From: Myxococcota bacterium
GTDB lineage: Bacteria; Myxococcota_A; UBA796; CAJQPC01
NCBI GenBank assembly: GCA_036012755.1
Contig: DASCPX010000129.1
Span: 64,001 to 128,000, forward strand
Direction: 5' to 3'
Length of the DNA stretch: 64,000 nt
Of the stretch, positions 1 to 64,000 are shown piece after piece. The stretch's first letter is position 1. Each line of letters opens with the position of its first letter. The position numbers were made by a program, and so were the translations under genes. The notes beneath the pieces are model-generated. The model saw only the letters and a list, made by a program, of their open reading frames with translations. It did not search any database and was not told the origin of the DNA.

Positions 1-185
1 CTGGAGCGCTGGCGGCTCGCTCGTCGGCCCCTCCAGGGCGACTCCGGGCCTCGGTCACCTCGTCCTCGAGGGCGTGCCGCGAAGGGAGCCCGCATCCTGG
101 ACTACCGCAGCGTCAACCTCGATCCACTCGAAGAGCAGCTCCTCAGCGAGTGATCGCGCGGAGTGCTCTTCACAACCGGGCACGA

Positions 186-1817
186 CTACCAGGAAGGGGA
201 CACCGCCGACCGGGTACAGACCCGGTGCTCGTCATCGACCTCGTCGCACACCCAACCGTCTGGAGTTGGTCTCTTCCCCCGGTGATCGATGACGAGGTCC
301 ACTCCGAGCGCGTCGAAATAAGCCACAGCGGATGCACCAGGCCAACGGCCGGCGAGCTCGTTGACACTGTCCAGCTCCCTGGAAGGCCGGGCGAAGCGCC
401 CACCCACCACAGGGCGCTGGTGTGTGGCCACGGCGGTCACGCGCGCGCCGTCGTAGCAGGAGCAGCGTCTGCCCACGAGGTCGACGATTGGTCCATCGCC
501 GCGCAGAACGTGCTCATAGACAGTCGGGACCTCGAAGGTGTCCGCCGGGACGATCTCGGGGCGTGCCTTCTCCATCAGCACCACCGGGACGATCAGCACG
601 GCAGCCAGTCTGCCCGGTCGGCCGAGGTCCCAGATGCGCTTCCACCCCGCGGCACCGAACAGACCAAGACACATCTGGCTGATCACCAGCCATCGCGCTG
701 GCGCTCGCATCCGACCGGCGAGCGGCTCCACCAGGAGCGCTGGCCCGGAACCCAGCGAGACTCCGCCGATTCGTATCTCCGGGCCCAACGCGAGGAGCCA
801 GGTCGCACAGAGGGTCCCCAGCACCGCCAGCCACACCCATCGCAGGTCCGAGCGCTTCCGGAGGACCACCACGCCCCCGAGCATCGCCAGAGCGAAGGCT
901 GCGTAGCCGTCGGTCTGGGGCTCGAGGGTGCCCGCTGGCCAATCAGCACCGAGCAACCCATGAAGCCACAGCCGGCCATCGGGGAGGATGAGCCTCAGCG
1001 GATCGAGGCTCGTGTGCACCCGCTCGCTCATGGAGATCTCGGCATCCCATGAGGCCGCGGCTCGCGCGTAGACGGTCGCTACCGGCAGCGCTGTCATCAG
1101 GCCAGCCGCCCACCCGGCGAACCCGGCACAGATCGTCTTCCAGCTCGAAGCACGGAATGCTGCGGCGGTCAGCAACAGGACGATGATCGGGACGCCGAGG
1201 TGGGCGCCGACGTAGAAGCCTCCATGCACCGCCAGCCCCACGCACCCGCCACCTACCGCAGCCATCCAGACCCGCCGGCGGTGTAGTCCGAGCCCGAGGA
1301 GGAGGAGCCCGAGGAGTCCAGGCCAGTGCGTGACGAGGTTGGCGTGGCCGAGGTGAGCCACCGAGACGGAGCCGAACCCGACGAAGAGCCCGACGACAGC
1401 GCCCTCCGGGCCGAAGTCCAGGAGCGCCGTGGCCATTCGATAGAGGATCCAGGCGCTGAGCCCGAGGCCGACGACCGACAGCATCGTGTAGCCGGAGATC
1501 GCATCGATCCCCATGGCTCTCAGTGGGACCGAGAGCAGGCCCTGAAGGCCGAACCAGTCCGTCAGCGCCAACCGGTCTGGAACGGGCCATCCCAGAGGTG
1601 AGCTCAGCAGCTGGACGTCCCCGACCAGGCTCCGCCGAACGTGCTCCACTGCGACGGCGCTGAACAGGGCGTCTCGGTGGCCCGCGAGTGACCGCCCGAA
1701 CGGGAACGCGGGCGCGAGGACCGCGGCTCCGATCAATGTGATCGTGATCGCTGCGATCGCTTCGCGGAGCAGCCTCTTCGCCTTGCTGCCCTCCGTCTGC
1801 ATTTGCGAAGTGCCCAT
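186..1817 (-). CDS. Polytopic membrane protein, probable GT-C-like (YfhO-like) glycosyltransferase
   Basis: Many hydrophobic TM segments, an 'MRAPARW' motif and a soluble C-terminal domain. The start is uncertain (ATG at 1817 or 1802). Confidence 0.55.
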   Translation of the reverse strand: MGTSQMQTEGSKAKRLLREAIAAITITLIGAAVLAPAFPFGRSLAGHRDALFSAVAVEHVRRSLVGDVQLLSSPLGWPVPDRLALTDWFGLQGLLSVPLRAMGIDAISGYTMLSVVGLGLSAWILYRMATALLDFGPEGAVVGLFVGFGSVSVAHLGHANLVTHWPGLLGLLLLGLGLHRRRVWMAAVGGGCVGLAVHGGFYVGAHLGVPIIVLLLTAAAFRASSWKTICAGFAGWAAGLMTALPVATVYARAAASWDAEISMSERVHTSLDPLRLILPDGRLWLHGLLGADWPAGTLEPQTDGYAAFALAMLGGVVVLRKRSDLRWVWLAVLGTLCATWLLALGPEIRIGGVSLGSGPALLVEPLAGRMRAPARWLVISQMCLGLFGAAGWKRIWDLGRPGRLAAVLIVPVVLMEKARPEIVPADTFEVPTVYEHVLRGDGPIVDLVGRRCSCYDGARVTAVATHQRPVVGGRFARPSRELDSVNELAGRWPGASAVAYFDALGVDLVIDHRGKRPTPDGWVCDEVDDEHRVCTRSAVSPSW

Positions 1818-1920
1818 CGTCGTCAGGGCCCATGGGGGTGGCTGGGCAAGGTACTCGGTTCCGGCCTGGTACGAGGTGATTGCGCTCCGGCTCGAATCGG
1901 CGAGCGCGATATCCACGCAC

Positions 1921-3485
<1,565 letters not shown>

Positions 3486-3489
<4 letters not shown>

Positions 3490-4496
3490 TCGACCTCCGC
3501 AGCGACACAGTCACCCGCCCTACGACCGAGATGCTCGAGGCGATGATGACCGCCGAGGTGGGCGACGACGTCTTTGGCGACGACCCCTCTTGCAACCGCA
3601 TCGAGGCCCTCGCCGCCGAGCTCTCCGGCAAGGAAGCGGCGCTGTTCTTGCCGACCGGGACGATGGCCAACCAGATCGCCATCCGCCTCTGGACCCAGCC
3701 CGGTGACGAGGTGCTCATGGAGGCCGGCGCCCACCCCTTCAACTACGAAGCCGCCGGCGCCGCCGTCATCAGCGGCGTTCAGATCCGCACCCTGACCGCG
3801 CCTGGTCGGGGACAGCTCGACCCGGCACAGGTCTGGGCCGCCTTGCGGGTGGACGATCCCCACTTCGCGCCGGCGACGCTGCTGTGCGTGGAGAACACCG
3901 CCAACCGCGGCGGCGGCTCCGTCTACCCCCAGGACGTGCTCGATGCGCTGGTCGGCGGCGCCAACGACCGCGGCCTTCGTGTCCACCTCGACGGCGCCCG
4001 GATCTTCAACGCTGTGGTGGCCAGCGGCCTCCCCCTGGCGCGGGTCTGCAGGGGCTACGACTCCATCAGCTTCTGCCTCTCCAAGGGACTGGGAGCGCCC
4101 GTCGGCTCGCTGCTGTGCGGACCCGCCGATGAGATCCATCGGGGCCGGCGCTTCCGCAAGTTCCTGGGCGGGGGCATGCGCCAGGCGGGCTTCCTGGCCG
4201 CGGCGGGCATCTACGCCCTGCAGAACCACACCGAGCGGCTCGCCGAGGACCACGCTCGGGCGCGCGAGCTGTGGTCAGGCCTGCGAGACCTCGGCTTCAC
4301 CAGCGAGGAGCCCGAGACGAACATGGTCTACGTCACGGATCTCGAGGACGCGGTCTCCGGCGCGGCGCGGCTCGCCGAAGCGGGGGTCCGTGTCGTCTGG
4401 GTCAGCAGGAGCTCGATCCGCCTCGTGACCCACCTCGACGTGGACGACGAAGACATCGGACAGACACTGCGCGCGTTCTCGGAGTTGCGGCAATAG
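3486..4496 (+). CDS. ltaE: Low-specificity L-threonine aldolase
   Basis: MIDLRSDTVT, VGDDVFGDDP, PTGTMANQ, HLDGARIFNA, CLSKGLGAPVGS (PLP Lys), GGGMRQAG. ATGA overlap with gpmI. Confidence 0.95.
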
Positions 4497-4559
4497 CCTT
4501 CGCCGCGTTCCGGTCTGCGTCGCTGCTTTCTCGGTAGACTGCGCCCCCGGAGGCCCGAG

Positions 4560-5174
4560 ATGTTCGCTCTGCTCATCGCCTGCGCCGCCAATCCGCCTGG
4601 AGTCGACCTGGTCGACCCCAGCGGTGGCAAGCCCGGGGACAGGGTCCGCGTCGTCGGGAACGACTTCCAACAAGGCGCCAGCGCCACCCTTGGAGGCGAG
4701 GCCGCCGAGCTCTCCTACAAGGGCGTCATCAGCCTCGAGCTCACCGTCCCGGAGCTGACCCCGGGGGAGCACGAGCTCGTCGTGACCAACCCGGACGGAC
4801 AGACCGCCACGGTACCGCGCGCCTTCGCCGTCGCCCCGCCGCCAGAGGCTCTCTCCATCTGCTCGGGGGCCTACACGGCGTACTCCCAGCTCGCGGCCAG
4901 CCGGAAGATCATCAAGATCGACCGACACCCGACCGGCGATGGTGAGCGGGAGACCCTCCAGATCGACTTCTCGGACATCGCCGCTGTCGAGTACGAAGCT
5001 CGCGTCCAGGGCGATGACTACTGTTCCGCGATCATCCTGCGCCTCAAGGATGGCCGCCGCGAGGTCTATGAAGACAGCAAGGACCTGGTCTTCCGAACCA
5101 AGGCCCAGGAGTTGGCGAACGTGCTCGGGACGCCGGTGGATGTCACGCACGAGGACCCGAGAGAGGTGGACTGA
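4560..5174 (+). CDS. IPT/TIG-domain putative lipoprotein
   Basis: Short signal MFALLIAC, followed by a TIG-like pattern (VDPSGGKPGDRVRVVGNDF...LVVTNPDG). Confidence 0.65.
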   Translation: MFALLIACAANPPGVDLVDPSGGKPGDRVRVVGNDFQQGASATLGGEAAELSYKGVISLELTVPELTPGEHELVVTNPDGQTATVPRAFAVAPPPEALSICSGAYTAYSQLAASRKIIKIDRHPTGDGERETLQIDFSDIAAVEYEARVQGDDYCSAIILRLKDGRREVYEDSKDLVFRTKAQELANVLGTPVDVTHEDPREVD

Positions 5175-5227
5175 GGTAGCATTCCGGTCCCTGACACCGG
5201 ACCCGTGAAGGCCGGCACGGAGGCGGC

Positions 5228-8200
5228 ATGTTCCTGCGCATCCTGGCCCTTCTGGCCGCCACGTTCGTTCTTGGTGGAGACGCCTCCGCAGCAACCACGT
5301 GCGGGGACGGTGTCCTGGACGCCGGAGACGAGTGCGACGACGGAGGCAAGGTCGACGGCGACGGCTGTGACAGTCGCTGCGACATCGAGCCCGGATGGGA
5401 CTGCGTCTTCAGCTCTTCGTTCGAAGAGGACTTCAACGAGAGCCTCGTCAGCTCCGGCACCTCGGCGTCCTGGAGCACAGCGACCGACAGCATGAGCGTC
5501 AGCCAGAGCGCGGACTCGGTGCCAGCGGTCTACCTGACCACCCTGCCCACGGAGGGGGTCACCATCACCTTCGACCTGGAGGTCACCTCCTCGAGCGACG
5601 ACGACTACATCGGCTTCGTCGTGGCCTACGACAAAGAAGAGAGCGAGGAAACGGACGCCCACTGGATGCTCTTCGACTGGAAGAAGGCCGACGGCAGCGG
5701 CAGCGGCTGTACGGCCGCCGAGGGCTTCGTGATGAGCCGGGTGACGGGCGAGGTCAGCCAGGAGGAGCTCTGGTGCCACAGCGACGAGGTGAGCGAGGTC
5801 GCGCGCGGCGACAACTACGGCTCGACCGGGTGGACCGCCGGCACCACATACGAGATCGAGCTCGTCTATACGGCGACGTCGATCACGGTCAGCATCGACG
5901 GGGTCGAGGAGATCTCCGAGACCGGCAACTTCCCCAGCGGACGCCTGGGCTTCTACGTCAACTCCCAGGACAACGCCTCCTTCGAGCTGACCAGTCCCGA
6001 CCAGAGCGGGTTCTGCGTGGACGGGCTCGACACGGACGGAGACTCGATCGAGGACCTCGTCGAGGTCCTCGACGACGAAGACACCGACCGCGACGGGCTC
6101 GACAACTTCCAGGACCCTGACGACGACGGCGACGGCATCTGGACCTCGGAGGAGTACTACGGCTCCGCCACGAGTCCGGTCGGGCAGGACTCCGACGGCG
6201 ACGGCACGGACGACTACCTCGACGATGACGATGACGACGACGGCGTCGACTCCATCGACGAAGACATCGACGGCGACGGAGATCCGCGAGACGACGACAC
6301 CGACGGCGACGGAACCAACGACTACCTCGACACGGACGACGACGACGACTCCATCCCGAGCGCGGACGAGTCGCTCGAAGGGGACACCGACGGCGACGGC
6401 ACTCCCGACCACATCGACACGGACGACGACGGCGACGGCATCCCCACGGAAGACGAGGCCTATGACGGAAACGCCGCCTTCGAGCAGGACTCGGATGTCG
6501 ACGGCACGATGGACTACCTCGACGAGGACGACGACGAAGATCTCGTCGACACGATCGACGAGGACGTCGACGGTGACGGTGACCCCACGAACGATGACAC
6601 CGACGGTGACGGCACCTACGACTACCTGGACCTCGACGACGACGACGACGGTATCAGCACGGAGGAGGAGCAGGCCCGCGGAGACACCGATGGCGACGGC
6701 AAGGGTGATCACATCGACGCGGACGACGACGGCGACGGCATCCTGACGGAGGACGAGGTCTACGACGGCACGACGGATCCGGACGACCAGGACAGCGACG
6801 GTGAAGGCACCGCCGACTACCTCGACGCGGACGACGACAACGACGGCGTGGACACGATCGACGAGGACGTCGACGGTGACGGCGATCCGACCAACGACGA
6901 CACCGACGGCGACGGCACCTACGACTACCTCGACATCGACGATGACGGTGACGGCGTCCTGACCGAGACCGAGCAGGGCGCTGGGGACACAGACGGCGAC
7001 GGCACGCCCGATCACATCGACACCGACGACGACGGTGACGGCATCCTGACAGAGGACGAGGTCTACGGCGGCACCACGGATCCCGAGGACCAGGACAGCG
7101 ACGGTGACGGCACCCCCGACTACGTCGATGCTGACGACGATGGTGACGGCGTCGACACCATCGACGAGGACATCGACGGCGACGGCGACCCGACGGACGA
7201 CGACACCGACGGCGACGCCACCTACGACTACCTCGACGACGACGACGACGGAGATGGCCTCTCCACCATCGACGAGGACACCGACGGCGACGGTGACCCT
7301 ACGAACGACGACTACGACGGTGACGGGACGGCGAACTACCTCGACACGGACTCCGATGGGGACGGCATCGACGACGATGTCGAGGTCGCGGCGGGCTACG
7401 ACCCATACGACAGCGACAGCGACGGCGACGGGGTGGACGACGGCACAGAGGTCGCAGACGGCGGAGACCCGCTGAACGATGACGACGACGGCGACGGCGT
7501 GGACACGGAGGACGAGGACGTCGACGGCGACGGCGACGCCAGCAACGACGACACCGACGGTGACGGCATCCCCGACTACGTCGACACGGACGATGACAAC
7601 GACGGCGTCGACACGATCGACGAGGTCGACGAGAGAGACTCGGACCGTGACGGGACCGACGACTACCTCGATGAGGACGACGACGGCGACGGGGTCGACA
7701 CGATCGACGAGGACGTCGACGGTGACGGCGACCCGATGAACGACGACAGCGACGTCGACGGCGACGCTGACTACCTCGATGAGGACGACGACGAGGACGA
7801 CGTCGACACGCTGGACGAGGACGTCGACGGCGACGGCGACCCGATGAACGACGACAGCGACGGCGACGGCATCGCTGACTACCTCGACACCGACGATGAC
7901 GGCGACGGCATCCCGACCGCCGAAGAGGACGACAGCAGGGACTCAGACGGCGACGGGGTGTACAACTACCTGGACGACGACGAGGACAACGACGGGGTCG
8001 CGAACATCGACGAGGACATCGACGGCGACGGCGATCCGCGCGGTGACGACAGCGACGGGGACGGAGACGACGACTACCTCGACGAGGACGACGACGAGGA
8101 CGGCATCGACACGATCGACGAGGACATCGACGGCGACGGCGACCCGATGAACGACGACACGGACGGAGACGGTACGGCGGACTACCTCGATGAGGACGAC

Positions 8201-11200
8201 GACGGTGACGGCATCCCGACCCACGATGAGGCGGTGCTCGTGGACTACCTCGACTCCGACACAGGGGACACGGCGGACGACTCCTACGTGGACCTGGCGG
8301 ACACCGATCTGGACGGCACCTACGACTACCTCGACGCCGACGACGAGGGCGATGGCGTCGACACCATCGACGAGGACATCGACGGCGACGGAGACCCGAC
8401 CAACGACGACAGCGACGGCGACGGGACGGTCGACTTCCTGGACGAAGACGACGACGGCGACGGTGTCCCCACCGCCGACGAGTCCTACTCCGGCACCCCT
8501 GGGTCCACCGACACCGATGGCGACGGGACCGCTGACTACCTCGACACAGATGACGACGGTGACGGCATCCCGACCCTGGATCAGACCGACGCGGATGAAG
8601 ACGGGGTCTACGACAACATCGACGAGGACCTCGACGACGACGGTGATCCGACCAACGATGACACCGACGGCGACGGCACGCCCGACTACATCGACGATGA
8701 CGATGACGGCGACGGCATCGACACGGTCGCAGAGGACACCGACGGCGACGGGGATCCGACAAACGACGATCTTGATGGCGACGGCGTCGCGAACTACTTC
8801 GACGACGACTCCGACGGTGATGGCCTGACGGACGCAGAGGAGGGCCTCGGCGACACCGACCCCTTCGACGACGACTCCGACGACGACGGCATCACTGACG
8901 GCGACGAGGAGGCGATCGGGAGCGATCCGACGGACACCGAGACGGACACCGACGGCGACGGGCTGACCGACGCGGACGAGCTCGGCGTCTACGGCACCGA
9001 CCACGACGACACCGACAGCGACGGCGATGGCCTCGACGATGGAGACGAGGTCGACATCTACGGGACCGATCCCGACAACGCCGACACGGACCTCGACGGC
9101 CTGGATGATGGCTACGAGACCAACACCTCCAAGACGGATCCGAACGACAGCGACACCGACGGTGACGGCGCCCGCGATGGCCTCGAGCTCAGGGTGCTGG
9201 TGACGGACCCGCTCGACAAGGACACTGACGCCGACGGCCTGAGAGACGGCGACGAGCTCGACTGGGGCAGCGATCCCCTCGACACCGACACCGACAGGGA
9301 CGGCCTCGAAGACGGCGACGAGGTCGATGTCTGGGGTACGGATCCGTCCGACGACGACAGTGACGGTGACGGGCTCTTCGACGGCGATGAAGTCGACTTC
9401 TGGGGCAGCGACCCGGCGGTCTACGACAGCGACGGTGGCGGTGCCTCCGACGCCGAGGAAGCGGCTGCTGGAACTGATCCGAACGACGACACAGACGACG
9501 CACCCGACGCCGACGACAGCGACAGCGACCTCGTCCCCGACTCGGTAGAGGAGCTCATCGGCACCGACCCAGCGGACGACGACACAGACGACGACGGCCT
9601 CATGGATGGCGAGGAGCTGACCGCGTGGCGGTCGAACCCGCTGGTCCCGGACACCGACGGCGACGGCCTCACGGACTACGAGGAGGCCACGGTGTGGAGC
9701 TCTTCGCCCGCGAGCCGTGACACGGACGGTGATGGGCTGGAGGACGGCGCAGAGGCCGAGCTCTACGGCAGCGAGCCGGGTCTCTCCGACACGGACTCCG
9801 ACGGCATCGACGACGGCGAGGAGGTCGGCCTGTACGGCTCGGATCCCGGTGAAGCCGACAGCGACGGCGACGGCCTCGACGACGGCGAGGAAACCTGGAC
9901 CCACCTCTCTCACCCGATGCGGCTCGACAGCGACGGTGATGGGGTCGGCGACGGCGTCGAGGTGGAGCTCTGGGACAGCGACCCGGCGGACGATGACACC
10001 GACGGCGGCGGCGAACGCGACGGCGTGGAGGTCCGGGCGGGCAGCGATCCCCTCGACCCCCAGGACGACGGCTCGAGCTCCGACCTCGACGGTGACGGGC
10101 TCACCAACGCGGACGAGAGCGTCATCGGGACCGATCCGGCCGACGAGGACACCGACGGTGACGGGCTCTCCGATGGCGATGAGTCGCTCGAGCTGGGGCT
10201 CGATCCGGACGACCTCGACAGCGACGGCGACGGCCTCGACGACAACGACGAGATCGACGTCCACGGAACGGATCCCACGATGTGGGACACGGACGCGGAC
10301 GGGCTCGGCGACGGCGCCGAGATCGCCGACGGGACCGACCCGCTCGATGTCGACAGCGACGGCGACAGCATCTCCGACGGCGAGGAGCAGGTGGTGCATG
10401 GCACCGACCCGCTCGGGCTCGACAGCGACGAGGACGGGCTCGATGATGACGAGGAGCTCTATGGCTGGATGACCGACCCGTTGGTCGAGGACACCGACGG
10501 AGGTGGCCGCGGCGACGGCGACGAGGTCAACGGCGACGGCACCGATCCGATCGAGCCCACCGACGACCTCGAGGACACCGACGGCGACGGGCTGACCGAC
10601 CAGACCGAGGAGAACATCCACGGGACCGATCCCAACCTGGCGGACACGGACTCCGACGGCATCGACGATGGTGACGAGCTGGACCTCGGCACCGACCCGC
10701 TCGACGACGACAGCGACGACGATGGGCTCCTCGACGGCGAGGAGCTGGACCTCGGGACGGATCCGCTCGACGACGACAGCGACGACGACGGACTCTCCGA
10801 CGGGGACGAGGTCGATGCATACGGCACCGACCCGCTCTCTGCGGACAGTGACGGCGACGGGCTCGACGATGCAACGGAGATCGCGGGCCTCGGCACCGAT
10901 CCGAACAACGCCGACACCGATGCAGACGGCCTCGACGACGGTGACGAGCTGCTGCTGGGCACCGACCCGCTCGATGAGGACAGCGACGGCGACGGACTCA
11001 CCGACGCCGAGGAGGTCGACCTCGGGACGGATCCGATGAACGAAGACAGCGACGGCGGTGGCAAGGGCGACGGCGACGAGGTCGCCGAGGGTCGAGACCC
11101 CCTCGATCCAGACGACGACTTCGATTCTGGCAGCTACAGCGGCGGCTGGGCTTGCGCGAGCGGTCCTGCAAGCCCCGCTGGCTTCCTGCTGGTGCTGCTC

Positions 11201-11236
11201 GGCGCGGCCTTGTTGCGGCGGAGGCCAGGACGATGA
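5228..11236 (+). CDS. Giant acidic cell-surface protein: Cys-rich repeat, thrombospondin C-terminal-like domain, TSP3-like Ca-binding repeats, MYXO-CTERM anchor
   Basis: Signal peptide; CGDGVLDAGDECDDG...GCDSRC; SDDDYIGFVVAY and GRLGFYVNSQ; dozens of DxDGDG repeats; C-terminal GGWAC + TM + RRR. Confidence 0.85.
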   Translation: MFLRILALLAATFVLGGDASAATTCGDGVLDAGDECDDGGKVDGDGCDSRCDIEPGWDCVFSSSFEEDFNESLVSSGTSASWSTATDSMSVSQSADSVPAVYLTTLPTEGVTITFDLEVTSSSDDDYIGFVVAYDKEESEETDAHWMLFDWKKADGSGSGCTAAEGFVMSRVTGEVSQEELWCHSDEVSEVARGDNYGSTGWTAGTTYEIELVYTATSITVSIDGVEEISETGNFPSGRLGFYVNSQDNASFELTSPDQSGFCVDGLDTDGDSIEDLVEVLDDEDTDRDGLDNFQDPDDDGDGIWTSEEYYGSATSPVGQDSDGDGTDDYLDDDDDDDGVDSIDEDIDGDGDPRDDDTDGDGTNDYLDTDDDDDSIPSADESLEGDTDGDGTPDHIDTDDDGDGIPTEDEAYDGNAAFEQDSDVDGTMDYLDEDDDEDLVDTIDEDVDGDGDPTNDDTDGDGTYDYLDLDDDDDGISTEEEQARGDTDGDGKGDHIDADDDGDGILTEDEVYDGTTDPDDQDSDGEGTADYLDADDDNDGVDTIDEDVDGDGDPTNDDTDGDGTYDYLDIDDDGDGVLTETEQGAGDTDGDGTPDHIDTDDDGDGILTEDEVYGGTTDPEDQDSDGDGTPDYVDADDDGDGVDTIDEDIDGDGDPTDDDTDGDATYDYLDDDDDGDGLSTIDEDTDGDGDPTNDDYDGDGTANYLDTDSDGDGIDDDVEVAAGYDPYDSDSDGDGVDDGTEVADGGDPLNDDDDGDGVDTEDEDVDGDGDASNDDTDGDGIPDYVDTDDDNDGVDTIDEVDERDSDRDGTDDYLDEDDDGDGVDTIDEDVDGDGDPMNDDSDVDGDADYLDEDDDEDDVDTLDEDVDGDGDPMNDDSDGDGIADYLDTDDDGDGIPTAEEDDSRDSDGDGVYNYLDDDEDNDGVANIDEDIDGDGDPRGDDSDGDGDDDYLDEDDDEDGIDTIDEDIDGDGDPMNDDTDGDGTADYLDEDDDGDGIPTHDEAVLVDYLDSDTGDTADDSYVDLADTDLDGTYDYLDADDEGDGVDTIDEDIDGDGDPTNDDSDGDGTVDFLDEDDDGDGVPTADESYSGTPGSTDTDGDGTADYLDTDDDGDGIPTLDQTDADEDGVYDNIDEDLDDDGDPTNDDTDGDGTPDYIDDDDDGDGIDTVAEDTDGDGDPTNDDLDGDGVANYFDDDSDGDGLTDAEEGLGDTDPFDDDSDDDGITDGDEEAIGSDPTDTETDTDGDGLTDADELGVYGTDHDDTDSDGDGLDDGDEVDIYGTDPDNADTDLDGLDDGYETNTSKTDPNDSDTDGDGARDGLELRVLVTDPLDKDTDADGLRDGDELDWGSDPLDTDTDRDGLEDGDEVDVWGTDPSDDDSDGDGLFDGDEVDFWGSDPAVYDSDGGGASDAEEAAAGTDPNDDTDDAPDADDSDSDLVPDSVEELIGTDPADDDTDDDGLMDGEELTAWRSNPLVPDTDGDGLTDYEEATVWSSSPASRDTDGDGLEDGAEAELYGSEPGLSDTDSDGIDDGEEVGLYGSDPGEADSDGDGLDDGEETWTHLSHPMRLDSDGDGVGDGVEVELWDSDPADDDTDGGGERDGVEVRAGSDPLDPQDDGSSSDLDGDGLTNADESVIGTDPADEDTDGDGLSDGDESLELGLDPDDLDSDGDGLDDNDEIDVHGTDPTMWDTDADGLGDGAEIADGTDPLDVDSDGDSISDGEEQVVHGTDPLGLDSDEDGLDDDEELYGWMTDPLVEDTDGGGRGDGDEVNGDGTDPIEPTDDLEDTDGDGLTDQTEENIHGTDPNLADTDSDGIDDGDELDLGTDPLDDDSDDDGLLDGEELDLGTDPLDDDSDDDGLSDGDEVDAYGTDPLSADSDGDGLDDATEIAGLGTDPNNADTDADGLDDGDELLLGTDPLDEDSDGDGLTDAEEVDLGTDPMNEDSDGGGKGDGDEVAEGRDPLDPDDDFDSGSYSGGWACASGPASPAGFLLVLLGAALLRRRPGR
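6020..11120 (+). repeat. Intragenic array of Asp/Gly-rich DxDGDG (TSP3-like) repeats
   Basis: Recurrent gacaccgacggcgacgg-type units. First block follows DTDGDGTxDYLDxDDDGDG, second block follows DSDGDGLxDGxE...GTDP. Confidence 0.9.
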
Positions 11237-13020
11237 TCTGGATGCTGGCAGGCCTCGCACAGGCCCAGGACGACGACGTGAGTGCCGGGGACGCCCCGGA
11301 GATCAACGCTCAGCTCTTCCGCCCGTCGATCGACAGTCGCCACACCCTGTGGACCGACGAGTCCGTCAGTGGAGCGACGAGGGACACCTCCTTCCGAGCT
11401 GCCTTGCACTACGTGAACGACCCGCTGGTCTACACCTATGCGGACGACACCCGCGCCGAGCTGGTGAGCGGCTTGTGGCAGCTCTCGCTGATGGCCGGCC
11501 ATGTCCGCGGACCGGTGCGCCTGGGTGTCGACCTGCCCGTCTACCTCCGCAGCTTCGGCACGGCGGGCGGCGAGACTGGGCTCGGAGACGTCGCCGTGGA
11601 TGTCAGGGCGACGGCGTGGGACCGCTACGAGCGTCCCGTCGGGATCGCGGTCGCGGGACGCGTCGGAGTCCCGACCGCTACCGTCCAGGCACCGCTCGGC
11701 AGCGGTGGCATCGGCTGGGAAGCGGCCTTGATCGTCGACAAACAGGTCACCGAGCAGTTCCTGGTCGCCGCGAACATCGGCACCCGTGGCATGCCGGCGG
11801 TCGAGCTCGAGAACATCGAGTGGGACGACCAGCTCTTCATTCGGGTCGGTGGCGGCTACTCGATCGATGACATCACCTCGATCTCCCTCGACGTCGCGAG
11901 CCAGTTCACCTACGGCGTCTCGGAGCCGGAAGGCCGGCCTGTCGAGGCCCTGCTCGGCGGCGCTCGGCGACTCGGCGCGGAGAGCCCCTTCGTGGTCCGC
12001 GGGGGTATGGGCACCGGCCTGAACTCCGGCATCGGGGCCCCCAAGTACAGGGTCGTCGCCGCCATCGCCTACGAACTCCCCGGCGAGCGGGATCGTGACG
12101 GCGACACGATCATCGACCGCGAGGACCAGTGCACGAACGAGGCAGAGGACCTCGATGGGATCAAGGATGACGACGGTTGCCCCGACCCCACGCGCGTCGT
12201 GGTCGAGGTCTACGATCGTCGGCTCCAGCCTGTCGATGACGCGACCTGGACCTTGGAGGGACCACAGAGCTCCAGCGGGCGCTCGTTCCAGTCCGGCGAG
12301 GTCTTCGGCGGCGACTTCACGCTGACCGTCGAGGCCCCGGCCTTCGGTCAGCTCGTGCAAGAGGTCCAGGTCCCCGATGCCAGGGCGCACACCCTCCGGG
12401 TCGAGCTCGGCGTGCCGATGGGCACGCTGACGATCGTCGCCCACACGCCAGGAGGAAAGCCGATCGAAGGCGCGGTCTGGCGTTCCTCGGCGACGAACTA
12501 CGAGGAGGTCGTCACTGGCGAGGCCTACTCCCTGGCCCCGGGGAGCCACGATCTCGTCGTCACCGCCCCAGGTTTCCAGGCGGGCGAGGCCACCGCCCAG
12601 GTCGTGTCCTTTGGAGAAGGAACGGTGGTCGTCACGCTGGAGCGGTCCCGAGCGCGCCTGGTCGGCTCCCAGATCGAGATCAGCGACTCGGTCTACTTCG
12701 AGACGGGCTCCGCGACCATCGAGCTGGAGAGCCACAGTCTCCTGCGCGAGGTCGCGCAGGTGCTCGGCGCCCACCCGGAGCTGAAGAAGGTCCGCGTCGA
12801 AGGCCACACCGACAGCCGAGGCGCGGCGGAGGACAACAAGTCCCTCTCTCAGGAGCGCGCGGAGGCGGTCGTTGCCTACCTCGTCGAGCAGGGCGTCGAG
12901 GCCGCCCGCCTCGAAGCGGTCGGCTATGGCCAGGAGCGTCCCCTCTTGAAGGAGGAGACGCCAGAGGCCCACGAGATGAACCAGCGCGTCGACTTCTTCG
13001 TCGCCGAGCGCGACGAGTAG
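11233..13020 (+). CDS. TraB-like outer-membrane protein (beta-barrel, TSP3 repeats, PEGA-like segments, OmpA C-terminal domain)
   Basis: N-terminal barrel-like region (INAQLFRPS, LHYVNDPLV, GLGDVAVD), DRDGDTIIDREDQC, and OmpA motifs VYFETGS, VRVEGHTDSRG, NKSLSQERAEAV, NQRVDF. ATGA-coupled to the upstream gene. Confidence 0.85.
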   Translation: MIWMLAGLAQAQDDDVSAGDAPEINAQLFRPSIDSRHTLWTDESVSGATRDTSFRAALHYVNDPLVYTYADDTRAELVSGLWQLSLMAGHVRGPVRLGVDLPVYLRSFGTAGGETGLGDVAVDVRATAWDRYERPVGIAVAGRVGVPTATVQAPLGSGGIGWEAALIVDKQVTEQFLVAANIGTRGMPAVELENIEWDDQLFIRVGGGYSIDDITSISLDVASQFTYGVSEPEGRPVEALLGGARRLGAESPFVVRGGMGTGLNSGIGAPKYRVVAAIAYELPGERDRDGDTIIDREDQCTNEAEDLDGIKDDDGCPDPTRVVVEVYDRRLQPVDDATWTLEGPQSSSGRSFQSGEVFGGDFTLTVEAPAFGQLVQEVQVPDARAHTLRVELGVPMGTLTIVAHTPGGKPIEGAVWRSSATNYEEVVTGEAYSLAPGSHDLVVTAPGFQAGEATAQVVSFGEGTVVVTLERSRARLVGSQIEISDSVYFETGSATIELESHSLLREVAQVLGAHPELKKVRVEGHTDSRGAAEDNKSLSQERAEAVVAYLVEQGVEAARLEAVGYGQERPLLKEETPEAHEMNQRVDFFVAERDE

Positions 13021-13021
13021 G

Positions 13022-13594
13022 TCACTCCACGACAGCAGCCGCCCGGTAGAGCTCCTGCATCATGAAGTCCGCGGAACCCACCTGGGTCGCGCGGACGATC
13101 CACTCGGGGATGCTGCCGGCGGGGTCGTAGTAGAAGAGCGCCTCGACGACGACGCCGTCCTCGGCTGGAAGGATGCGGTAGTAGCCCTCGTCACGGTCTG
13201 GGTTCACGCGGCTGGGGTCGACCTCTGGCTGCACCGGGGACCGGACCCAGTCGTGGCGCGTGGCCCCGTCATCCTCGCTGGACCAGGTCCAGGTGAGCTC
13301 GATCTCACGGTCGTCGACACCAGGGAGGTCGTGAACGTGGTGGACGCGGACCTGCTCGTCGGTGCGCTCGACCTCTTCGCAGGTCGCTATGGAGGCCCAG
13401 GTGTCGTCATGGTCGCTGTAGGCCGAGATCAGGGCTTCGATGGCCCCTGCGTCGATGTCGGCCCAGGTGCAGGTCGCGTGCAGCGGACTGTTGTTTTCGG
13501 CTTCGGTGGGGCCCCTCCGAAAGACGCATCCCCCGGACTCCCGGACCACCTCCCAGCTGTCCTGACCGAGGACGACCGGGAGGACGAGCCACAT
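13022..13594 (-). CDS. Secreted START/SRPBCC-like lipid-binding protein
   Basis: PGVDDRE and YYDPAGSIPEWIV START signature. ATG at 13594 overlaps the upstream stop. Confidence 0.7.
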   Translation of the reverse strand: MWLVLPVVLGQDSWEVVRESGGCVFRRGPTEAENNSPLHATCTWADIDAGAIEALISAYSDHDDTWASIATCEEVERTDEQVRVHHVHDLPGVDDREIELTWTWSSEDDGATRHDWVRSPVQPEVDPSRVNPDRDEGYYRILPAEDGVVVEALFYYDPAGSIPEWIVRATQVGSADFMMQELYRAAAVVE

Positions 13595-14166
13595 CAGTTC
13601 GCGGTCGTGTAGGCCCGCAAATCGCCCAGGAAGTCGATGATGCCGGTGCCCTGGAAGGCCCGGATGACGAAGCTCGGCACCGAGCCGCCCGGCGCATAGT
13701 CGAGCACGTAGACGAGCGAGACGCCGCCCTTTTCGTGCTCGCTGATCACCCACTTGCCCGTGTTGACCTCTGTGTTGATGCGGCCATCGGCCACCGCGGG
13801 CTGGGTCTTGGCTTTCGTCCACCAGTGGATGATGGCGTCACCATCGGTCTTCCGTCCCATCAGCTCGACGAGCTCGCGGTCGTCCAGCGGTGGGTTGCGG
13901 TGGACCTGCCTCACGCTGCTGGTGCCGTCTTTTTCCGAGAGCACGGTGCTCTCGATGATGATCGTGAAGACATCATCGTGGATGCCCACGTCGCCGAGGA
14001 TCTGATCGATCTCCTCGACGGTCTGCTCCGGCCAGTGGCACTCGGCGTGGACTGTACCGATCCCTTGGGCGTTCTCTGGCCCGATGTAGATCGTGCAGCC
14101 GTTGCCGGACTTGCCTTCGGCGAAGCCCTTCGGTGCGGCGAGGGCGGTGGCGACGAGAAACAGCAT
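13594..14166 (-). CDS. Secreted START/SRPBCC-like lipid-binding protein
   Basis: PPLDDRE and YAPGGSVPSFVI; paralog of the adjacent gene. Confidence 0.7.
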   Translation of the reverse strand: MLFLVATALAAPKGFAEGKSGNGCTIYIGPENAQGIGTVHAECHWPEQTVEEIDQILGDVGIHDDVFTIIIESTVLSEKDGTSSVRQVHRNPPLDDRELVELMGRKTDGDAIIHWWTKAKTQPAVADGRINTEVNTGKWVISEHEKGGVSLVYVLDYAPGGSVPSFVIRAFQGTGIIDFLGDLRAYTTAN

Positions 14167-14222
14167 GTTGACTCCAGAGACGCCGAACCTAACACCGCGG
14201 CCCCTGGTTAGACTCCGCGCCT

Positions 14223-15440
14223 ATGTCCAGAGCGGTGGTCATCGGCGGAGGCATCACGGGCACGCTGGTTGCCATGGAGTTGCGTCGGTCCGGCCGGGAG
14301 GTGGTGCTGCTGGAGGGGCAGCACGTCGGCGCGGGCTCGTCTTCCCGAACGGCTGCCGGCATTCGCCAGCAGTTCTCTACCCGCGAGACGGTGCTGGGGA
14401 TGCGCTACAGCGTCGACTTCTATCGCCGCTGGTCGGAGATCGTGGGCGGCGGTGGTGATCCGATCCACCAGAATGGCTACCTGTTCTTGATCGACGACCC
14501 GACCCGGTGGGAGGGAGCCGCTCGTCGGGTCGAGGACCAGAAGAGGTGGGGGCTGGATGACGTCGAGGCCCTGTCGCCGGACGAGGTCGCCGCTCGCTTC
14601 CCCTTCGTCGACAGCGACGCCATCTGCGGCGGCACCTGGTGCCCGAGCGACGGCTTCCTGCGACCAGAGGTCGTCTACAACGACGCGGCGGCCGCCTTCA
14701 GGGTGCAGGGCGGTGAGCTCCGCCAGAACGCCGAGGTCACCGGCAGCGAGCTCCTCGGGGGACGGCTCGTCGCGGTCGAGACGACCAAGGGCCGGGTCGA
14801 GGGCGATGTCTTCGTCGACTGCACCAACGCCTGGACCCGGCGGGTCGCGCCGCTGTTGGGTGGGACGCCGCTCCCGGTCGCTGCGCTGAAGCGCTACCTC
14901 TGGTTCTTCGAGCGCGGCGGCCCGATGAGCTCGGCAGAGCTCCTTGCGATGCCGCTGACCATCGTGCCTGGCGGGGCCTACTGCCGCCCCGAGAACTCGG
15001 CGTCGTTGATGGTCGGCTGGAAGCACGACGCAGAGGACGTGAGCGCCTCCTTCACCTACGAGGACCAGGACAGCGTGGAGTCGGGCTTCTCCCACAAGAC
15101 CGGGATCGACGCCCGCCCCTTCGACGCGTGGATGGCCCTGGCGGATGTGCTGCCGCCGGTCGGCGAGTTCGCTGGCATCGCCGCCACGACCGCTGGGTTC
15201 TACGGGACGACCCCTGACCACAACCCCTACCTGGACATCGATCCGCAGGTGCCGAACCTCGTTCGCCTGGTCGGCTTCTCCGGCCATGGGGCGATGTTTG
15301 GCCCCTTTTCGGCGCGGGTGGCTGTGGAGTTGTGCGGCGGGAAGCACCCTGGGAGCATCGAGGTGCTCGGCGAGTCGGTCTCGCTCGAGGCCTTCCGCAT
15401 CGGCCGCCCTTCTGGGGACGCGGAGGCCATGGTCATCTGA
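14223..15440 (+). CDS. FAD-dependent oxidoreductase (sarcosine oxidase beta/DAO family)
   Basis: VVIGGGITG, SSRTAAGIRQQFS, GYLFL, TPDHNP, GFSGHGAMFGP. Confidence 0.88.
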   Translation: MSRAVVIGGGITGTLVAMELRRSGREVVLLEGQHVGAGSSSRTAAGIRQQFSTRETVLGMRYSVDFYRRWSEIVGGGGDPIHQNGYLFLIDDPTRWEGAARRVEDQKRWGLDDVEALSPDEVAARFPFVDSDAICGGTWCPSDGFLRPEVVYNDAAAAFRVQGGELRQNAEVTGSELLGGRLVAVETTKGRVEGDVFVDCTNAWTRRVAPLLGGTPLPVAALKRYLWFFERGGPMSSAELLAMPLTIVPGGAYCRPENSASLMVGWKHDAEDVSASFTYEDQDSVESGFSHKTGIDARPFDAWMALADVLPPVGEFAGIAATTAGFYGTTPDHNPYLDIDPQVPNLVRLVGFSGHGAMFGPFSARVAVELCGGKHPGSIEVLGESVSLEAFRIGRPSGDAEAMVI

Positions 15441-15449
15441 GCGCATGTC

Positions 15450-15833
15450 ATGGCAACGAAAGGCCTGGCGACAGAGATCATGTATATTTTTGTCTCAGTG
15501 GCTCGGAACCCCCCAACCAGCCGAACACATGGCCGAATTCGGTTGAACGGATGGGCGGACTACCGGCAGGGTGAACTCTACGGGTCGTGGGTCCTGTTGG
15601 ATGTGAGCGCAGGCGGCTTCTGCGCCTGTGGGGATCTCGGGGCGCTCGACCTCGAGAAGCCCCTGGACGTGGAGCTGCGAAACGATGAGCGCACGCTGGA
15701 GACCCGCCTGCTGATCGCCTGGCGGCGCTACGAGCCCACCGGCGTGTCGGTCCATGGCTGGACCTTCCTCCACGAGGTCCCGGACATCCTGGACTTCATG
15801 GCATCGCTCACCCGCGGGGCCCACTCGGGGTGA
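15450..15833 (+). CDS. PilZ-domain protein
   Basis: RTHGR (RxxxR) and LLDVSAGG (DxSxxG). The start is uncertain. Confidence 0.6.
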   Translation: MATKGLATEIMYIFVSVARNPPTSRTHGRIRLNGWADYRQGELYGSWVLLDVSAGGFCACGDLGALDLEKPLDVELRNDERTLETRLLIAWRRYEPTGVSVHGWTFLHEVPDILDFMASLTRGAHSG

Positions 15834-16474
15834 TCGTCGAGCCGTCGCTGGTGCTGGGGACCCACCCCGCCATCGTCGGACGTGACCGCCAGTGCGACGT
15901 CGCGCTCGACGACGAGAGCGTCGCCGAGCACCACGTCTGCGCCTGGGCGGAGGGCGACCAGGTCATTGTCGCCAGCCTGGGATCCGGGGTTCCGATCGAG
16001 CTCGACGGTCGAGCGGTCGTCGGTCGCGCGAGCGCTCTGTCTGGCTCCTGGCTCTTGCTGGGGAACGCGCCGCCATTCCGCCTGGTGGCTTCGGCGCTCT
16101 CTGATGCGCCGGTGCGCCTCTCGCTGCGCAACGCGCCGCAGCTGTGGGTCCGCTTCGACCACTCCCGCCAGACGCCGCGCCTGACACTGCAGCTGGGACG
16201 TACGGCGGACATCGCCTTCGTCCTGGCCGCTCGCCTGGCCTGGGATGGCACCTTGCGGCTCGGCGCCGACGCCGGCTGGCTCGACGACCAGGATCTCGCG
16301 GACCAGCTCTGGGGCAAGGGCCGATGTGCCGAGGGATCCCTCAACGTCGCCGTCCATCGTCTCCGCGGCGAGCTCGAGGAGCACGGCTTCGCGCGTGATC
16401 TCGTACAGAAGGCCCAGGGGCGAACGCGCCTCCGGCCGGACAGGGTCGGGGTCCACGCCGCGCTGCTGAGATGA
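15830..16474 (+). CDS. FHA-like domain plus C-terminal winged-helix protein
   Basis: IVGRDRQCDVALDDESVAEHH (FHA-like) and LADQLWG...SLNVAVHRLRGEL (OmpR-type wHTH). Confidence 0.7.
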   Translation: MIVEPSLVLGTHPAIVGRDRQCDVALDDESVAEHHVCAWAEGDQVIVASLGSGVPIELDGRAVVGRASALSGSWLLLGNAPPFRLVASALSDAPVRLSLRNAPQLWVRFDHSRQTPRLTLQLGRTADIAFVLAARLAWDGTLRLGADAGWLDDQDLADQLWGKGRCAEGSLNVAVHRLRGELEEHGFARDLVQKAQGRTRLRPDRVGVHAALLR

Positions 16475-16531
16475 AAGTTTACTGGTCCAACGCCCACTTT
16501 CTTACTAGTCTGGAGTTCTGAGGGAGTCCAG

Positions 16532-17011
16532 ATGGACCGCAAGCCATCCGTTCCGCGCTCCGGAGTCCGCAAGCGTCTGCCAGGTCACGCCGTGTACCGC
16601 CAGGGCGATTGTCGAGGCCAGTGGCGCCTCCTCGACCTCTCGGAGGGCGGCTTCCAGGCTGCCGGCGACATCGGCGAGCTCGAACTCTCGAAGGACGTCA
16701 TCGTTCGCATCAGGCACGGAGACCGGGACTTCAGCGCTCGTGTCGTGAACGTCTGGCGCCGCCGGACGCCCGGAGGCGACTGTCTGCATGGCTGGGAGAT
16801 CGCCGAGCTCTCGGACGATGCGAGCGTCGGCCTCGAGCTCACCCTCGATGCGGGGGCCGAGAGAGCTCCTCTCCCGAGCCTCCCGAAGGCCCGGCCCGAG
16901 GTCTCCGCCGCGCCGGCACCCTCGACTCCCCGGATTCCATGGGGTGCGTGGGTTGCGCTCCTGAGCCTCACGGCTGCGCTGGTCGCAGGAGTCATCACGC
17001 TCTACCTCTGA
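16532..17011 (+). CDS. PilZ-domain protein with C-terminal TM helix
   Basis: RSGVR and LLDLSEGG motifs; hydrophobic C-terminus. Confidence 0.65.
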   Translation: MDRKPSVPRSGVRKRLPGHAVYRQGDCRGQWRLLDLSEGGFQAAGDIGELELSKDVIVRIRHGDRDFSARVVNVWRRRTPGGDCLHGWEIAELSDDASVGLELTLDAGAERAPLPSLPKARPEVSAAPAPSTPRIPWGAWVALLSLTAALVAGVITLYL

Positions 17012-17089
17012 GCGGCCCGCTCTCGGCGGCCCTGTTGACCGGAGCCGACCCTTCGGCTCTAGTTCCCGCGACCGCTAGCCAGGAAGGCC

Positions 17090-20000
17090 GTGATGATGGA
17101 CAGCGCGATTCGTATGCTCGGGCTCTGGGGGCTGATCACCCTCGCGCTCGCTCCGGGGATCGCCGCTGCGGCTTGCGGTGACGGCACGCTCGACACGGGC
17201 GAGGACTGTGACGACGAGAACACCACCAATGGCGACGGCTGCGACAGCAGCTGCGCGGTCGAGCTGGGCTGGGAGTGCGTGCAGTCCAGCTTCGAGCTGG
17301 ACTTCGCCGAGGTCGTGTACGACGACGGCCACAGTTCCCCGAGCTGGACGCTGAGCTCGGACAAGGCGACGGTGACGCAGTCCGTCAACGCCGACGCGGC
17401 GGTCTACGTGTCCACCCTGCCCGCCGAGGGCACGGCGATCACGGTCGAGCTGACCGTGAACACCAGCAGCGACGACGACTTCATCGGCTTTGCCCTGGGC
17501 TACGACGCTGGCGAAGGCTCCAGCTCGAGCGGTGAGTGGCTGCTCTTCGACTGGAAGCAAGGCACCCAGTACAGCAGCAACTGCGGCTACGGCAACGCCG
17601 GTACGGCGCTCTCCCTGGTCAGCGGGGCGCTCGCAGTTGGCGACACCTGGTGTCACACGGGCGCTATCAGCGAGATCACCCGGGGCAGCACCTATGGCTC
17701 GACCGGTTGGAGCGACAACACGACCTACACGGTGGTGGTCGAGTGCACCGCTACGACCCTGGACGTGTCGATCAACGGGAGTGTGGACATCGCCGAGACC
17801 GGCACCTTCGACTGCGGCAACTTCGGCTTCTACAACTACAGCCAGGCCAGCATCGAGTACGAGCTCATCGATCCGTTGGACGTCTCGGTCTGTGTCGAGA
17901 TGGACAGCGACGGCGACGGGGTCTACGACGCGGACGAGGACGTCGACGGCTCTGGCGACCTCGACGATGACGACACCGACGGCGACGGGGTCGCCGACTA
18001 CCTCGATACGGACGACGACGGCGACGGCATCGACACGGCGGACGAGGTCTACGACGGCACCACCGACCCCATGGACCAGGACAGCGACGGTGACGGGACC
18101 GCCGACTACCTCGATTCGGACGACGACGACGACGGCGTAGACACCAGCGACGAGGACGTCGACGGCGACGGTGACCCGACCAACGACGACAGCGACGGTG
18201 ATGGCACCGACGACTACCTCGATACGGACGATGACGACGACGGTGTCCTCACAGAGGACGAGGTCGACGAGGGCGACACGGACGGTGACGGCACCGACGA
18301 CTACCTCGACACCGACGACGACGGTGACGGCATCGACACGGCGGACGAGGTCTACGACGGCACCATCGACCCCATGGACCAGGACAGCGACGGTGACGGC
18401 GCTGCCGACTACCTCGACGCGGACGACGACGGTGACGGGGTCGACACCACTGAAGAGGACATCGACGGCGACGGTGACCCCACCAACGACGACTCTGATG
18501 GTGACGGGGACAGCGACTACCTCGATGTCGACGACGACGGCGACGGCATCGACACCATCGACGAGGACGCCGACGGTGACGGCGACCCGACCAACGACGA
18601 CACCGACGGCGACGGGACACCGAACCACCTCGACAGCGACAGCGACGGCGACGGTATCGACGACGACGTCGAGGTGGCAGACGGGACCGATCCCTATGAC
18701 AGCGACTCGGACGACGACGGGCTGGACGACGGCCAGGAGGCGGAGCTGGGCACCGACGCGAACGCGGACGCCGATCTCGACGGAGACGGTCTCAGCGACG
18801 CGGACGAGATCCTCGTCTACGGCACCGACCACGACGACACGGACTCGGACGAGGACGGCATCGAAGACGGGGACGAGGTGACCGAGGGTACGGATCCGGA
18901 CGACGCCGACAGCGACGACGACGGGCTCTCCGACCTCTACGAGCGCGACGTCACCGGCACCGATCCGAACGACAACGACTCAGACGACGACGGCCTCGAC
19001 GATGGCATCGAGCACGTCGTCACCGGCACGGATCCGAACGACTCCGACAGCGACGACGATGGTCTCTCCGATGGCGACGAGGTCACCGCGTACGGCACGG
19101 ATCCCAACCTCGATGACAGCGACGACGACGGTCTGTCCGACGGCGACGAGGTCGACGCGGGGACAGATGCTCTCTCTCGCGACAGCGACGGCGACGGTCT
19201 CTCCGACGGCGACGAGGTCACCGACGGCACGGATCCGCTGGACGGCAGCGACACCGACAACACGGGCACCGACACAGACGGAGATGGACTCTCTGATGCC
19301 TTCGAAGAGGCGATCGGCACGGATCCGGACAACGCCGACACAGACGGTGACGGGCTCTCCGATGGTGACGAGGTCCTCAGCTACGGCACCGACCCGCGCT
19401 GGGGAGACACCGACGGGGACGGCCTCTCCGACGGCGACGAGGTCGACACCTATGGGACCGACGCGCTCTCTCGCGACAGCGACGGTGACGGGCTCGAGGA
19501 TGGGGACGAGCTCCTCGCCAGAGGCACGGACCCGCTCGATGCGGACAGTGACGACGACGGCCTCGACGATGGTGAAGAGGCCGTCTGGGGCACGGACCCG
19601 CTCGATAGCGACAGCGACGGCGACAGCCTGAGCGATGGCGACGAGGTCTGGACCCACGGGACGGATCCGGCCAACGCCGACACCGACGGCGACAGCCTGA
19701 GTGACGGCGAGGAGCTCCTCACCCACGGTACCGATCCGCTCGACGAGGACACGGACGGCGGCGGCGTCTGGGACGGTCAGGAGCTCGACGAGGGCACGGA
19801 CCCGAGCGACGCTGCCGATGATGGCGACGGCACCGACACCGACGGCGACGGGCTCTCGGACGCCTACGAGAACCTCATCGGCACGGACCCCGGGAGCGCT
19901 GATTCCGACGGCGATGGCCTCGATGACGGCGAGGAGGTCGAGAGCTTCGGCACGGATCCGCTGGTGGCGGACAGTGACGGCGATGGCCTCGACGATGGCG

Positions 20001-20677
20001 ACGAGGTCGACGTGTACGGCACCGATCCGGCCAACGGCGACACCGACGGCGACGGTCTGTCCGACGGCGACGAGGTCGATGTGTATGGCACCGACCCACT
20101 CGACGCCGACAGCGACGACGATGATCTCTCGGACGGCGAGGAGGTCGATGTGCACGGCACCGATCCACTCGACGCCGACAGCGACGACGACGATCTGTCG
20201 GATGGCGATGAGCTCCACCAGACCCGGACGGATCCCCTGGACTGGGACACGGACGATGGCGGGCGCGGAGACGGTGACGAGGTGCTGGTGGACGGAACCG
20301 ACGTCCACGAACCCAGCGACGATCTCGCCGACACCGACGGCGACGGTCTCACCGACTGGGACGAGGACAATGTCTACGGCACAGATCCCGAGAACGCGGA
20401 CACCGACGGCGACGGCCTCGACGACGGCGAAGAGGTGAACGACTACGGCACCGACCCGCTGGACGCCGACACCGACGACGGCGGGGTCGACGACGGGGAG
20501 GAGGTGCGCAACGGTACGAACCCGGTGGACAATCCCTCCGACGACTTCCCCGGCGAGTACCTGGGAGGCTGGGGTGCTTGCGCGACCACACCGGCCCCCG
20601 GTGGCGCCGCGGCGCTCCTCTTGATGCTCGCGGGCCTCGTCGGTCTCCGCCGACGGACCACTGGAGGCAGACCATGA
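17090..20677 (+). CDS. Second acidic surface protein, paralog of 5228..11236
   Basis: Same architecture: [26 protein letters not shown], DxDGDG repeats, GGWGAC + TM + RRR. Confidence 0.85.
17900..20540 (+). repeat. Intragenic DxDGDG repeat array
   Basis: Same two repeat types as the first paralog, with fewer copies. Confidence 0.9.
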
Positions 20678-21534
20678 TGTTGATGTTGATTGGCCTCGCA
20701 GTGGCCCAGGAGGCGGTGGAGAGCGGTGGTGTGCCCGCGATCAACGGACAGTTGTTCAGCCCGAGCGTCGACGCGCAGTCGACGCTGTGGACCAACGACT
20801 CCCAAAAGGCGCCCGATGGCTACACGACCGCGCGTTTCGTCCTGCACTACGTGAACGACCCGGTTGTCTACGTCAACGGCGCGGACGAGATCACGGAGCT
20901 GGTGAGCGGGCTGTGGCAGGCCTCGGTGATGGCGGGCCACACCCGCGGTCCGTTGCGTCTCGGTGTGGATCTGCCGGTCTACCTGCGGTCCAACGGCGCG
21001 GGGGGCGGCGAGACCGGACTCGGCGACGTGGCGCTGGACCTGAAGCTCTCGGCCCTGGACAGGACCGAAAAACCCCTCGGTCTGGCCGTCGCCTACAGGA
21101 TGGGCTTCCCGACCTCCACGGTCTCGGCTCCGCTCGGTTCTGACGGCCTCGGCTGGGATCTCGGGCTCATCCTGGATCGGGAGCTCGGCGACAAGACCCT
21201 GTTGGCGTTGAACCTCGGGACTCGCGGCGTCCCTGACGTGGAGCTCGAGAACCTGGACTATCGCGACCAGTTCTACTGGCGCCTGGGCGTTGGTCGCGCC
21301 GTCGGCGATGCGACCGGATTGTCCGCGGACATCGTGCAACACCGGACCTACGGGGCCAGGGGAGTGGAGGGCGGGAATCCGCTGGAGGCGCTCGTCGGTG
21401 CCCATCGCCGCCTGGGCGAGAGCAACGTCATGCTGCGCGGAGGGCTCGGGACCGGGCTCAACGCTGGCATCGGTGCGCCGAAGTACCGGGTCGTCTTTGC
21501 GTTGGCCTGGGAGCCGCCGCGCGACGACGGCTGA
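20674..21534 (+). CDS. TraB-like outer-membrane beta-barrel protein lacking the OmpA domain
   Basis: Collinear with the N-terminal part of 11233..13020 ([36 protein letters not shown]) and stops right after the barrel. Confidence 0.8.
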
Positions 21535-21573
21535 TTGCGGTTAGATCATGGGTCCTCTCTCTCCGGAGGTCCG

Positions 21574-23774
<2,201 letters not shown>

Positions 23775-23775
<1 letters not shown>

Positions 23776-25574
23776 TGTTGTTGTTCATCGGGAGCGTGCT
23801 CGCCGCCGAGCGGGTGACCATCCTCCACACCAACGACTGGCAGTCGCGCCTGCTGGGCACGCCGAACCAGACCTACTCGCCCGAGACCGTCGGAGACGAC
23901 GACTCCCTTGGCGGCGTCGCCCGCATCGCCACCCTGGCCACAGAGCGGCGTGCAGCTATCGACGGTCCGGTGCTGCTCGTCGACGCAGGTGACATCACGA
24001 TGGGCTCGCTCTTCCACCTGGTCTCCCGCGAGACCGGTGGCGAGCTCGAGCTGATGGCGATGCTCGACTACACGGCGGTCACCCTCGGCAACCACGACTT
24101 CGACTTCCGTCCGCAGGGCCTGGCGGACATGATCGGTGCGGCGGGGGCGGTGCCTCCCATCGTGGCCTCGAACCTGGTCCTCGACCCGAATCACCCCGGA
24201 GACGATGGCCTCGAGGCGCTCGTCGAGCAGGGGGTCCTGGTCGATCGACTGATCGTCGAGGAGGAGGGCCTCGTCGTCGGCTTCATCGGCCTGCTCGGCA
24301 AGGACGCGACGGAGGTGATGGGCCAGGCGGAGCCCGTCACCAGCGCGGACCAGGTGGAGACCACGACGCGCCTGGCCAGAGTCCTGCGGGAAGAAGGGGC
24401 CGACCTCGTCGTCGTGCTCTCCCACTCGGGCATCGAGCTGCAGGAGGACGGGACCTGGGGCGACGAGGACGTCGAGCTCCTGCGCGCCGTCCCCGGGGTC
24501 GACGTGCTCGTCTCGGGACACTCACACACGGCGCTGGAGACAGTGGTGATGGTGGATGGCCGGCCCCTGGTCGCCGCCGGCGCCAACACCCAGTTCCTCG
24601 GCGAGCTGAGCCTCGAGCGCTCAGGCGATTCCTGGGTCGTGCTCGACTACGAGCTCCACAGCATCGACGACCAGATCCTCGGCGACCCGGAGGTCACGGC
24701 GAAGGTCGAGGAGCTCCAGGAAGCTGTGAGCGAGCGCCTCGCCCCTGCGCGCTTCGACGACCTCGTCGCGGAGGTGGATCACCCGCTGGGCAAGGCAGAG
24801 GACGAGCACGAGCTGGCCAACATCGTCACCGACGCGTACCGGCTGGCGACCGGGGCCGACCTCGGCATGACCGGCAACGGCACGATCCGGGCCGAGCTCG
24901 CGCCCGGGCCGCTGCAGCGCTCGGATCTCTTCCTCGTCGATCCGCTGGGCATCGGCTCCCTGGATGACAGCCCGGGCTACGCGCTGGTGGTCGCCTGGTT
25001 CACCGGCGACGACATCCAGGACGTCCTCGACTTCCTCCTCATCGCCCACCTCACGAAGGGCTCGAGCTACGTGCCGCGCATCTCCGGCGCGGAGATCTTC
25101 GTGAACCCTCGCCGAATCCCCCTGGACCAGATCGACGAGGTGGTCTTCGCCGATGGCTCCACCCTGGACGACGAGGAGCTCTACGGGGTCGCGATGACCT
25201 CGTACGTGGCCACCTTCATGCCGCTGGTCGCCGACATGACCAAGGGCCTGCTCGCACCCCAGATGCGGGGCGCGGATGGCGCCCCTGTCGATGTCGCCGA
25301 GCTCTACGACAATGACCCGACGACCCCCGACATCCAGGAGCTGAAGGCCTGGCGTGCGCTGGCGGACCACGTCGCGACCATCCCGGATCTGGACGCCGAC
25401 GGACTGCCCGACCTGCCACCGCGCGGTGTCGCGAGCAACCGATTCGTCGAGCGCCCGTCCTGGCGGCTGTTGAAGAACAGCAGCTGGAGGATGAAGTCGG
25501 TGGTGGGGGTCCCGGCAGCCCTGGTGTTGTTGCTGCTGGTCTGGCGGGTCAGGGCGTCCCTTCGCGCCCCGTGA
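23775..25574 (+). CDS. Bifunctional metallophosphatase/5'-nucleotidase, C-terminal TM anchor
   Basis: ILHTND, GGVARIAT, VDAGD, LGNHDFD, LSHSG, SGHSHT, NGTIRA. Confidence 0.88.
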
Positions 25575-25992
25575 CCGTGGCGGAGCCCGTGTTGCCGTCG
25601 TAGTCCTCGATGATCATCTTGAACTCGTACTCGTCCGCGGCGCCGGCGCAGTTGATGCCCAGGACATCGGCGTTGAAGGAGCCGATGCAGTCGCCGCTGT
25701 CGGTGTTGCAGGAGAGCAACTCGGCGTCGGTGACGAGGGCGTCGTTCTTGTAGATCTCGACCATGTGGAAGCTCCTCGGCACGTTGTTGAGGCCCTGGGG
25801 GTCGTCGTAGGTCAGGGACATGCTCCAGTTGTAGAACTGGTCGCCGGTGTCGTGGAGGTAGCAGTAGGCGTCAGCGTCGGTGACCACCGGCGAGACGCCG
25901 TCGTCCACGTACTCGCTGTCGTCGGTCGAGCCCGAGTCGTCCACGGGGTTGTCTTTTCCGTCGCAGCTCAGAGCGAACAAGAGTGGCAGCAT
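25549..25992 (-). CDS. Putative lipoprotein
   Basis: MLPLLFALSC lipobox, acidic linker, strong coding-style codon usage. Confidence 0.65.
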   Translation of the reverse strand: MLPLLFALSCDGKDNPVDDSGSTDDSEYVDDGVSPVVTDADAYCYLHDTGDQFYNWSMSLTYDDPQGLNNVPRSFHMVEIYKNDALVTDAELLSCNTDSGDCIGSFNADVLGINCAGAADEYEFKMIIEDYDGNTGSATVTGREGTP

Positions 25993-26036
25993 GGGAACCT
26001 CCATCGAATGATCGAGCCTAACCGGAAGTGACGGCG

Positions 26037-26939
26037 ATGCGCCGGGGTCTGTTGCTCGGGTTCACCACCCTGGTGGTGGGCGCGACCCTCGGGTGGTGGC
26101 AGCAGGACCGCATCATCGGTGAGTTCCGCATCCTGGGACGCCGCGGCGCCCTCGCCTGGCAGGTGGACGGGCAGTGGCGGTCGGTCACATCGGAGGATCG
26201 TCGTCGCCGCAGCTGGGGTCCCCACGACGCCTTCCTTCGGGACGGACTCTCATTCGATGTGCTCGAGCCGGGCTTGGAGCTCGCGCGGCTGCGCTACCGG
26301 AGGGATCCGAACCCCGCTGACTACGAGCTCCTCGTCGTTCGGGTCGACCCGGAGCTCTGGAGCTTCCGAGTTCGTGGGGAGGAGGACTTCCGCCGTGCGT
26401 CCATCTCCGAGCTTGCGGGTGACGCCAACATCGCTCTCAACGCGAGCTTCTTCGCCGAGGAGGGCCCTGTGGGGCTGGTCCTGCAGGATGGCATCGAGCG
26501 CGTGCCCCAGGGCTCGGCGCGGGCGGCCCACTTCCTGGTGGACCCGGTCTACGGACCTCGCGTCGACAACCGGAAGGGCGCGTCCCTCGAGGGGGTGGAG
26601 CACGGCGTCCAGGGCTTCCCGGCGATCATGAGCGGTGGAGAGACCTACTCCTACATGCGCGTGGGTGGTCGGGGGTTCCCGGTCCACCAGCTCAGTCGGC
26701 GGACGGCGGTGTGCTTGGACTGGGAGGGGCAGGTCCTGCTCACCGTGACCGACACGCCGCTCAACGGCTTGACCCTCAACGAGCTCGCCACGGTGCTCGG
26801 GGGACTCGGCTGCGAGGACGCGATGGGCCTGGACGGGGGATCCAGCACCGCCCTGTATGTGCGTGCAGGCGAGCGCAGCGTGACCGTGGATGCTCGGGAC
26901 GGAATCCCGGTGGCCATCCTGGTGGAGCCTAGGATCTGA
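26037..26939 (+). CDS. Phosphodiester glycosidase (NAGPA/DUF2233) family protein
   Basis: ALNASFF, RRTAVC, AMGLDGGSSTAL. Confidence 0.8.
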   Translation: MRRGLLLGFTTLVVGATLGWWQQDRIIGEFRILGRRGALAWQVDGQWRSVTSEDRRRRSWGPHDAFLRDGLSFDVLEPGLELARLRYRRDPNPADYELLVVRVDPELWSFRVRGEEDFRRASISELAGDANIALNASFFAEEGPVGLVLQDGIERVPQGSARAAHFLVDPVYGPRVDNRKGASLEGVEHGVQGFPAIMSGGETYSYMRVGGRGFPVHQLSRRTAVCLDWEGQVLLTVTDTPLNGLTLNELATVLGGLGCEDAMGLDGGSSTALYVRAGERSVTVDARDGIPVAILVEPRI

Positions 26940-27100
26940 ATTGCCCAACTCAGAATTGTAGATCCCAACACGTATCCACAAGACATTTCGGTAACTTGGT
27001 GCCAGCCGTGCCGAACGTGTGATGGCCCTGTGGACAGGGTTGGGCAGGATTGATCCAGCGTCACTGAGGCTAAGTGCCTGAAATCCCGTTCCTCGAAAGT

Positions 27101-27117
27101 TGGCACGGGGCATGCAT
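27101..27117 (+). promoter_or_regulatory. Sigma54 (-24/-12) promoter
   Basis: TGGCACGGGGCATGCAT with GG at 27102-3 and GC at 27114-5, exactly 10 nt between. IHF-like TAAGTGCCTGAAA at 27071-83. Confidence 0.8.
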
Positions 27118-27128
27118 ATGAGAGCCAC

Positions 27129-28263
27129 GACATCCGGGCATAACAATCCGGAGTCGACCGAGGGGAACCTCGGAACGTTCTTTGACGTCGACAATGCCAA
27201 CAGAAGGGTCTTCGGACCTGGAAGATGGCGAATGAAAGCCCAAGAGAGCAACGGGCGCTCCGCCACCGGAAACGGGGGTGGGACGCAACGGACTCTTCAG
27301 TGGATAAAGCCTTGAAGTCGATCGCCTGGACGGGCGGACTGGCCAAGCGGGACCTGGCAACGGGAAGCGTGGAAGCGGGACCAACCGGACAGAGGTGACT
27401 GGAAGCTGACGGCTCATGCCTGAAGCGGATGGGAATGGGCGGTGGCGCGGAGAGCGCGGCAGTGAGCGAACCTCGAGAACGCTTGGTGGCCGCGAAGGAA
27501 ACGCCAACGTCGTGAAACGGCAAGAAGGCAAGGTCTCGCGGTGACGCGGGAGCAGCTGCTGAGGAGGAGAAAGCTCTGAAGGGTCGGGCGTCGCGGAGAC
27601 GCGTTTGCGAACGAGTGCATTCTCGGGAGTGAGCGAGGTCGAACGCGGCGAACCCCAAGACCGGCTGCAGGGTGCAATAGACCTGCGGAGCCCGGGCGGA
27701 GAAAACCGCTGAGGTGGGGAGGAACCACGAGAGCGGAACGAGCGGGGCGCTTGGCAGCGCAACGCCGAAGGGAAGTCGAGCGAGACGAGACGCGTCCGAG
27801 CGTCACGACTCACAAAGCGAGGCTGACCGGGAGAGGACGCACGGGAAGGCGCTGGTAGAGGGGTGAGACCTGGACCCAAACCCATGAGAGGAGGTCGAGC
27901 AATCGACCAGCACGGAAGCCGCGTGTCTCTGTAGGGGAATCGAAGTTCATGAAGGCAACGCCTGTGAAAGGCGAGAGGTGGAAGCGAAGACCTCGAGGGC
28001 CATCCGGTCAATCAAACGTGTGAACAACGCGGACCGGGCAAGGCCGAGGAGGAGTCGGGAAAGGCCAAACGACCCGATAGTGACCACAACGGAGAGAGGG
28101 CGCGCTGTTTCGGCAGCGAGACCCGCTCAGAGCCCTGAAGGACCCGACAACTCCATGAGAGGCCAACCGAGCGCAATGGAACCAGTTTCGGCTGGGGTAT
28201 GCGCGAGGGGAAGGCGACCGAGGCGTAAGCCTCTGTAGGGAAGTCCCTCCGGGCTCGGATGTC
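27129..28263 (+). ncRNA. Candidate large structured non-coding RNA (~1.14 kb), family unassigned
   Basis: Lies between the sigma54 promoter and a terminator. 5' GACATCCGGGC pairs with 3' GCTCGGATGTC. Many GNRA/UUCG hairpins; no convincing protein ORF. Confidence 0.75.
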
Positions 28264-28269
28264 ACCCAG

Positions 28270-28301
28270 AAGCCCCGAGAGCGAAAGCTCTCGGGGTTTT
28301 C
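28270..28301 (+). terminator. Rho-independent terminator
   Basis: GCCCCGAGAGC-GAAA-GCTCTCGGGGT followed by TTT-CTGCTTT. Confidence 0.85.
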
Positions 28302-28351
28302 TGCTTTGGATCTGGAGGCGTCTCGGCTGGAGACGCCTGTCTCGCAGAGAC

Positions 28352-29365
28352 TCAGTGCACGACGCTGGCGATCGCGGGAGCTCGAAGCATCACGCGGTCC
28401 TCGCCGGGCAGGCGGACTCGGCGGAGCAGGCCCGCCATCATCAGCCGTTCGTCGACCTCGGGCTCGATGGAGAGGGGCTCGCCGGAGAGCAGATCATCCA
28501 GGCGGCAGCTCATCCAGGTGTCGGACCGGACGATGTCGACAGCGGAGCGGATCTCCTGGGCGAGGGGCCCCATGGACTTGACGAGGCCGTCGCGGGTCCG
28601 GGGCATGCCTCCCCCGCGGGCGTCGTCGCCGAGGGCGTCGACGACGGCTGGAATGCCCCCGGAGAATCGGGCCGCGGACTCCAGGGGGGTGCGCTCCGTG
28701 ATCCCCGAACGACCGACGATGGCGGCGGCGGCTTCGGCCTCGCCATAGTCTGCGAGGGGCACGCGCGCGGCGTCCTCTAGCACCAGCGAGGGCACGTCGA
28801 CGGCAGCGGCGAGCAGCATCGTCGTCTTGCGGTTCGCCGGGTACCAGCGCACGAAGTCGGACCAGATGCGGGAGAGGTCCTCGAGGGTCTCGATGGGGAG
28901 GTACTCGGCTCCGTGCCCGAGCAAGGCGACGGCTGCGCCGCGCTCCTCGAAGCGATCCTGGGCGTTCATCAGGAGGTCCAGGGCCAGGGTGCGGAAGCCG
29001 TGCCGGCCGGCCACCATCGGCACCGGGCGATCGTTCCACTCGTCCGAGCAGAGCTGCGAGAGGATCTGCAGGACGAAGTGCCAGGCCTCGGGCGCGCGCC
29101 GGCCCTTCAGGGGACGGAAGGACACCGTGCGGCAGCCGACAGCGGGCTCTCCGACGGCGAGGTCGAGAGCCAGCTCCTCGAGGAAGGTCTGGGGCTTCGA
29201 CCAGCGCGGGGTCGTGAGGATCATCGGCTCCAGCCGGCGGAGGTGCGTGCGCACCTTGCGAGCCGTGCGGCCACGCAGCGCGGCCTCGATGAAGTGCTGA
29301 TCGGGATCGAAGGAGTCCCGCCGGGCCACCCTCAACATCTGCATCCTGCGTGCGAGCCGGCTCAT
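28352..29365 (-). CDS. Hypothetical protein, probable degenerate AAA/STAND-type NTPase fold
   Basis: Spacing of elements resembles STAND ATPases (LADYGEAEA, FSGGIPAVV), but the Walker A/B positions are degenerate. Confidence 0.5.
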   Translation of the reverse strand: MSRLARRMQMLRVARRDSFDPDQHFIEAALRGRTARKVRTHLRRLEPMILTTPRWSKPQTFLEELALDLAVGEPAVGCRTVSFRPLKGRRAPEAWHFVLQILSQLCSDEWNDRPVPMVAGRHGFRTLALDLLMNAQDRFEERGAAVALLGHGAEYLPIETLEDLSRIWSDFVRWYPANRKTTMLLAAAVDVPSLVLEDAARVPLADYGEAEAAAAIVGRSGITERTPLESAARFSGGIPAVVDALGDDARGGGMPRTRDGLVKSMGPLAQEIRSAVDIVRSDTWMSCRLDDLLSGEPLSIEPEVDERLMMAGLLRRVRLPGEDRVMLRAPAIASVVH

Positions 29366-29470
29366 CTTCTGCCTCTACGTAGGGAGAGACAATGGTCGCC
29401 CGCAAAGTCTTGCGATGTCAAGAGTCCAGTAGATGTGTCACTTTAAGGAACACCGCTTATCATCGCGAGC

Positions 29471-31129
29471 GTGAGTCGCCCCCCGCGCCACACCCTGGTC
29501 CCCAACGCCAACAACGTGAGGCTGCTGGCGCGGCTTCTCGAGCTGGTCGCGCAAGGGGTGCGCGAGCCACGCACGCTGGCCGAGGTCCTCGACTGCGAGG
29601 TCCGCACGGTCCACTACTACACCCAGGCTGGGGACTGGCTGAACCTGCTCGAGACCGACGAGCGCACCCACCGTCCCTACCTCACCCGGCTGGGTCTGGA
29701 GTACGTCTACGCCGGCCGAAAGAGGGCGCGGGTCTACTCGCGCGCCGTGTGGGGGACGCAGTTCGTCGCCCAGCTGATGGACGGCCGCCGCACCCTCCCG
29801 GAGAACGAGGCCATCGCGGCCTTCATCCGGAAGAACGTGCCCGACATGGCTGCCTCCACGTCCAGGCGCCGAGCGAGCGCGGTCCGCAGCCTGCTGGAGC
29901 CGGCGATGCGCTACCCGGCGCCGAGCAGCTCGGGTCACCAGCTGAGCCTGGACCTCGGGCTCGCCCAGCCCCCAAGGGTCACGGAGCCGCCGCTGGACCT
30001 GTCGGTCGGCACGGAGGGCTCGCCGGATGTCTACCGACTCGTGCTGAGGGCGCTGCTCGACTTCGGAGAGCTGAGCCTGTGGCACGTCCGGGCGCTGCTG
30101 GACCGGGCCGGAGGGCAGGACTGCCCGGTCGCGCCCTATGTCGAGCTTGCCGTCGAGCGAGGTGACGCCTGGCGCGTCGGGGATCGGATCGTCGTCAGCT
30201 TCGGCGCGGCCTGGCGCCGGGACCTCGCCGACACGGTCGCGGGGGTGGCGCTGAGCGACCCCGGCTACAGGGCCTACCTCACGGTCCTTCGCCAGACCGC
30301 AGACGGGGATCCGGGCGCGGCCATGGACTATGCGCGTCTCCAGGAGCGCTACGCCGCCTGGGACCGCCGCATCTTCGGCCGCGAGGTCCGGCCTCCAGAG
30401 CTCGCAGCGGACCTCGACCGTGTCCTGCTGGGCCGGCCGATCGACGCTTTTCCGCTCGCTGGCGAGCCCGGGCCGGAGCCCTCTCCCCTCACCGGCGCCT
30501 TCCTGTCCATCTGCGAGCACGAAGGGGTCGTCATCGCCCTGCCGCCGTCCCTGGGCCAGCTGGTCGACGGGGTCTCCGGGGCCAATGCTGCGCTGGAAGC
30601 CCGCCGAACCGGCGAAGGCAGCCGCACTCCCAGCCACCTCGACAGGCGCGAGCTGGTCCACGGGGGCCTGTTCCACCCGGGCGAGGTGCGAGGGCGTGCC
30701 ATCCCCGACCGCGTCACCCTGCGGCACCGAGCGCTCTGTCACGTGCCCCACCTGGCCATGGTCGCCGCACTGTTGGTGGCGCACCGGAAGCGGCGTGGGG
30801 CCTTGCGGATCCGGGCCAGCGAGAGCCGCCTGGAGCTCAGGCTGGGCCGACGCTCCATGGGAGAGCTGCTCTACCTGTTGGACGAGTTCTGCTCGGAGCA
30901 GGGCTGGCTGGTGGCCCGTCGCCCCCGGGCGGGACTCTCCGGGGCCAGCATCGCGGCGGTGCTCGAGTCGCTGGGGGTCGCGGTGCGCTTCGATGACCTC
31001 CTCGTCCTCGACGAGGCCTTCTTCGTCCGGCTGCAGTCCGACGCGGAGGATCGGGAGATCTACGAGGGCCTCCTGCCCTTGTCCGAGCGACTCGTCGCCT
31101 TCCTCGAGGAGTGGCGCGGGGAGCCATGA
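29471..31129 (+). CDS. Hypothetical protein with N-terminal winged-helix-like region
   Basis: LAEVLDCEVRTVHYY HTH-like segment and STSRRRASAVRSLL; long ORF with typical codon bias. Confidence 0.55.
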   Translation: MSRPPRHTLVPNANNVRLLARLLELVAQGVREPRTLAEVLDCEVRTVHYYTQAGDWLNLLETDERTHRPYLTRLGLEYVYAGRKRARVYSRAVWGTQFVAQLMDGRRTLPENEAIAAFIRKNVPDMAASTSRRRASAVRSLLEPAMRYPAPSSSGHQLSLDLGLAQPPRVTEPPLDLSVGTEGSPDVYRLVLRALLDFGELSLWHVRALLDRAGGQDCPVAPYVELAVERGDAWRVGDRIVVSFGAAWRRDLADTVAGVALSDPGYRAYLTVLRQTADGDPGAAMDYARLQERYAAWDRRIFGREVRPPELAADLDRVLLGRPIDAFPLAGEPGPEPSPLTGAFLSICEHEGVVIALPPSLGQLVDGVSGANAALEARRTGEGSRTPSHLDRRELVHGGLFHPGEVRGRAIPDRVTLRHRALCHVPHLAMVAALLVAHRKRRGALRIRASESRLELRLGRRSMGELLYLLDEFCSEQGWLVARRPRAGLSGASIAAVLESLGVAVRFDDLLVLDEAFFVRLQSDAEDREIYEGLLPLSERLVAFLEEWRGEP

Positions 31130-32323
31130 GCATGCTTCGCGTCGGCCTGGACCTTCGCGAGATCCGACGCGGTGAGGAGGTCTTCGCTCTCAGCCCCCAG
31201 GAGGTAGCGATCCTCCAGCTGCTCAGCGAGTCCGGAGGCCGGCCGGTGGAGCGAGCGGTGCTGCTCACAGAGGCCCTCGGGTACCGGGCAGGAATCGAGA
31301 CCCGCGCCCTGGATCACGCAGTGACCCGGCTGCGCCGGAAGCTGGGCGATCCCTCCAGCCTCCCGAGCGTCTACGGGGTCGGCTACCGGCTCGTCTTCCA
31401 GGCGGAGGACGAGGATCTCATCGGGCGGAGCGAGCTGCTCGCCGAGCTGCGTCGGGCCACGGGGGTCGTGCTGCTGCTCGGACCCGGGGGCATGGGAAAG
31501 ACGCGGCTGGCTCGAGCTCTGGGGGCGGAGATCTGGTGCGACCTGAAGGCCTGTCGGGACGACGGGGCGATGCGCGATGCCCTGGCAGGCACCCTCGACA
31601 CGACCTTGGCGATCGAGCGAGTGCTGGCCCGGCGTGGGGCTCAGACGCTGGTGCTCGACAACTTCGAGCAGCTCGATGGCGCTGCGTGGGGACATCGAGG
31701 GTGCGCTCCGGCTGGCCTCGGCCGCTCTGGTCGAGGTGGACGCCGGCGGCGCCACGGCCATGCGTGCCCCGGTTCTCAGCGGTCTCGCGGCCTTCGCCCT
31801 GGAGGCAGGAGACGCCGAGAGGGCCCGCGGCTACCTGGAGCGCGCCCGAGAGCTCGGGGGCTCCCGCAACACGCTCCATCGGCTGCACCTCGTCCACGCC
31901 CTGGCCCACGTGGACCTCGCGGCGGGCAGCTTCGATGCGGCGATCGAAGGCTTCCGTAGTGTCGCGACAGAGGCGGCGGAGGTCGGGGAGGAGCGCCTGG
32001 TCGGCGACGCCTGGGAAGGTGAGGCGGCGGTGCTGGCCGAGACGCGGCGCTACGCAGAGGCCCGGATCCTGCTCGAGCGCGCGGTCGTGTCCCATCGACG
32101 GCTGGATCGGGCCATCGAGGAGGAGCGGGCGACGGTGCGAGCCGCGCTGGTCGATTCCTTGAGCGGACTTCCCGGGCTCACTCGTCTCGACGAGCGACGA
32201 GTCGGTCTCGATCTTCTGGGACCTCGCCAGCCTCTCGGACACCGACACCAGCACGGCGGACGTGACCATCTCCTCGAGCAGCGGAGACCCGGACTACTTC
32301 GGCACGACGCTGGCGGCGGGTGA
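31126..32323 (+). pseudogene. Disrupted winged-helix / P-loop NTPase / TPR regulator
   Basis: wHTH (ALDHAVTRLRRKL, VYGVGYRL), Walker A GPGGMGKT and Walker B LVLDNFE, then a frame change near 31675 into TPR-like helices. The middle part is missing. Confidence 0.65.
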
Positions 32324-32468
32324 CTTCGACGGCGACGGCAACACGGGCTCGCTGTTCGGTCTCGGCATGCTCGCGGTCGACATGGACTCGGACGGAGCTG
32401 ACGATCTCGCGGTCGCGGCGCCCGGCGAGGGCAGCGGCGGCAGCGTCTACTTCCTCACGCTGCAGTAG
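32190..32468 (+). pseudogene. C-terminal remnant of an FG-GAP repeat protein
   Basis: YFGTTLAAGDFDGDG and DMDSDGADDLAVAAPG...GSVYF, with no N-terminus. Confidence 0.55.
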
Positions 32469-32494
32469 TCGGTGCCCTCAGCATCGGGTACAAC

Positions 32495-33070
32495 GTGCCG
32501 ATGCTGAGGGATCGCCTCAAGAAGCGCCTCAAGGAGCTCGTCGGTAACGACGAGCCCGCCCGGGCCAACGACGAGCCCGCCCGGCCCACTGCGCCGCCGC
32601 CGACCAAGGCTCCGGTGGTGGAGCCGGTGGCCAGGAAGCAAAACGGCTTCGCTGCGCTCGCGGCTGCCGCTGCTGCCGGAGAGCTCGACGAGGCTCGCCA
32701 CGCGGATGAAGCGAGCACGGACGTGGCGGCCTACGCCGAGCGGGCGCGAGTGAACGGCCGCACCATCGAGCTGGCCGGGGCTGGCCTGAACGTCGCAGAG
32801 GACGGGGTCGAGTTCCTCGGCCCGATCGACAACGAGTCCTCCCGGGCGAAGGCCGCGGGGTTGGTGCTCACGATCGACCGACATGAGTGCATCAGCTGTG
32901 GCACCTGCATCGAGCACACAGAGGTCGTCTTCTTCCTCGGCGAGGACGACAAGTCCGGCGAGGAGGTCAAGGCCGAGGTGCTGGTTCAGGATGGTCCGAT
33001 GGACCTCATCCAGGACGCGATCGACGCCTGTCCGGTCACATGCATCGACTGGCTGGCCATAGGGGAGTAG
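32495..33070 (+). CDS. Ferredoxin with long N-terminal extension
   Basis: CISCGTC...ACPVTCI single-cluster ferredoxin motif. Confidence 0.8.
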   Translation: MPMLRDRLKKRLKELVGNDEPARANDEPARPTAPPPTKAPVVEPVARKQNGFAALAAAAAAGELDEARHADEASTDVAAYAERARVNGRTIELAGAGLNVAEDGVEFLGPIDNESSRAKAAGLVLTIDRHECISCGTCIEHTEVVFFLGEDDKSGEEVKAEVLVQDGPMDLIQDAIDACPVTCIDWLAIGE

Positions 33071-33111
33071 TCGACGGCTCCGTGGTAGCGTCGATGGCCC
33101 CGGAGCCCCCC

Positions 33112-33906
33112 GTGAAGCGACGCTCATTCGTAGTCTCACTCGTTGCTGGAAGCGCGCTCGCTGCGTGGTCGCCGAGAGCCCATGCCCTCGACCTGGTCAG
33201 CAGCTCCATGGCCTCGACCGGAGGCGCGCTGGGCATCGTGGGCATCGTGCTCGTGGGCACCGCCAAGGGCGACGAGAGCCAGAAGACGACCGGGCGAGTC
33301 TTCATCATCGCGGGCTTTGCTGCCTCCGGTGCCTTCCTGGTCAGCTCGACCGTGCTGAACATGCTCGCGCTGGCCGTCTACTCCGACGAGATCGAGGCGC
33401 TGGAGCTCGAGGCCGCGGCGGGCCATGGCCCGATGCTGGACAGCCTCGCCGCGGGCTTCGATCTGAGCCCCGCCGAGGTGGCAGAGGCTGTCGGTGCTGC
33501 CCGCGCCCACGTGCCCGCGCTCCAGGACAACGAGGCCTTCTCTCACGCCCTCCTCGCGGAGCTCAGCCTCCGCACTGAGCTGACACAGGATCGGGCTCGG
33601 CCCATCGTGCAGCTGCTCGCCGAGGAGCGCGGTTTCTCGGACATGCCGGGGCACAGGGAGCTGAGCCGGATCACCGGCGTTCCCATCGCAGCGCTGGCGT
33701 CGCTCACGGATCGCGTCATCGGAGGCCACCTCGAGGCGAGCGCCGTCGCCGGAGAGATCCGCAGCGCCCGCGCCATCCTCAACCGCGACTCCCTGGTGGT
33801 CCTCGACAGGGTCATCGACAGCATCCTCGACGAGCACGGCGAGGAGGTCCACCACTGGATGCTGCTGCAGGCCGAAGCGGCGCGAGCGAGGGGCATCGTT
33901 CCCTGA
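33112..33906 (+). CDS. Tat-signal protein, DUF3015-like
   Basis: KRRSF...AHA signal and LELEAAAGHGPMLDSLA. Alternative ATG at 33094. Confidence 0.5.
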   Translation: MKRRSFVVSLVAGSALAAWSPRAHALDLVSSSMASTGGALGIVGIVLVGTAKGDESQKTTGRVFIIAGFAASGAFLVSSTVLNMLALAVYSDEIEALELEAAAGHGPMLDSLAAGFDLSPAEVAEAVGAARAHVPALQDNEAFSHALLAELSLRTELTQDRARPIVQLLAEERGFSDMPGHRELSRITGVPIAALASLTDRVIGGHLEASAVAGEIRSARAILNRDSLVVLDRVIDSILDEHGEEVHHWMLLQAEAARARGIVP

Positions 33907-36266
33907 GGCGGCGCCTGGTCGCGCTCGCCTGCCTTCTCGGGTCGGGCCCGAGCTGGGCGGACCAGGAGGTGGAGGGCACCTCGTGGGTCCTGGTCGACGA
34001 CGAGCTCCCTTGGGGGGAGGCGGAGGCGTCGCTCTTGGGAGAGCTGGCGGAGTCCTTGCCCCCGGCCTACCGAGATCCGGGCTGGACCGTGCGGATGAGC
34101 CTCCACCCCGCACCAGGGATGGACATCCGAGAAGAGCATGTGCTCGGACGGACCAACGCGGCGGGCCGCCGGGTCTCCCTGCGGCTCGACGGACTGGCAA
34201 AACGGCTCGGCGAGGGCTTCGCCGACGGCCTTGGGGGGGTGGTGCCGGAGGATCCGGAGGGCCTGGCCCTGGCCAGCCGGTACCTGGCCACTCGCGTCGT
34301 GATCCACGAGCTGACCCACGTCGTCGACAGGGGAGCCGACCTCAGCCACTCCGAGGCCTGGCGCAGCGTGGGGGACTGGTCCCTCACCGCCCGGGCCCCC
34401 GGTGTCATCCCGCGGGAGACCTTGGCGGAGTTCGCCTCTCCCCACGGTGCACGCAGTCCGTCAGAGGACCTCGCGACCTTCGCGGAGGTCTACTTTCTTC
34501 CCCCGCCGGTCGGCCCCACGGGCGCCGACGAGCACCCCAAGTGCGCCTTCCCGGGCAAGTTCCGCTTCTTCGCAGAGCGCTTCCCAGAGGGTCCCGACTA
34601 CTCCGGGGTCACCTGCAACAGTCCAGGCGACGAGGGCCTTGGCGCGGACGAGGTCCGCCGGGTCGAGATCCTCTGGGCGATGCCGTCCCTCGAAGCAGCC
34701 ACCTCGGCAGCCGGACACCTCATGTTGGTCCTCGAGCGGGAGACCCCAGGTGGGGTTCGGCTCGACACCTACTCGATGGTCGCGGACGATCGGGGCCTGG
34801 TGGAGAACTCCGCCTACTACCTGGCGATGGGGCTGGCCGGGGGCTTCTACTCGATGATCCAGCGCGAGCCGCTGGCCTCGGTCCAGCTCCGCTACGGCCG
34901 GGACGAGAACCGGGACATCGCGCGCTTCACCTGGCACCTCGACGAGGAGCAGGAGGCGAGGCTCCTCGCTCGCCTGCTCGATCTCGTCGAGCACTGGGAG
35001 CGTCCCTACTACTTCTTCCATCGAAACTGCACGGAGCTCATCGTCGAGCTCGCAGAGGCCGCCGGCACGCCGGTGGACGCGGCGCTGGTCAGCCCGCCGG
35101 ATCTCCTCCTCGCCGACCTCCTTCGCCAAGGAGTGATCAGCCCCGTCGAGGTGCCGGCCTCCTACCGCAGCAGCGCCACCCGAGCGCTGATGTCCAAGGA
35201 TGCCCGGGCGCAGGCGAGCGCTGATTTGTGCGGTGAGCGCTTCAGGGCAGAGTGGAGCGACCCCTCCCGTCGGGACGAGAGCTACCGGAGCATGCTCGGC
35301 CACGTCGAGCAGGTCGACACCAGCGAGTGCTGGTCGGAGCTGGCCCGCGTGCTGGCGTTGTCGGCGCCTCTCGAGCAGACCGAGTGGCTGGAGGTCTCTC
35401 GTAGCGGCGAGGACGTCGAGCAGCCGGGGCGCGCGGCGGCGCTCACGGCGGTGCGGGCTCACGTCTCGGTCGCGGAGCGCCTCGCCATCCAGCAGGAGAC
35501 AGAGGCCATCATCGAGGCGGAGCTGGTCCGGAGGGAGCCCGGCCCCGAGGCCCGGGACCACACACCCTATGTGCCCCTGGGCGCCGGCCTCGTCTGGGGC
35601 GGTCAGGGTCTGTGGCTGATCGAGGTCCGGCGGAGTGCCTTCGAGCTCGTCGTCGGAGAGCCGCGGCGCTTCCCCTCCGCCAAGGGAGTCGGCGGTGCCT
35701 TCCTCGATGGCGCGGTCGCCTGGTCCCCCTGGGATCGCGAGCAGCTCGTCATCGAGTACCAGGTCCTGCGTCTCGGTCGGCTCGACGAGCCCCTGCGTCG
35801 GCGACCGACTCTCGGGCCTGCTCTTCGGGTGGTCGGGGTGCATGGGGACCTGGCCCGCCACGCCACCTCGGTGGAGTGGGCGGCGATGGGTTTCAGCGTG
35901 AACATCCTCCACAGTCCGGACTGGCGAAACCACCTCGATCTGGCTGCCTTCGTCGCAGGCGAGTCGGCCTGGGACGACGGGGTTCCGGCCCACGATGTCG
36001 TGCTGCCGCTCGGGATCGAGGTGCTGCTCAGCGCCAGGGGTCGTCCGATCATGCTGCACGCCGACGCCAGCCACAGCCTGCTGTTCGGTTCCAGGGGTCC
36101 GCTCCGGCGGTTGGACTACGAGGCGGCCCTGCGAGTGGGCTCCCTGACGACCTGGGACGTGGGCGTCACGCCGGAGCTCCGGGCCTCTGGTCGCCAGTGG
36201 ATCGGCGATACGCCCACCTGGAATCGGCACCAGCTGGGGCTCGGTCTTCGCTTCGAGCGGTACTGA
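33903..36266 (+). CDS. Lnb/DUF4105-family protein with N-terminal HExxH region and C-terminal barrel-like region
   Basis: GHLMLV and YYFFHRNCT (Lnb-type His/Cys), IHELTH, C-terminal LGLRFERY. Start may be CTG 33903 or GTG 33969. Confidence 0.7.
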   Translation: MRRRLVALACLLGSGPSWADQEVEGTSWVLVDDELPWGEAEASLLGELAESLPPAYRDPGWTVRMSLHPAPGMDIREEHVLGRTNAAGRRVSLRLDGLAKRLGEGFADGLGGVVPEDPEGLALASRYLATRVVIHELTHVVDRGADLSHSEAWRSVGDWSLTARAPGVIPRETLAEFASPHGARSPSEDLATFAEVYFLPPPVGPTGADEHPKCAFPGKFRFFAERFPEGPDYSGVTCNSPGDEGLGADEVRRVEILWAMPSLEAATSAAGHLMLVLERETPGGVRLDTYSMVADDRGLVENSAYYLAMGLAGGFYSMIQREPLASVQLRYGRDENRDIARFTWHLDEEQEARLLARLLDLVEHWERPYYFFHRNCTELIVELAEAAGTPVDAALVSPPDLLLADLLRQGVISPVEVPASYRSSATRALMSKDARAQASADLCGERFRAEWSDPSRRDESYRSMLGHVEQVDTSECWSELARVLALSAPLEQTEWLEVSRSGEDVEQPGRAAALTAVRAHVSVAERLAIQQETEAIIEAELVRREPGPEARDHTPYVPLGAGLVWGGQGLWLIEVRRSAFELVVGEPRRFPSAKGVGGAFLDGAVAWSPWDREQLVIEYQVLRLGRLDEPLRRRPTLGPALRVVGVHGDLARHATSVEWAAMGFSVNILHSPDWRNHLDLAAFVAGESAWDDGVPAHDVVLPLGIEVLLSARGRPIMLHADASHSLLFGSRGPLRRLDYEAALRVGSLTTWDVGVTPELRASGRQWIGDTPTWNRHQLGLGLRFERY

Positions 36267-36309
36267 GTGAATCGGGGGCTGGACAGAGGGGGGATCCCCG
36301 AGGTACGAA

Positions 36310-36322
36310 GTGGTCGGACCAC
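36310..36322. promoter_or_regulatory. FadR/GntR-type operator
   Basis: Perfect palindrome GTGGTC-G-GACCAC (TGGTnnnACCA) just upstream of an operon that encodes a FadR-family regulator. Confidence 0.65.
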
Positions 36323-36342
36323 CAGACCACTGGACCAGTAGA

Positions 36343-37811
<1,469 letters not shown>

Positions 37812-37812
<1 letters not shown>

Positions 37813-38495
37813 TGCCCTTCGCGCCCATCAGGAAGCGCAAGCTGGGGGAGCAGATCGCAGAGAGCATCCGCGACGCCATCCTCGGCGGCGAGCTCACGGC
37901 GGGGGAGAGCCTGCCCTCGGAGCGCAGGCTGGCCGACCGCTTCGGCGTGAACCGCTCGAGCGTGCGCGAGGCTGTCCGTCGGCTCGAGGCCCTTGGCCTC
38001 GTCGAGGTCCGGCATGGGGGCGGGACCATCGTCAACGACGTCCTCGCCACCGCCGGTCTCCAGATCCTGCCCTTCCTCATCGCCCCGAACGGCGAACTCG
38101 ATCCGAAGCTCCTGGCCGACCTCCTGGACATTCGCGTCGCGCTGATGGGCTTCACCGCCTCGCGCGCGGCCCGGGGCGAGGGGCCCCTCGATGACCTGGA
38201 GGCCCTGGTCGAGGCAATGGAGTCAGAGCGGGATCCAGGGCGCCTGCAGACCCTGGACTTCGACTTCTTCGAGCTCCTGGTCGTCCGGAGCGACAACCGC
38301 GTGCTCGGCCTGATCAACAACGCCGTTCGCCGCGTCTACAACACCCACGCCGAGCTCTTCGCGATGCTCTACGGAGGCGGCATCGACACGACGCCGCACC
38401 GTCGGACACTCGAGGCTCTGCGTACCGGCGACGCCGATGGGGCTCGCCGCGCCATGGAGGCCCACGGCCTCATCGCCTGTGGAGGCATCTCATGA
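37812..38495 (+). CDS. GntR family (FadR subfamily) transcriptional regulator
   Basis: LPSERRLADRFGVNRSSVREAVRRLEALGLVEVRHGGGT plus an FCD-like domain. Confidence 0.92.
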
Positions 38496-39946
38496 TGGAA
38501 AGAGCCCGTAGGGCCCAGGCTCGCTGGGCCGCGCTGCCCGTCGAGGAGCGCGCGCGTCGGCTCCGCCCCGCGATCGACAGCCTGCTGGAGCGCCGCGAAC
38601 AGATCGCGGACATCGTCTGCGAGGAGAACGGAAAGCCCCGCGTCGAGGCCCTGCTTCACGAGATCGGAGCCTCCGTCGGCAAGCTCGACTGGCTCTGTCG
38701 CGAGGCCCCTTCGATCCTCGCGCCAGAGGCCCGGCGCCTGACCTGGATGCCCACGCGACGGGCCGAGGTCCACCGGGTCCCCCACGGGGTCGTGCTGGTC
38801 ATCTCTCCCTGGAACGTGCCTCTCGGGATCCCCCTCGGGCAGGTCGCCGCGGCGCTGCTCGCAGGCAACGCCGTGGTGCTCAAGCCGAGCGAGGTGACGC
38901 CTCGCTGCGGCGCTGTCGTCGGAGAGCTCTTTGCGGGCTGCGACCTTCCCAGCGGTCTCCTGCAGGTCGTCCAAGGCGATGGCGCCGTGGGCGCCTCGCT
39001 CATCGCCCAGAAGCCCGACAAGGTGCTGTTCACCGGGAGCGTCGCCACGGGGCGAAAGGTCATGAAGGCCGCCGCCGAGCACCCGATCCCGGTCGGTCTG
39101 GAGCTCGGAGGGATCGACGCGCTCATCGTCTGCGACGACGCGGACCTCGAGTACGCGGCCTCCGCGGCTGCCTGGGGAGCCACCTTCAACGGGGGCCAGG
39201 TCTGCGCGTCGGTCGAGCGCCTCCTGGTCCAGGCGAGCGTGTACGAGCCCTTCCTCGCCCTGCTCCAGGACAAGCTGGAGCGGGTCGATCCTGCGACCGA
39301 GCTCGGGCGGATCACCGCCCAGCGACAGAAGCGGGTCTACGAGCACCACCTCGAGGACATGAAGGCTCGAGGGCTGGACATCCGCACTGGCGGTGAGTTC
39401 ATCGACGAGCTGCGCCTGGCCCCCACGCTGGTGGCTGGAGAGGGTGTCGGCGAGTCCGCCGTGTGGCGCGAGGAGAGCTTCGGGCCGCTGGTGGCCGCGC
39501 GTCCCTTCGACACCGATGACCAGGCGGTCCAGCTCCATGACGCCACGGAGTTCGGCCTGACGGCGTCTGTCTTCTCTCGCAATCCGGAGCGGGCTCGCGC
39601 GCTCGCCGGGCGGCTGCGCGTCGGCCTGGTGTCGATCAACGACGTCGGCGCCTCGCTCTATGGACACGCGGAGCTGCCCTGGGGCGGGGTCGGCCAGTCT
39701 GGTTTCGGCCGGAGCCAGGGCAAGGAGGGCCTCCTCGAGCTCACCTACGCCAAGGTGATCGAGGACGGCCCGGCCGGCTTCGAGGCCAAGCGTCCCTGGT
39801 GGTACCCCTACGACCAGGACCAGCTGCAGCTGCTGTCGATGTTCGGACAGCTCATCGGCTCCCGGAGCCACCTGGGACGGGCTCGCCTCCTGGCGCGGAT
39901 GGGCGGCCGCGCCGCCCGCATGGTCACCCGCAGCCCGAGGCTCTGA
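38492..39946 (+). CDS. Aldehyde dehydrogenase
   Basis: ISPWNVP, LKPSE, FTGSVATG, LELGG, NGGQVC (catalytic Cys), EESFGP. Confidence 0.93.
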   Translation: MMERARRAQARWAALPVEERARRLRPAIDSLLERREQIADIVCEENGKPRVEALLHEIGASVGKLDWLCREAPSILAPEARRLTWMPTRRAEVHRVPHGVVLVISPWNVPLGIPLGQVAAALLAGNAVVLKPSEVTPRCGAVVGELFAGCDLPSGLLQVVQGDGAVGASLIAQKPDKVLFTGSVATGRKVMKAAAEHPIPVGLELGGIDALIVCDDADLEYAASAAAWGATFNGGQVCASVERLLVQASVYEPFLALLQDKLERVDPATELGRITAQRQKRVYEHHLEDMKARGLDIRTGGEFIDELRLAPTLVAGEGVGESAVWREESFGPLVAARPFDTDDQAVQLHDATEFGLTASVFSRNPERARALAGRLRVGLVSINDVGASLYGHAELPWGGVGQSGFGRSQGKEGLLELTYAKVIEDGPAGFEAKRPWWYPYDQDQLQLLSMFGQLIGSRSHLGRARLLARMGGRAARMVTRSPRL

Positions 39947-39947
39947 G

Positions 39948-40922
39948 ATGCACGAAGACAACCTCGTTCGCTACGTCGCCGGGGCTGGCGGACACGTGGA
40001 GTCCTGGTTCCTCCGGGCGAACGACCCGGACTCCCGCCGCGCCTTCTGGCTCAAGACGACCCTGCTCCAGGATCTGGAGGGTCGAGCCGTGGCCGAGGCC
40101 TGGTGTTGCACCTTCGATGGCGCGGACACCTGGGGTGGTCGCAGCACCGTGCCCCTGGGCGAAGCACGCCTGGTCGGTCCGCTCGTCGTCGGAGCCTGCG
40201 AGATGGATCTCGAGGCGGGGACCTGCCGGGGAGAGATCGGGGACCGCAGCTGGGACCTCCGCTTCGAGCGGGCGCCCGCGCCTCTCGCGGCACCCCTCTG
40301 CATGATGCCTATGGCCCGCATGAAGGAGTGGCCGGTTCCCCGCAGCAAGCTCCTGACACCAGCTCCGGCGCTGTTGTTCTCGGGCACGATGAGCTGGGGA
40401 GGGCAGGAGGTCGCCATCGAGCAGTGGCCGGGCATGCAGGGTCACAACTGGGGCAAGGAGCACGCCCACACCTACGCCTGGGGCCAGTGCCTGTTCTCGG
40501 ACGACGAGGGGGTCTTCGCCATGGTCGAGGCCTTCAGCGGCCGGCTGGCGATGGCGGGACGGCTGACGCCCTTCATCTCGGGCATGGTCGTGCGCCGAGG
40601 AGACCGCGTCTACCGCTGGGACCGCCTCGTCGACCTCTGGAACCAGGAACCAGAGGTCCACGACACGCACTGGCGGCTACGGCTCCGCGGCCCCGACGGC
40701 GATGCGGAGCTCCGGATGCGCGCCCTGCCCGACGAGATGGTCACCCTCGGCTACCGGAATCCGGACGAACACCTCTCCTACTGCTTCAACTCCAAGCTGG
40801 CCGAGGTCGAGCTCGTCGTGAACCCGACAACGGGCGACGGCTTCACCTGCCGGAGTCCCCATGGTGGGGCTCTCGAGATGCTCCGGCGCGAGCCCAATCC
40901 GCGCTTCGGGGAGGTCGTGTGA
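39948..40922 (+). CDS. Hypothetical protein, tocopherol-cyclase/AttH-like
   Basis: ESWFLRAN and GMQGHNWGKEHAHTYAW; Trp-rich beta fold. Confidence 0.55.
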   Translation: MHEDNLVRYVAGAGGHVESWFLRANDPDSRRAFWLKTTLLQDLEGRAVAEAWCCTFDGADTWGGRSTVPLGEARLVGPLVVGACEMDLEAGTCRGEIGDRSWDLRFERAPAPLAAPLCMMPMARMKEWPVPRSKLLTPAPALLFSGTMSWGGQEVAIEQWPGMQGHNWGKEHAHTYAWGQCLFSDDEGVFAMVEAFSGRLAMAGRLTPFISGMVVRRGDRVYRWDRLVDLWNQEPEVHDTHWRLRLRGPDGDAELRMRALPDEMVTLGYRNPDEHLSYCFNSKLAEVELVVNPTTGDGFTCRSPHGGALEMLRREPNPRFGEVV

Positions 40923-43261
40923 GCGGTCTGTGTTTCTTCGAGACGATGTCCGGAGTCCTCGTGGACGACAAGGGCCTCTCCCACCTCGTCGACTTCGAGG
41001 TCAAGGCCGAGGCCAAGAGCGTGCGCGGCTTCCTACGAAGTGGGCGCAGCCGGCTCACCGGGGTCGTGCGTGCCCGTCCGTGGGCTGATGACGCGCCTCT
41101 CGAGGGCACCCTGGAGGTCGGCCCCCGTCTCTTCGTCTACGACTTCACCTTCCGTGACGAGGACCGCCTCTTCCGCCTGCGCGGCGAGAAGCACCTCGGC
41201 CCGACTCACCTGCTGCAGCGCATGACGACCCTGCACGCTGAGCTCTCAGAGGGCGAGACGGTCCTCGCGACCGGGACGATCCGCTTCGATCTGAACGAGG
41301 CCCCCGCGCTGTTGAGCTCGTTCTCTCCCTTTTCGGGCTTCAGGCGAGAAGACCTGCCCGGGACCTTCTCTCCCGAGGAGGTCGCCCTGATGCGTGCCTG
41401 GACGGAGACCGCGATCGTCCCCGGAGAACTCATCGCAGAGGCCGATGAACAGACCCACGAGGAAACCCTCGCCGTTCTTCGCCGGGCGCCGCCCCGGATT
41501 CGTCGCCTGACCAAGTGGGCACTTCGGGCGGTCGATCTCGCCGCCAGAGCCAGGTACGGCCGCGGCTTCGTCGGGCTCGACCTCGAGGACAGGCGCGCGC
41601 TCGCGGCGGGCATCGGGCGCGCCGGTGTCGGCGGTCAGGGGCTCCTCCTGCTCCTGGGCTTCGCGCCCAAGTCGGTGCACTTCGGTCGGCCGGAGTACCT
41701 CGAGGCCATCGGATCGATCAGCTACGACAACCCGGTCCGGGAGCCCGACCCGCGCTGGCTCCAGCAGGTCACGCCTCCAGAGGAGCTCGCACGCGACAGC
41801 GAGCTGGAGGCTGACGTGGTCATCGTCGGCACCGGCGCTGGCGGTGGACCCGTCGCCGCGATGCTCGCCGAGGCCGGCCTGGGCGTCGCGATCGTCGAGG
41901 AGGGGCGCTACGGGCTCCGCCAGGACTTCGAGGGTCCTCCGCTGGACCGCATGCATCGCTTCTGGCGGGACGGGGGCCTCCAGTTCACCCTGGGCAACGT
42001 CCCCATCGCCTTGCCGACCGGCAAGATGGTCGGCGGCACCACCGCCATCAACTCCGGGACGTGCTTCCGCACCCCGGACGCGGTGCTGGCCGAGTGGCGC
42101 TCAGAGGGCTTCCCGACGGACTTCTCCCCTCAGTCCTTCGGGCGCTGGCTGGACTCGGTGGAGGCGGAGCTGCAGGTCGAGCCCGGGGAGGCGCGCTACC
42201 TCGGTCGGATCGCAGAGGTCGTCGCCCGGGGCGCAGAGGCCATGGGCAAGCCCCACGGTCCCCTCCGCCGGAACGCGCCGGGATGCGATGGTCAAGGTGT
42301 GTGCGCGGTCGGCTGTCCGACCGACGCCAAGCGCTCGACGAACATCTCCTACATCCCGCGGGCGCTGGCGAGTGGAGCGGCGCTGTTCACCGGGCTCAAG
42401 GTCCACCGCGTGCTGATGCGGGGGCACCGAGCCGTCGGCGTCGAGGCTCGTGGACAGGACGAGCGCGGGGCTCCGCGAAGGCTCCGGATCAAGGCCCGGG
42501 CGGTCGTCATCGCGGCCGGGACGCTCGCTTCACCGCTTCTGTTGCACGCCAGCGGCGTCCGCCTGCCGATGCTCGGGAAGAACCTCTCCATCCACCCGGC
42601 GCTGGGCATGTTCGGCATGTTCGAGGAGCGCATGGAGGCCTGGAATGCCATCCCCCAGAGCTACGGGGTCGAGGGACTGGTCGACGAGCGCGTTCGCTTC
42701 GAGGGCTTCTACGTGCCCCCGCAGCTCGCTGCGCCGCTGATGCCCGTCGAGGGCCCCGAGCTCACCCGCTGGATGGACCGGGCCGCTCATGTCGCCCAGT
42801 TCGGCTTCATGGTGCGGGACCGTGGCGTCGGTTCGGTTCGGCCTGACTCCGGTGGTCGCCCGCTGATCCGCTACGACATCGACCGGGGGACCCTCGAGCG
42901 CTTCCGAAAGGGCTCGGCGCTCCTGGCCGAGCTCCTGCTCCGCGGGGGCGCCAGCGAGGTCCTCGCCGGGGTGGGATCCACGATCACCCTGACCACGCTG
43001 TCCGAAGCCCGCGCCCTGGCCGAGGCTCCGCTGCGCCCGAGCGCCTTCCGCTCCAGCGCCTTCCACCCCCTGGGGACCTGTCGCATGGGCGCTGACGCCG
43101 CCCGCGGCGTCGTGGACTTCGACCACAAGGTCTACGGGACGCGGAATCTGTACGTGATCGACGGCTCGACCGTGCCCAGTTCGTTGGGCGTCAACCCCCA
43201 GGTCACGATCATGGCGATGGCCGCTCGGGCGGGGCATCGTCTCGCTGCTGCCCTCGGATAG
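40919..43261 (+). CDS. GMC-family oxidoreductase with N-terminal accessory domains
   Basis: VVIVGTGAGG, VGGTTAINSG, C..GC motif, HPLGTCRMG, DGSTVPSSLGVNPQVTI. Confidence 0.88.
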   Translation: MSGLCFFETMSGVLVDDKGLSHLVDFEVKAEAKSVRGFLRSGRSRLTGVVRARPWADDAPLEGTLEVGPRLFVYDFTFRDEDRLFRLRGEKHLGPTHLLQRMTTLHAELSEGETVLATGTIRFDLNEAPALLSSFSPFSGFRREDLPGTFSPEEVALMRAWTETAIVPGELIAEADEQTHEETLAVLRRAPPRIRRLTKWALRAVDLAARARYGRGFVGLDLEDRRALAAGIGRAGVGGQGLLLLLGFAPKSVHFGRPEYLEAIGSISYDNPVREPDPRWLQQVTPPEELARDSELEADVVIVGTGAGGGPVAAMLAEAGLGVAIVEEGRYGLRQDFEGPPLDRMHRFWRDGGLQFTLGNVPIALPTGKMVGGTTAINSGTCFRTPDAVLAEWRSEGFPTDFSPQSFGRWLDSVEAELQVEPGEARYLGRIAEVVARGAEAMGKPHGPLRRNAPGCDGQGVCAVGCPTDAKRSTNISYIPRALASGAALFTGLKVHRVLMRGHRAVGVEARGQDERGAPRRLRIKARAVVIAAGTLASPLLLHASGVRLPMLGKNLSIHPALGMFGMFEERMEAWNAIPQSYGVEGLVDERVRFEGFYVPPQLAAPLMPVEGPELTRWMDRAAHVAQFGFMVRDRGVGSVRPDSGGRPLIRYDIDRGTLERFRKGSALLAELLLRGGASEVLAGVGSTITLTTLSEARALAEAPLRPSAFRSSAFHPLGTCRMGADAARGVVDFDHKVYGTRNLYVIDGSTVPSSLGVNPQVTIMAMAARAGHRLAAALG

Positions 43262-43286
43262 GGGCGGAGGGCGCTACGCTCCAAGC

Positions 43287-44338
<1,052 letters not shown>

Positions 44339-44342
<4 letters not shown>

Positions 44343-45793
44343 GCGCGACTGTTCTCGCCATCGACGACGAGCCCGAGCTCCTCGGCAGCATCAGGAAGAT
44401 CCTCAGCCGGGAGGGGCTGCGGGTGTTGACCGCGTCCTCGGGCGAGCAGGGCCTGCTCCTGCTCCAGCAGGACGAGTCGCCCGATCTGGTGCTCACCGAC
44501 CTGATGATGCCCGGACTCGGCGGCATGGAGGTGCTTCGCAGCGTGCGCCGCCGCCACCCGGAGACCCCCGTCGTCGTGATGACGGCCTACGCCACGGTCG
44601 AGAACGCCGTCCAGTCGATCCGCGAGGGGGCATACGACGTCCTCACCAAGCCCTTCTCTCCCGACCAGCTGCTCCTGGTGGTCCAGCGGGCCGTCGAGCG
44701 TCGCCGGCTGCGGGTCGAGAACTCCGCCCTGCGCGCCCAGCTCGGGCGCGGCGAGAGCGACGGGCCTTCGCGCATCGTCGGCGAGTCCCAAGCCATCGAG
44801 CGGCTCCGGGAGCTGCTGCGTCGGGTGGGGCCCACGGAGCTCTCCGTCCTCATCACGGGCGAGTCCGGCACCGGGAAGGAGATCGTGGCGCAGGCTCTCC
44901 ACCTCGCCAGCAAGCGAGCGAAGAAGCCCTTCGTCCCGGTCGACTGCGCCGCCATCCCCGCCAACCTGATGGAGTCGGAGCTCTTCGGCCACGAGCGGGG
45001 CGCCTTCACCGGCGCGACCGGTCGTCGCAAGGGGCTGGTCGAGGCGGCGCACAAGGGCACCTTCTTCCTCGACGAGATCGGCGAGATGTCGCTGGATCTG
45101 CAGGTCAAGCTCCTGCGCCTGTTGCAGGAGCGGCAGTTCCGCCGGGTGGGCGGGACCGACATGCACGAGGTCGACCTGCGTGTGGTCGCGGCCACCAATC
45201 GCCAGCTGGACAAGATGGTCCGCGAGGGCGGCTTCCGCGAGGACCTCTTCCATCGCCTCAACGTCGTGCACGTTCACCTGCCCGCGCTGCGCGAGCGCCC
45301 GGAGGACGTGCCGATCCTCCTGCAGCACTTCGTCAAGCGCTGCGCCCTGGAGGCCGGGAGGGGTTCACTGCGACTCTCGAGCGACGTCGTCGACGCGCTC
45401 ACGCGCTACTCGTGGCCGGGCAACGTGCGCGAGCTGGTGAACTGTGCGCGCTATGTCGCTTCGCTGGCTCCTGGTCCAGAGGTGCGCCTGGCCGACCTGC
45501 CTCCGCGCCTGAAGGGGGTCGGAGGACCCGTGCCGCTGGCCTCTGAACAAGCTCGCGGCTCTCCCGGCTCTGCCGGCTCCGCCCTTGGCGAACCGGCGGC
45601 CATTCGCTACGACCTCCCCTACAAGAAGGCCAAGCGAATGTGGCTGGAGGTCTTCGAGTTCGCCTACATCACCTACCTGTTGAAGCGGCACGACAACAAC
45701 GTCTCCCACGCGGCTCGAGAGGCCGGCATCGACCGGAAGTCGATCCAACGGCTCATGAAGCGCAACAACATGAAGGGCACTCGGGATGAGTGA
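44339..45793 (+). CDS. Sigma54-dependent response regulator (NtrC family)
   Basis: Receiver domain (DDE, DLMMP), [29 protein letters not shown]-terminal HTH. Confidence 0.95.
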
Positions 45794-45811
45794 GCTATTC
45801 TCGGCGCCCTC

Positions 45812-47155
45812 GTGAGCGAAGTCACCAGCACCATCGCGGAGCCGCTCCGGCGGCAGATCCATCTCCGCAAGGGACGCCTCACCTGCGTCGCTGGTCCCGA
45901 CACGGGCGCCTCCTGGGAAGTGGACACAGACGTGCTCCACATCGGCGCCAAGGCCACCAACGACGTGATCCTCACCGACACCACCGTGAGCCGCCGCCAC
46001 GCAGAGGTCGTGCGCACCCGCGAGGGTGTGGTGCTTCGCGACTGCGGCTCCACCAATGGGACCTTCGTCGGGCCGATTCGCGTGAAGGAGGTCTTCCTCA
46101 CCCCCGAGATGAGCTTCCGGGTCGGCAAGACGGAGCTGTCGTTCTCTCCGACCGACGAGGTCATCGAGATCCGCCCCTCCAAGAAGCACCAACTCGACCA
46201 GATGGTCGGAGACGCTGTCGCGATGCGAGAGCTCTTCTCCATCATCGAGCGGGTGGCGCCGACGAACCTCACCTGCCTGATCACCGGAGAGACCGGCACC
46301 GGGAAGGAGCTGGCATCTCGCGCGGTCCACAACCTCTCACCCCGGAAGAACGGACCGTTTCGCGTCTTCGACTGCGGCGCGGCTCCGGAGACGCTCATCG
46401 AGTCCGAGCTCTTTGGCCACGAGAAGGGATCTTTCACCGGGGCAGTGCAGGCCCGCGAGGGCGTCTTCGAGGCCGCCCACCGCGGCACCATCTTCCTCGA
46501 CGAGATCGGAGAGCTCCCGCTCGACCTGCAGCCGAAGCTCCTACGCGTGCTGGAGCAGCGCGAGGTCCGCCGTGTCGGGTCGGGACGCACTCGCGCGGTC
46601 GACGTGCGGGTGGTCGCCGCCACCAACCGCAACCTGATCGAGGAGGTCCGCGGCGGCCGGTTCCGCGAGGATCTCTACTACCGCCTCGCCGTCGTCGAGC
46701 TCCACCTGCCCGCGCTCCGTGATCGGGTCGAGGACCTCCGCGCGCTGGTCGACCACATGCTGAAGCGGAACCAGGTCGAGCTGCAGGTGAGCGAGTCGGT
46801 GCTGGAGCTCTTCAAGGCCTACCACTGGCCCGGGAACGTGCGCGAGCTGGCGAACGTGGTCGAGCGCGCCATCCCGTTCACCGACGGCGAGGAGATCACC
46901 TTGCACGCCCTGCCGGATGCGCTGCGTTCACCCGGACCCGGCCGCGGACCCTCCGCCGCGGCGGTCGGTGCGAGCTCGAGCTCTGCCGACGTGCCCTTCA
47001 AGGACGCGAAGGTGAAGCTCATCGAGGCCTTCGAGCGCCAGTACCTGCTCGATCTCATCGACCGCCACGGCGGCAACGTGTCGAAGGCGGCTCGCGCCGC
47101 TGACATGGACCGGAAGTCCATCACCCGGCTCCTCAAGAAGCACGGGATCCGCTGA
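45812..47155 (+). CDS. FHA-domain sigma54 enhancer-binding protein
   Basis: VSRRHAE and GSTNGT (FHA); [25 protein letters not shown]. Confidence 0.93.
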   Translation: MSEVTSTIAEPLRRQIHLRKGRLTCVAGPDTGASWEVDTDVLHIGAKATNDVILTDTTVSRRHAEVVRTREGVVLRDCGSTNGTFVGPIRVKEVFLTPEMSFRVGKTELSFSPTDEVIEIRPSKKHQLDQMVGDAVAMRELFSIIERVAPTNLTCLITGETGTGKELASRAVHNLSPRKNGPFRVFDCGAAPETLIESELFGHEKGSFTGAVQAREGVFEAAHRGTIFLDEIGELPLDLQPKLLRVLEQREVRRVGSGRTRAVDVRVVAATNRNLIEEVRGGRFREDLYYRLAVVELHLPALRDRVEDLRALVDHMLKRNQVELQVSESVLELFKAYHWPGNVRELANVVERAIPFTDGEEITLHALPDALRSPGPGRGPSAAAVGASSSSADVPFKDAKVKLIEAFERQYLLDLIDRHGGNVSKAARAADMDRKSITRLLKKHGIR

Positions 47156-47158
47156 GGG

Positions 47159-47611
47159 TCACCCGCGGCGCAGGAGCCTCTTCAACAGCGAGCGTCTGCC
47201 CAGCGGCGCCTCCTCGACCGGTCGTCTTCCCGCGAGCACCGCGCGGATCCACGCGACGAGGCGCTCGTCCGAGAGTTGGCCTCGCGCGTAGCCCTCCGCG
47301 GTCTCCATGACCTCTTCGGCGGAGCCCGCCCCCATCGGGTCGATGACGGCCACCGGAGTCGGTCGAAGGTCGGTCTTCAGGGTTCGGCAGAGGCTGATCG
47401 CTCCCCTGGGGTTTCGGGGGTCCACGGCGACGATGACGAGCTCCGGCGCAAGATCCCGCACCCTCTTCATGGCGGTGCGCGAGGGATCGTCGGGGAGCAC
47501 CCGAAACTCGTCCCGAAGGGCGCCGATGAGCGCCAGCCTATGGCCAGGGTCCCCCACGAGGACCAGCAGGCTCGGTCGCGGTTGGCTGTTCGTCACGGCT
47601 ACAAGCGCCAT
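47159..47611 (-). CDS. Degenerate receiver-like domain protein
   Basis: LLVLV...PELVIV...LCRTLK...TPVAVI receiver-like topology without the canonical Asp residues. Confidence 0.5.
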   Translation of the reverse strand: MALVAVTNSQPRPSLLVLVGDPGHRLALIGALRDEFRVLPDDPSRTAMKRVRDLAPELVIVAVDPRNPRGAISLCRTLKTDLRPTPVAVIDPMGAGSAEEVMETAEGYARGQLSDERLVAWIRAVLAGRRPVEEAPLGRRSLLKRLLRRG

Positions 47612-47656
47612 GGTAGCGTGCGGAGCACCCTGAACAGATGCTGGAGTCCACTCTTC

Positions 47657-48160
47657 ATGAGCAACCGTCTGCAGGATATCCAGGTCGAGCTGAGGTCCAT
47701 CCTGGATGCTCGGTTGGCCGAGCTGACAAAGGTCATCTCGGAGACCGAGAAGACGACCCGCGACATCGTCTCCGCCGAGCTCGAGATAGCCCGCACGACG
47801 CAGGCGGCCGAGGGGCTGGAGTCGGAGGCCGAGCGCCTGAAGAAGGACGCCGCGTCGATCAGGGCGCGCACCGCCGACATCACGAAGAGCCACTCCAAGC
47901 GGGTGGAGGAGCGCGACCTCTTGAAGCTGGAGCTGGAGGGCCTCGAGAAGGATGGCAGCGAGCTTAGAAAGGAGGTCACGAGCCTGGAGAAGAAGGTCAA
48001 GAGAGCAGAGGAGCGGAGCTCCAAGCTCGCTGCCGACAAGGACAACCTGGAGAGCAAGCTCAAGGAGCTTCGTGAGCAGATCGCGAAGATGAAGAAGCTG
48101 AAGGCCGACCTGATGAGCTCGATGAGGGGGAACATGAGCGAGCTCACCGGGGGCGACTAG
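47657..48160 (+). CDS. Coiled-coil protein
   Basis: Continuous E/K/L heptad pattern. Confidence 0.7.
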   Translation: MSNRLQDIQVELRSILDARLAELTKVISETEKTTRDIVSAELEIARTTQAAEGLESEAERLKKDAASIRARTADITKSHSKRVEERDLLKLELEGLEKDGSELRKEVTSLEKKVKRAEERSSKLAADKDNLESKLKELREQIAKMKKLKADLMSSMRGNMSELTGGD

Positions 48161-48328
48161 TGCCCCTCGGCAGAAGTCGCGACGCGCCTTCCACCGGCGC
48201 CTTCGGCGCGCGCCGCGGCGCGGCGCTGGGGCACTCGTTTCCTTCCAGGGGGGCCCCTCCCCCCGGGCCTACGGCCCTCCCCCCGTCGCAGCCCCGACTG
48301 CGTCGGAACTTACGCGGGAGAGAACTAG
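48157..48328. mobile_element. Candidate MITE-like element with imperfect terminal inverted repeats
   Basis: CTAG at both ends; the 28-nt ends match 19/28 as an inverted repeat; GC-rich hairpin-prone interior. Confidence 0.4.
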
Positions 48329-48331
48329 TCA

Positions 48332-50122
48332 ATGGCGCGTAAGGGCTCCAAGAAGCCGGGGGCCGACGACGCGCTGGCGGCGGCGCTCGCACTTCGGGAT
48401 GTGCTGTCGACTGCCGCCGGCACCCTTGCGGTCCTGAAGACCCAGGGAGTCTCCCTGGAGGCCATCCACGACTCCGAGAGGGTCCGCTACGAGGCCTACG
48501 GCTCACGCTTCGACAAGCTCGCTCGCCGGGCCCGCTTCCTGCGCATCCGCTGCGAGGTCTACTCTTCCGTCGAGTGGCCCTCGCTGGACATCGAGTCCCT
48601 CGAGCGCACGGTGGACATCAAGGAGCCGCCTGCTCCGGTCGCTGCCGAGGTCATCGAGTTCTTCGAAGACAACGATGAGAACACCACGCCGCTGCCGGAC
48701 GTCTCGGACCGGACGGATCCGCATGGCTTCGAGGACGACGAGGCCACCGTCCTTCACACGCCCGTGGAGGGACCGGCCACGCTCGTCCCTGAGACGTCCG
48801 CCGACCAGGAGGGCAGCGTCGATCTTGACGCGAGCCTGGAGGCCGAGCTGGTGGACGATCTCGGCGAGGCCAGCGTGGACATCGTCGAGGATGAGTCCGC
48901 GAGTGATGACGAGATCGCACCGGAACCGGAGCCGGAACCGGAGCCGGAAGCGGAACCGGAAGCGGAAGCGGAACCTGGTGCTGTCTTCGAGCCGCGCGTG
49001 GTCGAACAGGTCGTGGTCGAACAGGTCGTGGTCGATCCTCTGCCCGTCGTCGAGGAAGACCCGGAACCTGAGCCTGAGCCCGAGCCTGAGCCGGAACCTG
49101 AAGCGGAGCTGGAGCCGGAACCTGAACCTGAACCTGATCCAGCCGGGATCGTGGATGTCGACCAGGTCGCAACGGAGATGGAGACCTTCGACCCGGTGGA
49201 GGCGGTCCTCTTCGAGGTCGACGCCGGCGCACGGGACGACACCGGCGTTCACAGCGGGAACGACAACCCCGCGAACCTCGTGGACGAGCTCGGCAAGACC
49301 ATCCTGCCGACCATCAAGGACCGCTCGAGCGGCACGGGCCCCGTGGCGGCAGCGGCCGTCCAGATGAACCCGGATGGGAGCGCCACGGCCATCGGGGGAG
49401 AGGACGAAGACGAGGACATCGAGCTCGCGCTCGGTGACGCGGGTCCTGAGTACGATGCGATGCCCGTGGCGGATTCCGGCTTCGCCTTCGAGCACGAGGA
49501 GCCCGAGTACGAGGACGACGAGGAGTCCCAGGACCTCCCCAAGGCCCCGAAGCTGACGCCGGACGAGCCCGCCTACTCCAACTACCACGACGGCAGCGTC
49601 GAGCTGACCGGCGACGACATCTCGCAGATCGAGGAGGTGGACGAGGGCAGGATCCGGACCCTCGAGGAGCAGGCCCAGGAGGCCCTCGAGCGGGGCGACC
49701 TTCACGCGGCCGCGACCTCCTACAGCGATCTCCTCGAGCTCGATCCGACCAACCTCGACGCCTACCTCGGGCGTGGCCGTTGCTACCTCGATCTCGGCGA
49801 CTACGCGGCCGCGATGTCGGACTTCCAGAAGGGCGAGGACCTCGACCCGGAGGGACCGGAGAGCCTGGTGGCCATGGGCGAGCTCTTCTTCGCGCGCAAG
49901 GAATACAGCCGGGCCATCGAGTTCTTCGATCAGGCCATCGAGCTCGACGGCTCGCACGCCATGGCGCGCTGTCGGCGAGGCATCTCCTACTACTACAAGA
50001 AGAGCTACCGCCAGGCGTTCCTGGACTTGCAGAAGGCCTACACGCTGGACCCGGAGATCCCGAACATCCGCAAGTACGTCCAGATGGCCATCAAGAAGCT
50101 GGAGCGGTCCGGCGAGGGCTGA
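48332..50122 (+). CDS. TPR protein with long acidic, PE-repeat disordered region
   Basis: C-terminal TPRs ([19 protein letters not shown]) and EPEPEP tracts. Confidence 0.8.
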
Positions 50123-50232
50123 ACTCCGGGTGCGTAAGCGCCTTCGCGGGAGCCTCCTGCCAAGCGCGTAGTCGCGTTCGCGCTTCGTCTTTTCCAGACG
50201 GCCAAGACCCTGGAATCAGGATCCCAGAGGAG

Positions 50233-50249
50233 TTGGCATGGTCCCTGCA
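50233..50249 (+). promoter_or_regulatory. Sigma54 promoter
   Basis: TTGGCATGGTCCCTGCA: GG(50235-6)-N10-GC(50247-8), about 35 nt before the small ORF. Confidence 0.6.
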
Positions 50250-50283
50250 GTAGGACCGGCGAACGATAGCTGGACGCGTCCGC

Positions 50284-50472
50284 ATGATCCCGATGACCGA
50301 GACCAAGAACGACCTCTTCAAGAACCGGAACCGTACGGTGGCGCGCTCGTTCTACCGGCACCTGAAGGCCGAGGGCTTCTCGCACGAGCAGATCATCGAG
50401 CTCTCCACGACGCTCCTGGATCTGGTCGCCAGCGATCTGCAGCAGCGCAAGGCCGAGGTCCAGGCCAAGTAG
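50284..50472 (+). CDS. Small helical hypothetical protein
   Basis: 62 aa with good codon bias; VARSFYRHLKAEGFSHEQIIELSTTLLDLV; preceded by a sigma54 motif. Confidence 0.7.
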   Translation: MIPMTETKNDLFKNRNRTVARSFYRHLKAEGFSHEQIIELSTTLLDLVASDLQQRKAEVQAK

Positions 50473-50475
50473 GCC

Positions 50476-51378
50476 TCAGTCCGGCTTCAGCACCGTCATC
50501 AGCTCTCGCCACTCCCGAGGGCTCATCCCGCTGCCCTCCTGGTGGACGTCCTCGCCCCTGATCATGCGGCGGACGACCTCGATCGACGCGCGTGACAGAA
50601 AGGCGCCCTGCAGGCGGTAGTCGACGAAGGCCTCCCAGGCGTGGGGGACCCAGGCTTGGACGAACTGCGCGATGGCCTCGCCGTAGACGCGGATCTCGTA
50701 CTGGGCGTGGGGGTGCATCCGCAGCGACAGGAAGTGCAGCAGGTTGTGGAGGTCGATCTTCCAGTACCACTGGGTGTAGTAGTTGACCGGGAGGTCCATC
50801 CTGGCGAGCTCGCGGGCGAGCTGGTGCTCCTCCATGAGCTCTTCATAGGTGTCGTAGCTCTGCAGCGCGTCGCGCTTGAGCAGCTCGAGGACCTGGGCCG
50901 CAGCCTCGGGCTCGAGGGTCTCGCCGCGGCCTTGCTTGTTGTCCTTCGACTGGACCGCCAGCTGCTCGGGTGCCGGGATGTAGAACTCCTTGTCGAGCAC
51001 CGAGTACCGGGCGCTGTACTCGTTCACGTTCGCCGTGCGATGGCGAATCCACTGCCTCGCGACGAAGATGGGCAGCTTGCAGTGGAGCTTGATCTCGGCC
51101 ATCTCCAGGGGGGTCGTGTGGCGATGGCGCATGAGGTAGCGGATCAGCCCGCGGTCCTGGCGCATCTTCTTCGTACCCCGGCCGTAGCTGACCCTGGCAG
51201 CCTGCACGATGGCGGAGTCGTCGCCCATGTAGTCGACGCAGCGGACGAAGCCGTGGTCGAGGCATGGGATCGGCTCGTAGAGCATCTCTTCCAGCGCAGG
51301 CACCGTCGCGCGCCTGGTCTCGTGGCGCTGCGCCTTGGCCTCGTCGATGGCCTCGCGCATGTCTCCACTGAGCTTCAT
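50476..51378 (-). CDS. thyX: FAD-dependent thymidylate synthase
   Basis: [31 protein letters not shown] (RHRx7S), [15 protein letters not shown]. Confidence 0.96.
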
Positions 51379-51423
51379 GGACCTCTCCAGCGGGGTAGAG
51401 TCCCTAACCCCCGTGGAGGAACG

Positions 51424-52548
51424 ATGACGCCCGAAGCCTTCGCCGAAGAGGCCACGAAAGCTCTCGGAAACGGAGACGCCGAGCAGGCGCTGGAGTGGAT
51501 GGGTCGCGCCGTCGAGTCCTCTGAGCACCCGCGGCCTGATCTCGAGCACGGCATGGCGGTCATCCTGCTCCAGCTGGGCCGACCCGGCGAGGCCCTGCCG
51601 CACCTGGAGAGCGCCCTGGAGCTCGCCTGGGAGGCCAACGTGCCGGGGGCCTTCCTGGCCCACATCCACACGGCGCTGGCCGCGGCGCACGAAGACCTCG
51701 ACCATCCAGGGCGCGCCTTGGAGATCTACGACAAGCTCTACGACATCGACGCCCGTCACGAGGCCCGCTCGAGCCACGCCCACCTGCTGCTCGGCATGGG
51801 GCGAACGGACGAAGGCATCGAGGAGCTCGGGCGCTACCTCGAGCTCGCGGACGTGGCGGACGAGTTCAAGGAAGCGGCGTCCAGCTTCATGAAGGACGTC
51901 GTGGACTTCCGCGACGACTGCGACCCCCGCGAGCTCCTCGGGGCCCACCGCGGCGGCTACGTCGAGTTCTTCGACGCCAAGGCGGCGGAGATGGCCGAGC
52001 AGGGCTGGATCGCCGAACCGGCCCGAATGACCCGGGCGCCGGACGGGCGGCTGTTGCCCGTCATCCCAGAAGGTGCCCGCCCCTACGCTGCGGTCCGTGT
52101 CGACCTCGCCAGCCCCGAAGGTGGCGCCGGCCAGATCGGCGATCAGCCCATGATCGTGGCGCTGGCAGGCTTCGAGACCCTCGCCCAGGCTCCGGTCTCC
52201 TTCCTGGACAAGACGCAGCCCTTTCCGATCTGGATCGCATCCCAGTGCCCGTGGGACCAGATGCCCATCACGGTCGTCGTGGGTCGCGGCGACGCAGAGG
52301 AGCTGGTCGAGCCCATCGTCGCCGAGTGGTACACAGCCGGCTTCAACGGTGCCTTCGGAAGCGCCGAGCTGGGTCGCTTCCACTACATCAGCGACCCCGA
52401 GCCCACCCACGATGGCCGCGGGGTGCGCTTCCACGTCGACCTCGGGCGCGCCGAGCTGCGCTGCATCGACGCCCTCATCGACGCTCTGGTGCCGGTCCAC
52501 TCGGTCCATGGCGTCGACAAGCTGCTGTTTGGACGAGGTCACGCCTGA
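51424..52548 (+). CDS. TPR-containing hypothetical protein
   Basis: N-terminal TPR-like helices; GGAGG RBS before ATG 51424. Confidence 0.7.
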
Positions 52549-52985
52549 GGGCCCTGCTCTGGGAGGCCCTGCGGATCGCCGGTGCTCTCGGCCTGTTCTT
52601 GGGAGTGATCCTCTGTGCGACCTTCCTCCCGGCTGCCGACTTCGGCTCCGATGGGGACGGGGCATCAAAGGCACCCTGCGAGGTCCTGTCCAACACCAGC
52701 TCCAGCTACTCGGACGAGGGTGGGCAGATCTACGAGCTCGTCTTCGACCACGAGGGCGGCCAGGGCGTCGCCTACACCTATGACGCCGAGCTCATGGGCT
52801 CGACCACCTGCATGCAGCCCAATGGGGCTCCGGAGCGCATCCGCCCGGTCGGCTCTGAGATGAAGCCCTTCGGCGCCGAGACGCTGTTCGTCCTCGTCTT
52901 CGTCCTCGGCGGGCTCGCGATGATCATCGGCGCCACCGTGATGAAGCGGCGTCACATCGCCAGGATCATGGAAGGCACCGAGTAG
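52545..52985 (+). CDS. Small two-TM membrane protein
   Basis: Two hydrophobic segments flanking a short soluble domain. Start uncertain, possibly CTG overlapping the upstream stop. Confidence 0.55.
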
Positions 52986-53002
52986 TCAGCAGAGGAACAG
53001 GA

Positions 53003-54691
53003 TCATGCGGGAAGGCCTACCCGATCCCGGGCCTCCATGCGCCCGTAGATCCTGCGATACGCGCCGTCCTGGGTGACCAGATCTTCGTGCCTGCCGGTCT
53101 GCACGATGCGGCCCTGTTCCAGCACGAGCACTCGATCCGCGCGCTGGATCGTGGCCCTCCTGTGGGTCACGACGACCGTCGCCATGCCTCCGATGCGCTC
53201 CTCCAGGGCCTGCCAGAAGGCGGCCTCGGTGTCGGCGTCCAGCGCCGCTGTGGCATCGTCCAACAGGAGCACGTCGGGCTCGCCGACCAGCGCACGGGCC
53301 AGGGCCACGCGCTGCTGTTGACCACCGGACAGCGTCACGCCGCGCTCGCCGACCCAGGTGTCGAGGCCCTCCGAGAACGCAGGCAGATCCTGCTCCAGGC
53401 GCGAGATGCGAAGGGCCGCGTCGAGGTCCCCCTCCCGCCCGAGCATGATGTTCTCCGACAGCGGAGCCGACAGGAGCACCGGGTCCTGGGGCACGACCGC
53501 GAGCTCGAGGCCCACCCGTCGGGAGCCAGAGCTCGGACGGGCGCCGCTGATTGCATGCACGAGCGTGGTCTTGCCCGCGCCGACCGCGCCGACGACCGCG
53601 ACGATCTCGCCCGGGCTGACGACGAAGTCGACCTCGCGAAGCAAGGTCGCGCCGTCCTCGCTGATGACAGAGGCCCCGCGGAGCTCGACGCCTCCGCCCT
53701 CGGGTGGGTCGTCGAGGGCTTCGTCGCCGGGGGCCTCGTCCAGCAGTCCGTCGAGTCGCCGCAGCGCTGTCGCGGTCTGCTTGTAGCGGGAGAGGAACAT
53801 GCCGACATCGAACATCGGCCAGATGAGGACGTTGACGAGGCCCTCGAAGGTGATGAACTCGCCGAGGGTGAGCTCCTCGCCGAGCACATGGAGCCCGCCG
53901 GCGAGCAGCAGCGCGACCAGCGCGATCTGCCAGCCGTAGCCATAGAGCAGGAGCACCCCCTGCTGGACCCGCTGGGTCTGGACCTCCGCGTGTTCCTGGC
54001 GCTCGATCTGGCCGGCGAAGCGACTCCGGGCCTGGGCCACGAGGCGGCAGGCCTGCACGATGCGGATGCCCCCGAAGGTGCTGGTCAGCTCGTCGTTGAT
54101 CCCGCTGATGGCCTGCTGGACAGCAAGGAAGCGCTTGCCCAGCGCATCCTGGGCGAAGGCCTGGAGTCCGAGGAGGACAGGGAGGGGCAACAGGATCCAC
54201 AACGTCAGCTGCCAGTCGATCGAGGCCATGGCCACCACGCAGGCAAGGACGATGAGCGTGGCCTCGTAGGTCCGGAAGACGCCGGAGCAGAGGAACCAGC
54301 TGATCTTGTCGCCGGCGTCGTCGGTCAGGCGGGTCACCACGTCGCCGGTGCGCCAGCGTCGGTAGAAGCTCTCGTCGAGCCGCGAGAGGTGACCGAAGAC
54401 CACGGTGCGCGCCCGCCACTGGAGCCGCGCGTTCATGTAGCTCCTGGTGCCCTGCAGGAAGACATAGAGCAGGCGGTGGCTGACACCGAGCAGCGCGAGC
54501 CAGAGGGCGATCTCGCGCAGGGTCGCGGCCTCGCCGCTGCCGATGGCGTCGACGATGTACTGCCAGAGCCAGGGAAACGCGGTGACCAGCACAGCGCTCC
54601 CGAGGGACAGCACGAGCACGATGCCCAGACCCACCGGCGAGCCCTTCCAGAGCGCGAGGCCCCAACGCCAGACGACGCGCAGGTCGCTCAT
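53003..54691 (-). CDS. ABC exporter, fused TMD-NBD subunit
   Basis: TM domain, GAVGAGKT, LSGGQQQR, LLLDDATAALD. Confidence 0.92.
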   Translation of the reverse strand: MSDLRVVWRWGLALWKGSPVGLGIVLVLSLGSAVLVTAFPWLWQYIVDAIGSGEAATLREIALWLALLGVSHRLLYVFLQGTRSYMNARLQWRARTVVFGHLSRLDESFYRRWRTGDVVTRLTDDAGDKISWFLCSGVFRTYEATLIVLACVVAMASIDWQLTLWILLPLPVLLGLQAFAQDALGKRFLAVQQAISGINDELTSTFGGIRIVQACRLVAQARSRFAGQIERQEHAEVQTQRVQQGVLLLYGYGWQIALVALLLAGGLHVLGEELTLGEFITFEGLVNVLIWPMFDVGMFLSRYKQTATALRRLDGLLDEAPGDEALDDPPEGGGVELRGASVISEDGATLLREVDFVVSPGEIVAVVGAVGAGKTTLVHAISGARPSSGSRRVGLELAVVPQDPVLLSAPLSENIMLGREGDLDAALRISRLEQDLPAFSEGLDTWVGERGVTLSGGQQQRVALARALVGEPDVLLLDDATAALDADTEAAFWQALEERIGGMATVVVTHRRATIQRADRVLVLEQGRIVQTGRHEDLVTQDGAYRRIYGRMEARDRVGLPA

Positions 54692-56376
54692 GCGGCGGCC
54701 TGGAGTTGATGCAGCGCCGCGTAGAGCCCACCGGCGTCGATGAGCTCGTCGTGGGTGCCGAGCTCCTCGACCACACCGGCTCGCAGGACTGCAATGGTGT
54801 CGCAGGCCCGCACCGTGGCGAGGCGGTGGGCGACGGTGACGACCGTGCGTCCGGCCATCAGGCGGGACAGCGCCCCTTGGACGAGCGCCTCTGTCTCCGG
54901 GTCCACGGCGCTGGTCGCTTCGTCGAGGACCAGGATCTCGGGGTCGTCGACGATGGCGCGGGCGAAGGTGAGCAGCTGGCGCTCCCCCCTGGAGAGGTTG
55001 GAGCCTCCATCCCGGAGCTCGTGGTGCAGGGGCATGTCGATGCCCAGGGTGTCCAGCGCGCGCCTCGCTCGATCCTGGTCGCCGCCGAGGTTGTCCAGCA
55101 CGCTCCCAGCGAAGAGGTGGACATCCTGCAGGACCAGCCCGATGCGTTGGCGGAGGTCCTCGACCGCGAGATCCCGGAGATCGACGCCGTCGATGCGCAC
55201 GCTCCCAGCGGTGGGGTCCCGGAAGCGCAGCAGCAGGTTCAAGACCGTGCTCTTTCCTGCTCCGGTAGCCCCGACGATGCCGACGTGGAGGCCCGCGGGG
55301 ATGTCGAGGCTCAGGCCTCGCAGGACTGGTGTTCCCTCGACGTATTCGAACCGGACCTCGTCGAGCTGCATGCCGAGCTCCACCCCTGGCCAGGGCACCG
55401 CCTCCTCGGGATCCGTGATGTTGCGTGGTGTGTCGAGGATGTCGCTGACCCGGATGGCCGCAGCTCGGGCCCTCTCCAGGGTCGAGAGGTGGTGGGACAG
55501 CCGAATGAGCGGGTGGAACATCTGGCGGAGGTAGCCGAGGCCCATCACCAACGCGCCGATGGTCAAGGTCCCCTGGTCGACCTTCCATGCGCCGACCGCG
55601 AGCAGCACCACCATGCCCAGGCTGCGAACCAGGACCACCGAGTTGAAGTACCAGATGCCCTGCATGTGGGACTTGAACTCCTTGTGGAAGACCTCTTCGT
55701 TGAGCGCCTCGCTGCGGTCGCGCGCCCACTGCTCCCGGCGGAAGCCGCGCAGGGTGGGCATCGCGCGGACGAGCTCGGTGAGCAGTCCCGTCAGCGTCGA
55801 GCGCACCTTGCGCAGGGCCAGGAAGTAAGGGGGGGCGACCTTGCGGAAGAGCGCGAAGAGCAGGAGATAGAAGGGCAGCACTGCGGCGCACAGGGGCGCG
55901 ATCTCCGGGGCCGAGACCGCCATCACGGAGAACATGCCGACGAAGAGCAGGACATCCGCGGGCAGAGCCAGCAGGACCTCGGCGAAGAGCACCCGCAAGG
56001 CGTCGGTGTCGCCCTGCACACGGGTGATGAGGCGCCCGCTGGTGTGCTGGTCGTGGAAGGCCAGGTCGTGCTCGACGAGGTGGTCGAACAAGAGGCGCTT
56101 GAGCCCCTTCATCGCCCGCTGGGCGCAGATCTCGATGCCAACCCGCGCGGCGTAGGTGAGCCCCAGGTTTCCGGCGAGCACGGCGGTGAAGAGCGCTGCC
56201 TTCACCACCAGCCCTTCGCGGTCACCCCTCGCGAGGTCCTCGTCGATCGCGGTCGCCAGCAACCAGGGACCAGCGAGGTTGAGCCCGGTGGCCGCGATGA
56301 GACCCAGGATCGAGGCCGTGAGCAGGCCAAGACGTCCCCGAAACAGCGGGGCCAGTCTCAGGAGGGGGTGAGGCAC
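54688..56376 (-). CDS. ABC exporter, fused TMD-NBD subunit (heterodimer partner)
   Basis: GATGAGKS, LSRGERQ, LVLDEATSAVD, AHRL. Confidence 0.92.
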   Translation of the reverse strand: MPHPLLRLAPLFRGRLGLLTASILGLIAATGLNLAGPWLLATAIDEDLARGDREGLVVKAALFTAVLAGNLGLTYAARVGIEICAQRAMKGLKRLLFDHLVEHDLAFHDQHTSGRLITRVQGDTDALRVLFAEVLLALPADVLLFVGMFSVMAVSAPEIAPLCAAVLPFYLLLFALFRKVAPPYFLALRKVRSTLTGLLTELVRAMPTLRGFRREQWARDRSEALNEEVFHKEFKSHMQGIWYFNSVVLVRSLGMVVLLAVGAWKVDQGTLTIGALVMGLGYLRQMFHPLIRLSHHLSTLERARAAAIRVSDILDTPRNITDPEEAVPWPGVELGMQLDEVRFEYVEGTPVLRGLSLDIPAGLHVGIVGATGAGKSTVLNLLLRFRDPTAGSVRIDGVDLRDLAVEDLRQRIGLVLQDVHLFAGSVLDNLGGDQDRARRALDTLGIDMPLHHELRDGGSNLSRGERQLLTFARAIVDDPEILVLDEATSAVDPETEALVQGALSRLMAGRTVVTVAHRLATVRACDTIAVLRAGVVEELGTHDELIDAGGLYAALHQLQAAA

Positions 56377-56412
56377 CGCGACAGGGTAATCACCGGACTC
56401 GGTGCAGAACCC

Positions 56413-57351
56413 TCAGAGCAGCCACTGCATGGCCGCCCAGGCCCCTGCGGCTGCCGCCAGTGGCACGCTCAGGTTGTCGTCGATCCTGCGGGAGACGAGC
56501 TCCGCCACGGTCGCCAGCGGTGCTGCACAGGCGGCCACGACCACCGCGCCGAGGAGGCCGACGGCCGGGTGGAAGACCCACACCGTGACGAAGGTCACGA
56601 TCAAGGCGGTCGCCAGGAAGGCCGCGCTGCCCTGGAGGCTGCGCCCATTCATCAGCTTGATCCTGCCGTAGCGTCGGCCGATGATCGCCGCTATCGGATC
56701 TGCGGCGCCGAGCACGATGACCGCCACGGCGCAGAGCAGCTTCGAGCCCGTCAGCGACAGCAGGAACAAGGCTGTGCAGTACCAGGTGGCCGAGTTCACG
56801 CGGTGGGCCTCGTGGGGGTGGCTCACCTTGGAGAAGACCCACAGCAGGGCGTCGTTCCAGCGGGGCAGGTAGCGGCGCGACAGCTCCAGGGTCCAGGCGA
56901 CGCCGACGAAGGTGGCCGCGACAGCCTGCATCCAGCTGACCGTGAGCACGTGCTCGATGAGCCCGAGCGCCACGAAGCCCCCGAGGACGTGGAGGAGGTT
57001 GCGGGCGTAGTTGCTCGGCCGCAGGGAGGGCACGTGGATGTCGAAGGCCGAGAGCTCGACCGCGAGGGCCTCGTAGGCAGGCTGCAGGGCCAGGCGAAGG
57101 GACTCCCACGCGGCCCGTACGTCCAGCGCGTCCGCGCCGGGCGTGTACTCCCGGATCAAGGCGAGCAGGCTCCCCATGTGTTCGCGCAGCGGGTTGACCA
57201 GGCTGCCCTCCACCAGCGCCTCGAGGCGCTCGGTGAGAGAGGCGAGCCGTCTCGACGCCGCCGCCTCGAAGCCCTCGGTCCAGCGCACCGGGTCGAGGTC
57301 GTGAAGCAGGGCCCGCAGGTCGAGCGCGATGGCTGCTGCTGCTGCGCTCAC
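56413..57351 (-). CDS. CTP-dependent diacylglycerol/polyprenol (phytol/dolichol) kinase family
   Basis: RNLLH, ADPIAAIIGRRYG, RSLQGS, IDDNLSVP. Confidence 0.82.
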   Translation of the reverse strand: MSAAAAAIALDLRALLHDLDPVRWTEGFEAAASRRLASLTERLEALVEGSLVNPLREHMGSLLALIREYTPGADALDVRAAWESLRLALQPAYEALAVELSAFDIHVPSLRPSNYARNLLHVLGGFVALGLIEHVLTVSWMQAVAATFVGVAWTLELSRRYLPRWNDALLWVFSKVSHPHEAHRVNSATWYCTALFLLSLTGSKLLCAVAVIVLGAADPIAAIIGRRYGRIKLMNGRSLQGSAAFLATALIVTFVTVWVFHPAVGLLGAVVVAACAAPLATVAELVSRRIDDNLSVPLAAAAGAWAAMQWLL

Positions 57352-57549
57352 TCGGCGCCCCTGGGCGATGCGGGCGGGGGCGTTGCTTTCTTCACTGGGG
57401 CTCCGAGGCCTGAACGTAGCCCGTGAGGTCGCTCCTGGTCACTGGCATCTGGCTCAACCCATTGCAGAACGCGTCCGTTATATGCCTGCCCACTTGCCCG
57501 ATCGGCTCGCGGATCCTAATCTTCCGCGTCTTTCGCATGGAGGCTGTAC

Positions 57550-57966
57550 ATGTCGACCGCCGACGCCTCGCCCAACGATGTCCCCGTCGAGGACGAATAC
57601 CTCTCAGTCGACGAGGTCGTGCACCTCAGAGGCATCCTGCGCGAGCGGGCCGAGAAGCTGCTCGACACCTCCCGCCAGAGCCTGACGGAGCTCACCGAGC
57701 TCAAGGAGGTCGACGCGGACGCTGTCGACCAGGCCGCGAACGAGTCGGATCGCGGCTTCTCGCTGCGCCTCGCGGATCGCGACCGGCTCATGCTCCGCAA
57801 GATCCGCAAGGCCCTGGAGCGCGTCGATGAGGGGGAGTACAGCGTCTGCGAGAGCTGCGGCGAGCCCATCACCTACAAGCGGCTCCTCGCCCGCCCTGTG
57901 GCGACCCTGTGCATCGACTGCAAGACCACAGCAGAGCAGCAGGAACGCCGCAGGTGGGACTTCTGA
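57550..57966 (+). CDS. dksA: DksA/TraR C4 zinc-finger protein
   Basis: DAVDQA coiled-coil tip, KIRKALER, CESC...RLLARP..LCIDCK. Confidence 0.9.
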   Translation: MSTADASPNDVPVEDEYLSVDEVVHLRGILRERAEKLLDTSRQSLTELTELKEVDADAVDQAANESDRGFSLRLADRDRLMLRKIRKALERVDEGEYSVCESCGEPITYKRLLARPVATLCIDCKTTAEQQERRRWDF

Positions 57967-57985
57967 GCTCCGAGCGCTGTTCGGC

Positions 57986-58609
57986 ATGCTCGAGATAGCC
58001 CCCCGCCGAGCTGAGCTGGAGCGCCTCGGATTCACGATCGTCCGCGATCTGCCTGACGAGGTCGTCGGCGTTCGCATGCGCTTCCACTGGGACCTCACGA
58101 TGCGGCTGTTCACGGTCTGCCGCCTGCGCAAGGTCGCGCGGCTGGAGCGTGACGGCCTCGAGCGGGAGCAGGACAGCATCGAGGCCATCGCCAAGAAGAC
58201 CGACACCTCGGTCCTCCCTCGCGGCTTCCAGTTCGGCTGGCAGCTCATCGACATCTGGCTCGCGGACAGCGCCTCTGAAGAAGTGCTCGCCTTCGCCGGC
58301 GACAAGATCGGCAAGGGCTTCGGCCTGTCCTGGCACCCGGCGGTCGTCACCGCTGATGGGGCCACCTTCGCCTCTCCCATCTGGGGGGCGGCGATGTGGC
58401 CCAAGAACAAGCACGTCATCGAGCGCGTCGGCACCCTCGAAGGCCCTGACGAGGCCCCCCTGGCAGGTCTGGGCCTCGCGCTGACGGTGCTCGTGTTCTG
58501 GCCGGCGTTGGCCGGCGTCGTGTTGATGCTCTGCGGCCTTCCGCTGATCGCCTTCCCCCTCGGCTACCTGCTGGAGAAGGACCGGTCGCCCCCTCAGCTG
58601 GACGGCTGA
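57986..58609 (+). CDS. Hypothetical membrane-anchored protein
   Basis: LPRGFQFG motif and a C-terminal TM hairpin. Confidence 0.55.
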   Translation: MLEIAPRRAELERLGFTIVRDLPDEVVGVRMRFHWDLTMRLFTVCRLRKVARLERDGLEREQDSIEAIAKKTDTSVLPRGFQFGWQLIDIWLADSASEEVLAFAGDKIGKGFGLSWHPAVVTADGATFASPIWGAAMWPKNKHVIERVGTLEGPDEAPLAGLGLALTVLVFWPALAGVVLMLCGLPLIAFPLGYLLEKDRSPPQLDG

Positions 58610-59427
58610 AAGCAGCTGAGCTCGCCCAGCTCGACCCAGGGCCTGTCCTCGCTGTTGGCCAGCGGCATGGACCTCGCCGTGAGGATCTCGACGCCTCGCT
58701 TCGTGAGCGCCAGCGTGTGCTCGAACTGGGCGGACAGCGAGCCGTCGCTGGTGACCGCGGTCCAGCCGTCGTCCAACTCGTGGCAGCGCCAGTCGCCGAG
58801 GTTGATCATCGGCTCGATGGTGAAGCACATGCCGCGCTTGAGCTTCGGGCCGGTGCCGGGCACGCCGTGGTGGGGAACGCTGGGCTCGCTGTGGAAGACA
58901 CGCCCGATGCCGTGGCCGCAGTAGGCGCGAACCACCGAGCATCCGTTGGCCTCGGCGTAGGTCTGGATCGCGTGACCGATGTCCCCCACACGGGCTCCAG
59001 GCCGCATCGCTGCGCGGATGCCGATCTCCAGGCACCCTCGGGCGACCTCTGTGACCTGGCGGGCTCGGGGGCTGGGCTCGCCGACGTAGAAGGTCGCGCT
59101 CGTGTCGCCGTGGAAGCCGTTGTTCCTGGGCAGGACGGGGGTCACGTCGACGTTGATGATGTCCCCTCTCTCCAGCGCGTATGAGCCGGGGATGCCGTGG
59201 CAGACGACGTTGTTGACGCTCGTGCAGCAGCTCTTGGGGAAGCCCTTGTAGCCGAGCGGGGCGGAGCGAGCGTGGCGCTCTGTGGTGTAGGCCTCGACGA
59301 GGGCGTCGATCTCTCCGGTGGTGATGCCCGGGCGGATCTGGTGCGACACCATGCAGAGGATCTCGGCAGCCAGCTTGCAGGCCCGCCGCATGCCCTCGAT
59401 CTCCGCGCCCGAGTGGTAGTTGATCAC
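58594..59427 (-). CDS. map: Type I methionine aminopeptidase
   Basis: CTSVNNVVCHGIP, DVT, HGDTS, GHGIG, FTIEPMIN, SAQFEHT. Confidence 0.96.
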   Translation of the reverse strand: MINYHSGAEIEGMRRACKLAAEILCMVSHQIRPGITTGEIDALVEAYTTERHARSAPLGYKGFPKSCCTSVNNVVCHGIPGSYALERGDIINVDVTPVLPRNNGFHGDTSATFYVGEPSPRARQVTEVARGCLEIGIRAAMRPGARVGDIGHAIQTYAEANGCSVVRAYCGHGIGRVFHSEPSVPHHGVPGTGPKLKRGMCFTIEPMINLGDWRCHELDDGWTAVTSDGSLSAQFEHTLALTKRGVEILTARSMPLANSEDRPWVELGELSCFQPSS

Positions 59428-59476
59428 GCCGTCGCCCTCGCCGTCGTCCTGATAGCTTGGAGGTCGAGAACAGACC

Positions 59477-59878
59477 ATGTCAGCCAGCTTCCAGACCCAG
59501 ACGGAACTCTTCGCGCCACCCGCGCGCCTCTTCGACGCCTGGCTCTCCACCATCGAGCAGGCGACCATCACCGGGGCCCCGGCACTCGTCGAGCCCTTCG
59601 TCGGGGGCCGATTCTCTCTCTGGGGCGGCTCCGTGACGGGCCAGCTCGTGTTCATCCAGCGACCCGACCGCATCGCCCAGACATGGCGAACAGAGGACTT
59701 CGGGCCCCGAGCAGATGACAGTCGGTTGGAGCTCAGCTTCGAGCCCACCGCTCGCGGGACGCGTCTTTGCATCACGCAGGACCGCATCCCCCCCGCTCTA
59801 CGCAGGCAGTTCGTCTACGCCTGGAGCCAGGTGTACCTGCCGGCGTTGTCGGCCTGGACCGCCGCCCTGGTCGCCTGA
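59477..59878 (+). CDS. SRPBCC/AHSA1-like protein
   Basis: LFDAWL, VGGRFSLWGG, RIAQTWR, GTRL. Confidence 0.85.
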   Translation: MSASFQTQTELFAPPARLFDAWLSTIEQATITGAPALVEPFVGGRFSLWGGSVTGQLVFIQRPDRIAQTWRTEDFGPRADDSRLELSFEPTARGTRLCITQDRIPPALRRQFVYAWSQVYLPALSAWTAALVA

Positions 59879-61129
59879 GTGTTGTTCCTGCTCTCCTGCA
59901 GCTGGTCTCCGACTCTCGTCGATGGCGTCAACAGCGTGGCTGTCGATGGCGTCGACGGGCTCTCCTGCACCCTCCGCGCAGACGAGCGCGAGGTCCACGA
60001 GGGCGTCGTCAACGAAGACGGCGAGTACAGACTCCACGGGCTGCTGGCCGAGGAGGTCTACGACTGCTCAGCTGGCGACGTGCTCTTCGAGGTGGAGACC
60101 GAGCCGCTGCCCGAGTGGATCCCGCCGATCACGCTGTCGGGTGACCCGGAGCTGAGCTCTGGCGCGTACACGCTGTTCTCCCACTTCGTCCAGGAACCTG
60201 GCACGGGCCACACGGAGCAGGTCCTGCTCATCGTCGACCGCGAGGGCCAGGTTCGCTGGTACCACCGGCTTCCTCCCGAGATCGGCGTGACGGACGCGAG
60301 CTACACGCCCGACGGCCAGGTGCTCTACGGGGGACGCAACGGGAGCCCCGCCATCGTCAGCCTCTCTGGGGAGAAGCTGTGGACCTGGGACATCGTCGGC
60401 CAGCACCACGACATCGAGATGCTGCCCTCTGGGCGGGTCGCGGCGCTCGTGTACGTGCAGTACTCGGACTACCTGGGCTTCGGCGTGAAGGTCGTCGACC
60501 CCGAGACCGACGAGCTCGAGTACTTCATCCAGGACAGCGAGTTGGAGCTGGAGCTCCCGGATGAAGTCGAGGACGACCGCGATCTCTTCCACGCCAACGC
60601 GCTCCATGTCGAGGAGCGCCACGGCGAGCTCGTCCGACTCTGGGTCAACCTCCAGCACACCTCCCAGCTCATCCGGATTCAGCCGCGGGACCGGGTCATC
60701 GACCTCGACGTCGGCCCCGACAGCGAGTGGACTATGGATGGGGACTGGTGGGAAGGCCCTCATGACCCCAAGTTCTCCGGGGATCGTGTCTTGTTCTTCG
60801 ACAACGGCAACGCCGAGCGCGGGACCCGGATCCAGGAGGTCCTCTTCGACGAGGACGACCTCCAGGCGGTCACCAGCTGGACCTGGTCGCCGGGCTGGTT
60901 CGAGGAGGTCTGGGGGGGCGTCGCCTACCTGCCGGACGACCACGTGCTCGTCGTGCGCGGCCACTGTCGGACCTGCACCTCAGAGGGGCAGAGCGCCTTG
61001 ATCGAGGTGGATCGACAGGGTGGAGTCGTCTGGCAGCTGGAGTTCGAGGAGCTCTCCGGTCTGTACCGGGCCCAGCCCCTGGGCGGATGTGACATCTTCC
61101 TCAACCGCCTCTACTGTCCCGAGGGATAG
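59879..61129 (+). CDS. Arylsulfotransferase (ASST)-like lipoprotein
   Basis: LIVDREGQVRWY, HHD, FHANAL, PHDP, FFDNG. Confidence 0.75.
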   Translation: MLFLLSCSWSPTLVDGVNSVAVDGVDGLSCTLRADEREVHEGVVNEDGEYRLHGLLAEEVYDCSAGDVLFEVETEPLPEWIPPITLSGDPELSSGAYTLFSHFVQEPGTGHTEQVLLIVDREGQVRWYHRLPPEIGVTDASYTPDGQVLYGGRNGSPAIVSLSGEKLWTWDIVGQHHDIEMLPSGRVAALVYVQYSDYLGFGVKVVDPETDELEYFIQDSELELELPDEVEDDRDLFHANALHVEERHGELVRLWVNLQHTSQLIRIQPRDRVIDLDVGPDSEWTMDGDWWEGPHDPKFSGDRVLFFDNGNAERGTRIQEVLFDEDDLQAVTSWTWSPGWFEEVWGGVAYLPDDHVLVVRGHCRTCTSEGQSALIEVDRQGGVVWQLEFEELSGLYRAQPLGGCDIFLNRLYCPEG

Positions 61130-61138
61130 AGTCCGGGC

Positions 61139-62443
61139 GTGCTGGCCCCCTTCCTGGCGTGCATTGGCAGCTCGGTCATCGACCGGACCCCTCCGAGCGC
61201 TCCGGTCACCAGCCTCGCCCTGGAGCCAGTCATCGTGCGGGCCTCCGGGACGCTCGTGTGCCGTCTCGCAGGAGAGCCCCACGAGCTCCACAGGGTCGCC
61301 GCCGTTGATGGTGTCTACGCTCTCCATGGCTTGCTGGCGGACTCCACCTACAGCTGCAACGTCGGCCTGGGCGAGCCCTTCGAGGTCACGACGGAGCCCC
61401 TGCCAGACTGGGTCCCGAGGCCTGTCGTCGGGGGGGATCCGGGGAGCAGCGAGGTCGGATACCTGCTGGCCCAGACCTTCTGGCAGGACGATGAGGATCG
61501 TGTGGGCCAGCCCGCGCTCGTGATCCTGGATCGCGAGGGACGTGTTCGCTGGTACCACGCCCTCGGCGAGGACTACGAGGCCGTCGACGCCAGCTACCTT
61601 GGTGACGGACGAGTGCTCTATGGCGGCAACGGTGGCCCTGTCCGAGAGGTCGACCTCTACGGTGAGCCGATCTGGGAGTCCTGGCAAGGCATCCATCACG
61701 ACGTCGAGGAGCTCCCGTCGGGCCTCGTCGCTGGCCTCATCGAGGCGCCACAGCCCGACTACATGGCCTTCGGCGTCGTGGTCTTCGACCCGAACACTGG
61801 CGAGGAGACCTGGCGCTGGGAGTCTCAGGACCACCTCGACACCTTGCCGCTGCCGGCGGAGCACTCCATCTACGACGTCTGGCACGCCAACTCCTTGCAG
61901 ATCGAAGAGGTCGACGGCGTCGTGGAGTCGGCCTGGATCAACGTCCGGAACCAGGACCTCATCCTTCGCATCGATCGCGACAGTGGCGACGTGGACCTGA
62001 GCATCGATCCCAGGGAGTGGTCGATCCAGAAGGCCGGCGGCGAGGACGCCGAGTGGTTCCACCAGCCCCACGACGTCCAGGTCCGTGGCCACGAGATCCT
62101 GCTCTACGACAATGGCTGGGTGGGTGGCTACAGCCGCATCATGGAGTTCGAGTTCGACGAGGACAGCCGCGTCGCGACGGGGACCTTCCAGTGGGGCGAG
62201 AGCTGGTACGAGTCCGTCTGGGGAGGCGTCGACGAGCTCGGCGGGGGACACCTCATCGTCGCTCGGGGCCACTGCACGGGCTGCCCCACGAAGGGGACCG
62301 GCGGGAGTCAGCTCATCGAGGTCGACCGCAGCGCCCACGAGGACGTCTGGCGCGTCCGCTTCGAAGAGGAGGGCGTCGGGCTCTACCGGGTCCGTCCCAT
62401 CGATGGCTGCTCGATCTTCAGCACCTCGCGCTACTGCGACTGA
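61139..62443 (+). CDS. Arylsulfotransferase (ASST)-like lipoprotein, tandem paralog
   Basis: ILDREGRVRWY, HHD, WHANSL, QPHDV, LYDNG. Confidence 0.75.
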   Translation: MLAPFLACIGSSVIDRTPPSAPVTSLALEPVIVRASGTLVCRLAGEPHELHRVAAVDGVYALHGLLADSTYSCNVGLGEPFEVTTEPLPDWVPRPVVGGDPGSSEVGYLLAQTFWQDDEDRVGQPALVILDREGRVRWYHALGEDYEAVDASYLGDGRVLYGGNGGPVREVDLYGEPIWESWQGIHHDVEELPSGLVAGLIEAPQPDYMAFGVVVFDPNTGEETWRWESQDHLDTLPLPAEHSIYDVWHANSLQIEEVDGVVESAWINVRNQDLILRIDRDSGDVDLSIDPREWSIQKAGGEDAEWFHQPHDVQVRGHEILLYDNGWVGGYSRIMEFEFDEDSRVATGTFQWGESWYESVWGGVDELGGGHLIVARGHCTGCPTKGTGGSQLIEVDRSAHEDVWRVRFEEEGVGLYRVRPIDGCSIFSTSRYCD

Positions 62444-64000
62444 GCCAGGGGCGCTTCGCCCACCGTGAAGCGTCCTTGCTCGGTGCGGCCGAAGTTCTCC
62501 GGGCGGTACATCTCCTCGGCCGTCGCGGCCGGGTAGCTGTATTCGCCAGGGGTCGTGGCGCGGGCCACGTAGCTGTAGGTGTGGACGCCAGCTGGCATCC
62601 AGTCCGCGTAGAGCATGACCTGGTCGTCTCGGAGCTCCCGGTGGACGAAGACCCAGTCGCTCCACGTCGGGCTCTCGTCCGACCAGCCGGTGTCGTACCA
62701 ACCGCCGTAGTAGCCGTAGTAGCCGTAGCCGGTGTCCTGGAGCTCCCCGTCGCCCAGCGAGGACGCGGAGGTGGCGAAGAAGGTATCCACAGGCTCCAGG
62801 CCCGCTGGGAGCGGGCTGACGACCGCCACGTAGGTCCGGTCGATCGGCGTCGACACGCGGAGCTCGATCTCGACCATCGCGCCCGGGTCGACCTGGTCGG
62901 CCACACCGGCCCCCTCGATGATCGTCATCGTTCGCGTGACGGTGAAGCCCGCGTCCCGTGGCGGCATCTCGTCCATCCCATAGGCCAGTCGCAGCTCGTA
63001 GTACGCGCGCCCGTCCAGAGGTTGGATGGTGACGTCCTTCGAGTCGATACGGTCGATGGGCACCTCGTGCTGCAGCCACTCGCCGGGGGTGAGCTCCTCT
63101 TCGAGCAACAGCGCCCCGATCCTCACGCTGACGGCCCTTGCGGGGTCCCCTTCGTAGACCTCGGCGTAGGCCGAGAGCGCCTGGAAGCTGCGCAGGGTCG
63201 TATAGGTGTTGCCCCACCGGCCCTGGTTGCGGCCGGCGACGATGCCGTTGGCGAGCTTCGGCACGAGCGCGTGCTCGGGCTCGACCACCATGAGCGCGCG
63301 GAGGGCAGCCGCCGTCGGGGCCATGTCGCCGTCGAAGAGCGCGGCCCAGCGGGCCATGTCGTCGTCCTTCACGACGGCTCGGGTGGCCTCGACGAAGAGG
63401 TGGCCCTCGATCTGTCCCTGGAGCTCTGTCGTGCGAGCGTCCGGACCGCTCGTGCGGCCGATGGTCTCCATCAGCTCGAAGCGCCCCGTCAGCGACAGCT
63501 TGTCCCTGCGGTCCCACAAGGCCGAGTTCCAGCCGGGGTCACCCTCGCCAATGCGGGCGAGGGTCAGGGCCACGCGAGAGCGCGCGGACCACGTCGTCTC
63601 CTCCGCCCACCATGTCGGCGTCCAGCGGCCGTCCATGAAGTTGCGGAGGAAGCGCACGGTCTCCTCCGAGACTCCAGGCCCCACGCCTTGGAGCTGTGCG
63701 TGGTGAAGGACCTCGGCGAGGTGAGCAGTGGCCAGCACGGAGGGCTCCTTCTGGCCGGGCCAGTAGGCGTAGCCGCCGCTGGCGTGCTCGAAGAGCTCGA
63801 TGCGAGCGAGCCCGGCGTCGATCAACGCGTCGAGCTCCGCGGGGTCCCGGTCGAGTCCGGCCAGGTCACCGAGGTCCTTCGCCAGGATCGCGGCCAGCAG
63901 GCGCGAGGAGGTCTGCTCCAGGCAACCGTGGGGGTACTGGACGAGGTAGTCGAGGCTGGCGTCGGTGCCGACGAGGACGGTGTTCGAGATCTGGATGTCG
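62431..64000 (-). CDS. Bacterial alpha-2-macroglobulin, 3' part (5' end outside the window)
   Basis: Thioester motif QYPHGCLEQT at about 63910-63939; PLPAGLEP, ELRDD, YVARATTPG, AEEMYRPE. Confidence 0.92.
   Translation of the reverse strand, partial: DIQISNTVLVGTDASLDYLVQYPHGCLEQTSSRLLAAILAKDLGDLAGLDRDPAELDALIDAGLARIELFEHASGGYAYWPGQKEPSVLATAHLAEVLHHAQLQGVGPGVSEETVRFLRNFMDGRWTPTWWAEETTWSARSRVALTLARIGEGDPGWNSALWDRRDKLSLTGRFELMETIGRTSGPDARTTELQGQIEGHLFVEATRAVVKDDDMARWAALFDGDMAPTAAALRALMVVEPEHALVPKLANGIVAGRNQGRWGNTYTTLRSFQALSAYAEVYEGDPARAVSVRIGALLLEEELTPGEWLQHEVPIDRIDSKDVTIQPLDGRAYYELRLAYGMDEMPPRDAGFTVTRTMTIIEGAGVADQVDPGAMVEIELRVSTPIDRTYVAVVSPLPAGLEPVDTFFATSASSLGDGELQDTGYGYYGYYGGWYDTGWSDESPTWSDWVFVHRELRDDQVMLYADWMPAGVHTYSYVARATTPGEYSYPAATAEEMYRPENFGRTEQGRFTVGEAPLAQSQ

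What the first reader, a model, noticed from the sequence alone, without database searches (positions are those of the whole stretch)
27101..28301. Sigma54-driven, ~1.14-kb highly structured non-coding RNA with paired ends
Seen in sequence: this is the only long gene-free stretch of the window and it looks like a complete transcription unit. The sigma54 motif TGGCACGGGGCATGCAT (27101-17) predicts a start near 27127. Immediately after it, GACATCCGGGC (27129-39) is complementary to GCTCGGATGTC (28253-63), an 11-bp closing helix with one G-U that ends just before a strong terminator (28270-301). Inside are many stable-tetraloop hairpins: CCGAGG-GGAA-CCTCGG (27158-73), GGGTC-TTCG-GACCT (27206-19), CTCGCG-GTGA-CGCGGG (~27535-50), GGTCGA-GCAA-TCGACC (27893-908), CGCTGT-TTCG-GCAGCG (28103-18), CCAGT-TTCG-GCTGG (28182-95) and GAGGC-GTAA-GCCTC (28220-33). 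The + strand is purine-rich with A-rich linkers and lacks the codon periodicity of the flanking genes. Established knowledge: bacterial ncRNAs this large are rare (OLE, GOLLD, ROOL, HEARO, introns). Inference: a large ncRNA, possibly of an undescribed class, under enhancer-dependent control.
Basis: partly seen in the sequence, partly recalled or inferred. Interest (0 to 1): 0.95.

Follow-up and report, generated by a model that had tools for sequence, protein, structure and literature searches.

The report
Large sigma54-driven structured RNA family
This gene-free stretch encodes a real, abundantly transcribed, roughly 1.13-kb folded non-coding RNA that belongs to a seemingly undescribed family spread across Myxococcota and is switched on by its own sigma54 enhancer system, which would make it one of the largest bacterial non-ribosomal RNAs known.

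Summary

- **Not coding, not a known RNA.** There is no coding signal. Rfam 15 gives no hit for the window or for 20 homologous loci.
- **Distribution.** A covariance model of the core finds it in 76 of 151 genomes of the same order and 30 of 151 sampled across the phylum, often in 2-6 copies.
- **Structure.** A 175-pair consensus fold closed by the 5'/3' helix shows strong covariation. On 12 sequences, 81.6% of cells pair against 35-42% when the partners are slid, and 0 of 500 shuffles reach the observed values.
- **Promoter.** The TGGCAC-N5-NTGCA promoter is conserved. So are two palindromes (TGGGAA-N6-TTCCCA) at fixed distances upstream; in four genomes all 7 exact copies lie at these RNA genes.
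- **Activator.** An NtrC-type activator co-occurs with the RNA (31 of 32 high-quality RNA-positive genomes) and lies directly upstream of it in three genomes.
- **Expression.** Contigs from metatranscriptomes of four studies are identical to 27137/27141-28266/28267.

Function is unknown. My best inference is a trans-acting architectural or RNP RNA. CsrA and Hfq sponge models are disfavoured.

The parts
26930..26947 (+). Possible distal enhancer site (weak in this genome): TAGGATCTGAATTGCCCA, 3 mismatches to TGGGAA-N6-TTCCCA, 171 nt before the promoter
   Evidence: Relatives carry a much better second palindrome at about -135 to -194 (0-1 mismatch in 13 of 30 elements). The assignment in this window is tentative.
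27041..27058 (+). Proximal enhancer (UAS) candidate TGGGCAGGATTGATCCAG, 60 nt before TGGCAC
   Evidence: The best match to TGGGAA-N6-TTCCCA lies at -58 to -62 in 22 of 30 elements. Thirteen of 30 have 2 mismatches or fewer, against a mean of 0.05 in 200 shuffles. The window copy is degenerate (4 mismatches) but sits at the conserved position. Exact palindromes occur only at these RNA genes in four genomes.
27072..27084 (+). AAGTGCCTGAAAT element between enhancer and promoter (IHF-like; the name is inferred)
   Evidence: found by regex in 12 of 30 elements. The same element, in either orientation, precedes many other sigma54-type promoters of this genome. Its resemblance to the IHF consensus is recalled, not tested.
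27101..27116 (+). Sigma54 promoter TGGCAC-N5-ATGCA (-24 GG, -12 GC)
   Evidence: the same motif stands before the conserved 5' end in 35 of 56 distinct loci by a strict regex. Eleven more loci were seen by eye, 10 of them with the promoter. rpoN is present in the genome.
27127..28267 (+). The RNA itself, about 1.13-1.14 kb; start predicted near 27127, observed RNA contigs span 27137/27141 to 28266/28267
   Evidence: The predicted start is 12 nt after the -12 GC (inference). In one search, identical contigs from four metatranscriptome studies cover 27141-28267, 27137-28267, 27141-28266 and 27185-28262. Sequencing-adapter letters abut 27141 in two runs.
27129..27139 (+). 5' strand of the closing helix (pairs with 28253-28263)
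   Evidence: 9 pairs, 99% of cells paired, compensatory changes in 4 (12 sequences) to 6 (19 sequences) of the pairs.
27154..27191 (+). Conserved 5' domain: helix 27154-58/27187-91 enclosing hairpin 27159-62/27169-72 and the invariant CUUUGACGU (27181-27189)
   Evidence: CTTTGACGT is invariant in 27 of 27 aligned 5' domains. GTCGAC/GTCGAC changes to GTCAAC/GTTGAC and GTCGGC/GTTGAC.
27238..27584 (+). Domain closed by long-range helices 27238-41/27581-84 and 27245-49/27573-77; contains 27252-68/27273-90, 27293-303/27556-66, 27310-20/27518-28 and 27535-40/27545-51
   Evidence: for example 27252-68/27273-90 has 11 of 13 pairs with changes on both sides, and 27293-303/27556-66 has 8 of 11 (19 sequences).
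27636..27750 (+). Most conserved core ('block D'): hairpin 27667-71/27682-86 with conserved loop GUGCAAUAGA, plus 27706-10/27732-36 and 27714-17/27725-28
   Evidence: 27 sequences, 14 predicted pairs, 12 with compensatory changes. This block is the basis of covariance model R1.
27880..28241 (+). 3' domain: two nested helices built from the repeated words CCAUGAGAGG / CUCUGUAGGG that pair crosswise (27880-91 with 28230-41; 27926-37 with 28151-62), enclosing 27940-55/28133-47, 27991-28006/28036-52 and 28055-59/28073-77
28253..28263 (+). 3' strand of the closing helix
28273..28300 (+). Intrinsic terminator: 10-bp GC-rich stem, GAAA loop, TTTT
   Evidence: Comparable hairpin plus T-run found after 10 of the 24 elements scanned by the second (one-mismatch) scan. 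RNA contigs stop before it.

Best explanation
Window 27127 to about 28267 (+) is the gene of a stable, abundant, highly structured non-coding RNA. It belongs to a family of 0.95-1.7-kb RNAs found through much of the phylum Myxococcota.

**Steps shown or well supported**
1. Transcription starts at a sigma54 promoter (27101-27116).
2. The promoter is served by two palindromic enhancer sites of consensus TGGGAA-N6-TTCCCA. One starts about 60 nt before the promoter's TGGCAC; the other starts about 135-194 nt before it.
3. The RNA folds into a closed, multi-domain structure whose 5' and 3' ends pair.
4. It accumulates as a collinear full-length molecule in natural marine communities.

**Steps inferred**
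1. The activator is a dedicated NtrC-type response regulator (receiver, sigma54 AAA+ and Fis-type HTH domains; in this genome G000:C160:114789-116192). RNA synthesis would then be the main output of a two-component signalling path.
2. The RNA acts in trans through its three-dimensional fold, as the scaffold of a ribonucleoprotein or an RNA-only assembly in the manner of OLE, ROOL and GOLLD. It would not act by coding, by cis control of a neighbour, or by soaking up CsrA or Hfq.

**My odds**
- Real sigma54-driven structured ncRNA: about 0.95.
- Undescribed class: about 0.75.
- Scaffold or architectural mode of action: about 0.4.
For: **Conservation**
- Collinear conserved blocks are separated by variable spacers in relatives.
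- Core model R1 finds the RNA in 76 of 151 genomes of the order (32 of 61 high-quality) and 30 of 151 across the phylum.

**Structure**
- Core block: 12 of 14 pairs have compensatory changes in 27 sequences.
- Whole RNA: 175 pairs, 113 with compensatory pair types in 19 sequences.
- On the independent 12-sequence alignment, 81.6% of cells pair against 35-42% when the partners are slid. 77 pairs change on both sides against 26-38 when slid. 0 of 500 shuffles reach any of the five observed measures.
- MFE z-score is -4.4.

**Not coding**
- Mismatches are even over codon positions, and indels are mostly not multiples of three: 0/3, 0/6, 3/21, 2/8, 2/11 and 8/31 are multiples.
- No frame stays open across relatives, and the minus-strand ORFs have no Pfam match.

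**Promoter and enhancer**
- Promoter. rpoN is present.
- Enhancer: the best site lies at -58 to -62 in 22 of 30 elements. Thirteen of 30 have 2 mismatches or fewer, against 0.05 in shuffles.
- In four genomes all 7 exact palindromes lie at these RNA genes.

**Activator**
- In high-quality genomes, orthologues of the activator occur in 31 of 32 RNA-positive and 10-11 of 29 RNA-negative genomes.
- In all genomes the table is 67/9 against 23/52.
- The activator gene sits 209-256 nt before the RNA's promoter, in the same direction, in G082, G110 and G118, and 2.5 kb away in G098.

**Expression**
- The stretch is held by 17 RNA runs; the 20 runs that hold it come from 7 studies.
- One contig identical to the window (0 differences, 0 gaps), 1078-1151 nt long, covers the unit in each of 4 runs from 4 studies.

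**Independent gene**
- It has its own terminator, and the downstream gene converges on it.
- Neighbours differ among 21 loci, and none is a phage or transposon gene.
Against: - No function has been shown, and no partner protein is conserved across the family. The TPR and beta-propeller-like genes that follow the RNA in one family (f3) have no detectable counterpart in this genome.
- The activator assignment rests on co-occurrence among related genomes, which are not independent, and on adjacency in four genomes of one family. 19-23 genomes have the activator but no detected RNA. 9-10 have the RNA but no detected activator; 8 of the 9 at the looser cut-off are 77-90% complete and the other (G116) is 91%.
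- In this window the enhancer sites are degenerate (4 and 3 mismatches).
- The contigs are Logan assemblies, which by the tool's own caution cannot prove start, end, strand or level. The 5' boundary at 27137/27141 lies inside or just after the 5' strand of the closing helix, so the mature RNA could lack that helix.
- The consensus structure was derived from alignments that include the sequences on which it was counted, which favours it somewhat.
- Half of the order's sampled genomes lack a detectable copy, so the RNA is not essential to the group.
- The literature library is incomplete (subscription journals are missing), so prior description cannot be excluded.
Confidence: 0.6

Rival explanations
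1. It is a very large base-pairing regulator, a giant counterpart of the myxobacterial sRNA Pxr. It would be made from a sigma54 promoter just downstream of an NtrC-type regulator gene and would act by pairing with target mRNAs to gate a life-cycle decision.
For: The gene arrangement is the same as that printed for pxr. Passages read in PMC5568312 say pxr lies downstream of the sigma54-dependent response regulator nla19, with a 262-nt intergenic region holding a sigma54 promoter, and that paralogues each have their own sigma54 promoter. Here the activator gene lies 209-256 nt before the RNA promoter in three genomes, and tandem RNA copies occur in G098, G113 and G031. Long invariant unpaired words exist (CUUUGACGU, GCAACGGACUC, GCGAACCCCAUGA).
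Against: The RNA is ten times longer than Pxr (108 nt). Its conservation is dominated by long-range helices and closed domains, which is unusual for seed-pairing sRNAs. A sequence profile of the 5' domain found only weak hits outside the order (18-24 bits), and none of the 19 checked has a sigma54 promoter. Activator orthologues could not be traced outside the order at E <= 1e-115, so orthology with nla19 is untested. No Hfq was found in this genome, which is 96% complete.
Confidence: 0.13
2. It is a large ribozyme, whose conserved junctions and unpaired invariant nucleotides form an active site (self-processing or acting on another substrate).
For: In size, closed multi-domain architecture and invariant nucleotides in loops and junctions it resembles RNase P RNA and group I/II introns (the resemblance is recalled, not tested). 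The RNA ends seen in libraries lie next to the closing helix rather than at the terminator, which would fit processing.
Against: No Rfam ribozyme or intron model matches, even at E <= 10. The genome has its own RNase P RNA. RNA contigs are collinear with the DNA, with no joints or skipped parts in the identical contig, so there is no sign of splicing. No associated reverse transcriptase, maturase or endonuclease gene lies nearby.
Confidence: 0.12
3. It is a protein sponge like CsrB/RsmZ (CsrA) or the sigma54-dependent CrcZ (Hfq/Crc). Its purine-rich GGA- and A-rich stretches would titrate a global RNA-binding protein.
For: The RNA is abundant and purine-rich (63%) with many GGA and ARN-like runs. 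CrcZ is also driven by sigma54 and an NtrC-type activator (recalled). This genome has a CsrA homologue.
Against: CsrA does not track the RNA. In family f3 the RNA is in 30 of 46 genomes and CsrA in 0 of 46. In genus g4 it is 4/4 against 0/4. In genus g3 it is 0/4 against 4/4. No Hfq gene was found in this genome. Sponge RNAs carry many copies of one short loop motif and evolve fast. Here the hairpin loops are mostly GNRA/UNCG caps, and the conserved words are unique, not repeated.
Confidence: 0.06
4. It is the RNA of a phage or other mobile element, as GOLLD and ROOL often are.
For: There are several copies per genome, some in tandem. One IMG/VR contig (L220) starts inside a family member.
Against: The flanks of 21 loci hold ordinary chromosomal genes (uvrB, ligA, aconitase, 2-oxoacid dehydrogenase E1, mfd and others) and no integrase, transposase or phage gene. 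Only 1 viral contig matched in the scan. Its GC drops from 0.64 to 0.53 after the RNA, and its one ORF has no Pfam or PHROG match, which looks like a mis-join or mis-call. Close kin share local synteny.
Confidence: 0.03
5. It is protein-coding in some frame or code, or it is a leader or antisense transcript of a neighbouring gene.
For: Long stop-free stretches exist on the minus strand (313 and 335 aa).
Against: Such stretches are expected in 63-70% GC DNA and are not conserved: the longest open frames jump between frames and strands among 24 relatives. There is no codon-position bias in substitutions, 1-nt indels occur between 91-92% identical copies, and there are no Pfam hits. The RNA has its own terminator, the next gene is convergent, and neighbours differ between loci.
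Confidence: 0.02

Closest known systems
OLE, GOLLD and ROOL RNAs (large 'ornate' bacterial ncRNAs)
   Same: All are large, intricately folded and rich in conserved long-range helices and tetraloop-capped arms, with function unknown or only partly known. OLE is about 600 nt and part of an RNP (abstract of PMC9723947, seen in the listing). All three form homo-oligomeric complexes (abstract of PMC12286853, listing).
   Different: This RNA has no sequence or model similarity to them (Rfam 15 scans). It is longer (0.95-1.7 kb). It occurs in Myxococcota rather than Bacillota or phage-linked settings (the latter recalled). It lies among chromosomal housekeeping genes and is driven by a sigma54 promoter with a dedicated enhancer, which to my recollection is not reported for those classes.
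Pxr sRNA with the regulator Nla19 (Myxococcus and relatives)
   Same: Both are in the same phylum, use a sigma54 promoter, place the ncRNA gene directly downstream of an NtrC-type response-regulator gene with an intergenic region of a few hundred nt, and have paralogous copies with their own sigma54 promoters (passages of PMC5568312; here).
   Different: Pxr is 108 nt with three stem-loops, whereas this RNA is about 1.13 kb with closed domains. No homology was detected with a 5'-domain profile. Orthology of the activators is untested. In most genomes, including this one, the RNA and the activator gene are far apart.
CrcZ/CrcY with CbrB, Qrr with LuxO, GlmY with GlrR (sigma54- and activator-dependent regulatory RNAs)
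   Same: The regulatory logic is the same: a response-regulator-type activator bound at upstream palindromes drives a non-coding RNA as its main output (recalled knowledge).
   Different: Those RNAs are about 100-400 nt and act through Hfq, Crc or base pairing (recalled). Here there is no Hfq gene and no repeated sponge motif, the RNA is far larger, and it has a covarying global fold.
CsrB/RsmZ family sponges
   Same: Both are abundant, purine- and GGA-rich non-coding RNAs.
   Different: CsrA does not co-occur with this RNA. The architecture here is conserved across a phylum rather than being a fast-evolving string of similar hairpins.

Membership tests
Any Rfam 15 family (including OLE, GOLLD, ROOL, HEARO, raiA, group I/II introns, RNase P, tmRNA, 6S) | Match to the family's covariance model at its gathering score | tested here: not met
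   0 matches in the whole window. At E <= 10 in 26900-28400 there were only three terminator-like hits of 11-17 bits. 0 matches in 20 homologous loci, 70 kb.
Sigma54-dependent promoter | GG at -24 and GC at -12 in TGGCAC-N5-TTGCW spacing | tested here: met
   TGGCACGGGGCATGCA at 27101-27116. The same motif precedes the conserved 5' end in 35 of 56 distinct loci by strict regex; 11 more loci were seen by eye, 10 of them with the promoter.
Sigma54-dependent promoter | The organism encodes sigma54 | tested here: met
   PF04552 match of 205 bits at G000:C23:3716-4189.
Sigma54-dependent promoter | Upstream activator (enhancer) sites and a cognate AAA+ activator | tested here: inconclusive
   Conserved palindromes at fixed positions are exclusive to these genes in four genomes. 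A co-occurring, sometimes adjacent NtrC-type activator exists. Binding and dependence are not testable here.
Sigma54-dependent promoter | Transcript start about 12 nt after the -12 GC | tested here: inconclusive
   RNA contigs begin at 27137-27141, 10-14 nt after the predicted 27127, with adapter letters abutting 27141 in two runs. Contigs cannot fix a start.
Structured ncRNA (general criterion) | Base pairs maintained by compensatory changes beyond controls | tested here: met
   (0 of 500 shuffles reach the observed values; slid controls pair 35-42% of cells against 81.6%).
Pxr sRNA | Sequence or structure homology to Pxr's conserved stem-loops | tested here: inconclusive
   No Pxr sequence was available to compare directly. 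The indirect test was a profile of this RNA's 5' domain searched in 151 genomes of the phylum. It gave no credible small homologue: 19 weak hits were checked and none has a sigma54 promoter.
Pxr sRNA | Location downstream of the sigma54 activator gene nla19 | tested here: inconclusive
   An activator gene lies directly upstream in 3 genomes and nearby in a fourth, but not in this genome (RNA on C129, activator on C160). Orthology to nla19 is untested.
CsrB/RsmZ-type CsrA sponge | Co-occurrence with CsrA | tested here: not met
   Family f3: RNA 30/46, CsrA 0/46. Genus g4: 4/4 against 0/4. Genus g3: 0/4 against 4/4.
CrcZ-type Hfq sponge | Presence of Hfq | tested here: not met
   No PF17209 match in this genome, which is 96% complete.
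GOLLD/ROOL-like phage-borne RNA | Residence in prophages or next to tRNA or phage genes | tested here: not met
   No tRNA in 26500-28800. No phage genes in 21 loci. 1 doubtful IMG/VR contig.

The most novel reading that the evidence does not exclude
This is a new class of giant bacterial RNA: 0.95-1.7 kb, larger than GOLLD, the largest non-ribosomal structured RNA class I recall. Its synthesis would be the sole output of a dedicated two-component/sigma54 pathway in Myxococcota. The RNA itself would be the effector, either as a ribozyme or as a self-assembling RNA or RNP machine, and it would be the ancestral or parallel counterpart of the Pxr 'gatekeeper' system that controls the myxobacterial life cycle.
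Probability: 0.2. Interest if true: 0.97.

Novelty: categorically new. Interest (0 to 1): 0.9.

Why it matters
Very few large structured RNAs are known in bacteria beyond rRNA, RNase P, tmRNA, SRP, OLE, GOLLD, ROOL and raiA. Each has opened a line of work on RNA architecture or RNP biology.

- **Size and conservation.** This family is larger than any of those listed except rRNA, and it is conserved across a phylum noted for social behaviour, predation and large genomes.
- **Environmental abundance.** It assembles into full-length contigs even in very small marine metatranscriptome runs (9-12 million letters). A sizeable share of environmental 'unknown' RNA may therefore belong to it.
- **An experimental handle.** Most orphan RNAs lack one. 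This one has a sigma54 promoter, enhancer palindromes found nowhere else in four genomes, and a candidate response-regulator activator. The signal, the regulator knock-out and induced expression are all directly testable.
- **An evolutionary link.** The parallel with Pxr/Nla19 suggests a route to how myxobacteria use activator-driven RNAs to gate life-cycle decisions.

Tried and rejected
1. **Flank coverage.** Laying reads on the flanks (26300-27051 and 28368-29100) gave no cover in the four RNA runs. The contig stops at 28262-28267, before the terminator, are at most a weak hint of 3' trimming, because no DNA run was laid beside them.
2. **Genome contigs pattern scan.** Of 119 stretches, 29 had any BLAST hit to family members and at least 25 are family loci. 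It served only for organism labels and a few extra loci.
3. **Terminator script.** The first script was killed at 30 s. I re-ran it without ViennaRNA.
4. **Enhancer regex on the own genome.** A strict regex found no site, not even the RNA's own degenerate one. The regulon question was therefore asked in four relatives with canonical sites.
5. **5'-domain model R2.** RNAalifold gave no consensus pair on alignment A3, so R2 is sequence-only. Its hits outside the order are noise, so there is no support for a small Pxr-like homologue.
6. **TPR and beta-propeller-like genes.** In family f3 these follow the RNA in 9 genomes or follow the activator (G023, G070 and G060). They have no detectable homologue in this genome (tblastn) and are unrelated to the window's neighbours. 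They are not general partners.
7. **Activator outside the order.** Orthologues could not be separated from paralogues there.
8. **Other negative checks.** Earlier notes of this scan held nothing for this place, sequence or words. ARAGORN found no tRNA-like part. Eight literature searches found no description of this RNA, and a text search of PMC5737381 gave no mention of myxobacteria or sigma-54.
9. **Complementarity to 16S rRNA.** The 8-nt complementarity of UUGACGUC to a 16S rRNA word was considered and dropped as expected by chance (own estimate, no call).
Full report
**Observation.**
- The sigma54 motif TGGCACGGGGCATGCAT is at 27101-27117.
- GACATCCGGGC (27129-39) is complementary to GCTCGGATGTC (28253-63).
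- The terminator hairpin is at 28273-28296, followed by TTTT.
- All seven tetraloop hairpins are present.

The + strand is purine-rich: AT skew reaches 0.46 and GC skew 0.30, against near 0-0.1 in the flanking genes, with 63% purine. The predicted folding energy of 27127-28266 is -486 kcal/mol, against -446 +/- 9 for 40 dinucleotide shuffles (z = -4.4). A crude GC3-based gene caller leaves several gaps in the window. This is the only gap with lowered GC (0.62) and purine excess (0.61).

**Not coding and not a known RNA.** The long minus-strand ORFs (313 and 335 aa) have no Pfam match. Across 24 full-length relatives the longest stop-free stretch jumps between frames and strands. In six close pairs, mismatches are even over the three codon positions. 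Indels are mostly not multiples of three, including 1-nt indels between copies that are 91-92% identical. Rfam 15 gives nothing at gathering score in the whole window. At E <= 10 it gives only three terminator-like scraps, and it gives nothing in 20 homologous loci. ARAGORN finds no tRNA-like part. The genome has its own RNase P RNA and 6S RNA elsewhere.

**A family.** BLAST of the 1.2 kb found collinear patches in 14 of 41 related genomes, counting the window's own. The matching patches are query positions 1-93, 135-224, 414-485, 540-675, 745-795 and 1028-1176, with spacers of very different length between them. That pattern is typical of a structured RNA. A covariance model of the best-conserved core (window 27636-27750; 27 sequences) gave these results:
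- It finds the RNA in 76 of 151 genomes sampled from the same order (32 of 61 high-quality genomes).
- By family the counts are f1 10/21, f2 0/10, f3 30/46, f4 2/2, f5 11/22, f6 8/16 and f7 14/33.
- It finds the RNA in 30 of 151 genomes sampled across the phylum, including families outside the order (f8 3/3, f27 6/10, f19 3/12). It finds none in f17 (0/13), f24 (0/8), f29 (0/6) or f30 (0/9).

Many genomes give 2-6 matches (matches are not copy numbers), some in tandem (G098, G113, G031). This genome has one copy. Full-length elements run from 952 to 1715 nt. Records identical to loci of close kin are labelled 'Myxococcota bacterium' or 'Deltaproteobacteria bacterium'; a few carry labels that disagree with their placement and look mislabelled.

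**Structure.** In the core block, 12 of 14 predicted pairs show compensatory changes. An E-INS-i alignment of 19 full-length elements with RNAalifold gave a 175-pair consensus on the window's coordinates, and 113 of those pairs show compensatory pair types. I mapped that structure onto the separately made 12-sequence alignment A1 and counted it with controls:
- 81.6% of cells pair, against 35-42% when the partners are slid.
- 77 pairs change on both sides, against 26-38 when slid.
- 0 of 500 shuffles reach the observed value on any of the five measures.

The structure derives from sequences that are also in the count, which favours it somewhat, but the margin is large.

The architecture, in window coordinates, is as follows:
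- A closing helix joins 27129-37 with 28255-63.
- A small 5' domain holds the invariant CUUUGACGU.
- A domain at 27238-27584 is closed by two long-range helices.
- The core (helix 27589-95/27644-50 and the domain spanning 27653-27863) is closed by 27653-65/27851-63.
- A 3' domain at 27880-28241 is built from two nested helices. These come from the repeated words CCAUGAGAGG and CUCUGUAGGG, which pair crosswise.

First, the inner CCGG of the 11-bp closing helix can instead form a local hairpin, CCGG-loop-CCGG, capped by UUCG, GCAA or GGAA in several relatives; the choice cannot be settled in silico. Second, the hairpin at 28220-33 competes with the conserved helix 27887-91/28230-34.

**Promoter, enhancer and activator.** TGGCAC-N5-NTGCA precedes the conserved 5' end in 15 of 17 first loci and in 35 of 56 distinct loci by a strict regex. 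Eleven more loci were seen by eye with relaxed criteria, 10 of them with the promoter. The 10-12 nt between the promoter and the conserved GRCRYC start vary freely, as expected for untranscribed DNA. The genome encodes sigma54.

Upstream lies a palindrome, TGGGAA-N6-TTCCCA:
- It starts 58-62 nt before TGGCAC in 22 of 30 elements. Thirteen of 30 have 2 mismatches or fewer, against a mean of 0.05 and a maximum of 2 in 200 shuffles.
- A second copy starts about 135-194 nt before TGGCAC.
- The window's own sites are degenerate (27041-27058 with 4 mismatches; 26930-26947 with 3).
- In four relatives with canonical sites, all 5 matches of 'palindrome + 36-46 nt + TGGCAC' and all 7 exact palindromes lie at these RNA genes. 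One of them is at a contig end where the RNA runs off. A fifth genome had no exact match.

Between enhancer and promoter sits AAGTGCCTGAAAT (27072-84). This element, in either orientation, also precedes many other sigma54-type promoters of this genome. I read it as an IHF-like bending site from recalled consensus; that was not tested.

A response regulator next to the tandem RNA genes of G098 (receiver, sigma54 AAA+ and HTH_8 domains) gave a bimodal search result in the order. Best matches were either orthologue-like (52-79% identity) or paralogue-like (about 40-44%). I crossed this with RNA presence:

| Genome set | RNA+ activator+ | RNA+ activator- | RNA- activator+ | RNA- activator- |
|---|---|---|---|---|
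| All genomes | 67 | 9 | 23 | 52 |
| High-quality genomes | 31 | 1 | 11 | 18 |
| Genera (any member; stricter 1e-144 cut-off, others 1e-120) | 34 | 5 | 7 | 21 |

Kin are not independent, so the Fisher values overstate the association. Still, concordant differences occur within genera g32, g43, g58 and g19. The activator gene lies 209-256 nt before the RNA's sigma54 promoter, in the same direction, in G082, G110 and G118. This genome's orthologue is at G000:C160:114789-116192, on another contig.

In family f3 the activator is followed by a TPR protein and a beta-propeller-like protein and is often preceded by a His_Phos_1 phosphatase. The RNA gene sits between activator and TPR gene (G082, G110, G098) or a further 2.1-2.3 kb from its core block to the propeller-like gene (G113, G140, G090, G040, G074, G150). 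Those two proteins were found only in f3 (34 of 46) and not in this genome. They are therefore not general partners.

**Expression.** The stretch is held by 20 public runs of 7 studies. Of these, 17 are on record as RNA (marine, seawater and vent metatranscriptomes), including runs of only 9-20 million letters. In four runs from four studies, one contig identical to the window (0 differences, 0 gaps; 1151, 1131, 1149 and 1078 nt long) covers 27141-28267, 27137-28267, 27141-28266 and 27185-28262 respectively. In two runs Illumina adapter letters abut 27141. Other contigs match only the conserved blocks 27235-56 and 27649-86. They reach 1569 nt with word depths of 9-6290, and I read them as relatives' versions of the RNA in the same communities.

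These are assemblies, so by the tool's caution they cannot fix start, end, strand or level. My inference is that a fragment end 12-14 nt inside the RNA is what second-strand cDNA synthesis leaves at a true 5' end near 27127. The 3' stops just after the closing helix could mean either trimming or poor priming in the terminator hairpin.

**Context and rivals.**
- **Mobile or phage element.** The neighbours of 21 loci are unrelated housekeeping genes, with only local synteny among close kin and no phage or transposon genes. One IMG/VR contig begins inside a family member, but its composition changes after the RNA and its ORF matches nothing.
- **CsrA sponge.** This is disfavoured because CsrA and the RNA do not co-occur.
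- **Hfq sponge.** This is disfavoured because no Hfq gene was found.
- **Ribozyme.** This cannot be excluded, but nothing points to splicing or self-cleavage.
- **Base-pairing 'giant Pxr'.** This is suggested by the shared gene arrangement with pxr/nla19 (passages of PMC5568312). Against it, I found no sequence link.

**Most likely mechanism.** A signal reaches the receiver domain of the dedicated activator. The activator binds the two palindromes and, with DNA bending, drives sigma54 polymerase from 27101-16. The 1.13-kb transcript ends at the intrinsic terminator and folds into a closed, four-part structure. It then accumulates to high levels and acts in trans through its fold, most probably as the scaffold of an RNP or an RNA assembly.
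- **Shown:** the gene, its conservation, its fold, its promoter class, the enhancer motif and the presence of the RNA in RNA libraries.
- **Inferred:** the identity of the activator, the ends of the RNA and its mode of action.

**Novelty.** No Rfam 15 model matches, and I found no paper in eight full-text searches. The library lacks most subscription journals, and the supplements of bioRxiv preprints were not available. The regulatory logic has precedents (Pxr/Nla19; CrcZ/CbrB, Qrr/LuxO and GlmY/GlrR from recall). The RNA itself matches no known class and would be the largest non-ribosomal structured RNA family that I know of in bacteria.

Noticed in passing
G000:C47 near 2267 (- strand) and G000:C126 near 3244 (- strand); outside the window: Two other sigma54-type promoters of this genome are followed by short (about 110-150 nt) stretches that end in a hairpin plus T-run, so they may be small sigma54-dependent RNAs. 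The C47 one lies just upstream of groES-groEL.
   Followed up: partly
window 27072-27084, and upstream of many sigma54-type promoters genome-wide (e.g. G000:C53 5526, C149 52425, C129 55647): A shared element occurs in either orientation (AAGTGCCTGAAATC or GTGATTTCAGGCACTTGG-like), ending roughly 5-20 nt before the -24 box (read). It may be the organism's IHF site or another general sigma54 promoter element.
   Followed up: partly
window about 50234-50249 (+) (G000:C129:114234): Another sigma54-like site, TGGCATGGTCCCTGCA, lies inside the window. Its target was not examined.
   Followed up: no
L223, L224, L203, L227, L229, L230 (family f3 loci): A conserved cluster reads His_Phos_1 phosphatase, NtrC-type activator, TPR protein, then a beta-propeller-like protein of about 360 aa with no firm Pfam family. 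The RNA gene is inserted after the activator in some genomes. The propeller-like protein evolves fast (25-40% identity within one family).
   Followed up: partly
G070:C1 6485862-6486238 and 7348362-7349121: In one complete genome, two core-block-like matches lie about 150-530 nt apart at each of two loci. This suggests an internal duplication of the core in that lineage's version of the RNA.
   Followed up: no
L220 (IMG/VR contig, 1-2432 of 5446): A contig filed as viral begins inside a family member (RNA part to about 1540, GC 0.64). It continues with GC 0.53 sequence holding a 232-aa ORF with no Pfam or PHROG match. It may be a chimeric assembly or a mis-called viral contig.
   Followed up: partly
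window 27235-27256 and 27649-27686 in runs X1, X2, X5, X8: Contigs that match only these conserved blocks are up to 1569 nt long and mostly of higher word depth than the window's own contig. Several relatives of this RNA therefore seem to be transcribed in the same marine communities.
   Followed up: no
window 26028-26939 (+) and 29471-31129 (+): The upstream NAGPA-domain gene is also next to one RNA copy in the sister genome G002. The downstream DUF7226 gene is also near the RNA in G016. This is local synteny only, and neither gene recurs at more distant loci.
   Followed up: yes

Follow-up and report, generated by a model that had tools for sequence, protein, structure and literature searches.

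An apparently undescribed paired module, recurring eight times, in a very large structured RNA of myxobacteria-like bacteria

Among bacterial RNAs that are longer and more complex than ROOL, the accessible text of PMC5737381 names only rRNA, GOLLD and group II introns. GOLLD and ROOL are RNA-only nanocages held together by A-minor and kissing contacts, and in both RNAs contacts that were first found by covariation turned out to be intermolecular (excerpts of PMC12286853). On a smaller scale, A-minor junctions set the stacking of helices, as Geary, Chworos and Jaeger put it in the available part of PMC3035441.

Here we describe a locus in 64,000 nucleotides of a Myxococcota bacterium (contig DASCPX010000129.1, positions 64,001 to 128,000); "the window" below means this whole stretch. 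At 27127-28303 on its forward strand we predict a stand-alone gene for a large structured non-coding RNA of about 1.14 kb (~1,140 bases). Judged against the available parts of PMC12286853 and PMC12990946, it shares several traits with GOLLD and ROOL: it is a large non-coding RNA that stands alone, its multi-junction structure covaries, its 5' part varies, and covariation reveals a contact between two loops. However, it is longer, 965-2710 nt across its homologues, with large variable insertions, against about 550-830 nt (PMC12990946, same part). Further, GOLLD and ROOL often lie by tRNA genes or in prophages, whereas a tRNA occurs in only 1 of 40 flanking regions of this RNA, and neither searches of phage and plasmid records nor pattern scans of IMG/VR gave a match to it (one 27-nt match from the phage, plasmid and viral searches was discarded at E 0.4). 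Finally, its promoter is of the sigma54 type and it repeats one module eight times; the available parts of the same two papers describe no such module in GOLLD or ROOL; a keyword search of the motif tables of PMC12286853 returned none either.

Comparison with catalogued RNAs gave the same picture. At gathering score there are 0 Rfam matches in the window, GOLLD, ROOL, OLE and raiA included, and only terminator-level matches appear (E 2-8.7); 20 homologues gave 0 matches at E<=0.5. ARAGORN and Rfam find no tmRNA or RNase P at the locus; the genome's RNase P RNA is located elsewhere and contains no module. A literature search over listings and abstracts, with most subscription journals outside its scope, returned no description of this RNA or of the module, and the portions of PMC12968392 (on raiA), PMC5737381 and PMC11656743 at hand mention no comparable one. 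A coding function was rejected. The long open reading frames that overlap the RNA are matched in homologues by short pieces only (at most 106 aa, some with stops), two of them are unmatched, and two antisense frames, 313 and 335 aa long, lack conservation as reading frames. What is left are the features of the descriptive class of large ornate bacterial non-coding RNAs: a long covarying multi-junction structure, an own transcription unit and no conserved open reading frame. We conclude that a new family of very large bacterial RNAs, outside Rfam, carries a repeated, covarying module that is apparently undescribed.

The RNA gene and its surroundings

Upstream of the RNA lies a phosphodiester-glycosidase gene (PF09992), which ends at 26939, and downstream a convergent gene, 28352-29365 (-), whose end is at 28352 and which has no Pfam family. 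The features of the RNA gene itself are the following.

27127-28303 (+): predicted gene of a large structured non-coding RNA, in a purine-rich intergenic gap, with covarying structure and with contigs from RNA runs that match without mismatch
27101-27116 (+): putative sigma54-type promoter (-24/-12), from the sequence; start predicted at about 27127
27129-27139 (+): 5' strand of closing stem P1, paired with 28253-28263; inverted repeat I16 with 11 of 11 pairs, a call made from the repeat and not from covariation
28253-28263 (+): 3' strand of the 11-bp closing stem P1, paired with 27129-27139
28270-28303 (+): terminator-like hairpin with 13-bp arms and a short U run, inverted repeat I8

From its consensus we take 27101-27116 to be a promoter of the sigma54 type. 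Such a promoter is found upstream of the RNA in 36 of the 41 distinct genomic homologues that have at least 1400 nt of upstream sequence, and RpoN is encoded in the same genome. The hairpin at 28270-28303 received no call from a consensus terminator scan. Below, the stable form of the RNA, single-copy in this genome, is taken as about 27129-28267, the host span also being stated as 27127-28267. The assignment to the + strand is supported by the excess of cUUCGg loops on that strand, 3.2 per kb versus 0.9 for the complement.

Sequencing runs contain the RNA as well. In 20 of 23 listed runs 58-84% of the sampled words are present, 17 being on record as RNA. Four RNA runs from four studies yielded one mismatch-free contig each (27141-28267, 27137-28267, 27141-28266 and 27185-28262); in three of these runs the contig starts 10-14 nt from the predicted start, and contigs end just 5' of the terminator-like hairpin. 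Diverged family members are present in the same four runs. These contigs are a weak hint of the RNA ends, because they show neither strand nor level and have no DNA-run control; likewise, the lack of cover over 2.4 kb on either side of the RNA in the same four runs, with no DNA-run control, carries no evidential weight. Among 80 metagenome contigs with flanks, many start at the family's 5' block and stop just after the last module.

Some further observations concern the neighbourhood. Two 9-mers upstream of the promoter, at 26972-26980 (+) and 27029-27037 (-), are presumably DnaA-box-like; such 9-mers precede the promoter in 14 of 35 genomic copies versus 5 of the 518 other sigma54-like sites of this genome, and they may couple expression to replication or belong to an activator site. 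An imperfect palindrome at about 27041-27060, some 45-65 nt 5' of the -24 element and seen by eye, uncounted, in many homologues, is a candidate site for an enhancer-binding protein. The divergent gene pair 28352-29365 (-) and 29471-31129 (+), the latter with a weak DUF7226 match, adjoins the RNA here and at four other loci (L217, L222, L223 and L225). Elsewhere in the window, 17090-20677 encodes a predicted surface protein of 1195 aa with many Asp-rich repeats and a C-terminal tail like a sorting signal, and ARAGORN calls a 94-nt tRNA-Glu(CTC) at 61988-62081 (-); a tRNA-Glu(CTC) is called in L211 too.

The repeated module

An earlier reading of the sequence alone had listed seven repeated motif strings, starting at 27306, 27570, 27878, 27927, 28129, 28149 and 28231. 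All seven stand where it placed them and nowhere else in the window, and it was right that this is not a CRISPR-type array, as there are no regularly spaced direct repeats. The prefix GACCC that it gave to two of them does directly precede the 27878 motif (at 27873); before the 28149 motif it stands three bases off, at 28141. It is in any case not a conserved element, the column consensus at 27873 being variable and the copy at 28141 overlapping the closing helix of another module.

Whether the repeats exceed chance depends on what is counted. In this one sequence, exact repeats occur no more often than in shuffles, so this part of the proposed test went against the motifs: 27100-28270 holds 3 repeated 10-mers versus a mean of 2.4 in 500 dinucleotide shuffles (P=0.39), and 14 repeated 9-mers versus 8.4 (P=0.098). 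The best mismatch families are equalled by shuffles, and only patterns chosen post hoc appear significant. Hence the case for the motifs rests on homologues, in which they are indeed conserved. A structure-aware test that draws on these homologues does beat the shuffles. The strict finder, which looks for two complementary module strands, returns 5 modules in this RNA versus a mean of 0.048 and a maximum of 2 in 1000 shuffles, although the test is partly circular because its pattern was derived from the same family. Over the whole genome, 1 of 11,610 tiles has at least three modules, and it is this RNA; over 84 homologous elements the mean is 5.9 modules versus 0.09 in their own shuffles.

For the alignments, 125 distinct elements supplied 93 sequences whose 3' part was complete and 88 whose 5' part was suitable, and after dropping sequences that were more than 95% identical, 89 (3') and 86 (5') aligned homologues were left. 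From their covariation we conclude that the motifs are the two strands of one double-stranded module that is used eight times between 27238 and 28241. Its layout is an unpaired AA, a helix of 4 bp, a symmetric 3x3 purine loop (RNG/GNR) and a second helix of 4 bp. The predicted strands, with the numbers of well-paired homologues, are as follows.

27238-27248 (+): M2 RNG strand, outer module of domain 1; pairs with 27574-27584; 83/85 homologues well paired; not in the earlier list
27574-27584 (+): M2 GNR strand (the motif listed at 27570); pairs with 27238-27248, by covariation
27310-27320 (+): M3 GNR strand (motif listed at 27306), inner module of domain 1; pairs with 27518-27528; 82/86 well paired; 6/8 pairs compensated
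27518-27528 (+): M3 RNG strand; pairs with 27310-27320
27653-27663 (+): M4 RNG strand, outer module of domain 2; pairs with 27853-27863; 78/82 well paired
27853-27863 (+): M4 GNR strand; deviant in this sequence, where its loop begins with A
27707-27717 (+): M5 GNR strand, inner module of domain 2; pairs with 27725-27735; 85/89 well paired
27725-27735 (+): M5 RNG strand; pairs with 27707-27717
27880-27890 (+): M6 RNG strand (motif listed at 27878), outer module of the 3' domain; pairs with 28231-28241, not with 27927; 79/85 well paired
28231-28241 (+): M6 GNR strand (motif listed at 28231), by covariation; last conserved block of the family
27927-27937 (+): M7 GNR strand (motif listed at 27927); pairs with 28151-28161; 68/80 well paired; 7/8 pairs compensated
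28151-28161 (+): M7 RNG strand (motif listed at 28149); pairs with 27927-27937
27945-27955 (+): M8 RNG strand; pairs with 28133-28143; 72/83 well paired; 8/8 pairs compensated
28133-28143 (+): M8 GNR strand (motif listed at 28129); pairs with 27945-27955
27991-28001 (+): M9 GNR strand; pairs with 28042-28052; 78/88 well paired
28042-28052 (+): M9 RNG strand; pairs with 27991-28001

The seven listed motifs thus correspond to 7 of the 16 module strands; their pairing with one another had gone unseen, and M4, M5 and M9 have no strand in that list. A single-sequence fold of the whole gap pairs the 27878 motif with the 27927 motif, which covariation rules out. Folding within the predicted ends, with no alignment, forms the tested pairs in 7 of the 8 modules, and the covariation-based fold is only 13 kcal/mol above the free minimum.

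Over all aligned instances, 625 of 678 are well paired, and 562 of these 625 fit RNG/GNR; M7 and M8 are looser on the loop pattern (47/68 and 56/72 fit). The AA stands before the RNG helix, at a fixed distance, in 567 of the well-paired instances. At one end of the loop stands a G.G pair (584/625), at the other A.A (465) or G.G (114); its middle position is free, with 16 different pairs, and the closing pair is C-G in 589. With 80-89 aligned homologues per module, the flanking helices are paired in 87-98%, versus 14-76% when the partners are slid by 1-3 positions, and 1-8 of the 8 pairs per module are compensated; our covariation scores ignore kinship, except for these slid-partner controls and for the count of A.A/G.G exchanges, which was made on a tree. 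On that tree of 66 sequences the two end pairs exchange independently 3 times in M3, 4 times in M5 and 7 times in M9. The end-pair types of M3 and M5 seem linked at first sight, but descent accounts for this (6 joint changes versus 3+4 separate). These substitution patterns point to a module that is conserved in shape and not in a sequence to be read out.

Several known motifs were compared with it. The UAA/GAN internal loop is similar in its 3x3 loop, its GAN-like strand and its repeated use for long-range contacts in large RNAs (PMC2615604, available part). In that motif a UAA strand faces GAN, with a trans U.A pair. The module is not that motif: the opposite strand begins with U in 7 of 625 instances only, its last base is mostly G and not A, and there is no fixed U.A pair. 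The kink-turn, likewise short, recurrent and rich in purines, is another internal loop to which protein can bind, and it has a 3-nt bulge followed by tandem G.A/A.G pairs. It was rejected as well, given a symmetric 3x3 loop with ends of G.G and A.A or G.G, no 3-nt bulge and no obligatory tandem G.A.

Architecture and rival readings

The eight modules nest in four pairs of opposite polarity, M2 enclosing M3, M4 enclosing M5, M6 enclosing M7 and M8 enclosing M9, and each adjoins a multiway junction. In every pair the strand order is RNG before GNR in the outer module and GNR before RNG in the enclosed inner one; three of the four pairs have a hairpin, a connecting helix and a purine linker separating the two modules. 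In 11 of 38 loci a covariance model of the central domain alone has a further match at E<0.02 (up to 49 bits) in the 5' domain. Each such match is on the sense strand and upstream, and this supports a relation of the 5' and central domains (1 and 2) by duplication. Because its matches to the 3' part are weak (E>0.05), duplication is supported for domains 1 and 2 alone. A ninth module, absent in this RNA, closes the variable 5' insertion in 28 of 61 homologues, which suggests that the module acts as a clamp at the base of domains.

Four other elements of the fold deserve mention.

27752-27755 (+): hairpin loop of a predicted loop-loop pseudoknot or kissing contact; pairs with 28064-28067
28064-28067 (+): partner loop of that contact; pairs with 27752-27755
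27667-27686 (+): conserved hairpin with a T-loop-like loop (27672-27678) on a covarying 5-bp stem
27718-27724 (+): second T-loop-like loop, which caps the covarying M5 helix

Among 85 homologues the four pairs of the loop-loop contact persist in 87-98% and show compensatory changes. The loops 27672-27678 and 27718-27724, which we presume to be T-loop-like, are adjacent in the central domain, and the closing pair of the second exchanges between U.A and G.G. The two could form an interlocked double T-loop. Interlocked double T-loops are platforms that bind the tRNA elbow.

With a little more belief than doubt, we lean towards reading the module as a repeated unit that would pack helices in the manner of A-minor junctions and hold the fold together. 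The earlier proposal of a modular RNA with repeated tertiary-contact or protein-binding modules holds in its general form: the motifs are kept in homologues, belong to one module and occupy equivalent places by multiway junctions. Like the A-minor junctions described in the available part of PMC3035441, the module would place conserved adenines, as donor, and a receptor, either helix or loop, beside a multi-helix junction, where they could set stacking; the receptor here would differ in being a 3x3 symmetric loop that ends in G.G and A.A, and the docking is inferred. As in A-minor junctions, the adenines at the junction would dock in a minor groove, that of an adjacent helix or purine loop, and would determine the stacking of helices. 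No covariation in the aligned homologues ties any AA to a specific receptor. The RNA would have grown by duplication of a module-bearing domain and would fold into a rigid particle, largely independent of protein, in which the loop-loop contact further ties the central domain to the 3' domain. What the RNA as a whole does is a weakly supported working guess: made from the sigma54 promoter under an inducing condition, it would serve as a stable scaffold or as a sequestering particle.

The same conserved features could be seen by a protein. Two homopurine pairs can widen the major groove for a protein, with a precedent in the HIV Rev element, and those of the module could equally do so. About eight copies of one protein would then coat the RNA into an RNP, as L7Ae does on k-turns. 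The near-invariant G.G, the C-G closing pair (589/625) and the fixed helix lengths suit recognition of shape, and eight similar sites in one RNA are unusual. However, no protein gene is co-located, the sites would lie in a buried trunk by junctions, the conserved AA is outside the duplex, as one expects of a tertiary donor, and a free middle pair between freely covarying helices offers little to read. On balance we regard such a coat as unlikely. Slightly less probable still, in our view, is that the modules or the loop-loop contact act between molecules and build a cage or lattice like those of GOLLD and ROOL. The compensatory changes in the 27752-27755/28064-28067 pairing would suit it, as would the partial interchangeability of the M2, M6 and M7 strands in this sequence and the intermolecular outcome for the covarying contacts of ROOL and GOLLD (PMC12286853, same excerpts). 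Against it, the aligned homologues show no covariation between strands of different modules, hence no strand swap: cross-module pairing is as good between different molecules as within the same one. There is also no self-complementary loop among the top covarying pairs, and the assembly would have to tolerate insertions that take the RNA from 965 to 2710 nt.

The sequence-only reading had suggested a multimerising scaffold, against which the absent covariation between modules weighs and for which the compensated loop-loop contact speaks, or else a protein sponge. A sponge of the CsrB/RsmZ type with repeated single-stranded motifs now seems barely credible to us and is largely refuted, even though the RNA is purine-rich and stand-alone with its own terminator-like hairpin, and GGA words run 15-35% above shuffles in pooled homologues. 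The motifs are base-paired over long range in trunk helices and are not in hairpin loops, ANGGA is not enriched (8 in the RNA of the window versus 11.5 in shuffles), Rfam gives no match, and the number of modules does not scale with length (Spearman 0.24; after subtracting shuffles 0.19, P=0.08). Nor do we put much faith in chance repeats of a purine-rich tract or in a relic intron or mobile element, a very improbable pair of readings of which the chance part is refuted. Exact repeats do not exceed shuffles in the single sequence, and some genomes have 2-6 matches. Against this, 18 of 19 pairs of the core domain are compensated and 0 of 500 shuffles reach its covariation score (the alignment being fitted to the model), and the RNA has its own promoter in 36/41. 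A group I or II intron or mobile-element RNA was rejected: there is no such Rfam match, the RNA sits between intact genes, and among 77 scanned proteins of its close neighbourhood there is no reverse transcriptase, transposase or integrase family.

Distribution and meaning

By BLAST, 46 of the 154 genomes searched in the order have the RNA; by central-domain covariance models, 76 of 151 do, or 32 of 61 near-complete ones. With these models, each of two phylum samples has it in 30 of 151 genomes. The occurrence is patchy, several well-sampled families being without it. A narrow pattern gave four matches in named records: a Myxococcota bacterium (two contigs), a Deltaproteobacteria bacterium and one uncultured Enterobacteriaceae. 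The last title is doubtful, because the Deltaproteobacteria and Enterobacteriaceae records share neighbouring genes with loci of this order, and it is probably a mislabel. Some distant members have no sigma54 site. Three (L187, L190 and L195) are of about 0.7-1 kb, keep the module and, by eye, have sigma70-like promoters. Tandem copies or 2-6 matches to the RNA core occur in some genomes (L034, at 864-996 and 2444-2576; G131:C29; G032:C1; G048; G160). No universal partner gene emerged from 260 predicted flanking ORFs at 44 loci, where the largest clusters of shared neighbours comprise 5 proteins.

Few bacterial RNAs combine more than 600 nt with a complex structure. Members of this family exceed GOLLD in length, are encoded on chromosomes and occur in about half of the genomes searched in one order. 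One small motif in eight or nine copies within duplicated domains amounts to a natural experiment on the growth of large RNAs by module duplication, and it is a candidate new three-dimensional motif with hundreds of natural variants. With its ends approximately known, the RNA is a ready target for cryo-EM. If we extrapolate, tentatively and with clearly more doubt than belief, a new family of 1-2.7-kb bacterial RNAs would have arisen by duplication of one self-docking module; module and loop-loop contact would act also between molecules, giving a protein-free cage or lattice larger than GOLLD on a sigma54 signal, and the two T-loop-like loops may form a platform for tRNA elbows or for another RNA. 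For the uncultured myxobacteria-like bacteria that host it, the family may reveal a new way of building very large RNAs from one repeated part.
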